Origin: Microthyrium microscopicum
Taxonomy: Eukaryota
Direction of reading: 5' to 3'
Length of the DNA: 64,000 nt
Assembly: GCA_010405405.1 (NCBI GenBank)
Contig: MU004241.1
Span: 248,001 to 312,000 of the forward strand
Shown here: in pieces, positions 1-64,000 of the stretch
Numbering within the stretch: the first letter of the stretch is position 1
Layout of the letters: the number at the start of each line of letters is the position of its first letter
The notes under the pieces: generated by a model
Seen by the model: the letters and a program-made list of their open reading frames with translations, nothing else
The model's database searches: none
Told to the model about the DNA's origin: nothing
Translations under genes and position numbers: made by a program

Positions 1-512
1 GGTGAATATGTGCGTCTTGTGGTAGGACGCGTTACGGAGCATCCGGAGGAGCAGGATTTGACTTCTTGGGATAGAGGTGTTTGTCTGGTACAGTGTATGA
101 ACGATTCGGCTGGGCACTGGTGACCGGGGGAAGAGTTCTATTCACCTGATAATTCGGATCACTCGTATGCGACGAGGTATGGAGAGTATTCGGTCACTGA
201 ACGGCTGGGGGGGCAACTGAGTTGGTATCGTTGATGATATAATAGTCATGGTGACTGCCTGCTTGACTGAAGGACTTTTATATCGAAATTGCAGCGAGAC
301 CGCAACGTTACTTAATTGGGTTTATGTATGTATCGAATTAATGAAGTCACCATCCTACAAGGAATCTTCAGGTTTTGGACTTGGAGCGAATTAGTTTTTG
401 ACTACTACCTCGCTCCTTAACACCCACTATTCTTTGCACCATCATACTTTTACAGCACGAGACGAGTGGCCGGACACAGGCATCCTGTTGGGAGTCCTCA
501 GAACTTAGTCCG

Positions 513-1189
513 ATGCCCCAACGTGACTGGCTCAAAGGAGCAAAGCCTCGACAATATCCGTGTATGTTTTCAAGACTTTTGAAGCATCGCATCTGATGAA
601 TTTTGCTAAGCATAACGTAGTCCGCAAGCGTCAAGTCGCAATTGACGATGAAATGGATGATGACAGTGACGGCGAGCTCATTGAAGACATGTCGGAGCTA
701 CCAGAAAAACCCATGACAGATCCAGCGACAGCACCTTGGGGACTTCCCATCAGCAATACGGATTTCCAAAAACTCAAAGTTGGCTACCAGCCGAAATCTT
801 CGGACGACAAATGGGGTATATATGCTTCAAATCTGGATGATGGGCAAACAACCAAAATTACGATAGGTCGAGGTTGGAGAGGCATCAGACACTATATATT
901 CTACCTCAAATCTAGAGAAAGTGAGAGTGGGATGGTGATTGAAAGCCTCGAATGGGATCAGAACAAAGGCGTTGTCTTCATTTCGGAGGAACGAGGCAAA
1001 GCAGAAGCGGTGGTTCTTTGTCGAGAGCTTTTGAAGTGCGAGTTTAAAGGGCTCCCACATCATGACTGGACGATTACACATGAGTATCCTGAAATTACAG
1101 TCGTGAATGGACAGGTTGTTCCAGATTATCAAGCACAGAAGAAGGCTCATTTCTCTAAGCTGGAGAACAACTCGTCGAGCGCCATGTGA
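513..1189 (+). CDS. Fungal hypothetical protein (exons 513-561, 621-1189)
   Basis: ATG513 exon splices in frame across a GTATGT...GCTAAG...TAG intron (562-620) into the 560..1189 ORF; acidic N-terminus, then a globular region (PATAPWGLPISNTDFQKLKVGYQPKSSDDKW). Confidence 0.6.
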
Positions 1190-1377
1190 GGAGGATAAAT
1201 TGAAAGGATTGAACCGAGTCGCAATGAAATATACACAAGGATGGAACTTAAAAAAAATTTCATAAGAATACTTGCTATTGATATTTCGATTTGAAATCAA
1301 CACCTTGCTTATTCGAGCCATACACCTGAAAAAGTGATTGTTGATGGCCACTCTTTGACAGAGTCGTGAAGTACAAC

Positions 1378-2379
1378 TTAACGGCCTCCATTATAGTAGC
1401 GAGCCTCTTCGTCGATCTTAGCACACATGTCTGGCTTGGCTCGCCTGATCTGTTCAGCCAATCCAGCCGCTGATATACGAGATCGATGGTCTTCTAGCAG
1501 ACTCAAATCCAACATATTCTTGAGCTGTGTGGAGTAAGTCCGCATCCAGGACTTTTTGGCACAAGACCTTGCAGTGTTCTTTTCACGACTCTGAGGAGGT
1601 GCAGTGATGTCTATGATACGATTAGGCATTGACGAGGACCAATGCACAAAATCTTCGTTTCGTTCTTTTTGCCGATAGATCCACACTGGTGTGTCGCCAG
1701 AGGTCATTTCGTGTATAATGCTACCGATGCCGTACACGTCTTGAAAAGTGCCTCTGAGACCGTATCTACGTTCCGGCCCACAATAGGGGAACGAGCCAAC
1801 GCAGCAATTATGATCGTAAGTACCAGAGCCGTCATCGAGCTCGGCGACACCGAAATCACCCAGCTTGAGACGCAAGCCATGGTAACGAGGCTCTGGATAT
1901 TGTTCAACAAAGATGTTGGCAGATTTGATGTCGTGGTGGATGATTTTGACCCAGTAGGATCCATATCGAGAAGTGCCATAACCTTCGTGTAAGAAGCCAA
2001 TGACACTGGCGAGCTGGTAGTAAGCAGCCCAGATGGTCTCCTCAGAGATAGGAATCTTTTCTCGCCATCGATAATTACAATAGTCTTCCACGTCACCTCC
2101 ATCGTAGTACTTCATAATGAGCGCGTTGAATTCGTATGATGGCGCGTTTTCGTAAAGCGTAGTATTGGCAATGTGAATATGGTTGGTGCCGAGGGATTTT
2201 ATAAACTTCATGATTGTGAAATCTTGCTCTCCTCTTCTTGAATCCTTGGGAACAATCTTGGAAATGAAGATATGGCCGTCTGTAGTGCGCCATTTGGTCA
2301 ACGGAATAGTGTTCATGCCATCCTCCGAAATGACCTCCAGGAGCCGGGAGTCGGGCAAAATGGGGATTCTGTGTGCCAT
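1378..2379 (-). CDS. Divergent Ser/Thr protein kinase (NEK/NIMA-like core), intronless
   Basis: Motifs MKYYDGGD, IIHHDIKSANIF, LKLGDFG, GSFPYCGPE, DVYGIGSIIHEM; first ATG at 2379. Confidence 0.85.
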   Translation of the reverse strand: MAHRIPILPDSRLLEVISEDGMNTIPLTKWRTTDGHIFISKIVPKDSRRGEQDFTIMKFIKSLGTNHIHIANTTLYENAPSYEFNALIMKYYDGGDVEDYCNYRWREKIPISEETIWAAYYQLASVIGFLHEGYGTSRYGSYWVKIIHHDIKSANIFVEQYPEPRYHGLRLKLGDFGVAELDDGSGTYDHNCCVGSFPYCGPERRYGLRGTFQDVYGIGSIIHEMTSGDTPVWIYRQKERNEDFVHWSSSMPNRIIDITAPPQSREKNTARSCAKKSWMRTYSTQLKNMLDLSLLEDHRSRISAAGLAEQIRRAKPDMCAKIDEEARYYNGGR

Positions 2380-2716
2380 TTGAGGATGTTTTGTTTGGGG
2401 ATTTTTTGATACAATCACTCAATGACCTGAAGTGTATATGTAGATGTAAGTTTACGGCATAATGCCATTGTCGCTTAACCGGGATTCCCTTTTTCATTGT
2501 TGAGCACAAGGCCATTATTGGGATTCAACTTAGTATAAGGCCTTTGTTGCAAAGAGTGTCAAAGAAATCGACACGCAGCTTTTGCATCGTGTCAGCATGC
2601 TCCCGAGAGATGGAAGGTGACAGTCGTGGTGGTGCTGTTACGGCAATATAGACAGCGAATGCCTCATTATCATGTGATCATGACGATTGAACGTTTTTGG
2701 TGCAGATTTATGGGTT

Positions 2717-3574
2717 TCAGTCGGAATCAATGGAGTCAATAATTTTCTGGCATCGCTCTCGGAGTTCAGCAATCCCAGCGACAGCTTGACATCGATCCAA
2801 GATCTTTTGAACAGTAGCCCACTCCTCGATGGCCTCGTCGTTATGGCCCTCGTCAATCAAGCTCGTCAGTGTGGTTGGGCAATCAACAGCTCTCTGAATC
2901 AACAGCCTCTGTCGTTGTTGTTTCTTCTGACCAGTTGTCAAGCCCTCGACAGCACCCTTATCCAGTTCACTTGACAAACTAGCAGCCGTCTCCGCAATAT
3001 GCGCAATCGCCGGTGCCAAGGTTGACGTAGCTGGTGCTAATGGATCCATATTTGACCGCATCTATCCCAGAATCAGCACATCTCAACCCCTATAAACCAC
3101 CTCAGAGCTTCATACCTTCTTGATCGTATCCGTCGCACTAATCAGCTTCGAATAATTATCATACACCAACGCTTTGCGCTCTCCATCCAACGTCCTCACC
3201 TCGCCCACCAACTCATTCTCCAAACTCAGCAACCCCTCCAACCGCTCCGTTTCCAACACCTGTCTGACATACGCGCCAGCATCAAAGCCCTCACGGTCCA
3301 ACGCATCCAACCTTGAACCGCCACCAATACTACCTCCAACTCGGCTGGCAGTCGTGTCAACGCTTCCACGACTACCGTCTGCAGCGCCGCTTTTGAGTCC
3401 GTAGTAGTCACGCAGGGCGACACGTGCGCGGCGTGGAGGGCCAGAGACGCTGGCGCGTGAAAGGGAGGGCGGCGCAGAAGGGTTGGAGGCGTGGTCTAGA
3501 GAGGTACGCGAGGACGGTGGACTGCGCATAAGGGAGAGTGACGGCCTGGGTGAAGCAGACGGTACTGTAGCCAT
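2717..3574 (-). CDS. VPS51: GARP complex subunit Vps51 (intron 3062-3115)
   Basis: Signature LRDYYGL...FDAGAYV...[30 protein letters not shown]; a GTATG..TAG intron joins the two ORFs in frame. Confidence 0.9.
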
Positions 3575-3976
3575 GATGGCGGGTGTGATTGTTTGTGTTG
3601 AAATGCGGTGTGGTTGGAATGTTGTATGGACTGAAGTTGGAAGTCTGGTCGATTGGTGGTCAACTATTTTGTAGTGAACCATGCATGCAAAAGATGGCTA
3701 ATTAGGGTAAACGTACCTGGAAGCTGGGATACTTTTCGAGATTAATTAATGGGGATTGTTGCACATGCTCTTTGCTTGATGCGCGATGCTCGTTTGTTGT
3801 CGCTTGTCGCTTGTAGCAACCGCGTTTAACGCTTGGCATTACTGTATTTCAACTTCTCTCCATCTTCAACTCCAAACTTTCTCTCTCAGGACTAAAACTG
3901 CTCTATGCATGCACAAAACATGTTCACCACTTAAAGTCCCAGTTCTCGCCTCTAGGTTCATACATCGCCGCAACTT

Positions 3977-6686
3977 CTAAACTTCGACAACGCGTCCGAC
4001 AAACCCAGACAAGCCGGCCAACCCCGCGCCGCCCCCTGGCGTGACCAGGACTTGGGAGCCGACTTGCACAAACTCTCGTGATGCAATGAACTGAAACGTA
4101 ACTAGCAACTTTTCATCCCGCTCACGCAGCATCCGTGCCGCTTGGTTTCCTAAATCGTCCTCAAAACCAAATGCAAGCTCCTCTTCGTCGCTCAACAATG
4201 CTCCATCATCGTCATTGGGAGCCTCAGCCTCGGGTTCCTGCACCATCGCACCCGCGATAATCTTCGCGCTAGCCCTGACGCTGTTGAAATACACGACCAC
4301 ACCGGACCCGATTGACAACGGATCCACATCCCGCCTTGAAAACTCTGCCGCAAACGTGCGCCGCGCTTGCAGATGCGGGCCCGTTGCGAGTATCATGCCT
4401 TTTCGAATGCCCCTCCATGCGCGGCTGCCGACTGGGGTGCAAGGAACCACAGCGATGGTACCTACCTGGTCAGAAATAAGCGCTCTCGCTGGTAGACGCA
4501 GGTGACGAACGCTGTAGACCCTGACTAGGCACCATTCTTCGGACGCCGGCGTTACTGCATGCATATTTGCCAGGTCTGGGGAGGCACCGGACGACCTCCT
4601 AAAGGCAGACAATCGTGCTTCGCTGCTGTCATTTTGTTGACGTCGGGCTGATGATGTGGTTGATGGCGCATTGACGAGGTATGGACCAACGAGAAGCTCA
4701 TCGCCAATTTTTATTGTGCCTTGTCGAACTGCGCCGCTTAGAATTATTGTGTCTGTGTCTGACCCGACTTGAGGCTTGCCGGTGAATGTATCCTCAATAT
4801 CGAATAAGGCAGAGTTATTGATTGAACTGTATTTGGGCTGTGGTATAGGCAGTGCATTCAGCAGTGCGTGAAGAGTTTTGATACCAGTGCCTTTGACCGC
4901 ACTAGTCAATACAATCGGGACAATCCAGCGATGATTCTCCTGAAGGCCCTGAATCTGGCTCTTCATGTCAGCCATATCCCTCGCATTGACAAGGCACATA
5001 TCGCCTTCCGAGGCTACTCTATAGTCCGGCAAGATCAACGGCTGTCTGCCTGCCCTTTTGAGCGCGGTGAGAATCTTGTTAAGATAACTTCGCAACCCAA
5101 CTCTGGACGCAAGATCAATTTTTGTGATAACGATAACAAGGGGAAGATCAAGCTTCAAGCACAGTTCAAGATGCTCTTGTGATAGATCAACATCCTGTCC
5201 GCTCCCGGTCAAGGGTAGCCCCAGAGTCTCATGCGAGGGCGGCGTACTTCCTAAGCGCCCAGCCGTATCTTCGGAATTGTCTGCAGGTATGCACAAAACC
5301 GTCCAATGCGGGGCCCAACCAATTAGACCTCTTACAGTGGTTCGCCGAAATCGAGGATGACCAGCCGAGTCTGAGAAGAAGACTAATCGGCCACTCGCGC
5401 CAGCGCACAGGGTGTGAATGTCTACCCAGGAGGAGACGTTGGCGGAGGCAAAGTTCACGGCTTGTGTGTCTCCACCACTGGTTTCATGGTAGCCAAGGAG
5501 CTCGTGAGTGACGGAGCTGGTCATGCCAGATTTGATCTCGTGTTGGTGTTTTAGAAGACTGAGTCTGCTCTTGCCGCGGCCATCTAAATCGTTAGTGTAA
5601 GATTACGAAACGGCGTTATCAAAGCCAACACGCGCTGAAAAGATCATTTGGTCGTTTCAAAACGAAATACCGTCGCGTCTTATAGTGACCATAGAGTGCT
5701 ATGGGAACCACAAGATGCGATAGCGTTGACGTAAGCTGATTTTAAATGGGCAAATGCTTACTGTCCAATGTTGCCGTCGTCAATGTACCTAATAATGAGG
5801 ATTTTCCCGACATGGTGGTACCAGTAAGTGTGACGCGAAGCTGATCTGTTACTGATATTGGCTGCGGTTCGATTGAACTCTCAGAGTGAGATCTGACTCT
5901 CGCCTTTGCATTGAAGTTTGGCCGGACGTAGGCCTCTGCAACCCAGAGTTTGCTTTTGCGCAGTTTGGGTGCTTGGTTTCCAGATGTTGGCTCTAGCCAT
6001 TGACACTCCCCAACTGCGACTTTGCGGAGGACTGAAGCTATACACCCAAGGCTTGCAGCCATCGTCTGAAGAGTTTCAATACTCTCGTCCAACTCGTCAT
6101 CGGCGAGACCAACAAAAGTGCCATCATCTGCTACACCGATTTCGTAAAGTGCACCCTTGCTGTCCTCCAAGCCGGGAAATATGGTTTGAGGGCTTTTGTC
6201 GCTTCCTTTTGCTAGTTGCTCCAAAACACCTTGGGTGGGCTTGTAAGACGAGTGGTGATAAGACGATGTCTGTTGTAGTCTCCACAAGAGTTGAGTAGTG
6301 AGTTGATCAAGTCGAAGCTGACGAGATGTCACTGCATATGCCTGCGCTTGTGGTGATCCTAAACTTGAGCTGCTAGAAGACTGTGGCCGAAGAGATGGAG
6401 ACCGATAAGAGCCATGGGATTGTCCATTGTTAGTGCTAGAATATACAAACGATCGTCTCTGTCTAAGAAGAAGATGCAGTTTGTATTCAGTTGGTCCCTC
6501 CTGCGGCTCGGCAACTAGACTCGTGACGATGATGTTTTCGTCATCATGGGTAGATATGTCCAAGCCGGATATTCCCAAGCTGGGAGATGACGAAGGTCCA
6601 CCTAACCTTGGGGTAGAAGTTCTGGGTGTTGCCCATGGCGATGACACTGATGGCGGCGAAGGATCAAAAGTAAAAATACTAGCCAT
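3977..6686 (-). CDS. GTPBP1/GTPBP2-like translational GTPase (intron 5584-5761)
   Basis: P-loop GTTMSGKSS; spliced LDNGRGKSRLSLLKHQHEIKSGMTSS; DSAGH; TKID; TSAVKG; GALYEIGVADDG; EF-Tu-like C-terminal beta-barrel segments. Confidence 0.88.
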
Positions 6687-9600
6687 TTTGATTCCGTAAG
6701 CGACAGAGACACGTATTGGGATGCACTTTAGAGCATTCGAGGAAGGTGTGGTATTGACATGATCCTGAAATTGGTTTGTGTAGGGGCATGAAGGAAATTG
6801 ACTTTGTATGTGCTGATTGCATCAAACGAAATGATGCAAATTGTTGGATTCAGCCGATTGAGGGAACGTCAATTGTGCAGTGATTGTTGAGTTGGTGACT
6901 CACTGCAAAACTTCGATCGGTGTCCTCATTGGGTTTGACTGCGAATCCTCCAGAACATGAAGCTTCCAGAAAACACGGTGTATCCTTAGTTTCCACGATG
7001 CAGGCGGTGTTGTCGCTGAGCCACGATAGTAGGTATCTTGGTATCCATGCAACGATCATCTATGGTGTTCAATGTCGGTGAAATTTGTTGAGTCATCATG
7101 GGCATGGAGCCAATCAGAGAATTTTCATTTCTCAGGAACGACTGCTAGCCAATAGCGGGGCAGTATTTTAGCATGGAGCTGCAATTATTACAGGCATAAT
7201 GGGCAGCTCAAGGATAAACGGTACCGCCCCCACAAGCAGCGAGTACTTCGAAATATAGTTCCTGTGATCGAGTCAAATACCTCGCTGATTTGAAACCAGG
7301 GACTAGAAAGCATTGGAGCCAGAGAGTCGTAATAGGTTTATGGCGTGACCTCAATTCTACACATGTAGATGACCCGAAGTGTCGAAAGGTAATGAGGCTG
7401 AGGGCATAGTAGGATCAAACCGTTGCGCTCTTCACCGAATGTTCTTTCATGTCGCCAGGGAAGATATCTGGATCGGCCCGAATGAGCAAAGGGGTAAAAA
7501 GCCCGAATTTTGGAGATGTAGCCAATGAGCAAATTCGATTGCGCAGTCAGGATCTAGATCTTCCTTTCAGCCACAAGTAGGGGTTATCCTTGGGTATAAG
7601 TGCAAGGCATACTTTGTACAATCGTTTCGAGAGGTACCACGTTGTTTCAAAGGGTAGTATCTCCCACTATCAACTAAAGTTGGCGCAGTTATAGCATACG
7701 AACCGGGTAATCAGACAAGCTAGGTAGTTAACAAGGTCCAACGTGGGCAGGTTTGTCCGAAAAAACGCAAGATGTAAACAAGTGCTATCAAAATGTCAAC
7801 ATAAAGTAACTTGTAATGAGACTGTTAGGACATGATCCCAAACTAGGAAATGCTGCGAAGTAATCCGGACGGCGAAAGCAAAGGGCAGAGAGGGAGAGAA
7901 GCGCGGCTCTTTCGGCAGTTCAAACCCGTCTTCCGCAGCCTTGGGGTGATCAGAAGAGCGCAAGAGGGGTGTCGGACAATCAAAATGTTGACAACGACAG
8001 CTTGGATAGCCCTTGAAACAAATCATTGGTCTGTTTAGAGAACAAGTCATGGCGAGAATGGCAGCCCCAAAGCTCCGATTGAGCTAGATCATTTTAAGCT
8101 TAGGGTACCGTGGGTTTGGGTCAACCTTTGAAACTGCAAGGATAGGGGTAGCTGTAGCCAACAGGGGTTAGACGCACGCGGGTAATCATCTTCGCAGACT
8201 ATCCGACTCTTGGCATTTGCTGTCGCACAACCTCTCAACTTTGTCACTTTGAGCGGCGCCCATTCATCATACGACGTTAAATCTACGTGCCGCCAGCATT
8301 AATCACTGATCATTACTTGACTACGTACCCTCTCTCTGTTCGGCCCTGCCAGAGTACATACTCTGTATCTTGCTGAGCCTCGGCTCTCGCTCAACCATGC
8401 TCATACTACCTCTAGCTCCAAGGACAAGCTCATAACGATGTACGAGCATGCCCGACACTAACACTATCCCGTCCGTGGCTTTCCAGTAGTTCTCCACAGC
8501 GGGACATTTGACACCATTGGGCCTTGGCATATCTACCGTATCCAGTCAATTAGCAACATTTACTTCTAAGCGCCGTGGACGTTGGAGGGCTTTCTAACTA
8601 CCGAATTTTATGCAAATTAACCTATTTCGGGAAGAAACGAGGCCTTTCCCAGCAATAATTGAAAAAGAAATATGCGCATCAAGCTCAACAGCTTAACAGT
8701 TCCAAGCCGCCTCCACATGCAGAGGCGCGATGCGTGGCTGTCTGGTAACCGAATTCTAACTGCATCTGTACATGGCAAGTTTGAAGTGACAGCCAACCTC
8801 GCTTCATTCGCGAATAGTTGCGTTACAACGGAGTATGCCCGACCTTCCGAGGACCGAGAGGGAGTTTATTCTACAGTACTACAAGAGTCAAGAATGAACC
8901 GGGGTTATCTTGATCAATCAGGCACTGATGAGTTCCGAACGTTGTTGCGGATCAACTGAGAGACAGGACTACAGCCCACCAATAGGCAGAGTTAGCGAGA
9001 ATGATTTCAACAACTTGATTATATCGGAAAATGATTATTGCATATTTCGGCAAATGAATCAGCCACTTGCATTACCCTCTTCTCCCAAGATTTGTTGTGC
9101 ATTCTTCATGTCAAATAATACTCCACCAAATCATATAAACTGAGCAATGATAGTCGGTGATGACCGATGGCCTGTTATCTGCAGCCGCAACAGATGACAA
9201 GTAGGGGATGCATGGCTTGCCTCTTGATGCCGCAGATTTGTTGTAATTGACATTTTATCTGCCAATAATATCGACGATAAAACGCCATCCAACAGCTTCT
9301 CCTCTTCTACCACTGGCCACCGTGGGAACCGTTCACAGCCTTATTGAAACCTGCTACCTGCCCAGATTGCGCTGTGCATGCAGCATTTACGCTTCTCTTT
9401 AAAGCTGATCCCCGCCGCGGGTCCGCGCAACCTCTTGGGCAACGCGTAGGAAGTACGATAGTGGACCATTCTTAGTACGATAGTCTTATACCAATCTATC
9501 TCTAGGGATCCCCAACTTGTAAGGTGAGAAAACTTGGGAGCTTTGCCCGAACGATTGTGCAGACTTGATTTGCTGCAACTTTGAAAAGGCAACTTTGCAG

Positions 9601-10665
9601 GTTGGCTTGAAGTATTTGAGTTTGCGTCGTTATTAGGCGCTGGCTAGTATGGCTGCAGCTGCCACTACTGCAATCAATGGAGAGTACCGCAAGAAGCCCG
9701 CAGAGGTGCCACCAGTAAACCACGTTTAGGACCATTTAGTGGCGCTTGAGTTTAGACCACAAATACTTCCCAGACGAGCTGAATTTACTCATTTCAATCT
9801 GCAGACTTGTTTCCCAAAACAAGTATAGTGGGTGCGGCGCGGTAAGACGGAAGTTGCCCGAACGCTATTATCCTTCCAATTTCGAGGAGAATCATTCCAA
9901 ATTGTTTCTCTCGGCGGAACAAAGACTAGCAAGAGAGATTGTTGCATGTTTTTCTTCAAGATTTAGAGCAACTTATGATTGCCCTTGGCGGATAATCGTC
10001 TGCAGTTCACAACGCAACCTGACCCTGGACAAATTGTTGACCGGAAACCCTGGAAAGTGACCTGATCGGCCTGGGTCACTCTAGGGTCGACGCTGGTCCC
10101 CAAGGGGACTTTGAAGCACCAATGCATGAATGCGATGCTGTCAAGTCACATAAACTGCGCCCCTTTCCGTCGAAACTATGCGCAGGGACAGTAGCTGATA
10201 TAGCGGAGTAGTCATAGTGAACGTTTGAAGATACTCAAGAAAACACACTAATGGGGCGATCATGATGAAGATTATCATTGACAAGACAAGCAATCTATAT
10301 TGCGATTTTTGTTCAAAATGTAAACAAGATATTGCTTATACTAGTAGACAAGGCCACCCGCAAAAAAGCCAAATCGCGCTTATCACTTGAAAGTGATTTG
10401 CGGACCATGCGAATAAAATGTGAACGCCCTGGTTTTTATCCATAAACCTTAATCCCCGTACGTCCCTCGGTATATTATCCTTGGACAAATCCGCTCACTG
10501 GACTGGCCCAAATAATATAATGCCTTGTATCAAATAACCAATACAAAAAAATCGCTATGCAATTGATTTCTCCCTATAGGTATTTCCCGCTTGCCACATT
10601 GGTCTCATTATCATATACAGCGCACTGATGTTTTCTCTTTTTTCTGAATTGGTGGTGCTGAGTGT

Positions 10666-11862
10666 TCACCTGTCAGGCTGAGAAGGACTCCGACTGGATG
10701 GTGTGTTGAAGCCGCTTTTCTTCCCGCACTTTTTGTTGTCTACGTGTTGGCGCATGGCAGTCTTGCGAGTAAATGGTGCGCCACAGTGTGGACAAGTTGC
10801 CTTGGTTGCGTTTCCGGACTTTTCGCGTACATGGCGTAGATAATTGCTGTGTGTGGAGAATACGCGGCCGTTGCATCCGTGGTCCCAGCAGCGGGTTTCT
10901 TTGGGAGGATCATTAAGTTTTGGCCGTTCGCCTTGGGTCATGGATGGATCGACAGTACTTCGTGGGTCATGCGATTGCATGTAGCTTGGTTGGGTTGGGA
11001 TGTATGAGGAGCCGGATTGGGAGTAAGAAGGATAACCGTATGAGCTTGGCCGGGTTTCAGCATGGCTGTAGTTCATTCCGTAAGAGTAATTGTAGCTTGG
11101 TGCTGGACCCATTGACGTTGGCGCCGCGTATGTATAGCTGGTTGGGTAGGAATAATCGTGGACTTGCTCTGTTTCCACTGAGGCGGAACGACTGGGAAGC
11201 GCTGAGCTGGTTCCTGCTAGAGCTGGGCTTGGTGCATAAGATCCGGCGTAGGTGGAGTGTTGTTCTAACGATTCACTGGTCATCATGGGCTTTTCTTCTG
11301 ATATAGGAGCTATGTAGCCTGGTACGGAGTTAGCTAATGGAATGGTATGATAGTAAAGATCGCACGTACTGTGAGGATAGTGTGATGTGTATGAAGAAGT
11401 ATTGTACGACAATGGAACAGCGAATTCCATAGAAGGACTAAAAAACGTTAGTCGCGGATCATACAATATGATAAAGAATACATACTCAAAGCTCAATAAC
11501 GAAGGTTCTTCCAAAAGGGATGTGACTGCTGTGTCTAAAGGTACTGATTCGGTGCAAGGAAAGATGTCAAAGGCTGCAGTGCTGGGAGTCGATGAGGCGC
11601 TGGATATTAAAGATGGTACCGCATCTAACGAATAGGCCGCAGAAGTGGTCGTTGGGCTTGTTGAAGGAAATTGGAGGATGGCCTCGTCCCAAATTGCTTG
11701 CCGATTAAGATCAGTTAATGATAGCGAAGTTGATCGTCGTCGAGATATGCGTCCTGAAAGTACTCGGCGAGGCTGAGGAGATCTGAAGAAGAGTGGGCCT
11801 GGGGTAATAGATCGTGCAAGAGGAAGAATATTCCCTTGCTGATCGGTAGTGGTGTTAGCCAT
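10666..11862 (-). CDS. C2H2 zinc-finger transcription factor resembling the Aspergillus ZfpA type (probable in-frame intron 11438-11485; start codon uncertain)
   Basis: C-terminal [26 protein letters not shown]...[17 protein letters not shown]; Ser/Pro/Tyr-rich N-terminal region. Confidence 0.8.
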
Positions 11863-14546
11863 GTGGGATGGTGGCAGGATTAAGTAGAGCGAGGATGGTA
11901 GTGTGGTGTAATAGTTTAGGTTTGTTGGTAGTAGTGTGATAGTGTGTGATAGTGAAGTAATGAACTGTCGACTTACTGGTGCTGGGGATTTAGATATGTG
12001 GGATCTGGCGTTCCTTCGGGACATTTAAGGTAAATAACTTCCTCATAATATCCTAGATGGTGGGAGTTGTTGAAGGACTAGAAGCACAGACGGTGGGTAT
12101 GAATATAGAAAGATGCTCAAACCATCCCATCAAGGCTCTGGACAGGGAAGTCAACGTAGGGACGTGTAGGGTCCGTGTGAGAAAGCAGAATTAAAAACGG
12201 TCAAGGTTAATGGACACCAACATTAGCAACGCCGCAGATCAAGCAATGGCCCCCTAATTGGGGAGGTCTGCCGGTCTGCCTTCGTGGGATTCAACCCCCG
12301 GTCTTCTCAACGAAGAGACCTCTTGGGGCACGGCCATGGCCCATGGCGGCCCTGCATTTCCGCCTAGTGTTGAGATTCGAGAGAGCAAGAGATGCAGCAA
12401 ATGTTGGCTTGCCAATTACAACGACATTCATTGGAGCCTTGTGAGCTAGTTGATACTTCCACTGTATACTCTCAATTTGATATATCGTCCTCTGTTTGAG
12501 CCTCATTTGCCAATGTACATGCAGTAGGGCCAGCCTCTTGATGTGCGCCATATCAAGCCTGGCGAGCGCGGCACCTTCCAGCCGAAGTAGCCCACAGTAT
12601 CGACATCTATGATCTCAATGTCTCATAAGCGACAGAATGATAGATCGGCAGATGAATCGTTCTGTTTCTTTGCAATCGCAATACCCCGCAGAGACCAAGC
12701 TTGAGGCAGACGTGATGGCGTCGGGGAACTTCATCGAATCTTGATGCTCAGCCTAGCTGTGGCACTTTCGAGTCTCCCTAGTGGCCTGGCTGCCTGGATA
12801 ACGTCGTATTCTACATAGCAAGATGCAAGACTCACCTCTCCTTTTCCCCGGGTCAACTGTCAAAATGCTGCTAAGGAACATAAAACGTGGCTGAAGATTG
12901 GTGGCTGAATCACAGTCCTCGCCGCCCAAAACCACCCACTGGTGCGAGGCATCGTACCTTGCAGACCGTCTTGTTGAATGGGTCACCTTCGTACAGGGGA
13001 AGTCAATGTCTCCAAGGCAGACTTACTTGGGTGCGTGAGAGGAACAGTCAACGCCCTTGTAAGGTACCTGCCTAGGGAGCTACGATCATGATCTCCCAAA
13101 CTCAATGCGACAGAAACGAGAAACATCGACATGGAGTCCATAGGCAAAGCTCGAGCTGGAAATGGAAAACAATGTGGTTGTACGATTGGGTCGTTCGTTT
13201 AGGCGAACATCGGTCCAGGGCTTCATCTCTAGTGGCCGCTAGTAGTTGTCTGCTAGAACGAATTGTGCTTAATTCTCCCCATAGTTCTCCTTAATCTCCT
13301 CTAGTTAATTTTGGGTCAATTTTGGTCCCGCATGGGCCTTATTGCGTACCCACCGACGCCAGCTGTCTGTCCCAATCTGGGTAATTAACCTACTTTGTTT
13401 AACAGGGTAGGGTACTTGAGCTGCTAAAGATAGACCTATGTCGAAAAGATTGTTCCATAAATGCAGCACTTTGGGAAACTTAATCTATTCAATCAGGGCT
13501 AATTGACCATATTTAGCAATTCCTATCAACACACCTACCATCCAGTAGATCGATCTTGTTTGAGCACAACCAACTCAACGCTTGGTCTTAATGGCCAAAA
13601 TAGAGCTGTTAATCTATTTTGTCCCAATCTAGTCACCTTTCTACCTTTGACTTCATCGCGTCACATCAACTACAACCACTCTGTTGGAGATATCGATCGT
13701 GACTCCCTGCAGGAAGGAACTATACCCGCATTGTTAAACATGGACTTGACTTTCAGGACACCGTGTGGGCCATGCGCGGAACCTTTTCTCTTCTTCCTCT
13801 ACATGGACACCCACCATGATCTTCTTCCGATCAACCGATGGAAGCCAGTGCTTCTGCATCCAGCCGCATCTTGTTCAGGCAAAGTCTATCAAAACGTTTC
13901 TTAGCCTCATCGGATCCCAATTTCTCGAAGAACAGCAAGGTTCCATCATCCGTTAGGGTACCTATTGTGAGGATCCAGATACTTCTTTTTTTGTGTATGA
14001 AACCTACAAACATCTCTACAGGATTTTACCTTCTTCAACACAACATGACTACCAACAAGCTCTGAGCATCAAGTAGCTGTGCCTTTTCTCTCATCGAATA
14101 ACATATACCGGCTCCTTCGCCCATGCGCCAAGGATCAAACCAACCATACTGCTTGCTGCTCGATAGGATCATTGGTCCACTTCAGCGAAGGATGTAGTTG
14201 TTCATGGCTTATGGCAATGATGGCATGATGTTATCGATCACCAAGCCACATGGCGTCGTACTTGAAACTTCTCTCCAGACTTCAGCCATCGGTCAGTGCT
14301 CATTCAACCACCAGCATCAATCAGTGCATTGGGATTTGATATTTGCAATCTATATTGAAGGATGTCTATCAATACAACGGTCTATCTTGCAATGTGTCAC
14401 TTCCTTTCCTTCCTCGCATAACCCACCATCCCTTGAACAATTACCATCTATGCGTTGGGGCTAGCACTGACTTTTTGGTACAGAAAGAAACATGACATAT
14501 GTTTTGAGTGGCCGAACGTTTCGAATCCTTGAGGCGGTGCAACAGT

Positions 14547-16881
14547 TCATCGCTCAGTCGTACAAGCCAAGGCTCGTTCAAACGTTGCTACCAGCTCCTG
14601 CGTCTCCTCAAGACCAATACTGACCCGCACCAAGTCACGCTCCACTCCATACGTTGCAGCCTATTCGCCCAAATCGTCAGTAAGGTATTTTGTTGTCAGA
14701 CAGGATTGTACCTACCCAAGCCAATTCATTAAAATGGGCCAGGATCGTGTATGGACAACTACCCATGTGAGTCAGTACTCCATCCTTATGAATCCCTCCA
14801 TGGTTCATACCTCAGTGTAAAGTTGGTACCTAGACTGGGTCCCTTGTACGAATTCAGTTGATCAAAGAACTTGATAGCATCGTCCGACTTGTGAAAGGTC
14901 GCGGAGATCAGACCTCCGTATCCACCAGTCGCAGTGCGGCATTCATCATAGTGTTCTCGTGATGGAGATGACTTGGGGTAATACACCTGTTTGACTAACG
15001 ACAATCTATCAGTAAACTGTGGGGTAACAGGCTGCGCAATCTGATAAAGGCTCACCTGAGGGATGGGATTGGAGAAGCTCCGCCACAGCCTCCGCGTTAA
15101 CATTAACACGTTGTACTCTATACGCTACATCTCGACTATTCCGTTCGAGGAAGATGGCATCTTCTGCCCAATAGGTGTCTTCGTAGTCTCGCTTCCAGAC
15201 CTCCTTGAGCAGGCTATAGTACCTACTGGCCGGGTTCAAAACGGCGCTACTATCATGTCAATGCACGGGGATGGATTTTGGCTCCACAGGGAACATACCT
15301 GCCGCCCATGACATTGCTATCTCCGCTGAATATCTTCGTCAGACTGCTAACCACGACATCTGCGAAGGGGAGAACATTGGCGTTGACGAAATTGGCAATC
15401 GTTTCATCAATGACTACCGCAAAATCGTATTGATCAGCAAGTTTTTTGATACGTCGAAGATCAGGAGTCTTGAGCAGTGGATTCCCTGGAAATTCACAAA
15501 AGAGAGCCAGTATCTTTTCGCCACCCTGTAAACGTGTTTCCAAGTCGTCGAGCTCAAATTGCTCTCCATGTCCATAGAAATCGCACCCTGGGCCGAACTT
15601 TTCCAGGATCTTGAGCGTGTCAATGTAGGGAAAACTAGAAACGTTTTAGCAAGACGTGGGAAATGGTGGGTACTATTGACTTGGGGCTGCATACCCGAAG
15701 CAGACGCTCTTCAATTGGCCTCGCCCCGCCAAAAGAGCCTGATGTGCGCTGAAGATTGCATTCATTCCACAAGGATAGAGGTACACGTCGTCCTCTGATG
15801 AGTGTCGAAGTGTCTCTCGTTGGTCCGCTGCCTGCACATGTGAAGCACCATTGCCATTTGGTTCTGCGAGGTCGGGAATACTGCCGGCAATCCGACGTCT
15901 GATTGCAAGTTTTGCACTCTCCACCTGCGATATGTCAAGATTGCGTCCAAAACGCTCTTCGACAAAGTGGGATTGGTCGACGAGTTCGGCCGGCTCGCCT
16001 GCGGCCTTTTCGCGAGCCCCAGAGGGCTTGCTTTGGTATCGCTTGGGGCCTTTACAGGAGCCGATGCCGCTGGGCTGGATCTTACGATGAACAAGCTTCC
16101 CTTCCTTCAAGAGTGCATGTGCATACTCGGCCCGTCGACTGGAGATTCCCGCTCCAGTGTGTTGCCAGTACTTGCGCATCTGAGAGTAGTCGGCCTCTGG
16201 AAATATGCAGGCAAAGATGGAAGTGGAGACCGACTGGCTAGAATTAGGGTCGCCATGGTGGTCTTCAGCCTCTGCAAACTCGAGGATCTGGATCTGATTC
16301 GAGGAAATTTTGCAGTCTGGGTGATTTACAGCAAAGTGCTTGAAGTGTTCCGCGACTTTTCTGGTCGGGAATAACAGTGTTCTCTGATCTATGGTCCCAT
16401 ACTGTTGAAGAATCTCCGTACCTAGTCTTTCGATGCATTTGTGAACATAGAACCTAAAGATTGGTCAGAGCATTTCTCACATCCGATCTCTTCATGCAAG
16501 TGATGATGAAGGATTGCGGCACAGCAGCCTTTCACAACGCCTTTGGGATTATAGACCAATAGCTGATCCACACTCGTGTTGGACTTGGTCTCCAAAACTC
16601 GTATCAATTTATTGGTTGATTGACTTAAGACGAGTTCCATGTCTCGACGGATGTAGAATGTCATAGCACTGATCTTTTGGATGACCATCAAGATTAACAT
16701 ACCTAGGATAACCAGTTTGCATTCGAGTCAGAACTCGCTCGGCACCTTCTTCATAGTCTATATTTGATTGCCAAGTTGGCAATGATACACTAACAGCATG
16801 ATCTGTATTTGGTGGTACAGACTCGCCGACATCGCAGTCGACAGGAGTGATACTTTGGTTAACTTTGGCGATTTGGACCAT
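14547..16881 (-). CDS. STR2: Cystathionine gamma-synthase, PLP-dependent, 7 exons (introns 16454-16702, 15635-15694, 15247-15298, 14995-15055, 14759-14810, 14661-14715)
   Basis: [10 protein letters not shown]...YEEG...[54 protein letters not shown] (PLP lysine), [20 protein letters not shown]; all junctions in frame. Confidence 0.93.
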
Positions 16882-17276
16882 GTGTGTGGTAATCTGGGAT
16901 CGATTGAGTGAATTGAAAGGCTGATTATGTAGGCTTCCTTTGAGTAAAGGGCCCCGTCGTGATTTGCAGAAAGTACAAAGGAAAAGAAAATGTAGTGAGT
17001 GACTCAGATTAGACAAATCGGAAAGTAGAGATTTAATAAAGTCATTGTCTAGAGTAGTGGATGAAGTTCGAGGCGACTCATCAACTGCAGTGAGCGCGTG
17101 CACCTTCCGTCCGCGGGCTTCAAAATCCGATCTAACGCCACATGCGCTAGGGAGCACCAAATACTTAGCGCACGGCTCCTTTGCTACACCCTACGCGAAC
17201 CCCAATTTTTTTCCATCGAAAGTTTCGACATTTCTGATATCCAATACAACAGCCTTGTATCTACACCCAAAATTCC

Positions 17277-20200
17277 ATGGCAACCTCAACGATCAAGAAA
17301 CGAAGTCGGGATAAGAGCGGGGATATGGAGCAAGATGACGATAGCTTTGAAGGCTTTTCAGGCTCCGACAACGAGCCCCCGAAAAATCATGAGCGTCCTG
17401 TCGCAAAGAAGCCAAAGCGAGCCCACCCAGTGCAAGTGAGCGCAGAAAGTATGTTCACCCTTCTATTCCAAGCTTCAGGTCATATCCTATGACGAACTGG
17501 TCTAAAATCTGATGATATTCGTCTGTTACGAGAGCCAAGAATTGTTCAATGGAACTCAATATCACCTCTACCCTTGCATGTGTAGATGTTGACGGTTGCA
17601 TCCTTCACTAGAATGGTACTTTCATGCTGATCTTGATCTCACTTCAGCAAGTGGGAAGAAGATCATGCACTGTTCCTTTTTGTCTCCCATGCTTCTATGC
17701 TAATTACTCCAGGTCTGACAGGTGGTGCCTATGTTGGCGAGATTTACAAATCAAACTTGTTCAAATTGCAGGTTGATGAGCTCATTTGCTCTGTGAAGCC
17801 CAAATATGCGCGGATAGAAGATTCAGTAAACAAACTACTTCAAACTTTGAAGAGGGTTATTGAGGACATTCCTGCCCGAGAACCTATTTCTGCAAGTGTA
17901 TTTCTCGATCACGAAGCTCAGATGTCTAATACAAACCAGATCTCGGCTGCTGAGAAACAAATGCTCAAGGATGACAAGGTTGCGATTCCATTTCCGGAAC
18001 CTCGCCCCAAGGTAGATTCTAGCTATACGCTGTCTTACCAAAAGCCTGCTCATATCAATGTTGCCGGAAGTTATCCAGTACAGACCATCACCCAAAGTGA
18101 CAGCCCTATGAAACTGGATCTCGTTATCACTATGCCGGATGCAATATTTCAAGAGAAGGATTACTTGAACAATCGCTACTTTGCTAGGCGAGCATACTAT
18201 CTGGCTTGCATTGCGGCAGGTATCAAAAACTCTGAGAAGGCAGCGTTCAAAGTGACCTTTGACCTCCTACATGGTTGCCAAAGCCTCCCAGTGCTCGTTC
18301 TGGAACCTATCGTTCAAGAGAAAGGGTCGGTGCATAAGCATCTCAAGAATTTCCAAGTAGTGGTGATCCCTACCATATCGCGGGATTTGTTTCCAACAGG
18401 AAAGCTACTTCCTAGCAAGAGCTGTGTTCGGGCGAAGGATCCAAAATCCAGCACATCGGAAAAGTCTAGCCCATTCTATAATGCGACCGTGCTCCACGAT
18501 TCACTTGTGACGTCGTATCTCAAGCTCCAATTCGAGACGACTAAAGAGTGCGATCAATATCGCGATGCTTGTATGCTTGGTCGAGTTTGGCTAAGACAAC
18601 GAGGACTTGAATCCCGACTTGAGGGTGGAGGTTTTGGAAACTTTGAATGGGCCACCCTCATAGCTTTGCTGCTCAATGGAGGCGGACCAAAAGGCATGCC
18701 CAAGTTTTCCCAAGGTTACAGCAGCTATCAGCTTTTTAAAGCCATGCTACAGTACATCGCAACCAAGAACCTTATCCAAAGTCCACAAGTGGTCGGCTTG
18801 GAGGACTCATCAGCAGTGTCCAAAATCCCCGGCATTCCCCTGTTTTTCGATGGAGTACGAGGACATAATGTCTTATTCAAAATGACAGAATGGTCGTACC
18901 GTCTTTTGCAACACGAAGCAAAGGTCACTATTTCTTCCCTTGGAGATGTCAATCTGGATCAATTCAACGCGGCATTTATTGCAAAAACCAACCACGCTCT
19001 CTGTCAATACGATGCTATCTTGGAAGTTCCAATCAGCCCAATTCCGCAAAACAAATCTGAAACGCACCTGAAGTCGGATCAGCTACGCGAATTCAGCCAG
19101 GATATCTACACCGTCCTGAAAACGGCCTTGACTTCCAGGGTGGATTTAATAACCATCCACACACCTTCGGCAGAAGCATGGGATGTGGAACGACCGTTCA
19201 AAGCCCGCAAAACCAACAGAAATGTCACGACAGGCTTTCTTTTCAACCCTGAAAACATTGACCGAACAGTTGATCATGGTCCCTCCGCAGAAACCGAAAG
19301 AGAAGCCGAACAATTTCGAAAGTTCTGGGGAGAAAAGGCCGAATTGCGTAGGTTCAAAGATGGTAGTATCCGGGAGAGTCTTGTGTGGAAAGAGCAGTCG
19401 GATTTCACTGTCTTTCGACAGATAATATCCTATGCTGTCAAACGCCACTTCGATGACAACCTGGAGCAAGGCCTTGTCTTTACCGAAAACATCGCAGAGA
19501 AGCTCGTAGCGGAAGCCACAAACTCGATGGACTCAGCTACTGCTTTATTCCAGCAGTGTTTCCAGGCATTCCAAGGTCTTGTGAACGATGTCAACAAAGA
19601 GTTGGAGGATTTGTCACTACGAGTAAGCCAAGTTCTACCCGCTGACGCCCAGTTGTCACAAAGCTCAGTTGAAATACCTATGGCTCGAGGTCCTGCGTCA
19701 AAAACCCAACCAGCGAACTGCATCATAGAGTTTGAAAGCTCTGGGCGTTGGCCTGATGACCTGGAAGCTATTCAGAAGACAAAGATCGCCTTTCTCGTCA
19801 AGCTAGCTGAATCATTAGAAGCCAGCAAGGACGGTATCACTTGCCGAGTTGGCATCGAGAATGAGAACCACGCATTGTTGAATCAAGGCTTCTTGGATGT
19901 CATATATCCTTCCGGTGCAGCTTTCCGATTACGCATTCACCACGATCGAGATGCAACTCTGCTAGAACGTGATTTGAAGGATAAGACTTTGGAACCAAAG
20001 AAAAAGGCAGAAACAGCGGCTGCTCTAGCTGCCTACAAACAACAATATCTCCATTCGCCAATCCACTGTCAGGCTATTCAAGGCGTCGCTACGCGCTTTC
20101 CATCGTTTTCAAAGACAGTCCGGCTTGTCAAGCAATGGTTCTCCGCCCAACTTCTCTCGCCTCATTTCGCAGACGCCATGATCGAGATGTTCGTAGCCAG

Positions 20201-20978
20201 CACATACACCAACCCTTATCCATGGCGCGCTCCGACAAGTCCTACCACAGGTCTCCTGCGAACTCTCTTATTCCTCGCCCGATGGGAGTGGCACGCAGAC
20301 CCATGGATCGTCAACTTAGGCGCTGACCCGCTAAAAGAATCAGACATCGTCGCTATAAAGACACGTTTCCAAGCATGGCGAAGCATCGATCCAGCACTGA
20401 ATCGCGTAGTCATGTTTGTAGCCTCCAATGTCGATACTGACGGGACCACATGGACCGACTATGGCAATCCACCAAAGGTCATCGCCGCGCGAATGACTGC
20501 ACTAGCCAAATCTGCGGCCGAATACATCAAAGCTCAGGGAACGAAACTGGACTTGCAGACACTCTTCGCGACCAACACAAGCGACTATGATTTTGTAATC
20601 CACATCAATCGCAGGAAATTGAGTGAACGCGCCAACCGTGCCAACGGGCAAGGATTCAAGAATATTGAATTGCAAGCTGAACTGGATACTCAAATCATCG
20701 GATATGATCCCTGCCAGCTATTTGTCGACGAGCTTACCCGACTCTATTCCAACGCCATGGTGCTCTTTTCCAACTCTGCGCGCAAAGATATCATCGCTGG
20801 TCTCTGGAATCCGCAGACGAAGCGCAGTTGGAAAGTACAATTATACTATTCGAGTATCCAATTAGCCAAAGGCAAAGGACCACATGGAGACGACGAGATT
20901 ACCGTGAATAAGGATGCCATCTTGAACGAGATTGCTCGCTTGGGCGGGGACTTGATCCTACGAATTGACACCAAGTGA
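17277..20978 (+). CDS. UTP22: U3 snoRNA-associated protein Utp22 (Nrap family); introns 17449-17712 and GC-AG 17892-17939
   Basis: YKSNLFKLQVDEL, IFQEKDYLNNRYFARRAYYLA, FRKFWGEKAELRRFKDGSIRESLVW, FESSGRWPDDLEAIQKTKIAFL, ILNEIARLGGDLI. Confidence 0.95.
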
Positions 20979-22831
20979 AAGAAGATAGGTACGCGATAAC
21001 GTCCCTGTAAATTCATTAAGGAATCTACCAAGACGTGCGTACGTCGATTGATACCCAATGATATGATTTGTTCACCAATCGTGACTTTCAGTACATGTGG
21101 CTAAAATCTCGCCCTGCATATTCATAGTGAAAGCCTCACGGTGTACAATAACTTGAATCCTGCGGTGTCGCCAACCACTTAAAGTGCCAGAATAAATTAG
21201 GTACTTACAGTTGGGACAGAGCAGACAACCACTCCTCGTGAGTCGCACGGCAGGACGTTTCGATCACTCTTATAGATCCAGGGCGAATGGCCCCTTTTGA
21301 CTGGTGCAGCATGCATGGTCGACAGGGCGGCAGGGCCCACGCACCTTAATGGAGCTAATGGCACCTGTTGCTTGTGGCTAAGCTTTGTGCCAGTCCGGAA
21401 AGTTCAATGTTGACATTTCGAGACTAGAATTAACCAATGATGTGAAAACTAATCTGGACATGCATGGGGTGTAAGGCACTGCGCCCAACGCTGCAGTTGG
21501 CGGATTAGTCGATCATTCCGGTCAAGTACATATTAATGCGTTTGCTGATGTTTTGGGTCAAGGTACCGGTTTTGTCAGAGACAATTCTGGACATGATTTC
21601 TGGTTCGACTTTGTCGCCCTTTAGTAAAAAGAGGTGAGACTCGTGAGAATTTGTGTCGTTGATGAGGGCGTGGCTGCAGTATCAAGACGCCTTGGAGTCG
21701 ACGAATACTATTATCGTAACCTAAGAATTGCATTCACTAGGTCATACAAAGAGTTGAAATTATTGCAGGAATTGATAGTCTAGCATGGATTACTTACTAT
21801 AGAAATTTTTCCATAGATTCAGGACGTGCTTCGTTTTGGTAGTCGCTCCAGTATCAACACCAAGAAGACTTTCGATTTAAGAACGCCTACATCGCCAACA
21901 TCCTGCGCCCATCCCTGCCCAGTCTCATCTGTGTCTATCGAATATGATTGGCCTTTATATGCATACCCTGGTCTCCTCCATGTTGATCCCTTCTCATCCG
22001 TCGAACTAAACCTTTCCAGGTCGCAAGACTACGGCCAAAACCTCTCCCAAAACCTCAACCTTCCAAAGGACCGCCATCACCACGCATCTCACATCCGATT
22101 TTGCACCCCGCCAAATAATCATGAGATTACAGGCAACAATGAAAGCTTGGCCCCCCAGAACTATTTATCTTCTGATTTCGTCCTTCTCTTCTTCTTCTAC
22201 TTTCTTTCCATCACCTCAACTGCCAATATCAAGAGGCCGCTTCCTACAGTCGTACTATGTACTTGATCCTCACGACACTACATCCTTCATCTATACGCCG
22301 TTCTGACCCCACCACACGTCTCAGCAACATTGTTTCTGCTTGAATTCCTCTATCACCAGTCTCGAATTATCGTCGCTTTGGTTTGAATTAATTCGAACTG
22401 GTGGTTGAAGCTTGAAAGTCGAATGCAGATATTGCTTGCCTGAGGCTCCAAGGCATCAACGACTGGTATTTAACCATCCCCCGTTACACTCCCTCCTTCT
22501 TTCCTTTCCTCCACTCCATTCACCAAATTCTTGAATCTGGTTGAAGGACATTTCGGCTGACAGAATACCCTGTATGCTAACTATACTAGTTCATTGCAGC
22601 TTGGGTACTGTCATTTCTCTATGCTGTCTCATTGGATACCACCCTGCTAGACTTATACTGCTGGACTTCCATTATCATACCCGTGGACCTTGGTATTCCG
22701 ATACCAGTACATCGTCATAGTCATTTCGCAGTCTACTTATCAGTACCTGGTCATCCAAACTCATTCGGACTTTACCTTTATACAAGTGACCTCGACATTG
22801 CCCCAATTTGCTGCCTCAGCCTTGCTTCACA

Positions 22832-23493
22832 ATGGCCCGCACCACCACCGTCGCTGCCGTCGAGGCAACGCTCATCTCTGAATACGGAATGATAGCCATA
22901 TTCGAGCAGAGCATAGTCGAGTTCCTCAATTGCGCAGAAAATACACCAATATGGCACGTTAGTGTAAAATTTATCGACGCCCTCCAAGTGAGTTCCCTTA
23001 GCTTGGTACAGCCTTGTCTTGGCAAAAACATCACGATGCTCGAAGATGGTCTTACATGTCGCGGCGGTTAACACAATACTTACAGAGAATCGTTCGTATG
23101 ACTCTTGACCCTCAGAGCTCCCGCTTTAACAATAACGTCTTGTTAAAACTATATGGTGAGTGCTTCAACTTTGATGGCTTGTCGTCGCTCTGCTGGGCGC
23201 TTGGACCACTTAGCTTACCAGGTCTTACATTCGACCAATCACTGACACTTCCAATAACAGACTCGCCCACCTCAGACATCACGGTCATACAATCTGAATT
23301 GAACGATCTCTTACAATACGTGCCGAATGTTCGAAAGCATTTTGCTGGCTTCTTAAGCGCGCCGACGAAAAGCAAAACACACAAGAATGCAGCGCGGAGA
23401 TATTTGTGTGAGCTTACTGGCTTGCCATTTGAGTTCAATGAGAAGGCTCCAACACTTTCTTGGACCCCGACCAAGAAGCTGTCGCAAGCTTGA
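22832..23493 (+). CDS. Orphan hypothetical protein, ~187 aa (exons 22832-22987, 23086-23493)
   Basis: GTGAGT donor and TTAAC...TACAG acceptor join two ORFs in phase 0; no recognisable motif. Confidence 0.55.
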
Positions 23494-24513
23494 TGATGTG
23501 GATACAAGAACTTGATTTCGTTCCACGTTGTTTCTGATGTGTTATGTAGTAGGGATTATTTTGTACTTTTGATCTTTGGGACTCAGCAGCACGAGCGGGT
23601 ATGAGCTGCGGAAGGAGTTTTGAGGAAGGCCAGGCCACTAAGTTGCCTCATGATTGTTGACTTTGAGTTGTATTATTTGCTTTGTGAACTATTTCATTCC
23701 ATCAACTTATGTTTCCATCCTGTCCTTCTCTTGATGTGAAAGTTGTTAGTGAAGCTTTCATCTATCGCCATCTTAGAATGGAGACTAAAACATGATAAAT
23801 ATTCATGCTGTCCATTCTACTTTCTCGAGTTATGTTCTGCCCTAAGTATTTGGTTGGAAGTTGCAGTACCACTTCTACGGAGTGCCCAGGAAGTTCTAGG
23901 CGGAACGATCGATTACGCATCATTTGTGAGGTGTCCGATGATCCGATCGAGGACAGCCTACAGTGCCCTTCTTAAAGACATTTTGAGGGAGATGGTGGAA
24001 TGCTAACAAAAGTTTAATTAAATTGTTGAATTGAGCCTATAAAGTGGTGTGGTGGCGGGCGCCTTTCAGCCGGCACTAAAGGGCAATCGTGATTGGCCGC
24101 CCTTTCCTCACCTATTCGGCAGTCTCCAGGAGCGTGGCGTTTAGCCGGGCTCTAGGCTCCTTATGGAGTAGCTACGACCCTATCGCGAGTCGCGCGCTCT
24201 TTCCATCTCTAGCCTCCCTGACATTTTGCGACTTTCTAGTTTCTACATTCCAACACGACGACAATTTCCTCATCCCTTATACAACTCTTCAAAACCATCT
24301 CGGAAAATCGCCCACCTTTCCTATAGCCCCGCTATCCATTGACGTCGCGTTTCAACCACGAAACATCTCCGTCCCTCATTTCCACCTCCATTGACGGCTA
24401 TCCCTTGCTACCAAGTTCAACATCCGACGAACCCCTGGACCCCAACGACTACTCGACCTTGCAACTACACTTCGACGACAGCCGATGCCGTCGCGGACAA
24501 ATATGCGATATCA

Positions 24514-27500
24514 ATGTCGCTAATTGGACTTGACTCTGCTGCTGTGAACGCAGCCCACGAGACCGTTCAAGGAAAAGGCGGATTCTTCTGGCTTTCCTAT
24601 ACTACTCGCAATGAGGTCGAAGTACTATCAAAAGGAGTCGGGGGTGTGTCTGAGATGGGCGAGGCGGCCAAGGAATACTATGATGAAGAAGCTGGCAAGC
24701 CTCCGTTATTCGGCATGATAAATCATCGACGGCGCAAGATATTAGTGAAGATTGTGCTGGAAGACACATCGCGTTTGATCAAAGGTTTTACGCCTCCCTC
24801 CATATAAGATAGCAAGGCTAATATCGTTACAGCTCGATGCCAAGTCCACTGGAGTTCAGTCACGACACGCTTCCCCGACCATGATTCGACCTGCGAAATC
24901 GTATCCCCAAACGAGTTTACGGAGACGACGCTAATGGCGAATACTGATTTGCATTCGAGTCGATCGTCAAACGGATCTGGGAAGAAAGGCGCATTGGATG
25001 AGATACGGGAAGGTGCAGAAGAGCAATCCCCAGTTGCCGAAAAGCAAGCTCCTACAGCTGATGAGCTTGGATTGAACAAACCGCTTCCCGCAATTCAAAT
25101 GCCTACAGTTGTCGAGCCGGCAGAACAGACAGCTCCCACTTCGCCTCCAAAGTCGGAACCCGAAGTGGATATTCGATCATTAAATGCGCAGCAATACCCT
25201 CCTAGAAGGAGCAGTAGAGCTGATTTTAGTGAATTAGATATCCCAGACGAGGTTGCTGGTGCAGAACGTCGCATGTCATCGCAGAGTGTTCGTCCTTCTG
25301 GGCTGGATCTTTTCACGCCGTTGGACTTTAGCTTTTTGGATAAACCCAAGGTCAAGCTTGGCCCACGGCCACTTACCGACAAAAGAACCAGTACCGCAAG
25401 GACCAGCACAGATACTAGGCCAACGGCATCATTACCAGCCGGACTTCGCGCCGCTAGACCAGCATCAACTTCGAGACCATCAACTTCCAGGCCTTCATCT
25501 GCAAGACCACCATCCAGAGACTCTGTCTTGTCCGTCGCAAGTACTCAACGGTTCACCACAGCAAGGTTTCCTCCACCCCCTCCCATACCAGAATCTACAA
25601 CACTTCAAATTCCCAGACCGAGATCGAGCGCGGGTAGTGTAAAGTCGTTACCCGCGACTCTGCCAAAGAATAGTGGAATGAGTAAGGAGAAACAGCGTCT
25701 CATGAAGTTCAGAGAAATGTATAAACAGAAAGAGAAGCAAGCAAAAGGCAAACAACCGGCATCAGTCATGTCTGCGGTTTCAGAAAATGGCGCGCCTGAA
25801 GACACTACTACAACTGATCGTCCTATTGAATCTTCAGCTCAAGAATCTGAGGAGCCTGATGGCATTATAGCTGCGACAGAAACCTCAACGATTGCAGAAG
25901 AAGCAGCGCCGACGGCGGCCTCGGTCGAGCCTGTTATTGAAACTCCATATGTCAAAGAAATCTCCGTGTCATCGCCGAAAATGTCGAAAACTCCACTAGA
26001 TATCCATCAGATCACCAAGGATGAGGCATTAGCTGTTGCTGAGCAAGAAGAACACGAGCCATTGGCAGAGAAGAACGAATTGTCGGGGTCTATTGGACCA
26101 CAAGAAACCAAGAGCAACGAAGAAGAAATACCCGAAGAGATAGCTCATCAAGATCCTCTTCCAGAGGAGCCGAAAACCACAGCTTCAGTCGAAGAATCTA
26201 CTCCAACCCCAACGACTAAGGGTCCAGTCTTAGGTACAGAAACGACATCTCCAACATCAGTGATGGAGTCCGCTGGTCAAATTTCTGCCAGGCCAACGTC
26301 AGTGTCCGACTTGAGCGATCGCGTCGTTTCCACCAATAGTCTTGGGCATTCGCATAAATTATCAGCCAGTACTCAACATTCTACTATGTCAGATGAAGGT
26401 GACATTCAGATACAGTTAGATGATGATCCAACTCCACGCGCCGCAACTACTCACACTACTCCAACCGCTCTCTCCCCAAAACTTGAAGAAAGTGTAACGG
26501 AAGTTGTCGAGCGACCGCTTCGACATATTCCCATCACTGTTCCTGGAGTCGCTGGCCTAGGCCTACACACTGACGAGGCCACACTGGCTGCTCTGGAGGG
26601 TAGCCCGAATTACTCGCTCGAACCCCCTCCGCCTATCCCAGACGCACATGCTTCGTCACAGTCTTCTTCCGGTGCCGACTATGATGATGATCTCGTTGAT
26701 GAGCTACAATCTGCTGTGGTCGAGCAGGCCCAGCCAGTCTCCGTCTCAAAGTCGCCAGTGTCAGCATTCTTTCCTCGTGTGAGAAAAGAAGGCAGTGGAG
26801 ATCACCCTGGATATCGAGCATTCTCCGCCCCGCAGAAGAAGTTTGACAGCCCCGGCAGTGACATTTCTGCTACGCCAACGTTTGCTGGTGTTCGTCTGCG
26901 TTCAGTGTCCGGAAATTCGAGCACACCAACCAAGTCTTCGATTGAATCTGTGCCAGTGGCTGCCAAGCGAGTGGGAGGCGGAATTGCTGCCCGCATGGAA
27001 GCCCTCCAGCGCAGCTTTTCCCGAAATACGCCATCGCCACCTGCTCCAGTAGCTGCCAAACCTGTGTCTAGAGGAAAGAGTGTCGTTCAGCGCGCAACAG
27101 ATTTTCAGCCCACTGCAATGTCGCCAACTCCATCCGCCAGGAAGCGACTTTCAAATCTGATCTTGCCAAACAAGAGCAACGCACCTGCCAAGTCAGAAGT
27201 AACACGAGAACGGACTCCTTCTCCAGTGCGAAGCCCGACCGCAAATCTGGACGTTCAGCGCCAAAGCGTGATCACGACAAATTCTGCGCAAAGTAATGGT
27301 AGCATGGCCGTACATGGCATGGCGTCCCCCAAGTCAGAGTCTATCTCTGTTCGCACAACCATAATCCGCCCGGAACGATCCCCTGTGCCTCCACATATGA
27401 TCTCTCTTCCCACCGCCCCCGAGCTCCGCCCAAACACGTCAATGAGTCCTTCAATGATGAGCCCTCCATTTACCAGCCCAACGCACCAGCGCGCCAGATC

Positions 27501-28317
27501 CGCCGCAACTCACCCTGGTCCTTTTCATCCGAACGCTCGCTCTTCCTCTGTCACTTCTTTTCAAAGCCTCTCCACTTCGCCTCGCATGGACGGACCTGGC
27601 TCACCCCGATCAAACGACAGTGGAACCTGGAAGTCGCTAGGAAATCGTTTACGCCGCCTATCTGACTCTAAGCCAAAATCTCCCGGCATACACCTGGCAC
27701 GTAGTATGTCAAATAGTAGCCTTGATACGACGATTTCAGAGAGTTCAAAGACAGATAAGAAGGCTTCTCGCACTAGTCGCTTGCTCAAGCGGATGAGTAG
27801 CAGTATATCAAATATGACGGTGGGACAACATACGCAGCTGCAAACGCTTAGTGAGAAGGGTGGTTATCAAGCAGAGCAAAGACAAGAAGCTACTCGACCG
27901 CCGGGTATTGCGGTCGGTGATGTGAATGTGCAATTTCCAGACACTTTGGTAAGTATTTTCCTGAATTCTCAAAAGCATCGTCTAACCTCGATAGTTATGG
28001 AAACTCCGGTTCCTAGAGATTGATGATCAAGGCTTTCTGGTACTGAGACCATCATCCGGTACAGAGGTAAGTGCCTGTAAACCGTTCTCTAATACCAAGC
28101 TAACGTCTTGCAGGGCATCAACGGTGTCATTAAGCGCTTCCATCTTTCTGAATTCCAGCCTCCATTTCCGCCAGATCTAGACAGACAAGAGCTACCTCAC
28201 AGCATCGTCCTTGACTTTCGCGATGGACGCACCCTTCAGTGCGCATGCCAATCCACCATCGCTCAACGCCAGACATTGCACATGCTTTCCGAATACCACA
28301 TGGCCTGGCTGTCCTGA
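24514..28317 (+). CDS. Large conserved fungal protein: N-terminal ADF-H-like domain, long S/P/T/E-rich disordered middle, C-terminal PH-like domain (introns 24785-24832, 27949-27994, 28067-28113)
   Basis: N-term MSLIGLD...FWLSYTTRNEVEVLSKGVGGVSE...RRRKILVK...SRLIKARCQVH; C-term GDVNVQFPDTLLWKLRFLEIDDQG...PDLDRQELPHSIVLDFRDGRTLQCAC. Confidence 0.8.
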
Positions 28318-30311
28318 ATTTCTACCAAGAATACCCAAACACCTTCTCAGAATGACCGCCATGACACCTAATACCATACTACATTATCTAATACCTAATC
28401 TTCTATCAGCGCCTGCACCATTTGTTTCATCAGCCATCCGAAATCGATACCCAAAACTTTTGCCTTTTGTTCCGCATGTAGAATTAATTCTTCAACTTCC
28501 TCTCCCATTTGTCATTTTCTTTCCTACTACTACCTTCTACCTTTCCTCTTTTGCTTCCATATGTCACCTTCTCGATTTCTTGTCCTCCTTCGATTGGCTT
28601 GGATATGCTATCTGACAATCATACTTATCCTGGATGCATTTGCTTCTATTGAGCGCATTGGCCCGGCCTCAACCGTCTGGAGCCATTGTCGTGGGTGTGC
28701 TAGTTACTGCTCGGCGTTGTGGCTAGAGTATGAATGTTGTTGTTTGAGCTGGGCGTTTAAGCGTATCTAAAAAGCCAATTGCGGAAGCGATTCAAATGAA
28801 AGCTGTTCAAGTGCGAAATTGAAGAAACCTTTTCATTATACTCATTACTATCTTGATTGATTCGAAACACTTTACTGGGGTGTTGCTACTGCTAATGTCA
28901 AGTCGAGTCTCCAGAATAGCAGGACTGCAAACTTTAGCGTGCTTAACGCTCTGCAATTCACAACCAAGTACATAAATCTCCACCATGATTGAGAGAAAAT
29001 ACTTTGTCCAGAAAAAATCAATGGATAGACCATCTACAAACTGATTAGGCCCACGCTAATATGCGTGATATATTCCAGATGCTCATGAAATCGGCATACC
29101 ATTGGTAAAAGCTGTCTTGGCTGCCAGTACTGTCGATGCATGTTGACCATTCCAGGCTCGGAGGGGCCTTTTGAGATGCAAGTCTGCATGGAGATCAAAT
29201 CTAGACTTCCGGTGTCTCGATCGTAGTTCGCGAACCGGCAGTTCAGGTCCTACCCCTAGTGAGGAACCAGAATAGCCTGCGGATCCAGACACTTGGGGTG
29301 CAATATCCTACTTCAAAAGTCCATGACCAGCGGCTGCTTCCCTAGTCACCTTTGATATTCTCTATCGAGTATATGCAGCAGAAGATCCAAGAATTCTGAT
29401 CACCCTAAGATTCCATGCTAAGCAATATCGTCTCTAGCAATGCTCACCAAGAGCGCCTACAGTGTCCGTTATTGGATATTAGGGTAAAATCTACACGCTT
29501 TGCATACGCCCAGCGAAAAACGTTTACAGTGTCTGTCCACAAACAGGACATAAGGTCATCTCATTAGCTAAATTGTCACATTTCTGCCCAGGCCTTTGTA
29601 ACTTTTGGAGAAACTCGTCCATCATGTTGAAGCCAGAGAATTCGTGGGCTTTCCTGCTTTGAGCTAGTCAGGTCAAGATTCCAACCATGCATGACTGCTA
29701 GCCTCCCCACTCCCACGTTGATTGCCATTGTTGTTACTACCAGTTTTGTCCGGCCACTCTTTTTATTCTCTTTATGATTACGTACTGTAGTACCCAAACC
29801 CACGCTCCTTTGATACATCAATGAAGGGTCCAAATCTTCACACAACTAACATGCACGCTAGTCTCTTAGCTGGTGGCCGTAATGCAACGTCTGTCGTCTT
29901 CTCGACATTTTTTTATTCCTACTCGGATCATTTTGCGGAGGAGGCTTGACCTTATTGCTTTTTTGCTCCTTCAACGGCTCTGTATCACCTATCACCAATC
30001 CCGTCATCTCATGCCGCGTCCTGTCGTGTGCTTCTCTCCACAATCTAGACACAGTGTAGAGATTAGAAGCATGCGACTAGAGACAATGGGGTAAGATTAA
30101 CATGCATTTCTTGTCCTTGGCTCACGAATAAAATCCCTTGGCTGGTCGATCATCCATGATCTGCCTTGTCCACCCCATTGCTTGGTGTCAGTAGTAGTGA
30201 GATATATCCCAGGTGCACCCCAGAGAAACCACCCAGTTGGAAATCTCGAGATAAATATCCTCACTAATTTTACCACCACCTATTTTGTTTGTATAGTTTA
30301 CACTTTCAACC

Positions 30312-32337
30312 ATGGCGGATCTTGACGAGAAACACGAGCACAAGGCCAACCAAGCGGTTGTTGACGACGATTTGCGCCGTGGAAGCGTTTTCGATAATAA
30401 AGATGACCTTAAACGACGACTTGGAAATCGACAGATACAACTTATTGCGGTTGGAGGATCTATTGGTACGGCGCTGTTCGTGAGTATCAACGCGGGTTTA
30501 TACCATGGCGGCCCAGGATCTCTTTTCATTGCGTACACCCTGTACAGCATGATGTTGGGTCTAATCAACAATTGTGTTGCCGAAATGTCTACATACATGC
30601 CCGTATCAGGTGGCTTCATCAGATTGGCTGGCCGATGGGTTGACGATGCTTTTGGGTTTATGGCTGGATGGAACTTTTTCTTTTATGAAGCGCTTCTTAT
30701 ACCTTTTGAAATTACCGTAAGTCTTTGAATCATCCTAGAGAAACCATCTGGTAGGAGGCTTCTTGGAAGTGTTTCTTTGATTCCCAATTGTCACATAATA
30801 TACCGTGGCAGTTGCTAGAGTCGACTGCTCTATATCTTTATCTTTAGGAAGAATTATGTACTGATATTTGTGCTTAGGCTCTCATTCAAGTGTTGTCGTA
30901 CTGGAGAGACGATATCCCAGCTGTAAGAAACTCTATTTATCATATCTTCGCGAACTAACAACCTCAGGCCGCAGTCATTGCCGCATGCATTGTCTTATAC
31001 GCGTAAGAACTCACCACTCCCCCATATGGCACACACCGTATGCCGTACTCGCATTAAAATACCGTAAACTAAACTCTCTCCAGCCTTCTAAACATGCTCG
31101 CCGTAAAAGCCTACGGCGAAGCCGAATTCTGGCTCTCCGGCGGCAAAGTCCTCCTAATCATGATCCTCTTCTCCTTCACCTTCATAACCATGGTCGGCGG
31201 CAACCCCAAACACGACGCCTACGGATTCCGCTACTGGAACAACCCCGGCGCCTTTGCCGAATACCGCACCACCGGCGCCCTCGGCCGCTTCGAAGGTTTT
31301 CTCGCAGCCCTCTGGTCCGCGTCCTTCACCGTCGTAGGCCCCGAGTACGTCAGCATGGTGGCCGCGGAAGCGAAACGGCCGCGCACGTATATCAAGAGCG
31401 CGTTCAAGACGATGTATGTGCGTTTCGGCATATTTTTCATCGGCGGTGCGTTGTGTGTGGGCATTGTGGTGGCGCATAATGATCCGACGCTGGTGCAGAT
31501 ATTGACGGGCAAGGCGGGGGGTGCGGGGACGGCGGCGGCGAGTCCGTATGTGATTGCGATGACGAATTTGGGGATTGTGGGATTGCCGAGTTTGGTTAAT
31601 GCGTTGATGATTACGTCGATTTTCAGCGCTGGGAATACGTATACGTACTGTGCGACGAGGACGTTGTATGGGTTGGCGTTGGAGGGCCGGGCACCACGGT
31701 TTTTGAGATACTGCACCAAGGGTGGTGTGCCGATTTACTGCTTTTGTAAGGTTTCATGCTGTGTTGAGATTGTGGCTTGTGCTAACAAGGTCGTGTAGGC
31801 GTGGTGATGTGTTTCCCGCTACTGTCTTTTCTGCAGTTGAGCAGCGGCTCGAACCAAGTGCTCACATGGCTGGTCAACCTGATCACAGCCGGCGGTGTCA
31901 TCGACTACATCGTAATGTGCATTACATATATCTGCTTCTATCGAGCCTGCAAAGCACAAGGTTTTGACCGCAAACAGCTTCCATACACCGGCTGGTTCCA
32001 GCCATACTGCGCATACATCGGGCTAGGTTGGATGTTTTTCATCGTCATGACATATGGCTATTCCTCATTCAGTCCCTGGGATGTAAGCAGCTTCTTCACT
32101 TACTACACGATGGTGATTGTTGCACCAATTCTATTCGTGTTCTGGAAAGTGCTCAAGCGCACAAAGTTTGTGGGACCACATGAGGTGGATTTAATATGGG
32201 AGGCGCCAGTGATTGATGCGTATGAGAGTACGTTTGATGAGGAACCCAGAGGATTTTGGAAGGAAATGATTCAGTTGGTGGGATTGAGGAAGAAGGCTGG
32301 TGGAGATCATCGAACGGTGGTGGATGAACATTCATGA
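30312..32337 (+). CDS. Amino-acid permease (APC superfamily, YAT family, Agp2-like); introns 30717-30877, 30923-30967, 31003-31083, 31746-31798
   Basis: LKRRLGNRQIQLIAVGGSIGTALF, YGEAEFW, GFRYWNNPGAF, SPYVIAM, TSIFSAGN, LPYTGWFQPY; multiple hydrophobic segments. Confidence 0.93.
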
Positions 32338-32831
32338 TGTCTGGATATCTGATCATTTATGGCATTTTAGAGCCTCGTTGAGAAAGCATGGTATAAGGCT
32401 GAGCAGCACGGCGACGAGTGACAAAATCAATGCCACTTTCCCAACAGATGCAATGGCTACCACCGCACTCGATGGGAGATAAAAAACTCTACAACGAATC
32501 AACTCCATCTTCCCTTTCCTCGCGAACCAACTTGCCCACATCACCCACCGCGTATACCTTGCATGTTAGAATAAGATTACGATCGGATATAAAGGCCCTT
32601 GGTGACACACGAAGCAAGAAGATAGAATTGAATGATTGTGTAAGAATTGTCCTACACGATGGAGTTTCTATTTGCGCAATAGCGATGAAAGGATTATTTC
32701 CTTCGCTTCTTCAGCGGCTTGTTCTACTCACCTTCAAGAGCAAACGAAGATTGCAAATTCATCACATGCCTTATAGTGCCAGGTGCCCTCTTGGCTTGCT
32801 GTGAATCTTGGATATCTTCCTCTTTCGATAA

Positions 32832-34754
32832 CTAATCGTCTCCGTCACCCTCATCCTCAGCAACCCATTTGCCCACATCGCTCACCACATATGTCAGTAT
32901 ATACGCTTCTGCTCTGAGTACCTCTGCCTCCGTCGCCAGCACCACCTTTGAATCGTCAAACAGGAACCACTGTTTGCCCTCGCGCGAATAATTGACGTAA
33001 TGACCGCTATTCATTTCGCCCTTATGCACGATGACGGTAGCGAGATCGTAAGAGAGGAGTTTGGGCGACCAGTGCTCACGCGGTTGTGAGAGGAGAGCGG
33101 AGTAGCCTGTTGATGAGTCTGAGGTTGTGCCGTTAGTTTTGCCATTGGTGGTTGATGACGAGGTTTCGGTAAAGGTTTCGGGTGAGTGATATAGAGTGGT
33201 ATATGGCATCATGTCAAGAACCAAGGGGAATTTGACGGGTGTAGTGACTTTTGAGGATTTGTCCTTTAGATGGGAAAAGCGCTATAAGATCAGCTTAGGC
33301 TCTTGTGAAAGATGAGGATGTTTGTTACCTTAAGATGGATGCTGAGTACTGGAGGAAGTTGGAGAAGGGTGAATTGCTTCGTGGAGACTCCTTGTGTGGC
33401 GCATTTCTTGCAGGTGTAATCCACGGCTGCTAGCTTTTCTTTCGAGGTGTAGTATTTGAGACATTCTTCGAGGCGCATTGAACTCTCATTAGCAGCGCCC
33501 TTGCTGTTCTCGCCGTTTAGCTTCTTCTTAAGTTGCGACGTGCGGAGATCCAGCGAAAGGTCTAGAAACGGGTCATCTGTAGTGGTTTTGTTATTACACT
33601 TGTCACAGATTACGTCGCTTCGAAGACAGCCGTAAAATGTTTCGTGAAAGAAGCAGTGGCAATCACTGGTCAGGCTACCGTTTGTGACATGAAGGGCGTT
33701 GATCAGGAATTGCATATACTCGTGGGCATCTTGCTGTTTGTAGCCGGCGAGCTCGCTGTTTTGAGCCTAGAATTCTGTTAGAGGAGTCGAAAAAATCGAA
33801 GAAATCAAGGTACCTCTGCAGTCTTCCAGCTATTCATTAGCAAGGTCACGGCACCATAACCCTCAGTTTTCTCCAGACTGAAAAACTCGGTGAATATTTC
33901 GTCCAACGAACAGCTCAGGCAATTGTCGTGCTCACACAGTTCACCAGTCTTGTGACCATCAGTCAAAAAGAATGATTTGACCAACGGGTTGTGTAGTAGA
34001 CTCTGTATCACCGCGCTCATAAAGCAGGTGTTTCCCATATTGTATAAGCCTCGAAGACCGATGGCACGGCATGGAACGTGGGTGGAGTTTGGAGGAACGG
34101 ATCTGGAATCTTCGGAGAACTCGTCAAACTTTCGTTTTCGGCCTAGTATGGTCAGTAAAGTGAAGCAGTCAAAGAGATGTGCTGTGGAATTACCATTATC
34201 TAATCGTATAGTCTCGAATAGGGGATCGTAGACGTAGTCTTCGCAATTTGAGCAGTAGAGAGTGCCATTCCTAGAATTGACGACTTTGCAGCCTGTTAGC
34301 CAACATGGGAGGCCAATTCAAGCTAGGTTACTAACAGAAAGAATGTTTTTTTACATCCAAATGACTCTTTCGAGCCTCCTCCGAGTATATGAAAGGGCAT
34401 TGGACGCAGAGGAAGGTGGGTCGAAGGACAGTGATCGCAACATTTTTAGTGTTGAGGCAAGTTTGAAGGACGATAGGATGTTTGTCGCGGATGACTTGGA
34501 TAATCTCTTCGTAGCGCTCTCGGAGAGTTTTGAAGCTGTTCTCGCCAGCTTTGTGGAATTCTTCGATGTGATCTGTGACACCAGCGATTAGTAGGTACCT
34601 TGACCAGAGGGAGCGCGGACCTACTGCATCCAAAGGACGCGTTAATGCAGCCTCCAGTACTTGCAGGAAGGGTGGATTTGTTCCTCACAAGCTTGGGAGA
34701 GGCGAGCGGAGCAGATGTGAGGGACTTTGGGGTGGCAGTAGCAACGTCTGCCAT
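32832..34754 (-). CDS. UBP8: SAGA deubiquitinase Ubp8 (ZnF-UBP plus USP domain), multi-exon
   Basis: N-terminal CVQC...H...H...LYCSNCEDYVYDP; Cys box GLRGLYNMGNTCFMSAVIQ; QQDAHE; His box VHKGEMNSGHY...WFLFDD. Confidence 0.9.
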
Positions 34755-35324
34755 GATGTGGTTTGCGGAGGTCGGATGCGGGATTACGGCAACATGATCT
34801 TGGGAAAAAAGTTGGTGAAGGTGCTATGGACCGCGAAGATATGTGTGGTATATAAAGCTACTGGTGCGGTGGCGAAGAGGGTGAGGTGAATAGAGGATGA
34901 ATATGCGGTTGGTGTACCATCAATGAGATCAAGTGAGGATTGGAGGCAGCTGGATGCGGAAGTAGCGACTTGAAATCTGGGGTTGGTGGTGGTAGCTTCC
35001 GCTTTGGTGTTGAGCTCTCATCCATCCCTCTACGGTTTTGGCCACCATTGGCACCATCTATGGTACAGTATAAACTTAGTTTCTGCATTATCTACTAACA
35101 AAAAATATAGAGCCTAAGAATATATCTAGTCTCTTGGTAAGACTATTTCTAAGTTCCTTTACAAATTATCTGACACGGGTGTGGCTGAGTGACGCTGCCT
35201 TTTGGGACTGATTTTATGCGCTATTACTGGGGACAAAGTGCCCGCATCCACTTCCTAACTCGGGTTATCGATACAGCCACGTTGACTCAGCAAAATCTTA
35301 CTCGGCTCAACCCTGCCTCAATTA

Positions 35325-35496
35325 TGCTCAGCCTCAACTACGCTTGCTCAGGCTTCAAATGTTGCTCAAGATAAATCATGGTGCCTCAGGCTGCTCATGA
35401 TTGGAATCGCCGTGCCTTTTCAAGCATGCGAAACATGACTACATAGGAAAAGCAAATGAGTCTGTTGAGGCCGTCGCTAAATTTTTGGCTTGAGCA
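35325..35496. repeat. Cluster of TGCTCA motifs
   Basis: TGCTCA at 35325, 35345, 35363, 35392 and reverse (TGAGCA) at 35491, plus several GCCTCA/GGCTCA variants. Confidence 0.6.
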
Positions 35497-35505
35497 TAGT
35501 CTAAG

Positions 35506-35520
35506 AAAAAAAATAAAAAA
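35506..35520 (-). terminator. Pol III oligo-T terminator of the tRNA-like gene
   Basis: TTTTTTATTTTTTTT on the minus strand about 10 nt past the discriminator base. Confidence 0.7.
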
Positions 35521-35529
35521 TCATCGTGC

Positions 35530-35723
35530 CGACGCCTGCAGGATTCGAACCTGCGCTCTGCACACTGTTAGATTGACTACTTGTTGCCTTCACAATAATA
35601 CGTACCCCTAAGGAAATGCCTTACAACAATCACAATGTAGCAGGGCATCGCTGACCGAATTGTTAGGACTGTTTAGATTACAATTTGGGTTGCTCTCACC
35701 GTTAACCACTCCGCCAAAGCGCC
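35530..35723 (-). pseudogene. tRNA-Ser-derived gene with degenerate anticodon/variable arms and a ~105-nt internal insert
   Basis: 5' GGCGCTTTGGCGGAGTGGTTAACG (A box); 3' GCGCAGGTTCGAATCCTGCAGGCGTCG (T arm, B box, 7-bp acceptor stem, G73); no CT-NNN-A anticodon loop. Confidence 0.8.
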
Positions 35724-35910
35724 GATTAGTGTTATTGTTATTGAGTTTTCAAAGACTATATAATCAAAGTAATATTATTAGATGCGATATGCCATTCTTT
35801 CCTTTGGTCATCATGTCTAACCCCGCCACTGACATGTCCAGTTTGGCTGTTGTTGTTCTCATATCAAACATCTTCAACCATCGTACAACATAGGTAATCC
35901 ACCAGCGAAA

Positions 35911-38664
35911 ATGAACGGAGTAGCGCAAGGTTTAGAACCGCCACCCAAACGCCAACGGAGGGATCCATGTTCCGAGGTCTTATCTCGAGGCACTCTCCCA
36001 ATTGCGTGCTTCATACCTTTATCTACGGAGATTCGTCTCATGGGCCAATTGATTCTTCCCCATCCTCGGGACTACTTCTCAGGTGAGCTTGGCTGGTGTC
36101 AACAAGTGCTCGACATATTACCAGATCTGCGGGCATTAGAATGCAGGGACTTGCGCGGTGGGTACAAAACTACTCGTATATAGTCGCGCATGCTAAACTG
36201 TCATTCTGTTTAGAGCTGTCATCGCGCCCGATACTTGACTCAACTTTACCTCAAAAATTTCTAGAATTGGCTAGTCGGGAGCAACGCGTATGGGCAGATT
36301 CTGGGAGCGCCCCAGAGCATAAAACGCATTTGGTTCAGCCTTCCGGCTCTCTGGATGCCTTGTTGGCTCATCATCTTCACCAGCCGTCTCTAGCCACGTC
36401 TACACCGTGTAGTCCCGTCACTGCGGACAGAACAAACGTTTCGATCTCGATGGTCATGGGAAATGGCTTTCGAGAGGGAAACACGCTGATTTACGATCAA
36501 ATACATAGAAGATCGAAAGACTCGGATGGCCTGAATAACTATCCAGAAAGCGTCATTCAGGCCCACGAAGACTTTACTTACCAATTGATGGAATCGTCCG
36601 CCGCCAAAGTGGAGATTATATACGGCAGACCAGTCCAAAAGAGGATCATGAAAAGGCTGAGAATGACTATTATTCCGCTTTGGGAGCGATTTGAAGGTCT
36701 TTTTCTGTTCCTTCTCCACGAAGGAAATTTCGTGAATCACAGCCAGGATTTCATGTTCCGGAAGGTCCTTGTGTTTGCCGCGCATCCGCAACGATTGCTT
36801 TACGCGGCCAAAGGGAGTACGGAATCAGTACGTCAGGACAAAGTGCTGGAGATTGCTCTCCAGATAGCGGATCCATCCATTATTTTTGATCCCAAGTACT
36901 ACCAAAACAGGGAATGGGAACCCCACGTGAAAAAGGCAAAGAACTTACGGAATGTGGGTGATTCTCTTCTGAGGGCACATTTATATTCTCTTCAAGACCC
37001 GGTAAGGCCGCACGAAATACCAGAAGCTCAGTCTCCGAAAGCCTCAAGCCTCATTTCTGACAACCGCCTCGAACCTTGGGATAGAGTATTCAACGCACGT
37101 CCACATAGCAGTCAGATGAGTAGGACTCTTCTTCCTCACGCATTGGAAGCCATCCGGTATAACGAAGAGGAGGAGTGGAAGCACCCCTCTGATTTCCATC
37201 CTGCGGTAACTGCGTGGTTCAAGGGCCAAAGAGATGTCTTCTTCTACCAGACTCCCCTCCGAGATATCAAGGATCTGCTTGCTGCGGTTCGATGCCATGA
37301 AACCCCGCTGGATGAGGAGAGTAACTGCAAGAAACACGATTTGAGGTGGACTTTAAAGGCTCTGATGCTCGCGCAAGATCGATGTTTTCGTTCAATTAAA
37401 GCATCTAAGCATGACGAGAAACTTTTCCACCGTGTTGGTGCCGGGTCACTTGCAGTCAGCTGTCCTTGCGGATCCATCCGTTTCGACGACTTGGAGCCAA
37501 GGTTTTCTTGTTCGAGACCGAGTGCCTACGTGGTCAGAGAGCGAAATTGCATTATGCCTGAATGCAATCCAAAATCGGTACGGCGCGGAACCAGACAGCT
37601 CATGATACCGGTTTCCAAAGACCAAGAATATGTACGGGCGAAACTTCCCGATTTAGACTCCGAAAAGGCTCGCCGGATTCCTGGTGAGCTCTTCCTCTCC
37701 TTGATTCGAAGCCCAACGGATCAGGGACCACCCATTACGCTTAATGCAGTCGAATTGTGGTGCATGAGATGCAGAGAAAGAACCGAAATGGTAGATGGGC
37801 TCGCATCCTATTTTGATACCTTCCCAAGGTGGACTATTGGATTTGTGCGGCCTCTCTACATCGAGAGAAGACCACACTGCGTACGGTGTGAAAGGTCAAA
37901 TGGTATCCCAGGCCGCAACTTTCTACCAAAAGATGATTCTCTGCCTTCAATCAGCCCCAGGCGTCTCAGCCGGTTCTTGCAAAACTACGGAGAGTATGAC
38001 CAGGTCATACAGGCTGCGTTACTAGACAGTTACCTTCCTTCCTCAAATGTTCTGTCAGACCAAGACGCGACGTCCGTGGCTGGAAGCAGTGACCAGCTAA
38101 AGCATCATGAAGCTTTGGGCAATATGGAAATCGAAAACAAGATGATTAAGGTAGTCACAGACACTGCAGGTATGAACAAATAATGTGCTCAAGCCAGATC
38201 TACGCTAATAAAATGTTGCCTCCGTCGAAGCCATGGCCGATGAAAGGACGACAGTCCACAAGTCACGAAAGCCTCTTCGGATCACGGACGGCGCAACATC
38301 ATTCTTGCGATTAATACGCGGCCCCAAAGACTGTGGCGACCTTCCAGCACAGGTTCGGATTTGGTGTAAAGTTTGCAAACATATGACGAAGCTTTCACCC
38401 AGATCAAAGTACCAGTTCGGAGAAAGTGGGTATGTAGATAAAGCCCCAAAATGGACCATAGGCAAACCTCCAGCGTATCTCGGAGTCAAGGCTCAATGCC
38501 AGATCTGCCGCAAATCGCAGATTGTGGCGGCAAAAACATCAATTCCGACAATCATGACAAACGGCCTCAGAGATTGGGCTGACCGTCATGCGCATCTTTC
38601 GAATGAGCAGGCCCTTGAAGCGTTGGAGCAGCGCGCGGCGACTTCCCTTCGACGAGCTATGTAG
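35911..38664 (+). CDS. Uncharacterised ~878-aa protein: NLS + putative UDG-superfamily domain + three Cys4 repeats (exons 35911-36157, 36214-38169, 38231-38664)
   Basis: Introns 36158-36213 (GTGGGT..GCTAAAC..TAG) and 38170-38230 (GTATGA..GCTAAT..AAG) fuse three ORFs in frame; PPPKRQRR; PSGSLDALLAHHLHQPS, AKVEIIYG, AAHPQRLL; repeated CxxC modules. Confidence 0.75.
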
Positions 38665-38804
38665 GAAGACCAAGTTCCTCAACAGCCACAGACTAGATTG
38701 GAAGGCGAAGCAAGAAATGACGGCTTCAGGAGAGCTGTCAGGGAGTGGGTGATTGGGTGAGACCTAATGAAAACGAAGTCAGTCCAAGATAAATAGTAAG
38801 CTCT

Positions 38805-39035
38805 AGTAGAAGAAAGCTACGAGGAGAGGAAAGCTACAAGACACACTTCTCCGTGGAGAGACGCGCTCCGAGGAGGGAGGCTTCAAGGAGAGGCTCTCTC
38901 CATAGAGAGAGCAGCCAAGGAGAGAGGGGCTTCGTGGAGAGACTCTCTCCGTGGAGAAATCTATCCGAGGAGGGATGATCTTCAAGGAGAGAAAGTCTCT
39001 GTGGAGAGATTCTTCGAGGAGAGACTCTCTCCGGG
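38805..39035. repeat. Degenerate GA-rich minisatellite (~15-nt unit) with internal palindromes
   Basis: Repeated GGAGAG/CTCC units; GGAGAGACTCTCTCC at 38936-38950 and 39018-39032; ~45-nt imperfect direct repeat 38849-38892 / 38947-38991. Confidence 0.75.
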
Positions 39036-39430
39036 GCCCAGTTTCAGACCCTCTTCATGCTGCTCAGGGATAAAATCAAGCGCGATCACGCCGGCTCGCG
39101 TCAGCCCATGGCGAGCTCCAGTCACGAGTGCTCAGCCACAGCTCGAGTTGCTTACCGACAGCTCACGTTACACCCTGGCGTAACTCACGTCTCAAAACAG
39201 AAATGGACACTATATGAGGGCATGTTGTCCCCGTGTATCTTGCGCTATTTCTCACCAGCCTTGTCAAGTCTCGTACATTTATGGCTCCACAGCCAAGAGT
39301 ATATCGTATTGTATTCCAGCATGTCATATATCAGTATCACAGTCTGTAGCTTTTATTTTGTTGATCATGAGCTTTGAGCCCACGTATTCATTCCTTATAA
39401 CTTTATGTACAAGCCTACAAAAAACGAAAT

Positions 39431-40869
39431 TTATTGGTTGTCAATGACATGCAAATACTTCTTCTCCTCCCGCTTCTCCTTCTCTGTCATGGGAGGTAGA
39501 TCATAGTACACTGAACTTCGGTACGGTAGCTATCAAAAGTTAGCAAGCCGTCGTGGTATGGAGACTTTCCAGTTCTTACAAGGTATTGGAAGGTCATGGC
39601 CTCCAGTTCAGTTGGCTCAATACCGAGATCTGCAAATGTCTTTGCAGTTGGATCGATCGTCTGATCAATAAATTCCCGTTCAACCTCATCAGCTGACCCA
39701 ACTGGCCACCAGATGAACTTGTTGGCATAGTACATTATTGGTTGCCGGATTGCTTTGGGAATGTTGATGTGTCGCCGCTTCTTGACAACTTCTCGATCTA
39801 CCATCTCCGAGATATCTGCCATGCTATACTCCTTTGGTCCGTAGAGTTCATATGTTTGCGATGCGGTGGTATCATCTGTGAGCATATGCTCGAGCGCGAT
39901 ACCAACGTCAATGGCATGCACAGGTCGCAGTTTTTGTTGCAGATGATTTGATGTGAAAATGCTAGATGGTGCAGCAATTCGGTTCAGTAGTCGATCCTCC
40001 CATCCGAACATGGGCGCAGGTCTGACAATTGTGGTCTCCGGAAAAATGCTTCTTACGACTTCTTCACCTTGGGCTTTGGTGCGATAAAACACCGATGGCG
40101 AGTCTTTAGACGCGCTGTGTGATGAGACATGTACAAATCTGTCTACATCGTACTTGGCCACAGCTTCGGCGATGCGGCTAGCTCCCCAAACGTGTACATC
40201 ATCCAAATCAAAGTTTCTGTAATCATCAGCACCCGGCATGGAAGAATTTTTGGGGATCGTACTTGGTTGGATAATCGCGACCGATGAGGTTGTAGACGAT
40301 ATCAGAGTGTCTGACACTCTCTTCTATAGATTCCTTGTTTCGAAGATCCATTTCCTATGCGGTCGTTAGTCGAGAGCATGCTGTAGAGGCGCATATGTTG
40401 TACCATAAAGATGACTCGACCAAGATCTCCAGTAACCTTGAGATGGCGCTTCATCATCTCCTCCCGGTATGGAATTACGACCGTACATCCTTGCCGTGCT
40501 AGTCGATTGACAATATATCGTCCGAGAAAACCAGCAGCTCCAAAGACGGTAGCGGTATGACCTGACATGGGTTAGTCCAAAGCTCCGCGCTGCTCAAATA
40601 CGATTCGATGTACCTCCCAACGACGACCTAAAGCACACAGTTAGTTCCCAACAAGCCCAGTAACGACACCAAGAAGCTTACCGGCCACCTTGGACCTTGA
40701 TGATAGGCTTTCCAGTCCTTGTAATATGTACATCGGCGACTCCTCGATGCTGCTGGACAGTGACTGTTGTGGCTAATTGAAGGGGTATGGCGGGTCGTTT
40801 CGCGGCGATTGAGCTGGCATTGAGGCACTGCTTGGACAAAGCAAGCTGATGCCTACTTAAAGGCTTCAT
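39431..40869 (-). CDS. NDUFA9: Mitochondrial complex I 40-kDa subunit (NDUFA9/NUEM), multi-exon with 14-nt micro-exon 40614-40627
   Basis: Presequence-like N-terminus; [51 protein letters not shown]; last exon YRSSVYYDLPP...YLHVIDNQ. Confidence 0.95.
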
Positions 40870-41189
40870 GATGAGCTTGTTTGGCAGCAATTGAGGCTGT
40901 CGTCTTGAGATGTTGATGCTGGTCGTTGCATGGCGGAGGTCGCTCAGCGCGGATAAACAGATTGGCCGAGCCGCAGTTGACAGCCGCGTTCCCTCATTGC
41001 CGCCTTGCAGCTTCCATTTCCGACAACAACTCCAGACAACTTCAAATCCAAAGCTTCAAAACTCAACACCATTAAATCTCCTCCTCTTCAAACACGCATC
41101 AACTCTTTCAACTCACGAGAACAGCCGCTCTGAAGCTCTAGACAAGCTTGAACCACCTGACTCTTAGCTTTTCCCGCCCTACCGCAACC

Positions 41190-42439
41190 ATGGTGATGGA
41201 CATCGATACCATCCCCAACCATCTAGCTGACCAGCGGGACAATGCTCCAGACGAGCTTCAACACTACTTTATACAGTTTGAAGACTTTTGGGAGCGCAAA
41301 TTATGGCACGAACTTACAGACTCACTCATCGAATTCTTCGACCTTCCAGCCAGTGCCCCGCAACGGATACCGCTTTACAAGAACTTCATTCTGAGCTTTG
41401 TTGACCGCATCAACAAACTCAAGCTCGTCACTCTAGGTCTTAGCGCCGGCACACAATTCAAAAGTACATCTCCCACAGATTCTACCGACTAAACTAATGC
41501 CATATAGGCGATGAAGAAAGACTCACCTTTGTCAAAGCCCTCGCAGAAAAGGCAAACACCCCCGCCTCCCAAGACGCCTACGTGTTCGCCAATGTCCAAG
41601 TCGCCAACATCCTCCTCGACGCCGACCATTCCGATGAAGCCCGTAAAACGCTCGACGAATGCGAAAAGATCCTTGACTCATTCGATGCCGTCGAAACCGT
41701 AGTCCACGCCGCCTTCTACAAAGCAAATGCCGCATACTACAAAGTACGCTCCGATCACCTCTCTGCTGAAACTACGCCGGGACTAATCACCCCACAGGAC
41801 AACTCCGATTTCGCCGCCTACTACAAAAACGCCCTCCTCTACCTCGCCTGCGTCCCCATCGAATCTCTCTCCCTTTCAGACCGCCAGTCCCGCGCTTACG
41901 ATCTTTCCATCGCTGCTCTCGTGTCCGATTCGATCTACAATTTCGGCGAACTACTCCTACATCCCATCCTCGATTCTCTGAGCGGAACTCCACAGGCGTG
42001 GCTGCGTGATCTGCTGTTTGCGTTCAATCGTGGCGACTTGCGCGCATATGACCAGCTCCAAGGCCATATCAGCAAGAACCCCCTATTACGCAGCCACAAA
42101 ACCTTCCTATATCAAAAGATCTGCCTAGCAGCACTCACAGAGACCGTATTTCGCCGGCCACCACATGACCGCGCGCTAGCCTTTGGCACGATTAGCGAGG
42201 AGACGAACGTCAAGCCTGACGAGATCGAACATTTGGTTATGAAGGCGCTTAGTCTTGGGCTATTACGTGGCAGCATTGACCAGGTGGCAGAAGTGGCACG
42301 CATCAACTGGGTGCAGCCAAAGGTTCTAGACATGAAGCAGATTGAGAGTATGCGAGCGCGGTTAGGCGAGTGGGACACGAGTGTAAACCAGCTAGGCACT
42401 TGGATCGAAGGCGTAGGAAAAGACGTGTGGGCTGCTTGA
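41190..42439 (+). CDS. RPN9: 26S proteasome lid subunit Rpn9 (PCI domain); introns 41464-41507, 41744-41797
   Basis: FEDFWERKLWHELT, YYKNALLYLAC, IYNFGELLLHPIL, EHLVMKALSLGLLRGSIDQV, WVQPKVL. Confidence 0.95.
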
Positions 42440-42629
42440 ACTGCCCCTTCTGTATGATCGGACATTCAAGCATGGAACTGCTGCTTTTGTGGGCATTCGT
42501 GCGACAAATACTCATGCTGAAAACTAAATAGCTAGACACCCCATAATGCAAGAATCCATAGACCATCAAATGCATGCCATGATACAAACATTTCCCACGA
42601 TTTCATACTATTACAGTCCTTACTTACAT

Positions 42630-44572
42630 CTACAAAATGCCTTGTGCCACTAGCACATACGCTGCTACACTCCAAGCAGGCCACCAAACCAACCACACAA
42701 TCACTTGAGTCCACAGTCCATATACCTGCCATCCAAACGCGGCCTCCGCTAATACCGCGCCCAAGCCGCCTGGCACCAGTGTCGCGCCGGCCCATATCAA
42801 GCTGCAGGGGTTCACGGCCAACAACACCAAACCTAGCACTACACTCCGCACGCGCGCCGCTTTACCTCCTGCTCCCGCATGGCGTGAAGATACTTGTGAT
42901 GCGCTTCGAAGACTGAGGTGCGTTGGTAGTCGCACTAGTAGAATAGGAACGCAAAGCAGTCCAATGCCATACGCCAGGCTGTAGTTGACGGTTGCTAGAG
43001 CAGCTAATGTCATGCCAAGCTGTAGATGGGTGAAGCAAGCCAGCAGACTGAGTTCTTGCTCGGTCGGGCGTGTGAGGCGAGCGAGTATGGCGGGGAGAGG
43101 TAGCGAGAGAAGGGCAAAGAGAGTGAATGTTGTGGCTGAGGGGAGGGTGTTGAGGAGGGTTAGTGGGAGGAGGCCAAGAAAGTGGTGCGCGGTGAGGAGA
43201 AGAAGGGGTAGGAAGAGATGGCGTTCCACGGGTGTTTGGGATGCAGTAGTGGAGGGTGATGATGGCTGGGGTATAATGACTGCTGTTGATGGGGGTTTTT
43301 CGGAGGAAGATGGTTTTTCGGATGGCGTGGTGGTGGATGTCGTATTGCGGAAGCCGGTTTGAAACCACAGGGCGATGGCCATGATGTTGAAAGCGGCAGC
43401 GATACACATAGCGCTTGGGAGGTAGGTGCCGATGCTGACGAAGCTGTTGGATTGCATCAGGAGATAGAAGAAGAAACTTTGATGGAGGTGTTCGAGAAGA
43501 TTGTTGAGACTTCGGAAGATGCCTTCGACTGTGCGACCAAGGCTCATTTCATCGTGCCAGCCGTCTCCTACGGTCTGAAGGGTTATGGCATCGACATGGT
43601 ATCGCATGAAGCCGCTGTGAGGACCAGTAGAATGGCCGAGTGCTTGGTTGACCATGCCGCGAGTCAACGTTGTCAACCGTTCCTTGTAGGAATCAGAGTG
43701 GTGAAGCATCCTCTGGAGTGTGCATCCGATGCCCATTTGCCCAGAGGCGACACTGACTGCGGTGTTGAACAAGTCCAAATTTGGAAGCATTCCATTGATA
43801 CCGTCATATATGATTTGGAGCTTGTCAAATCGATGACCCCATGGTCCAGCTGGGTAGTCTATGGCAATAGCACCCTGCAAAGCACCACTTTTGATGGTCA
43901 ATGGCTGCACAAAGTTAGGGTCGTGAGCATCGTGATATGCGTCCACCCATGCTTGTGGTCCAGCTACACTGTCTTCCGATATTATGAAAATTATATCTTT
44001 TGACCACAAAGACCATCTCTTGAAATAGCGTGCCAAAGTCAGCACCAGCGCTACTCCACTTTGATTTTCAATATTATCCATATTCTTCCAAGCTCCGATC
44101 AGCACAATAGCCTCCGTTGCATCCGCTCTTGGCCCGTGTAGAACGGCATACACATTCTCCCCCGTTGCGTTGGTCGCAGAAGTCGCATAGTTGTACTTTT
44201 GAGTAGCAACCTTCAATCCTGACGATCGTAGTATTTCGCTCAATCTTTGATATCGTTCCGGTCCAGGTTTGCCCACAAGACCATGAACCTCGTGTCTGTA
44301 GGCGCGAAATATATTGTGCTCGCTTCCATCGAAGTATGTATGGACCTGGCCGGGAAGGAGCGCGTTTTCGGAGATATAGGTTTGTCTCGAGTATTCTTTG
44401 AGGGGTAAGAGAAGAAGCAGCAGCACGCCAGCGACTATGCAAAGCACTGCGGCAGGCGTCGCGACCTGGAGGAGCCGTCGGCGGTCTCGTTGCAGAGCAC
44501 GTAATGCTGTCGCTACAGGGAGTTTAGCACTAGCTTTTTGGGGACTGAAAAGAACTAACCAAGAGTAGACAT
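42630..44572 (-). CDS. GAA1: GPI transamidase subunit Gaa1 (intron 44513-44559)
   Basis: TYISENALLPGQV, PRADATEA, WSKDIIF, GINGMLPNLDL, RSLNNLLEHLHQSFFFYLL, FVSIGTYLP; hydrophobic C-terminus. Confidence 0.95.
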
Positions 44573-45882
44573 ATTGAAGCTATATATCCATAGCTATTGT
44601 TGCTTTTGAATCTATGTTCTCCATGTGGATGGCACTGATAGACTGATGCGACGTGGTTCAATGCTTCGAAGTTCGAGCAGAGCCTCATTGGGGGCTGTGA
44701 TTAGAGGGGCTGCCATCTCTCTCTTTCAACCGCTTTGCCCCTTTACTCCTGAGGTTTGGATTCACGACTTCTGATTTCCAACTTCAAGAGGATATCAGAA
44801 AACAACATTTCACTAGGTCTTTAATCCCTCGGCCTATCTTATTTCGTAATTCATACTAGCATTGTTCTCAGCTCAGACTCGCTTGTCCATCATCATCCTC
44901 TGAGCCGCGTTCATCTTACACACTGCATTGCTTCTGCTATGGACGGTGTACCTCTGAGATCACGTATGCAATTCCATGGCGGCGTAAAAAGTCCTGTCAA
45001 GATGAGACTCTATACAACTGAATTTCTAGCTTGTCAAAGTGTCTTGGATTAGCTTATTCAGCAAATGCCATTCCAACGAAGACTCGCACCACAAGGCCAA
45101 CAATCAGCTTCAGATTGATTAAATACGCTTGGTCTCTATCTCAGTCCAGCAAAAGGGTCCAAATCTCAGAAAGGAGCCATTAGTAAGTTCACATATGAGG
45201 GTACAAGTCCATATTTTCCATTGACAGGAGCCTCAAGGTCCCCCATATTACATACGCCACGCCACATACCAGCACACATCCGGGATCTAAAGTTCATGCC
45301 TTATAGCTCTGAAAAAAGTGCTTCATGACTGAAACCTATCAATACCCCAGCGTACTATAACATTCTATGAGGTCTAGAAAAATGACTTTGAAGTCCGCGA
45401 CTCACATTCCGAACGCCACTTCGTCAAGAATAAAACGGCCGTATATCATCCAAGGATTTGCAATTATCAACTCCAGATTAGAGTGCTTTCGAGATTCACC
45501 TAGTCCTTTCACACTCCACAGTTGACGCAAAGAAAGATCCCGGGTCAATCGAAAGCTTGGGCACACCAACTAGCCCTCAGATCCATCGCATGTCTAATCT
45601 CACGTTCGTAACTGATCAAGAGCTCTTGTACAACGGCTGCCTTAATCTATTGTGCCTTCTAGAATTAAGACCAGCTTTCTTAAGCTTATAGACAATAATG
45701 GGCAGTACTGGGATGCGTTCAATTGGTCATATGCAGATTCCTGGACCAAAGTCTTTGCCCTTGAGATCATATTAATGTCCATTGTGCCCACCTTGACTTT
45801 TTGATAGCTAAAGTTAGAGGGGCGTGTCTTGTTCAAGAATCCAACATCGTCTTTCCAACTCTCCTTTCAAAGTCAAATCACC

Positions 45883-47172
45883 ATGAAGTCTGCCTGGTTT
45901 TCTGCTGCATTGGCAGCCAGCCTTGTGGCGGCAGGCCCAACTGCTCCTGGTGCTGTCGAAGCTGTGCACAAAATGACAAAGCGCCAGACTGCGGTTAGTG
46001 GTCTAGTGAACTCTGTCGTTAACTGTACGTATAACCTGGCAATTGATTCAATCTTCGAGGCGCTGATGATCACACAGCTGGTGGAAAGGTCAAGGCCCCA
46101 GAAGGCGCAGCACCAACAAGAGTAGAAATGGAACCCAGAACCAAGCAAGTTCCAGGCGCCAAGACTGTCAAGCTACGATACGGTCCATACAAAGTACCCA
46201 GTATGAAAGTCGTAAACGTCTTTGGCGAAGGTGGAGCATTGTGGAACTTTGCCGACAATGCTGCCCCCAAGCCTTGTGAAGATGACTGCGCTATTATGGG
46301 TATCAATGCTGGTCTGGAGTACCCAAATGGCACCAACGCCAACATTGATACTGGTCTCTGGCTTCATCACGTAAGTATCTATTGAACCGCTGCTCAGATT
46401 CAGTGCTTATTTGGTTTAGATGGTGTTGTTCAATATTGGAAAAGGACGCAAAGACGCTACTTGTGGCGACGCACTAGTTTCTCTCCCACATATGATTGTC
46501 GGCTCCTCAGCTACTGGTTCAGAGCGTCTGTTTTCTTCTGGTAACGAGCGGACTCAAGCTATTCTACCAAACTGGAACGAGAACAAGGTTGGCTACATGC
46601 TCAAGCCGACCGACAAATTCGCCCTCATTGTCGATCTTATGAACGACAACATGGTCGACGCCGTTGTCTATCTCACTATCACTTACGACTACGTTCAAGG
46701 CCACCCAGCTGGCTGGGATGACATGAAGCCAATCTGGTTCGACGTTGCCCAGTGCCTCACCAGCGAGTGGCCCGCACCATACGCCCAAGGCAAATACAGC
46801 ATCCCCGCGCCGATTTGGACCGCCAACATTGACGGTGATATTGTCGGTGCCGCTGGCCATCTTCACGACGGTGGACAGGCTGTTGTTTTGGAAGTCGATG
46901 GCAAGGTCGCTTGCAGAAGTGACGCAAGCTACGGAACAAGTCCCGAGTTTATTGGAAAGCCAATGCATGGTGGACCAGCTGAGCATATCAGCAAGATGAG
47001 TCTTTGCATTGGTGATAGTTTGCCTCATAAGAAGATGGTCAAGGGACAGAAGTGGAAGCTCCGGGCTGAGTATGATTACTCAAAGAACAAGGGTGATTCG
47101 CACGCAGAAGGCAAGCCCGCCAATGTCATGGGAATTGCCATCATGTATGTTCGTGTCCCATTCAAGGGTTAG
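45883..47172 (+). CDS. Secreted protein with PHM/copper type II monooxygenase-like (SURNod19-like) motifs; introns 46025-46077, 46371-46419
   Basis: Signal peptide MKSAWFSAALAASLVAA, Kex2-like KR, WLHHMV, GHLHDGG, NVMGIAIMY. Confidence 0.7.
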
Positions 47173-48268
47173 AAGATTTATAGAAATCTTTCATTGAAGT
47201 TTCACTATCCTTTTCATCACCGCAAGCTTTTTCCGCGACTAGTACACCATTACTCTCAAAAATAAGTCTGAACGCTCACGACTTTGCGCTGTTACACCAT
47301 CAGCTCGTAGCAAGATTACTTGATAGTTGTGACCGAGTACTCTCGTCCAATATCATCTTGATCATATCTCAGTAGTCAAAAACGGGTTATTGATTCAGCG
47401 GTCACTCTGGAAAATCAGATAGTCATACTCAGTAATTTGAGAATCATGGCCAATGTGCGTGTTCCCGAGGGATTGCCATAAGCATGTGAAGTTACAAAAT
47501 CCATGCAGAGAATCATTGCGAGTGTAATCGAAAGAGGCGTGCCGGTACTGTGTGTGGTTGTTAAGCGCGTACTCTATAGGAATCAACCGAAAAACGCAAT
47601 ACATACAAGTGTCTGCAGGAAGTTCTTTTCGTAAACAACCATAATTGATTGTAGAACCAGCACATAATTCGTCGACATAGTGGTCGCACACGATCAATGA
47701 CAAGTAATCAACACGTCCAGGCGTATACAATTGATCGAGACTCTATAGCAGTCTCAGAAGAACAAGCCTAGAATTGGTTCAAGAATGCTGGCCGCCATGC
47801 CAATTTAATATAGGTCAACCAGGTTCAGCAGCGCGTTACGGTTCCCGTTTAGATCGAACGGGTCGTTGGTTGATCATTCACCGGGAGCTCTTCCAGGTAC
47901 CCTAATTACCCTCAATGGCATATTTCACCCTTGTATATCATTAGTGGAGGCATATACAATTATATATTACTTACGAAAACGACGCTTTAACAAGACCTGT
48001 TCGACCGGAGGGTTCTATTGTATAAGCTTAAGGATAATGTATCCATGTAGGTGAATGGAGTCTCAGGTTCAAATTAACCAACGAGCCTGTCATCTGAGCG
48101 TGAATTAGGGGGTCTAATGTCTATGCTTGTCGTATACTGGACTCGAGATGCTTCTTAGGTGGACAATATTATATACAGACTGGCACTCTGCATTTCCTTC
48201 CTTGAGCTGTCGCATTCTCACCCCGCCCAAGAAACTCCACGGCCATTCCCTCATTTCAATTCACAATC

Positions 48269-49069
48269 ATGAAGTTTTCAGTAATCATCGGCCTTCTCGG
48301 CTCGGTGGCATTAACCAATGCTGCCGCACTGGCGCCTATGGATATGACCACCATGCAGGTGGTCTTTGATCACATTTTCACGGGCCTAGACAAGCTGACC
48401 GAGGACACCCGCTCATACACTGGCGGTGCAGATGGAGTTAAGAAAATCGTATCAGACGCCAACGCCGTCCAAGCAACAGTCATGGACGGTATCAACAAAG
48501 TCAAGGCCAGCAAAGGAATGTACATCGTAGACATTGCGACAATCCTGGGACCAGTCGGCGTAATGGAAAGCCAAGTTCATGAGGCCGTGGATATCATCAA
48601 GTCGAAAAAGAAGGAACTCCAGGCCGCCAATGCCGACAAGGATATTTTGGGACTTCTTACGCAACTGCGAAGCAGTGCTGGTGGATTGGTTGATGTGATT
48701 CTTGCTGGTCTGCCATTGTCTTCAATCGTTGGCCTCGTTGCTCGACCTATCGCAAACACTATCCTCACACGCATCGACGAGGGCATCAAGGAATGGGGAG
48801 GTACTCCAGGTGCTGCTGCCAACCCACCAGTTGGTTCTGCACCAAAGGCGACTGCTGCTGCTGCACCAAAGGCAGCGGCCACACCAAAAGCATCAGGCAC
48901 CGCAGCAGCCCCCAAGGGCATCCTTGGAGGACTATTTGGCGGAAAAGGATCGGCTGCAAAGGCATCTCCGACACCACCAGCAGCGGCCGCACCACCAGCA
49001 GTGTCACCAGCAGCGGCACCAGCACCAGCAGGAATGGCAGGAATGGCAGGCCATGATCATGGGATGTAA
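48269..49069 (+). CDS. Secreted HsbA/Mp1p-like hydrophobic surface-binding or cell-wall protein with Ala/Pro-rich tail
   Basis: Signal peptide; amphipathic helical domain (LDKLTEDTRSYTGG...GINKVKAS...IIKSKKKEL...LTQLRSSAGGLVDVI); C-terminal AP-rich tail ending GMAGMAGHDHGM. Confidence 0.7.
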   Translation: MKFSVIIGLLGSVALTNAAALAPMDMTTMQVVFDHIFTGLDKLTEDTRSYTGGADGVKKIVSDANAVQATVMDGINKVKASKGMYIVDIATILGPVGVMESQVHEAVDIIKSKKKELQAANADKDILGLLTQLRSSAGGLVDVILAGLPLSSIVGLVARPIANTILTRIDEGIKEWGGTPGAAANPPVGSAPKATAAAAPKAAATPKASGTAAAPKGILGGLFGGKGSAAKASPTPPAAAAPPAVSPAAAPAPAGMAGMAGHDHGM

Positions 49070-49660
49070 ACTGTTCGGCAGCAAGCGCAAGAGCTGGAAT
49101 ATGGCTGAATAGTGGACACTGATACCCGCATGATCTATGTTACTGTAACTTAGCATATAGACTAGCACATTTACCACACTTCTGAACACCTCACCCTTCC
49201 AATATCAGTTTCAATTGTGATTTCTCTGGCATTGTCGTTCTTTAGCGAGGCAACGCAATTTTGCTGTGTTTTGTGTTTCTGGCTGAAGAATTAGGCTGGA
49301 AAGTGGAACACATAAATATCAAGTTTTCGTATGCTAAAGGTCTAGAAAAGGTCAGGTAGTGATAATTTGGCAATGGACCTGATGTTCTTACGATGAGTAG
49401 GGAGTTGGAGGATGGCATACAAGACCAAACAGAGACGCGACGATGGCTCAGGGGCAATGTAGAAGGATTGAGTATGCCTTCCTTAGCTCCATTCTATCGC
49501 CCCTATCATGACCCAGCTGCCAGCCACGCTAAACTTGACTTGTTATAACAGGGCGAAACCAAAACGCGACTTCACACCTTGGAGGAGAAGCATTGGTTCT
49601 CATTATTAGTGTTACCAGAGTCTATGCTAAGAGACCGCTGGAAGCTTGTGCTCAATTGCC

Positions 49661-50903
49661 ATGCATAGCCTTCCAGAGCCTACGCTAAGCTTCACCATCC
49701 CTTCTTTACACGACGGCAAGTTTCTGGCATGTCGCATTTATCTTCCAAAGCGCGTCGCGCAGATACAAAGCACCAAGGTTGTTTGTAAATCGTCGCTCTG
49801 AGATTGCGGGCTAATGAACGTCGATCAGAAAGGAGCTATACTGGCGCATCCATATGCACCGCTAGGGGGATCCTTTGACGACCCTGTGGTATCCATTGTA
49901 GGATCGGAGATTCTAAATCATGATCGAATTCTCATGACATTCAATTTTCGGTACTATTAGAGAGCCGTTGCCTTACCTATGTATTGACTGTTCTAACAGA
50001 GGAGCAGGCGATTCTGAGGGTCGCACCAGCTGGACTGCTAAACCAGAGTGCTCGGATTATGCTTCCGTGGCCGGGTTCTTTATTCAATATCTGAGTCGTC
50101 TAGACTTTGAGCCAAAGATCAGCAAGAAACCGTCATTCAATGGTTCATTTGGGCCAGTTGATGTTATAATGGCTGGCTATTCTTATGGATCGATGATCGC
50201 GACTCGATGCCCAGCATTACCATCAATCTTGGCTCCATTCGGATCTTACCTTCCTGGCACATTCCCGGCTGAAGTATCTCTCAGAGCAGCTCATTTAGCC
50301 TCTGAGACTAACGAGGAATATCGCCAGGCCAGGAGCACAACTATACCCAACTCGAGGCAGTCGATAGACCATACCTTGTTGGTCGGTGGGGATGAAGGTA
50401 GCCCTCGCAAGAGTAAAGAGCATCGCAGAAGTATTGACATGCGCAAAAGTCTCGATGTGATGTCTAGACAGATGCACTTACACAAACATAGCCTTCGGAG
50501 TAAGCACAAAGACAAGCCCAAGTCGACGGCGATACCCGAGGTCAGCCAGGACTTTGATTTCCAAATCAAGTTGTCTTATTTACTGATATCGCCGCTTCTT
50601 CCGCCAATATCGACATTTACTGCTCTGTCGTTTCCATTTCACAATGACCATGATATTCACACAAAGAAGCTAACCACCAGCCCCACACTGGCAATCTTTG
50701 GTAGCAAAGACGTTTTCACTGCTTCAAAAAAGCTCAAACTGTGGGGAGAAGGACTTCAAAATGTAAACAGAACGTTTGAGTGGACTGAAGTTGATGGTGC
50801 TGGCCATTTTTGGCGAGAGAGCGGCACGGAAGAGGTGCTTATTGACCGAATTGGCAAATGGATCGCTAGTCTGGACATGACCAAATCAACCGCTTTATTT
50901 TGA
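49661..50903 (+). CDS. Alpha/beta hydrolase (introns 49781-49828, 49951-49999)
   Basis: AHPYAPLGGSFDD, TFNFRGAGDSEG, nucleophile GYSYG, GSKDVF, GAGHFW. Confidence 0.88.
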
Positions 50904-51391
50904 GAGATCAATTGGATTCAAAACATCACAGCCTTAAATTTTTTGGAACCCAGCAATGTCCCCATTGATTGAGACCAAAATGTTCAATTGGGAGTGTGCA
51001 TGTTCAAAGTGCCATCAAACATCTGGAAAGCACTCGGCAGGCATTCGGCACAAGTACAAAGGACACTGCTACTTCTTATCAAACGGAAGGTGCCAGTTCT
51101 TTGTTTGATTTCACAATACAACTTCAAGATTTCGTCTTATTTACAACGAATTACTCGTCCCCCAATTGCGCCATAATTCGCCATCGCCAGCCCTATGGTG
51201 TACCTGCATCTCAACAATGGATGGAGACACCAATATTCATCCACACCCTCATTATGGTCACTTGTATCCCTAACTACTCTTGAATTCCACAATCGCGAGA
51301 TACGCAATCATCCTTCGATTGCTACTATCGCCTACTGTTCAGGAATTCATTCTGGCCAGCCACTTCTCTCAACATCTACTTTCACCTAAAC

Positions 51392-52197
51392 ATGGCACCA
51401 GAACTTCTCATCGACGCTCGCTACAAAACCGTAACGGAAACCATTTCAGCGAGTATTCAAAGCAAACCACCCTTGACTCTGGTTGAAGACCCTTCATTCG
51501 TACCAACCGACTTCCCAATCCTCCAGTTCCAACGAGGCGCATCTGAGCAAGTCAACACATTGCTAACGGAGCACGGCGTACCTTTTCGTCCATCACCTCT
51601 TCTCATCACTTCGCCATACAACCTACCAAACCATCACCTTGATTTAAATCGCCTGGATGATGTTCAAGACCGCGTGCTCACGCTAGCGCTGACATATCTT
51701 GCACCTATCCGAGATGACTACGCCACGGCCGCCTACGAAGAATCATTGAATTGGGACCACATTCGACTGCGCATCAAGCAACTGTCACGTGTCGCCGAAC
51801 AAGCATGGACAAGTCGCGTGTACTACGTTGTCATCTTTCGCTCAAAGCTAAAAGCTGACCACGACCGTCAACTCCTCTGGGATTTGGATCGCGAAAGCCA
51901 TCGTGAGGCTGTCCAGAGCGGTGGATTGCTGAAGTACTGGTTCGGCCAACACGACGACGAGGTTAGAAATCTTGCTACTTGTAAGTCTGGTCATGCATTG
52001 CACTCCTGGAGAGAAGCTAACATTTGGCAGGTGTTTGGCGGAATCGCGAAGATGCGAGAGCTGGTGGCACTGGTCCGTGGCACCAAAAGGCTCGCGCTGC
52101 AGGTCGGAAGCTTTACGATCGGATTGAGTTTTCAATCTGGCGGATGACTATTACCGATGATGCTGATTCCATCTCGTTTGGACCTTGGAGTGATTGA
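51392..52197 (+). CDS. UPF0643-like conserved fungal protein (intron 51981-52030)
   Basis: YYVVIFRS, LDRESHREAVQSGGLLKYWFG, RNLATCVWRNREDA...GPWH. Confidence 0.75.
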
Positions 52198-52647
52198 ACG
52201 TGGCCAACCCTTGTGCTAATTCAGTGTCGTATCTGGACCATGATTGGCTCCTCATTTCTTCATAGGCAATTCCCATCGGCGACGACTCAGTGCGCAACAT
52301 ACATGGCGAACCAGCGGTAATGGTGTTCAAAGCCTATTTGTAGACTTACTTCCTACTTCCGCATTACAGCATAGCGAGCAGTCTTAACTTCATTAGAACC
52401 TACTAAAAGTCTAGAACCATTCATAGAGAATAGAAATTAAGTTATGCATTAACTATGTCTGTTCCTCTCCACAAGTCATATCCAAAGCATATAATCTGAC
52501 TACAAGAGTGACAAGACTGATGCATTCTCATCACTATCTAAGATCAATCACTCATTCTTTCAGTATATAAAGCTAGACCCTGCCCACCAGATCGCCCATA
52601 TTTCTTCGTTCCCACCAAAAATTGTTATCAACCAAGTAGCCAGACTC

Positions 52648-52965
52648 ATGTGTATCGCAATCGGCTTCAGAAACGGAATTGGACCCCATAACGGGCGCAC
52701 ATTCATCCGCATAGCGGCTTTCTGCGACTCTCATAGGACTACTGGTCAGGCGTGCCAGCTGCGGTACTGCGATTTCTATGATACAGAGCTTGTTTATGAA
52801 GGCGAGGCCAGACCAGAGCAGGTGTCAACGAACGGCGCCCAGGGGGTACCAGAAAGCTCACAAGCAACAGAAGGCACTTCTTCATCCTCAGACTCAAGCT
52901 CGGATCCAGATATAATGACGAACGGCAATACAAACGGCTTTGTTCGTCTTCAGCATCGGGATTAA
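52648..52965 (+). CDS. Small orphan ORF (105 aa)
   Basis: ATG-initiated ORF with TATATAAA at 52564-52571; Cys-containing N-half, acidic/Ser-rich C-half; no recognisable motif. Confidence 0.4.
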   Translation: MCIAIGFRNGIGPHNGRTFIRIAAFCDSHRTTGQACQLRYCDFYDTELVYEGEARPEQVSTNGAQGVPESSQATEGTSSSSDSSSDPDIMTNGNTNGFVRLQHRD

Positions 52966-53519
52966 GCATTGCGTAGTCTGTCTAGCAAATCATGACATTA
53001 TCGCCACCATATGACTCGCGTGAAGCCCTGCTAGAGGGAAGCATAACATACCTTGCGGCACAGCTGGATATAGGATTTCTGTAAGATGTCTAGCTAGCTT
53101 TATTAAAGAAGTACAATTGTGGAGAGCTTATGATTTGGATACTATTAATAAAACGAAATTGCGTCAACACAATGAGGCTCAAGTTAGATCGAACAGGCCA
53201 ATGAGCCCTTCGGTAGCTAAGTTGGAAAGAGGATCAATATATAGTTTTCAGAGTCTTTGTTCTCTACCTGGCCCTTGGGTTGATCAATTGTCAAATCGGA
53301 TCTATTCCCCACAGTGAATTATATTTCGGATAATCCGGTGCTCTGGGTTCAGAAAGGATGTTATGTCATATCATCAATGTCTATAGCATACATGAGAAAT
53401 ATTTTCGAAATCCGTAACTTCATTTTGCTGTGATTTTCTCACATATCAGCCTACCTTTGAACTCGTCGCCAGTGATATCGTTCTTTTTGCTTCATATTGA
53501 AGATATTCAGACAGCACAG

Positions 53520-54992
53520 ATGAAGTCCAAAACTCTCAGTGGAGCTCTGCTCTCTGCGTTAAGCGTCACGGTAGCCAGTCAAGCCAACGATGCTTCTGGT
53601 GGACTTGTTGTGGATGTGGCCCCTCAGACTTTGAGGCCATATGTTATTCGGAATCTTCATGGCGCAACTGTGGCAGTGGGAGATCAGATATATCGCTTCC
53701 CAGTTACGGGCAATTCATCCGCTGGAGCTTTCACATTAATGCAGACGTAAGTAAATTTCCCACATGATCAATTCCAAGGTTCCTTCATAAGTATTCAAGC
53801 TTTATACTCTACTCGCAAGGTATCAATTGAGTGCTCAATGCAGATAATATTCTGCCAACCTTCTGTCTTATATATTGGTTTTGTTCTAACAGCTCTATAG
53901 AAATGCACCAGAGTCCGATCAATTAGGAGTGTTACCTCACTTACACAAGACGCATTATGAGAACTTCTACTGTTCCAAAGGTAGAGTTCAGGTCTGGGCT
54001 CAGAAGAACGAGACTGGTGAACAAGCTCGAGTTCTCACTCAGGGCGATTATGGTGGCGTGTAAGGCTTCCCAATTCGCAGCTTTGCATCCAGACATTCCT
54101 TCTCCCGACCCTTGACCTATGTCATTTAGATATTGCTGAAAGCATCAACACCATGATACTCTTGAAGTCGCATGCCACTTTCCAGTACTAACATCTTTGA
54201 GGCCTCAAAACACAATCCACACATTCCAAATGACCGACCCCGATACTCAACTCACTGGAGTCATCTCGCCTGGCGGGTTTGAAAAGCTGTTCTTTACTAT
54301 CGGCGACCCATCCTTCAAGACATCCACTGGAACTCCCTTTGTACCAGGGCCTGCTCCTCCAGGAATGGGTACGATATCACTTTATGATTTTGAGTTGTCG
54401 AAGCTAACAGTTACTAGACCCAGGCGCAAATCCTGGATTGATCGGAGCTCTCCAGCAACTAGATGTTTATGCGCAATTCCAGTACAATCCACGTCGTGAC
54501 TTTGTCAATGGCTCAGCCGGCAGTGGTGTCTGGCATAACGGCAAGAACACGCTTGCTCTCAACGAGAAGACCCCCAACTTCATTGCTAAGAACTACGGCC
54601 CCAAGTATCTGAATACTGAGAACGGCTATAAAGTTATTGCTCCGCTCGCAACTGGTAAACAAACCGGAAACAACTTCACCATGGGCACTATCACGATGAG
54701 CCCCAAATTGGCAAATCTTACCGAGAATCAGATCACACCATCTCAACATTTGGCTTTCCAAATCGAAGAAGGTCAATTGGTCGTTAATGTGAAGGGCCAG
54801 GTAGCCACTTTGATATTTGGTGATGTTGTTTTCGTCCCGAGCGGAACTCCTTTCTCGTACTTCGCGTCGGTGCCGTTCACCAAGTTCTTGTACGTCAGCG
54901 CTGGAGGAAATGGCTTGGATGCTCAGCTTCTACAAAAGAGTGCTCCTTGGAACTATACGACTTATCCCACATACGCGGGATATAAAGTGTGA
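53520..54992 (+). CDS. Secreted quercetin 2,3-dioxygenase (bicupin); introns 53747-53900, 54060-54201, 54369-54417
   Basis: Signal peptide; YRFPVTGNSS; VLPHLHKTHYENFY (His-x-His...Glu) and NTIHTF metal ligands; second cupin GDVVFVPSGTPF. Confidence 0.9.
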
Positions 54993-55107
54993 GGAGCTTG
55001 ATAGTTATTAATAAATCTCAAACTTGTACTCTCTCAGTGTATGAGTCTTCATTCCATTCATATTATCTTTCGAACCATCCATGATGAGTGCATTGAATCC
55101 TTTACTT

Positions 55108-55839
55108 TCAACCACAGCAGTAAGTGATCTCGCGGTCTTCTGCATTTTGTCCACCACTCAAAGGATACCAACTGAAAATGAAGGAGCCGATGAAAGCGCC
55201 AATGAATATGCAGATAATGATGTAACCGTTGTAGTACATGGCCAAAAGCATGATGATATAAGCCACTGCGAATTGGAGCATATGAAGTAGAGCTCGTATG
55301 GCTTGTTGCACGATGGTTGGTGTGGTTGATACAGCTGTTGGGCGGGTAGAAGCAGAGACAAACTTGCCGTCATCGCTGCCTTGAGTGACGGTTGGCATGT
55401 TGGCTGCGTGTTTTGTGGCAGAGCGAACAATGTAGCTGTCATACTCCTTTGACGCTCTTCGAAGTGCTTCAAGAACGATAACCAGCAGGATAGTTCCGAT
55501 GCAAGAGCCTGCGAACATGCCCTTGGACGTAATGTGCCAGCTTGACGATAGGAAACCTTGGAAGCGTCAGTATATTCGAGCTCTATTGCATAAATTGAGC
55601 TTTCGGATATGGACTTACAGGCATCAATGGTGTACCAATTCCACAACATCTAGTACAGCGTAAGGGGATATTCAGACTGGTCGCAGTCAGTTTCAACTTA
55701 CGGATATCTTGCACGCTGATGCGCCTCCCATACCTCCCATACCCTCCATACTCATTGCTGTTGAAGTTGTGGCAGCTGCAGCTGAAGCTGTCCCGGTTGT
55801 GCTCATGGCCATTGTCATGGTACTCGAGCCCATGTCCAT
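55108..55839 (-). CDS. Ctr-family copper transporter (introns 55650-55701, 55557-55618)
   Basis: Met-rich N-terminus, CKISMLWNWYTIDACF, MFAGSCIG, MLLAM (MxxxM), GAFIG, C-terminal CCG. Confidence 0.93.
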
Positions 55840-55961
55840 TCTAAGAAGATAAGGGTTAAAGGAAAATTAATGTTGTTGGTATATTGAAGAGTTGATGGTG
55901 GTAAATGGTACTGGCGGGTCGACGTAAGCTAAATTGCGTTGTGGTGCCGCATAGGTGACCG

Positions 55962-55968
55962 TTTGCTC
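55962..55968. promoter_or_regulatory. Candidate copper-response element (TTTGCTC) upstream of the Ctr gene
   Basis: Matches the core of the yeast Mac1 CuRE ~120 nt upstream of the ATG; TGTGCTCA also at 56898-56905. Confidence 0.4.
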
Positions 55969-57016
55969 TTATTTATGCTTCTTCAATGCTTCCTCAAGCT
56001 GCGTGCAACCTGCATGGCTCCTTCTCGCTTGAGCAGGTTACTTCCCACATGAACATGATAATTGGCAGGCTCCTTCCTCATCCTCCAGATGTCGCTTCGT
56101 CTTGGCCAAAATGGAAGTCAGGTCACTCGTTTTCAGGTGCCCATAATTCCTCTAGAAATGCAAGAACAGCGAGCATGGCAGACATTTCACGAAATGTTGA
56201 GCTAGTTTGAGAATATTTCTTATGCAGAGGATGCAGGACTAGTGTAAAATCCAAGCATTGAGGAGCTTCCTGTCAGCACAGTTGGAACCAATCTCAACAG
56301 CCTCCTGCCTGGTTGGTTCCTGTCGAACAAGGATTAGGAGACGTCCTGAGCCTTTCAAGCACTCGGGATTTGCTATGAGCTAATTATTTATCTTGGCACC
56401 TCCCGATCATAGGGGCAAAACTCATTATGGTGTCTTCAATACCACTTCACGCGGTTATTTTCTTACTCGCGATCTTCGAAGCGGATGAAATCAGGATAAC
56501 CGACGGGTCAAAGCCAATTATTCGGTCGGTCAATCGGTTGACAGTCCAAAAATAAGAGCATCCTTCGCAGTGGCAAGGCAAACCAATGTACTCGGTGATT
56601 CGACTTGCGTAATCAGAGAGCAGTTATGTGATGAGCGCAACTCAATATTACATAACTGGAACAAACATGTTTGACGGTAATGGGATTAGATTGTTGCCAG
56701 AGGACGTCCTACTTCGAAACGGGCGTTATAATGTAATATTCCAGGCTTTTCATATTGTATTGCGAAAATCACGCTGAAATGAGTCGGAGCTTTTCAGAGA
56801 CATGACTGCTAAACCGTTTGCTGATTTGATCCTAGGGCGTCTTTCGTGAACCGATCTGGTTGTTTCATTTCTCGTGTCGTTGGAGAAGGCGCCGCAATGT
56901 GCTCATGTCTCTGTGCTTGTCTTGCGCCTGTCATAATGTAAAGACAATATGAGTGTATCGCTAGGAGAAGAGCCTTTCAACTGCCAATTTGAATATTCGG
57001 CCATCCATCTGACAGC

Positions 57017-57682
57017 TCATATTGGTTTGGCAACTTTTCTCGCCTCTCGCAATCCTGTCTTTTCATCCAGAACCTCGCGCCAACTAACAGGCACGCATCC
57101 ATTGCCCGCTTCACTCCAAGCAATAACTACTCCATACTCGTTGCCAGCAGTGCTCAAATAATACCCACCTTGATCACCTAGGCTTATCACCACCGCGCGG
57201 ACCACATCACCAACACGGAAACAGTCTCCCAGCTTGACTTTGTCTTTTTCAGTGGCGCGCACATCTTGTGAGCGAATAATACCGCGGAACGAAGTCGCGA
57301 GCGCGCGTGGCTCAAGGGAACCTTCCGTTGGTGTTGACGAGACGTCAGAGTCTAAGCGTGGCAGAGCAGCTGCGCTGGGTGGTACTAAGGCATGAATCGA
57401 GCAGGTGGCCTGCTGGCGCTGGAGCGAGGTGACCTTAGCGTAGACTTGAGCGCCAACAGAAGGAAGAACAGGAGCGGTTTGACGAGATGCTGGACGAAGT
57501 ACAGACACAGATGTACTGCCTTTAGAACGCGTGGTGCTATTGAGAGATGATTTTGCAGTTGAGGCGCGACCTAGTACAGAAGCGGTGATTTGATTGTTCT
57601 GAATATGTGTACCTGGGCCGGGTGTTGCTTTGCCAGCCGGTACCAGTAATGCGCCAGGAAGGAGTATGTCAAGGTTCGACAT
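57017..57682 (-). CDS. CSL4: Exosome cap subunit Csl4
   Basis: PGPGTH, LPSVGAQVYAKVT, FRGIIRSQDVRATEKDKVK, FRVGDVVRAVVISLGD, YYLSTAGNEYGV, EARKVAKP. Confidence 0.95.
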   Translation of the reverse strand: MSNLDILLPGALLVPAGKATPGPGTHIQNNQITASVLGRASTAKSSLNSTTRSKGSTSVSVLRPASRQTAPVLPSVGAQVYAKVTSLQRQQATCSIHALVPPSAAALPRLDSDVSSTPTEGSLEPRALATSFRGIIRSQDVRATEKDKVKLGDCFRVGDVVRAVVISLGDQGGYYLSTAGNEYGVVIAWSEAGNGCVPVSWREVLDEKTGLREARKVAKPI

Positions 57683-57793
57683 ATTCGCTAATATCTAGAT
57701 TTGAAAATTCGTTTGCACATGATGTGTAGTGCAATAATGTTGGAAGTTTAGTTGATGCCAAGGCGCTAACGGCTGCACACATGGCATCTGGCG

Positions 57794-57827
57794 TTTCAGC
57801 CTCGCTTTCAGCCTTGCTTTCAGCCTT
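57794..57827. repeat. Three-copy 12-bp tandem repeat (TTTCAGCCTYGC)
   Basis: TTTCAGCCT at 57794, 57806, 57818. Confidence 0.8.
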
Positions 57828-58226
57828 ATGATGCCAACTTCTTGCAATTGTAGCCCACAATAGCCATCACCAGAATGAGAAACAAATAGCCAATATTAGA
57901 GCAGATTTTAGTAGTGTTCTGCCCAGACCACTATTAGTAATCAGAATCTATCTCTAGTGACATGCAAGACATTGGATGATGTATATAATCAAGCCCTACT
58001 GAAGCCCTTGAAGAACCACTTAATTTGAACTTAGTTTCTCACTTCTTACTCTAAAGCATAAGGCGCCATTGTCATATCAGAAATGGGAATATAGATATAA
58101 TATATTATGCTCCGTGGAAAATCGATGAAAAGTTCCATGCTTCAACCAAGCACTCCATCATTGAACGTAAAAAGAAATTCCAACATTATGTACATTCAGT
58201 GTGTGTGGTATAATATTGTCCTATTT

Positions 58227-58985
58227 CTATGCAGCAGCCTCGGCAGCGGGAGCGGTGGACTTGGGCATTTTAGGCATTTTAGGCATTTTGGGGGCAGCAG
58301 CGGGAGCAGCGCCTTCCTCACCACCAGCACCAACACCTCCCTTGACAAGGTTCGCCAACCAGGTTGCAGCCTCATTGATGGAGGCGCTGCTGTAAGACAA
58401 ATGACCACCGTTGACGTTGAGCCCACCACCGCATACACCGTCCGAGGGGTTGCACCAGACCTTGGACTTGCCAGTTGGGAAGCCGGGAATGTGTCCAGAA
58501 TCCTGCTTGTTACGGGTATCACCGAAGAGAGCGACACCAACAAGCTTGCTCTTGATAGCAGCGTCGAGCTTAGGGACTACGTTGTGCATAACGGCGGCTC
58601 CCTGAGAGTATCCTCCGGCAATGATGATTCCACAGCCGGCAGCTTGCTTGAAAGCATCGTGGCCCTTTTGGATGGAGGCGGCATCTGTCCGTTGAATAGA
58701 TATGTTTGTCATGATAGAAGCGGCATATGCGACAGGAATAGTCTTCATGCCGGGAATTTTGCTTAGAAGAGCACGTTGTAGAGCTGGTCCAATGATGATA
58801 CCCTTTTATCTTGTTAGAACCGCGAATGAAACCAAGAACTTCCCACTTACGATTGGTGATGGTTCAGTGGAACCACGTGCGAACACGAAACATGTTCCTC
58901 CGCCAGCTTGCCGAGACTCCAGACTAGATGGGGCGGCAGCGGCCACGGAGGCCAGCGCAGTGGTGGCAGCGATAGAGAGCTTCAT
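58227..58985 (-). CDS. Secreted cutinase (CE5); intron 58803-58850
   Basis: Signal peptide; FARGSTE; GGYSQGAAVMH; LFGD; CNPSDGVC; HLSY; tail PKMPKMPKMPK. Confidence 0.92.
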
Positions 58986-60909
58986 TTTGAATATATATGT
59001 TTTGTTGGAAATGAGTGACAGGAAAATGGACTTCTTCAAAGGAGGGACAGAAGCTGGAGAGAAGAAGAAGAACCGCGAGGCTGAACTTCCCACTTCTTAT
59101 GCATCTCTCTTTTCTACACTATCTCCACATGTGCAGGGCAGGGTCCAGATCGTGTTACAGTACTTTTCTTCTGGATCTCTCAATCAATCTAATTCAATGA
59201 GCGATACAATATAAGACAGGTCATTCCACAACTAATTCAATATCTATAGGACACTAGCCATGCCTGCACCATGGCTACAGTCTAGTATGACCTTGTAGAT
59301 ATCCTGGAACCACCACGGGGTTAGCGTTGACCGATATTTGAAGTGAATTTATTGGTCGTTACATACAAGACTAAATTAAAAGCATGGGCACGAACTACAG
59401 AGTTCATGTCCAAAAATCTCCCAGACTCCTCGTCCTATCACAAAGCCGCAAACTTGTAAATGCCCCATATCGGGCACATGCAACCCTCCTGCTCCGACCC
59501 AAAGCACAACTTGCCTATGTATCATCTTTATTGTCAATGAATCTTGAGAATCCACAGCACTAGGAGGAGCCTTTGAAATCTGATTAGTCGCTCCTCGCCA
59601 ATCTGGCACAACCATGTTATCAACAAAAAAAAGTATATGTACTTTTCCAACATTCTAAAAGCAGTTACCAATATCAAATGAATGACTCGAAGACTTTGAG
59701 GTTACACAGTCAACCTGATCAAGGGTCAAACTTTGATTGGGTTTCCCCGCATAAGACTTCAACTCCAGTGAGAGCATATATAATGCCCCTGTGATCTTCA
59801 TAATCTAGGCGCTATGTGCCAAACGATGCCTGTGCATAGGTTTTAGAAATCGTTAATAATGCTCAAATTCCTGTCTACCCGGTAAGATTCAGATGCTGGT
59901 ACTTCTACGGCGACACATCGGTAATCAGCCGACCACAATGGTGGGAAGTGTTCGTCGCGTGGGACCCTAGATCTATCGCATGATGGCTCGAATCTGGCAG
60001 GTAATAATTCGATGGCAGATCGCGCAATTCCACTCATTCCAATATGCCATAGAGCTCATTTGACAGCCTCTTTTGATAGATATCGTAGCTGCAATTTCCG
60101 ATGGCGACTGGAAAGGGATGCAACTTCATTTTCAGCCTCGTGTGCCTGGAATCCAGAGATGCGATAGGAGAGAGCCAGGCCACGTAATATAAAATTGATA
60201 TGGAGAAGTGACAGGAACGCTACCTGTACTAATTCGCAAACTGAGCGAGAACCAAGTAGCGTTTGAACATAGAGTTCCAAAGTAATCTACGCTTGCCAAC
60301 TTCTAGAAGCAAATCAAATACGATCTTTAATTCCAAACCATAAGCTTCGTATAGACTTGATGCTCTTTTGCTATAGTGAAACACCTGTTATAGCTCTAAT
60401 GAGCAATATCCCTGCGTCGGATCATCTAGCATACTTCCCCGGATCTGTCTACAAATAAGCGATGTATCTTTCATTTGGTAGCATATATGTTTAAGTGGCA
60501 ACGTTTTATGCACCTACCCTATCAGGTTCGAGGCATTTTGCAGTCTAGGGCGGTGGAATATGCGAACCATCATGGTAGCCAGGCAACTGCAACCAATATC
60601 ACATATCCTTTGGTCTTCAATACTCCAAAGCTATATGTATGTGATGCTATCCTGTGGATTCTTCGCGTATGAGCCTCAGGGTATGGTGAGAACTGCATCC
60701 AATTCTGGTTGTATTCACCGCCAGGGCCGGCGTTGTTCTGCAAATGAGCCGATATAGCTCATGGACTTATAGTTGGCCACATCATCAATAACTAGAAGGC
60801 GAGAATTTATGTATATGGTGGCGATTCAACTACCAAGCACCTAGGTAACCTAATACAACAAGAGTGAGAGGCGAGGCTTCTATGATTAATTTACAGCTGT
60901 TATGGAGAT

Positions 60910-61912
60910 TTACATTGCTTTAAGCAAATTCTCCAATATCTCCCTTTTTCGATTCGCCATGAGAGTGATATGGGTCTCGTCCTCCAGTTTCAGGACCGCT
61001 CTACTTCCTAACCGATCTGCCAACTGTACTCCGTGATTCGGAGGAACATTGATATCTTGTTTCCCGTACCAAAGATGTATGGGCAGATCAGGTCTTATGT
61101 CTTGCGCTCTGAAACCAAACGGCAGACAGCATAGCTTGCCGTCGAGTAACACGCCACTATAACCTTGTCTAAAGCCTTCTCTCGTAGTGCTGAGGCCCAA
61201 ACGGTGCATGTTTTTGTCTCTCATGATCGCAAGCTCTTCCTTGGACATTTTTGACTTCGATTTTTCCACGCTTTCCAAAACCATTTCTAGTCGCTTCTCG
61301 TCGCTCAAATCCACGCGACCGTAGGCATCTAGTCGCCAAAACCAGCGATTCAGAAACTCGGGGCAGAAGCGAAAGCCATACGGAAATCCAAGGCGATTGA
61401 CGAACTGGGCACCACTCATACCGATGTCCGGTGGACCCAGGCCAACGACAACAGCAGCGGCCTTGAGCTTTGTAGGCGGTAACTCTTTCGCGCATGCAAG
61501 CACAGAAGGACCACCTCCTGAAATTCCCTGTGAAAATTCAGCTACAATTTCAGACTGTTTTGATATTGGTGCTAGTTACAATAACAGCATAATCATCCAG
61601 CTTTAGGTGCTCTGTAAGAAGTTGTACGTCCTTGGGGTAGTCTAGTAGCTTTCGGGTCGGCTGCGGTGAACTCAATCCCATTCCGGGTCTATCAAGACCA
61701 ATGATGCGAGCGTTTAGTGATTTTGCATCTTCGTGAAAGTAGGCACCATCTAATCGAGAAGCGGCTAGTCCATGGAGGATGATGATAGGTTTTCCAGTAG
61801 GTGAGCCGTACTGCGCATAACCTAGCTTTCGGCCATCGGGGAGAGTGAAAGTGGACGATACTTCGTCTTCCGGAGCAGGAGATTTAGGTTTTGTTGGAGG
61901 AGTCGGGGCCAT
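60910..61912 (-). CDS. Alpha/beta hydrolase (intron 61528-61579)
   Basis: LPDGRKLGYAQYG, HG, DRPGMGLS, nucleophile GISGG, WYGKQDINVP, ETH. Confidence 0.9.
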
Positions 61913-62972
61913 TCCTGTCCTTGTGAAGCCTAACGAGCATGAAGACGTTTTGCTTGCATTTGGCAGACAGGACGTTGTCTTAAAACAGCCGCTTGACTTA
62001 CGTTGAAAAGATGACTGCAGGTGCGAGCCTTGTGCAACAGGGGCATCCGGTCAACCCGCCCGCCCATTCGTATTCATGAGCAGTGACTCATCCAAAAGCC
62101 CATATTAGGCGCCCAATTGTGGCCTTATGACTAAATAAACTTTCAAAGTGATCGTAAAGTCCATTTCATAAAGGTATGTACCATGGCAGTCGAAGCACCA
62201 GTAAAAGCAATGTTATATTGGTGACATCAGGTACTCGATGAATGGTCTCATCAAATGCTTTGATCTACGAACATAGCCTTCCTTTATTATGTGTACTTGA
62301 GGTGCAAGTCTTTCAGAACAGAAATCGAAGGTCTTTTGGTATGATGTAACAGATAACAAGTACTTCAATCAGCACCTAGTCGACTGTTCGGGTCACTTCT
62401 GCTTCGCCTGGAGCTGACGGCTAGAATTAACAATGGCTTTGTTCATTCTTGCCGTCAGAATTCTTTCCCCTCTACGACAGCCAGAAGGGAGGATACAAGT
62501 GTTCGAAGACCTGGGGTCAGTGGGCGGATGATTCTCATTGTTAAAGCAACATTAAGGGTCTCATAGGCAACAGAAGCGCGTTTTGCTAGAAGATTCACGT
62601 GAACCTACGGCAATGTCAAGTTGACAGCCAAAAAGAAATTACTTCTTCAGATTCATTATGACAATGTAAACATTTCCAAGTCAGGTCTGCCGAATCTAGG
62701 TATCCCTATCAAGTGACCAGCTGAAGTATATACTCTATTATATTATGATACCATGAGTCTCATGGATGTCAACTAAGTAGATATCTGAGTAAGTGTGCCA
62801 GCGAGCTTCAAGCATAACAGAACGTACATTAAACAGAAAGTGTGATGCCAGGATTTGTAAAGGAGAGGACGGATCGAGCTGCGGTGTGGCTAAGGCGAAG
62901 CTCAAATCAAGTAGAATCAACCCATAGGTTTGTGAAATCGAATCTATTCGTCGGTTCTCTAATCTAGCTACT

Positions 62973-63956
62973 TCAATAGGCACTTGATTCCCACCATCCA
63001 TTGCTCTTAATGACTTTATAATCAACGTTCCAGGTAACATTGCAGTTTTTGAACTCTAGTGTTACGGTTTCTGTAGCAAATTCGGCCCAAGGGTTGGCAG
63101 CATCGCATACTCTTTTGATGTAATTTTGAATTTCCAAAGAATCGGGCTCATATGGATAATCGTGGGAGGGTATCTTGATCACCAGGTGACGAAACTTGGC
63201 CAACCAGTTGACAGTCATATGCAGCGTCTGTAGCACTCTTCCAATAATACAAAGTAGAATGGAGTCTAGTTCCTCTTTGACGATTGTGTCTATCTGGGGC
63301 CAAGGCGCAGCCGGCTGTTTATGAAGACGAAATTTGAAATTCTCTACGATCCCCAGATGAAATCCTGGTTCTCGGAACCACATCTGACACTCATCGGGAA
63401 ATTGTCTTCGAGTTACTAGGTTCATACCTGTGACTTGGTTGGTATTGTTAGCCTCGTAAGCTCTGGCATTATAATGGACCTTCATAGCTTCCAGCATTGG
63501 GACTTCGCATATAATGGTCAAAGTGCCTAGATTCTTCCACGGTCCGCCGAGTGGGCGAGGTAAAAAGTCCCAGGTCAGCTTGGCCGATCGAAGTTCGTGG
63601 TGCCATGTTGCTTCGTAGTTCATTGGCTCACCACCGTAGATATATTCCAAAACCTGCGAGAATTCCCGATCTACACGTCTCAGGGAATGGTCATTTGCAT
63701 GATGCGGTCTTACGATTTTGACATAACTTGGGGGTATCTCGATCTTGTAACGATAAGCAGTGGCATTCTCATTAAGGTTGGGTGGTTTGCGGTGGTCTGC
63801 ATGAGGCTCGATCAGATACGTATTGCTCTTGAGCTTTCCATTTGCCTTTTTATTGGACCTTTCTCTGAGCACTTCACTGAATATTTGTGCCTTCAGCTCC
63901 AAAGGTAAAGATTCCAAGTTTGTTCCATGAAGGTTTCCATCGGCCGTTCTGCTCAT
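62973..63956 (-). CDS. Hypothetical protein with F-box-like N-terminal motif
   Basis: 327-aa intronless ORF; LESLPLELKAQIFSEVL near the N-terminus. Confidence 0.6.
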   Translation of the reverse strand: MSRTADGNLHGTNLESLPLELKAQIFSEVLRERSNKKANGKLKSNTYLIEPHADHRKPPNLNENATAYRYKIEIPPSYVKIVRPHHANDHSLRRVDREFSQVLEYIYGGEPMNYEATWHHELRSAKLTWDFLPRPLGGPWKNLGTLTIICEVPMLEAMKVHYNARAYEANNTNQVTGMNLVTRRQFPDECQMWFREPGFHLGIVENFKFRLHKQPAAPWPQIDTIVKEELDSILLCIIGRVLQTLHMTVNWLAKFRHLVIKIPSHDYPYEPDSLEIQNYIKRVCDAANPWAEFATETVTLEFKNCNVTWNVDYKVIKSNGWWESSAY

Positions 63957-64000
63957 GCGTCGGCGGAATATTGGTGGCGCGTGGTTATCCAGCCAGGACT

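Follow-up and report, generated by a model that had tools for sequence, protein, structure and literature searches.

A putative captainless mini-Starship carrying an intron-split tRNA-Ser(GCU) gene in Microthyrium microscopicum

Two core genes of Microthyrium microscopicum, UBP8-like on the left and NDUFA9-like on the right (names read from their translations), flank an island in the window, the 64,000-nt stretch of contig MU004241.1 that was analysed. A sequence-only reading had placed the island at 35090..39300 and described it as a mobile or relic cassette, possibly an undescribed element, with a damaged tRNA-Ser gene, a single large gene of divergent sequence, a palindromic minisatellite and no visible transposase or recombinase. 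What kind of DNA is this, and is its tRNA gene damaged at all? The inventory held up, including the core genes on either side and the lack of a transposase or recombinase among the island's ORFs, as did the cassette itself, whose ends are multi-copy in the genome; the island is real, with its ends at 35220 and 39249.

Boundaries, ends and the resident Starship

35220..39249, plus strand: putative captainless mini-Starship derivative, 4,030 bp with both direct repeats counted; its ends recur in the genome
35220..35225, plus strand: left direct repeat GCTATT, the word that bounds all five left ends
35229..35247, plus strand: left arm of the terminal inverted repeat, 19 nt, 84% complementary to 39214-39232
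35220..35399, plus strand: left end, on the captain side, its subterminal repeats rich in GCTCA; a 76% match to the end lying ahead of a DUF3435 gene on C2
38848..39032, no strand: palindromic GGAGAGA minisatellite with units of about 17 nt
39034..39249, plus strand: right end, with the inverted-repeat arm at 39214-39232 and the direct repeat at 39244-39249

The direct repeat GCTATT stands at 35220-35225 and 39244-39249 in an alignment of ends, and GCTAT is common to all ten ends aligned (five left, five right), which overturns the view that no clear target-site duplication is visible. Used as an exact pattern, the left inverted-repeat arm has six matches in the genome, all at known ends, and in contigs of runs X6 and X12 the match to the window stops at 35220 or 39249 while the flanks beyond differ. 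Most pieces of X12 are low-depth and near-identical to the window and were left out, as was X9 on the same grounds; the exception was a left-end contig of X12 whose flank differs, which was used. A second small element in the genome bears these same ends and a CGCTATTTT repeat, and arrays related to the minisatellite lie in a second mini element (L018) and inside a larger Starship on C2 (L020). No joint marking an empty site was found in contigs of four runs. A candidate left end at C5:116305 was rejected on inspection. The 10-nt inverted match thought to bracket the island (35180-35189/39131-39140) exists in the sequence but is no boundary, its left arm lying 31-40 nt outside the element and its right arm about 110 nt inside, and none of the other four left ends has the left arm in its flank. 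An AT/TpA-rich edge is likewise present, at about 35080-35170, but outside the element, and the TGCTCA cluster is locally genuine (four in 73 nt, 35325-35397), although across the window the motif occurs 55 times against 51.7 expected.

On C2 the homologous left end directly precedes a DUF3435 captain gene. This captain matches PF11917 at E 4e-5, under the curated cut-off; its exons are open, and 15 of its 47 homologues carry a precomputed PF11917 assignment. The stretch between two C2 ends (L020) holds DUF3723, FRE and SIR2 genes, and the two ends would pair as one putative 147-kb element, a small part of whose interior was read. A PF11917 search of the whole genome gave no match, and is uninformative because the controls were silent too. 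Since the ends recur elsewhere, once just upstream of a DUF3435 captain, the stretch 35220-39249 is classed on its sequence as a captainless mini-Starship and not as a new tRNA-targeted element; the notion of an undescribed element falls with this, the ends belonging to a Starship with its captain elsewhere in the genome.

Starships, as described by Gluck-Thaler et al. 2022 (PMC9156397) and Gluck-Thaler and Vogan 2024 (PMC11162782), carry a captain (PF11917/DUF3435), a tyrosine recombinase encoded by the first 5' gene. The window element shares with them two traits at its boundaries, short direct repeats and short, asymmetric terminal inverted repeats inset from the repeat, as well as strand-specific insertion beside AT-rich DNA, unrelated cargo and a C2 sibling with captain, DUF3723 and ferric reductase genes. 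It differs in size (4 kb against tens to hundreds of kb), and neither a captain (ORF reading and Pfam search within 35220-39249) nor auxiliary genes (DUF3723, FRE, PLP, NLR) were found in it. Captainless Starships are known as 'derelicts', and an engineered mini-Hephaestus offers a further comparison (PMC9156397, PMC11162782, 10.64898/2026.09.21.753150); as further differences, the window element retains both ends, and its cargo includes a tRNA gene, of which the available parts of this literature make no mention. A two-ended derivative of 4 kb would imply that little sequence suffices to define a Starship end.

Dada transposons and bacterial integrative elements target tRNA genes, and the window element resembles them in being mobile DNA beside a tRNA gene. 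Here, however, insertion does not target the tRNA: the end repeat is unrelated to tRNA sequence, and the direct repeats enclose the entire gene at distances of 310 nt and 3.5 kb, which places it 130 nt inward of the left end, with no tRNA sequence duplicated or split at either boundary. Of 87 metagenomic loci with the Ser(GCU) pattern none has the end motif, and an end model was positive at none of 81, so that the proposed anchoring on the tRNA does not stand. It is also conceivable, if quite improbable, that the tRNA is native to the UBP8-NDUFA9 interval and came to be bracketed by Starship ends through insertion and rearrangement. The missing empty site would fit such a history, as would the tRNA-Ser(GCU) genes elsewhere, which are not near such ends, and the second genomic copy on C1, which has one end only beside it. 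Against it stand the direct repeats matching at both exact boundaries, the position of the tRNA just inward of the left end, the second small element with the same layout, and related pieces in run X6 (records 10 and 11) across the tRNA and its upstream stretch.

The cargo protein gene

35911..38183, plus strand: cargo gene of 738 codons with an intron at 36158-36213, skipped in run X5
36237..36878, plus strand: uracil-DNA-glycosylase-superfamily fold, residues 33-246 of P0001 (structure comparison, Atlas)
38212..38664, plus strand: further Cys-rich repeat in another frame, a 46% match to the C-terminus of one protein, P0002

The large gene is transcribed, its mRNA intron being skipped in contigs of X5, and encodes a basic NLS-like stretch at the N-terminus, a UDG-fold domain and Cys-rich repeats. 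The repeat at 38212..38664 is possibly a last exon, reached either through a 61-nt intron (38170-38230) or after a frameshift; the candidate intron is retained in the X5 contig. Pfam assigned the domain to no family, whether searched with the cargo protein or with 45 aligned members, and no match came from a sequence search of PDB, whereas structure comparison aligns 180 residues with the family-4 UDG 4zbx (Z 16.3, rmsd 2.9 A, 12% identity). The likeness to family-4 UDG and UdgX (4zbx, 1vk2, 6ail) lies in an alpha/beta fold of about 180 residues (Z 14-16) and in an HP motif near the domain end, conserved in the consensus of the cargo family. PSG and HPQR also stand in that consensus, as possible catalytic motifs. 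The differences are the low identity (12-14%, with no sequence match in PDB or Pfam) and a long C-terminal helical, Cys-rich part. The modelled fold agrees with the earlier suggestion that the protein is probably DNA-acting. When the family profile was compared with the L024 ORF, the match was weak (probability 2.4%).

The gene is single-copy in the genome, and its 483 homologues (E<=0.001) are scattered patchily over three fungal classes. Run X6 holds a copy at about 99% (30 differences in about 2.7 kb) and leaves 34136-34987, in the left core gene, uncovered; horizontal transfer is at most suggested, since missing cover proves nothing. The patchy homologues, the near-identical X6 copy and the missing Pfam family could each be taken to mean that this gene moves an undescribed tRNA-anchored element of its own, as first envisaged. 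That explanation is already largely refuted and we consider it very improbable indeed: the fold is UDG-like and neither that of a recombinase nor of a transposase, the ends occur with other contents while the gene does not recur, the C2 captain accounts for the ends, and the boundaries leave the tRNA intact.

The tRNA-Ser(GCU) gene and its inserts

35530..35723, minus strand: tRNA-Ser(GCU) gene, four exons of 24+13+16+28 = 81 nt (ARAGORN, three inserts removed)
35651..35699, minus strand: insert A in the D arm, spliceosomal-type, 49 nt, GT...CTAAC...CAG; absent from the C1 paralogue
35622..35637, minus strand: canonical tRNA intron, 16 nt, after position 37
35558..35605, minus strand: insert C in the variable arm, spliceosomal-type, 48 nt, GT...CTAAC...CAG
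35506..35520, minus strand: a T6 and a T8 run that probably terminate Pol III transcription of the tRNA

In the raw window neither ARAGORN nor Rfam reports a tRNA at the locus, but exact removal of the three inserts in silico restores a perfect 81-nt cloverleaf that ARAGORN calls tRNA-Ser(gct), and the gene is hence not the damaged one it had been taken for. The GCT anticodon, long variable arm, A and B boxes and T-run terminator are all there, and intronless homologues show the joined form. Only 2 of 81 positions differ from the C1 copy, and the variable-arm loop is one base off the C1 and Ser(AGA) copies. Inserts A and C have the GT donor, branch site, AG acceptor and genome-typical length of U2-type introns and resemble seven RNA-confirmed mRNA introns (46-56 nt) in length and signals; the site of insert C is also occupied in the C1 paralogue and in L107, L108, L124, L142 and L178. 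These features suggest that both inserts are spliceosomal-type introns in an undamaged gene, and that an essential, spliceosome-needing tRNA rides on a mobile element.

Such inserts are not confined to this locus. Read by eye, 11 of the 27 tRNA genes found in the genome hold 14 of them, all ending in AG and starting with GT (13) or GC (1). All four tRNA-Leu genes found are affected, each the sole copy of its anticodon in the search. Among 71 distinct metagenomic Ser(GCU) genes, 21 carry such inserts (again counted by eye), and in 5 of about 16 types the variable-arm site is that of the window while the interiors have diverged. Spliceosomal introns are known in fungal U6 (a Pol III transcript), U1, U2 and U5 snRNA and in rRNA; U6 demonstrates that the spliceosome can act on a Pol III transcript, and yeast U6 tolerates an A-B box spacing of about 200 nt (PMC5855946). 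The tRNA inserts share with these the GT-branch-AG pattern within a structured RNA, but here it is a tRNA that hosts them, next to a canonical endonuclease intron, and many positions and isoacceptors are occupied in one genome; that review does not list tRNAs. The literature searched, which covered few subscription papers and no supplements, reports neither spliceosomal introns in tRNA genes nor tRNA as Starship cargo.

A second Ser(GCU) locus lies on C1, and several separate searches found these two only, although a third may lie in a gap of the assembly or be interrupted inside each of the patterns searched for. Near matches from the genome tRNA searches (6; 4; 1; 4/8) were not tRNAs and were dropped. 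In the C1 copy a dead Tc1/mariner-like transposon of 1.4 kb occupies the anticodon intron, which has grown to 1,420 nt with T5 and T6 runs inside. Because this locus is broken by the relic, the element probably provides the sole AGC/AGU decoder and could not be lost. An orphan right end of 76 nt sits 745 nt upstream of the C1 tRNA, with no left end within C1:3528000-3567999, and is unaccounted for by a simple capture story.

The principal competitor to a working gene, which we judge unlikely, is a mini-Starship with a tRNA pseudogene whose inserts, spliceosomal in origin, are never removed, the decoding of AGY codons falling to the C1 copy or to a Ser(GCU) gene that escaped detection. Run X5 behaves as RNA (mRNA introns are skipped), and its contig 8 is unspliced across 35529-36156, yet omits the adjacent mRNA intron; no joint falls at the tRNA among the 15 of 19 joints listed from its contigs. 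This is weak evidence against splicing, since contigs lose rare forms, tRNAs are poorly sampled and the joints are listed in part. The failure of ARAGORN and Rfam on the raw gene points the same way, as do an RF00005 search that scored only 63 of 1518 candidates and the T5 run, a possible Pol III stop, in 3 of the 14 genomic inserts (none in the window gene). A pseudogene would, however, hardly show undamaged exons, terminator and A and B boxes, next to inserts whose interiors differ across fungi but whose GT, branch and AG persist; nor does it explain inserts in all four sole-copy tRNA-Leu genes, and its alternative decoder on C1 has T runs in its long intron.

A model for an indispensable element

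The reading that we regard as probable is a non-autonomous Starship derivative with an expressed UDG-fold gene and a working, intron-split tRNA-Ser(GCU). It would have arisen by internal deletion from a Starship family resident in the host, a filamentous ascomycete, losing the captain and retaining both recombination ends, and a tyrosine recombinase would have inserted it between the two core genes at a GCTATT site; further movement could only be in trans, presumably by the C2 captain with its open exons. One passenger would be a nuclear protein with Cys-rich repeats that probably binds DNA in base excision or in the sensing of mismatches. The other would be the tRNA gene, from whose intact A and B boxes Pol III would make a 194-nt precursor; the U2 spliceosome would excise the two GT-branch-AG introns of roughly 48 nt and the tRNA endonuclease the canonical intron of 16 nt.

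A wider reading is put forward tentatively and with rather less assurance: the mini-Starship, possibly from another fungus, is indispensable through the genome's only working tRNA-Ser(GCU), which needs both spliceosome and tRNA endonuclease, and spliceosomal introns have invaded much of the tRNA set in many filamentous ascomycetes, where standard annotation overlooks essential tRNA genes as a result. The novelty here is the apparently essential, intron-split tRNA borne on a Starship derivative. If true, a tRNA as cargo together with a knocked-out second copy would be a simple path to an essential mobile element, and tRNA finders would miss essential genes in such fungi. If the inserts are spliced, these tRNAs would owe their maturation to the spliceosome, for which the literature searched has no parallel, and one would have to ask how that machinery is recruited to a Pol III transcript that lacks a cap. 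The inserts would then also provide many short, datable intron gains, such as insert A, present in one paralogue only, on which to test reverse-splicing models of intron origin. The UDG-fold passenger, finally, may shield the element from RIP by repair of U:G or T:G mismatches.

Boundaries and kinship of the element

The window covers C12:248001-312000 of a 37-Mb fungal assembly (G000), in which Starship genes, relics that look RIP-mutated and the shortness of the introns point to a filamentous ascomycete. The element lies between two genes which, recognised by eye from their translations, we take to be UBP8 (left) and NDUFA9 (right). DNA searches of the assembly with 35050-35920 and 38660-39450 gave seven matches each and recovered, besides the window's own, four left ends (C2, C9 and C12 twice) and four right ends (C1, C2, C5 and C12); the ends are thus multi-copy, in keeping with the mobile or relic cassette proposed by the sequence-only reading. 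In alignments the similarity among ends starts with GCTATT at 35220 and stops with the GCTATT ending at 39249, and GCTAT occupies the boundary position in 5/5 left and 5/5 right ends. Exact boundaries also emerge from contigs of the sequencing runs X6 (three left, three right) and X12 (one left), with other DNA beyond them. Directly inside lies a 19-nt inverted repeat (35229-35247 and 39214-39232), the core of which has six exact matches in the assembly, every one at Starship-family ends. The limits drawn earlier have to be moved: the 10-nt inverted match thought to bracket the island is off these boundaries, and the AT-rich edge counted as part of it falls outside 35220. No empty site was seen in contigs of four runs. 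Orphan ends belonging to this Starship family occur at L022 2448 (+), L023 2310 (+), L024 7668 and L017 4301-4376, on C12, C9, C5 and C1, respectively; at the C9 end a 12-nt insert separates the repeat from the terminal inverted repeat.

Two related elements in the assembly
C2:1007904-1154784 (L019, L020, L021): probable 147-kb Starship, captain apparently intact
C12:312679-315998 (L018 4999-1680): second small element, 3.3 kb, with degenerate ends, the CGCTATTTT repeat on both sides, the same minisatellite as in the window element and one gene

The left ends of the C2 and window elements agree at 76% over 211 columns. About 660 nt after the C2 left end begins a multi-exon gene. One exon hits PF11917 at E 4e-5, short of the cut-off; the last exon has 47 homologues, 15 of them with a precomputed PF11917 assignment; and the DUF3435 protein P0188 can be aligned with the two exons in their proper order. 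Read by eye, the exons are open, with GT-AG-type gaps between them, so this captain looks intact. The RIP-like right end follows 147 kb from the left end, and L020, between the two, contains genes for DUF3723, ferric reductase and SIR2 as well as a GGAGAGA minisatellite like that of the window. The captain and the other marks found at C2 are those of Starships according to PMC9156397 and PMC11162782. Partial homologues of the last captain exon, 82-89% identical over 20-28% of it, in Dendryphion, Phaeosphaeria and Rutstroemia hint at a spread across classes.

The second small element lies 25 kb from the window element and contains a RIP-like AT-rich insert; its one gene is without a Pfam match. 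The similarity of this element, and the ends shared with the captain-bearing C2 element, argue that the window element is a captainless derivative of a Starship. Lacking a captain, it falls short of a strictly defined Starship, but appears to behave like a non-autonomous one.

An interrupted tRNA-Ser(GCU) and its paralogue

Parts of the window tRNA gene
35723 to 35530, minus strand: tRNA-Ser(GCU) gene with three inserts
D arm: insert A, 49 nt, GT start, CAG end
After position 37: tRNA intron, 16 nt
Variable arm: insert C, 48 nt, GT start, CAG end

Inserts A and C carry CTAAC 7-9 nt ahead of their AG and resemble seven mRNA introns of neighbouring genes with which they were aligned; those introns measure 46-56 nt and are skipped in X5, a run that behaves as RNA. 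Removal of all three inserts in silico, the predicted outcome of splicing, leaves a tRNA-Ser(gct) of 81 nt in which every stem is complete. No tRNA splice joint is among the 15 of 19 contig joints listed, and X5 contig 8 runs unspliced over the tRNA yet skips the next mRNA intron; this is a weak argument against splicing, because contigs lose rare forms and this one may be of the opposite strand.

The paralogue on C1 differs from the window tRNA by two bases in the joined product, lacks insert A and at site C has another GT-AG insert, of 47 nt. Its anticodon intron measures 1,420 nt and encloses an AT-rich element flanked by terminal inverted repeats, of which element a second copy (81%) lies on C2; we take its stop-riddled DFNPIEVV stretch to be Tc1/mariner.

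Copies of the Tc1/mariner-like element (1.4 kb, RIP-like)
L017 5160-6560: inside the C1 tRNA anticodon intron
L021 2051-3455: second copy

Pol III read-through of the C1 copy seems unlikely, since the intron has T5 and T6 runs. Searches aimed at different gene parts found no third Ser(GCU) locus in the assembly. As AGC and AGU codons need the GCU anticodon and the only other locus found is the interrupted C1 copy, the window tRNA is probably essential.

An orphan right end lies 745 nt upstream of the C1 copy, with no left end in the surrounding 40 kb, and both Ser(GCU) loci thus have an end of this Starship family less than 1 kb away. Because no common flank is detectable, the window tRNA would be either an old duplicate or an arrival from another species. 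X6 pieces match this tRNA and the DNA upstream of it at ~87-90%, and the cargo gene at ~99%.

Split tRNA genes in the genome and in metagenomes

An RF00005 search, which scored 63 of 1518 candidates and whose list is biased against split genes, had 41 entries among the matches listed, sorted by eye into 19 RIP-like tRNA-derived repeats, 16 tRNA genes without inserts and six with them. Five further insert-bearing genes from other searches bring the total to 27 genes. By hand count, 11 of them are interrupted, by 14 inserts measuring 46-56 nt: two genes for Ser(GCU) and one each for Ser(UGA), Leu(UAG, AAG, CAA, UAA), Arg(CCG, UCU), Gln(UUG) and Val(UAC). All 14 end in AG and have a branch-like word, 13 start with GT and one with GC, three contain T5, which could stop Pol III, and every join restores a stem.

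Nine of these genes (L047, L048, L055, L069, L071/L187, L073, L188, L189, L193) account for 11 of the spliceosomal-type inserts, which lie at many different sites in the acceptor stem, D arm, anticodon stem and T stem; that of Gln(UUG) is GC-AG. In Leu(UAG) of L187 (C1:4422.4 kb) and Leu(AAG) of L188 (C2:718.0 kb) one and the same 46-nt insert interrupts the 3' acceptor strand and the bases downstream are nearly identical, whereas the other insert of each differs, a pattern suggestive of recent duplication or conversion plus separate intron gains. The Ala-CGC-like tRNA-derived repeat, with a shared tail and at least 15 mostly RIP-mutated copies, forms a SINE-like family; L053, L064, L067 and L070 belong to a second, AT-rich tRNA-like repeat.

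Copies of the Ala-CGC-like repeat
L036-L038, L044-L046, L049, L050, L052, L054, L065, L066, L068, L072, L074

Metagenomes scanned for the Ser(GCU) anticodon arm yielded 87 stretches, 75 of them distinct, and, less four chance matches, 71 tRNA genes. Spliceosomal-type inserts, of ~16 independent types, occur in 21/71; grouped by sequence and by eye, yeast-type genes have them in 0/16, a third type in 0/4 and those with the filamentous-type variable arm in 21/51. Site C is common to five metagenomic types with diverged interiors and retained GT and AG; site A is seen in none. Several genes (L107, L122, L149; L108; L131; L139) have two to three or more inserts, some exons between them being 4-7 nt. 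The tRNA-Starship link is local, as a Starship end accompanies 0/87 metagenomic loci by pattern and 0/81 by end model.

In fungi, genes for U6, U1, U2, U5 and rRNA have been found to contain spliceosomal introns, and yeast U6 tolerates an A-B box spacing of ~200 nt (PMC5855946). We found no spliceosomal introns in the accessible portions of the tRNA gene literature, nor a tRNA carried by a Starship in those of the Starship literature, including 10.1101/2025.11.25.690456 and PMC13004909. What is new is the combination of an intron-split, probably essential tRNA with a Starship-derived carrier; the element kind itself is already known.

The cargo gene

Coding parts of the element
35911 (ATG) to 38183 (stop), plus strand: cargo gene with a 56-nt intron at 36158-36213, skipped in X5
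38212-38664, plus strand, other frame: extra Cys-rich repeat, 46% to the tail of the protein P0002

Without a 61-nt GT...AAG gap (38170-38230), which the one X5 contig retains, the last Cys-rich repeat would be back in frame; this repeat may be joined via an intron or cut off by a frameshift. The assembly has one copy of the gene, for which there are 483 homologues at E<=0.001; three of the ten looked up have names (Corynespora, Brigantiaea, Penicillium). In a predicted structure built from 45 sequences (pLDDT 83.8), residues 33-246 match family-4 UDG and UdgX (Z 16.3, rmsd 2.9, 180 aligned), and Atlas agrees. The gene is a passenger rather than the mobilising enzyme; an anti-RIP role for its product is speculation. 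Inside the C5 right end, an ORF at L024 5585-6727 (minus strand) has PSG and HPS motifs that align with the UDG-like domain, at a weak profile score, and is possibly a second UDG-like Starship passenger.
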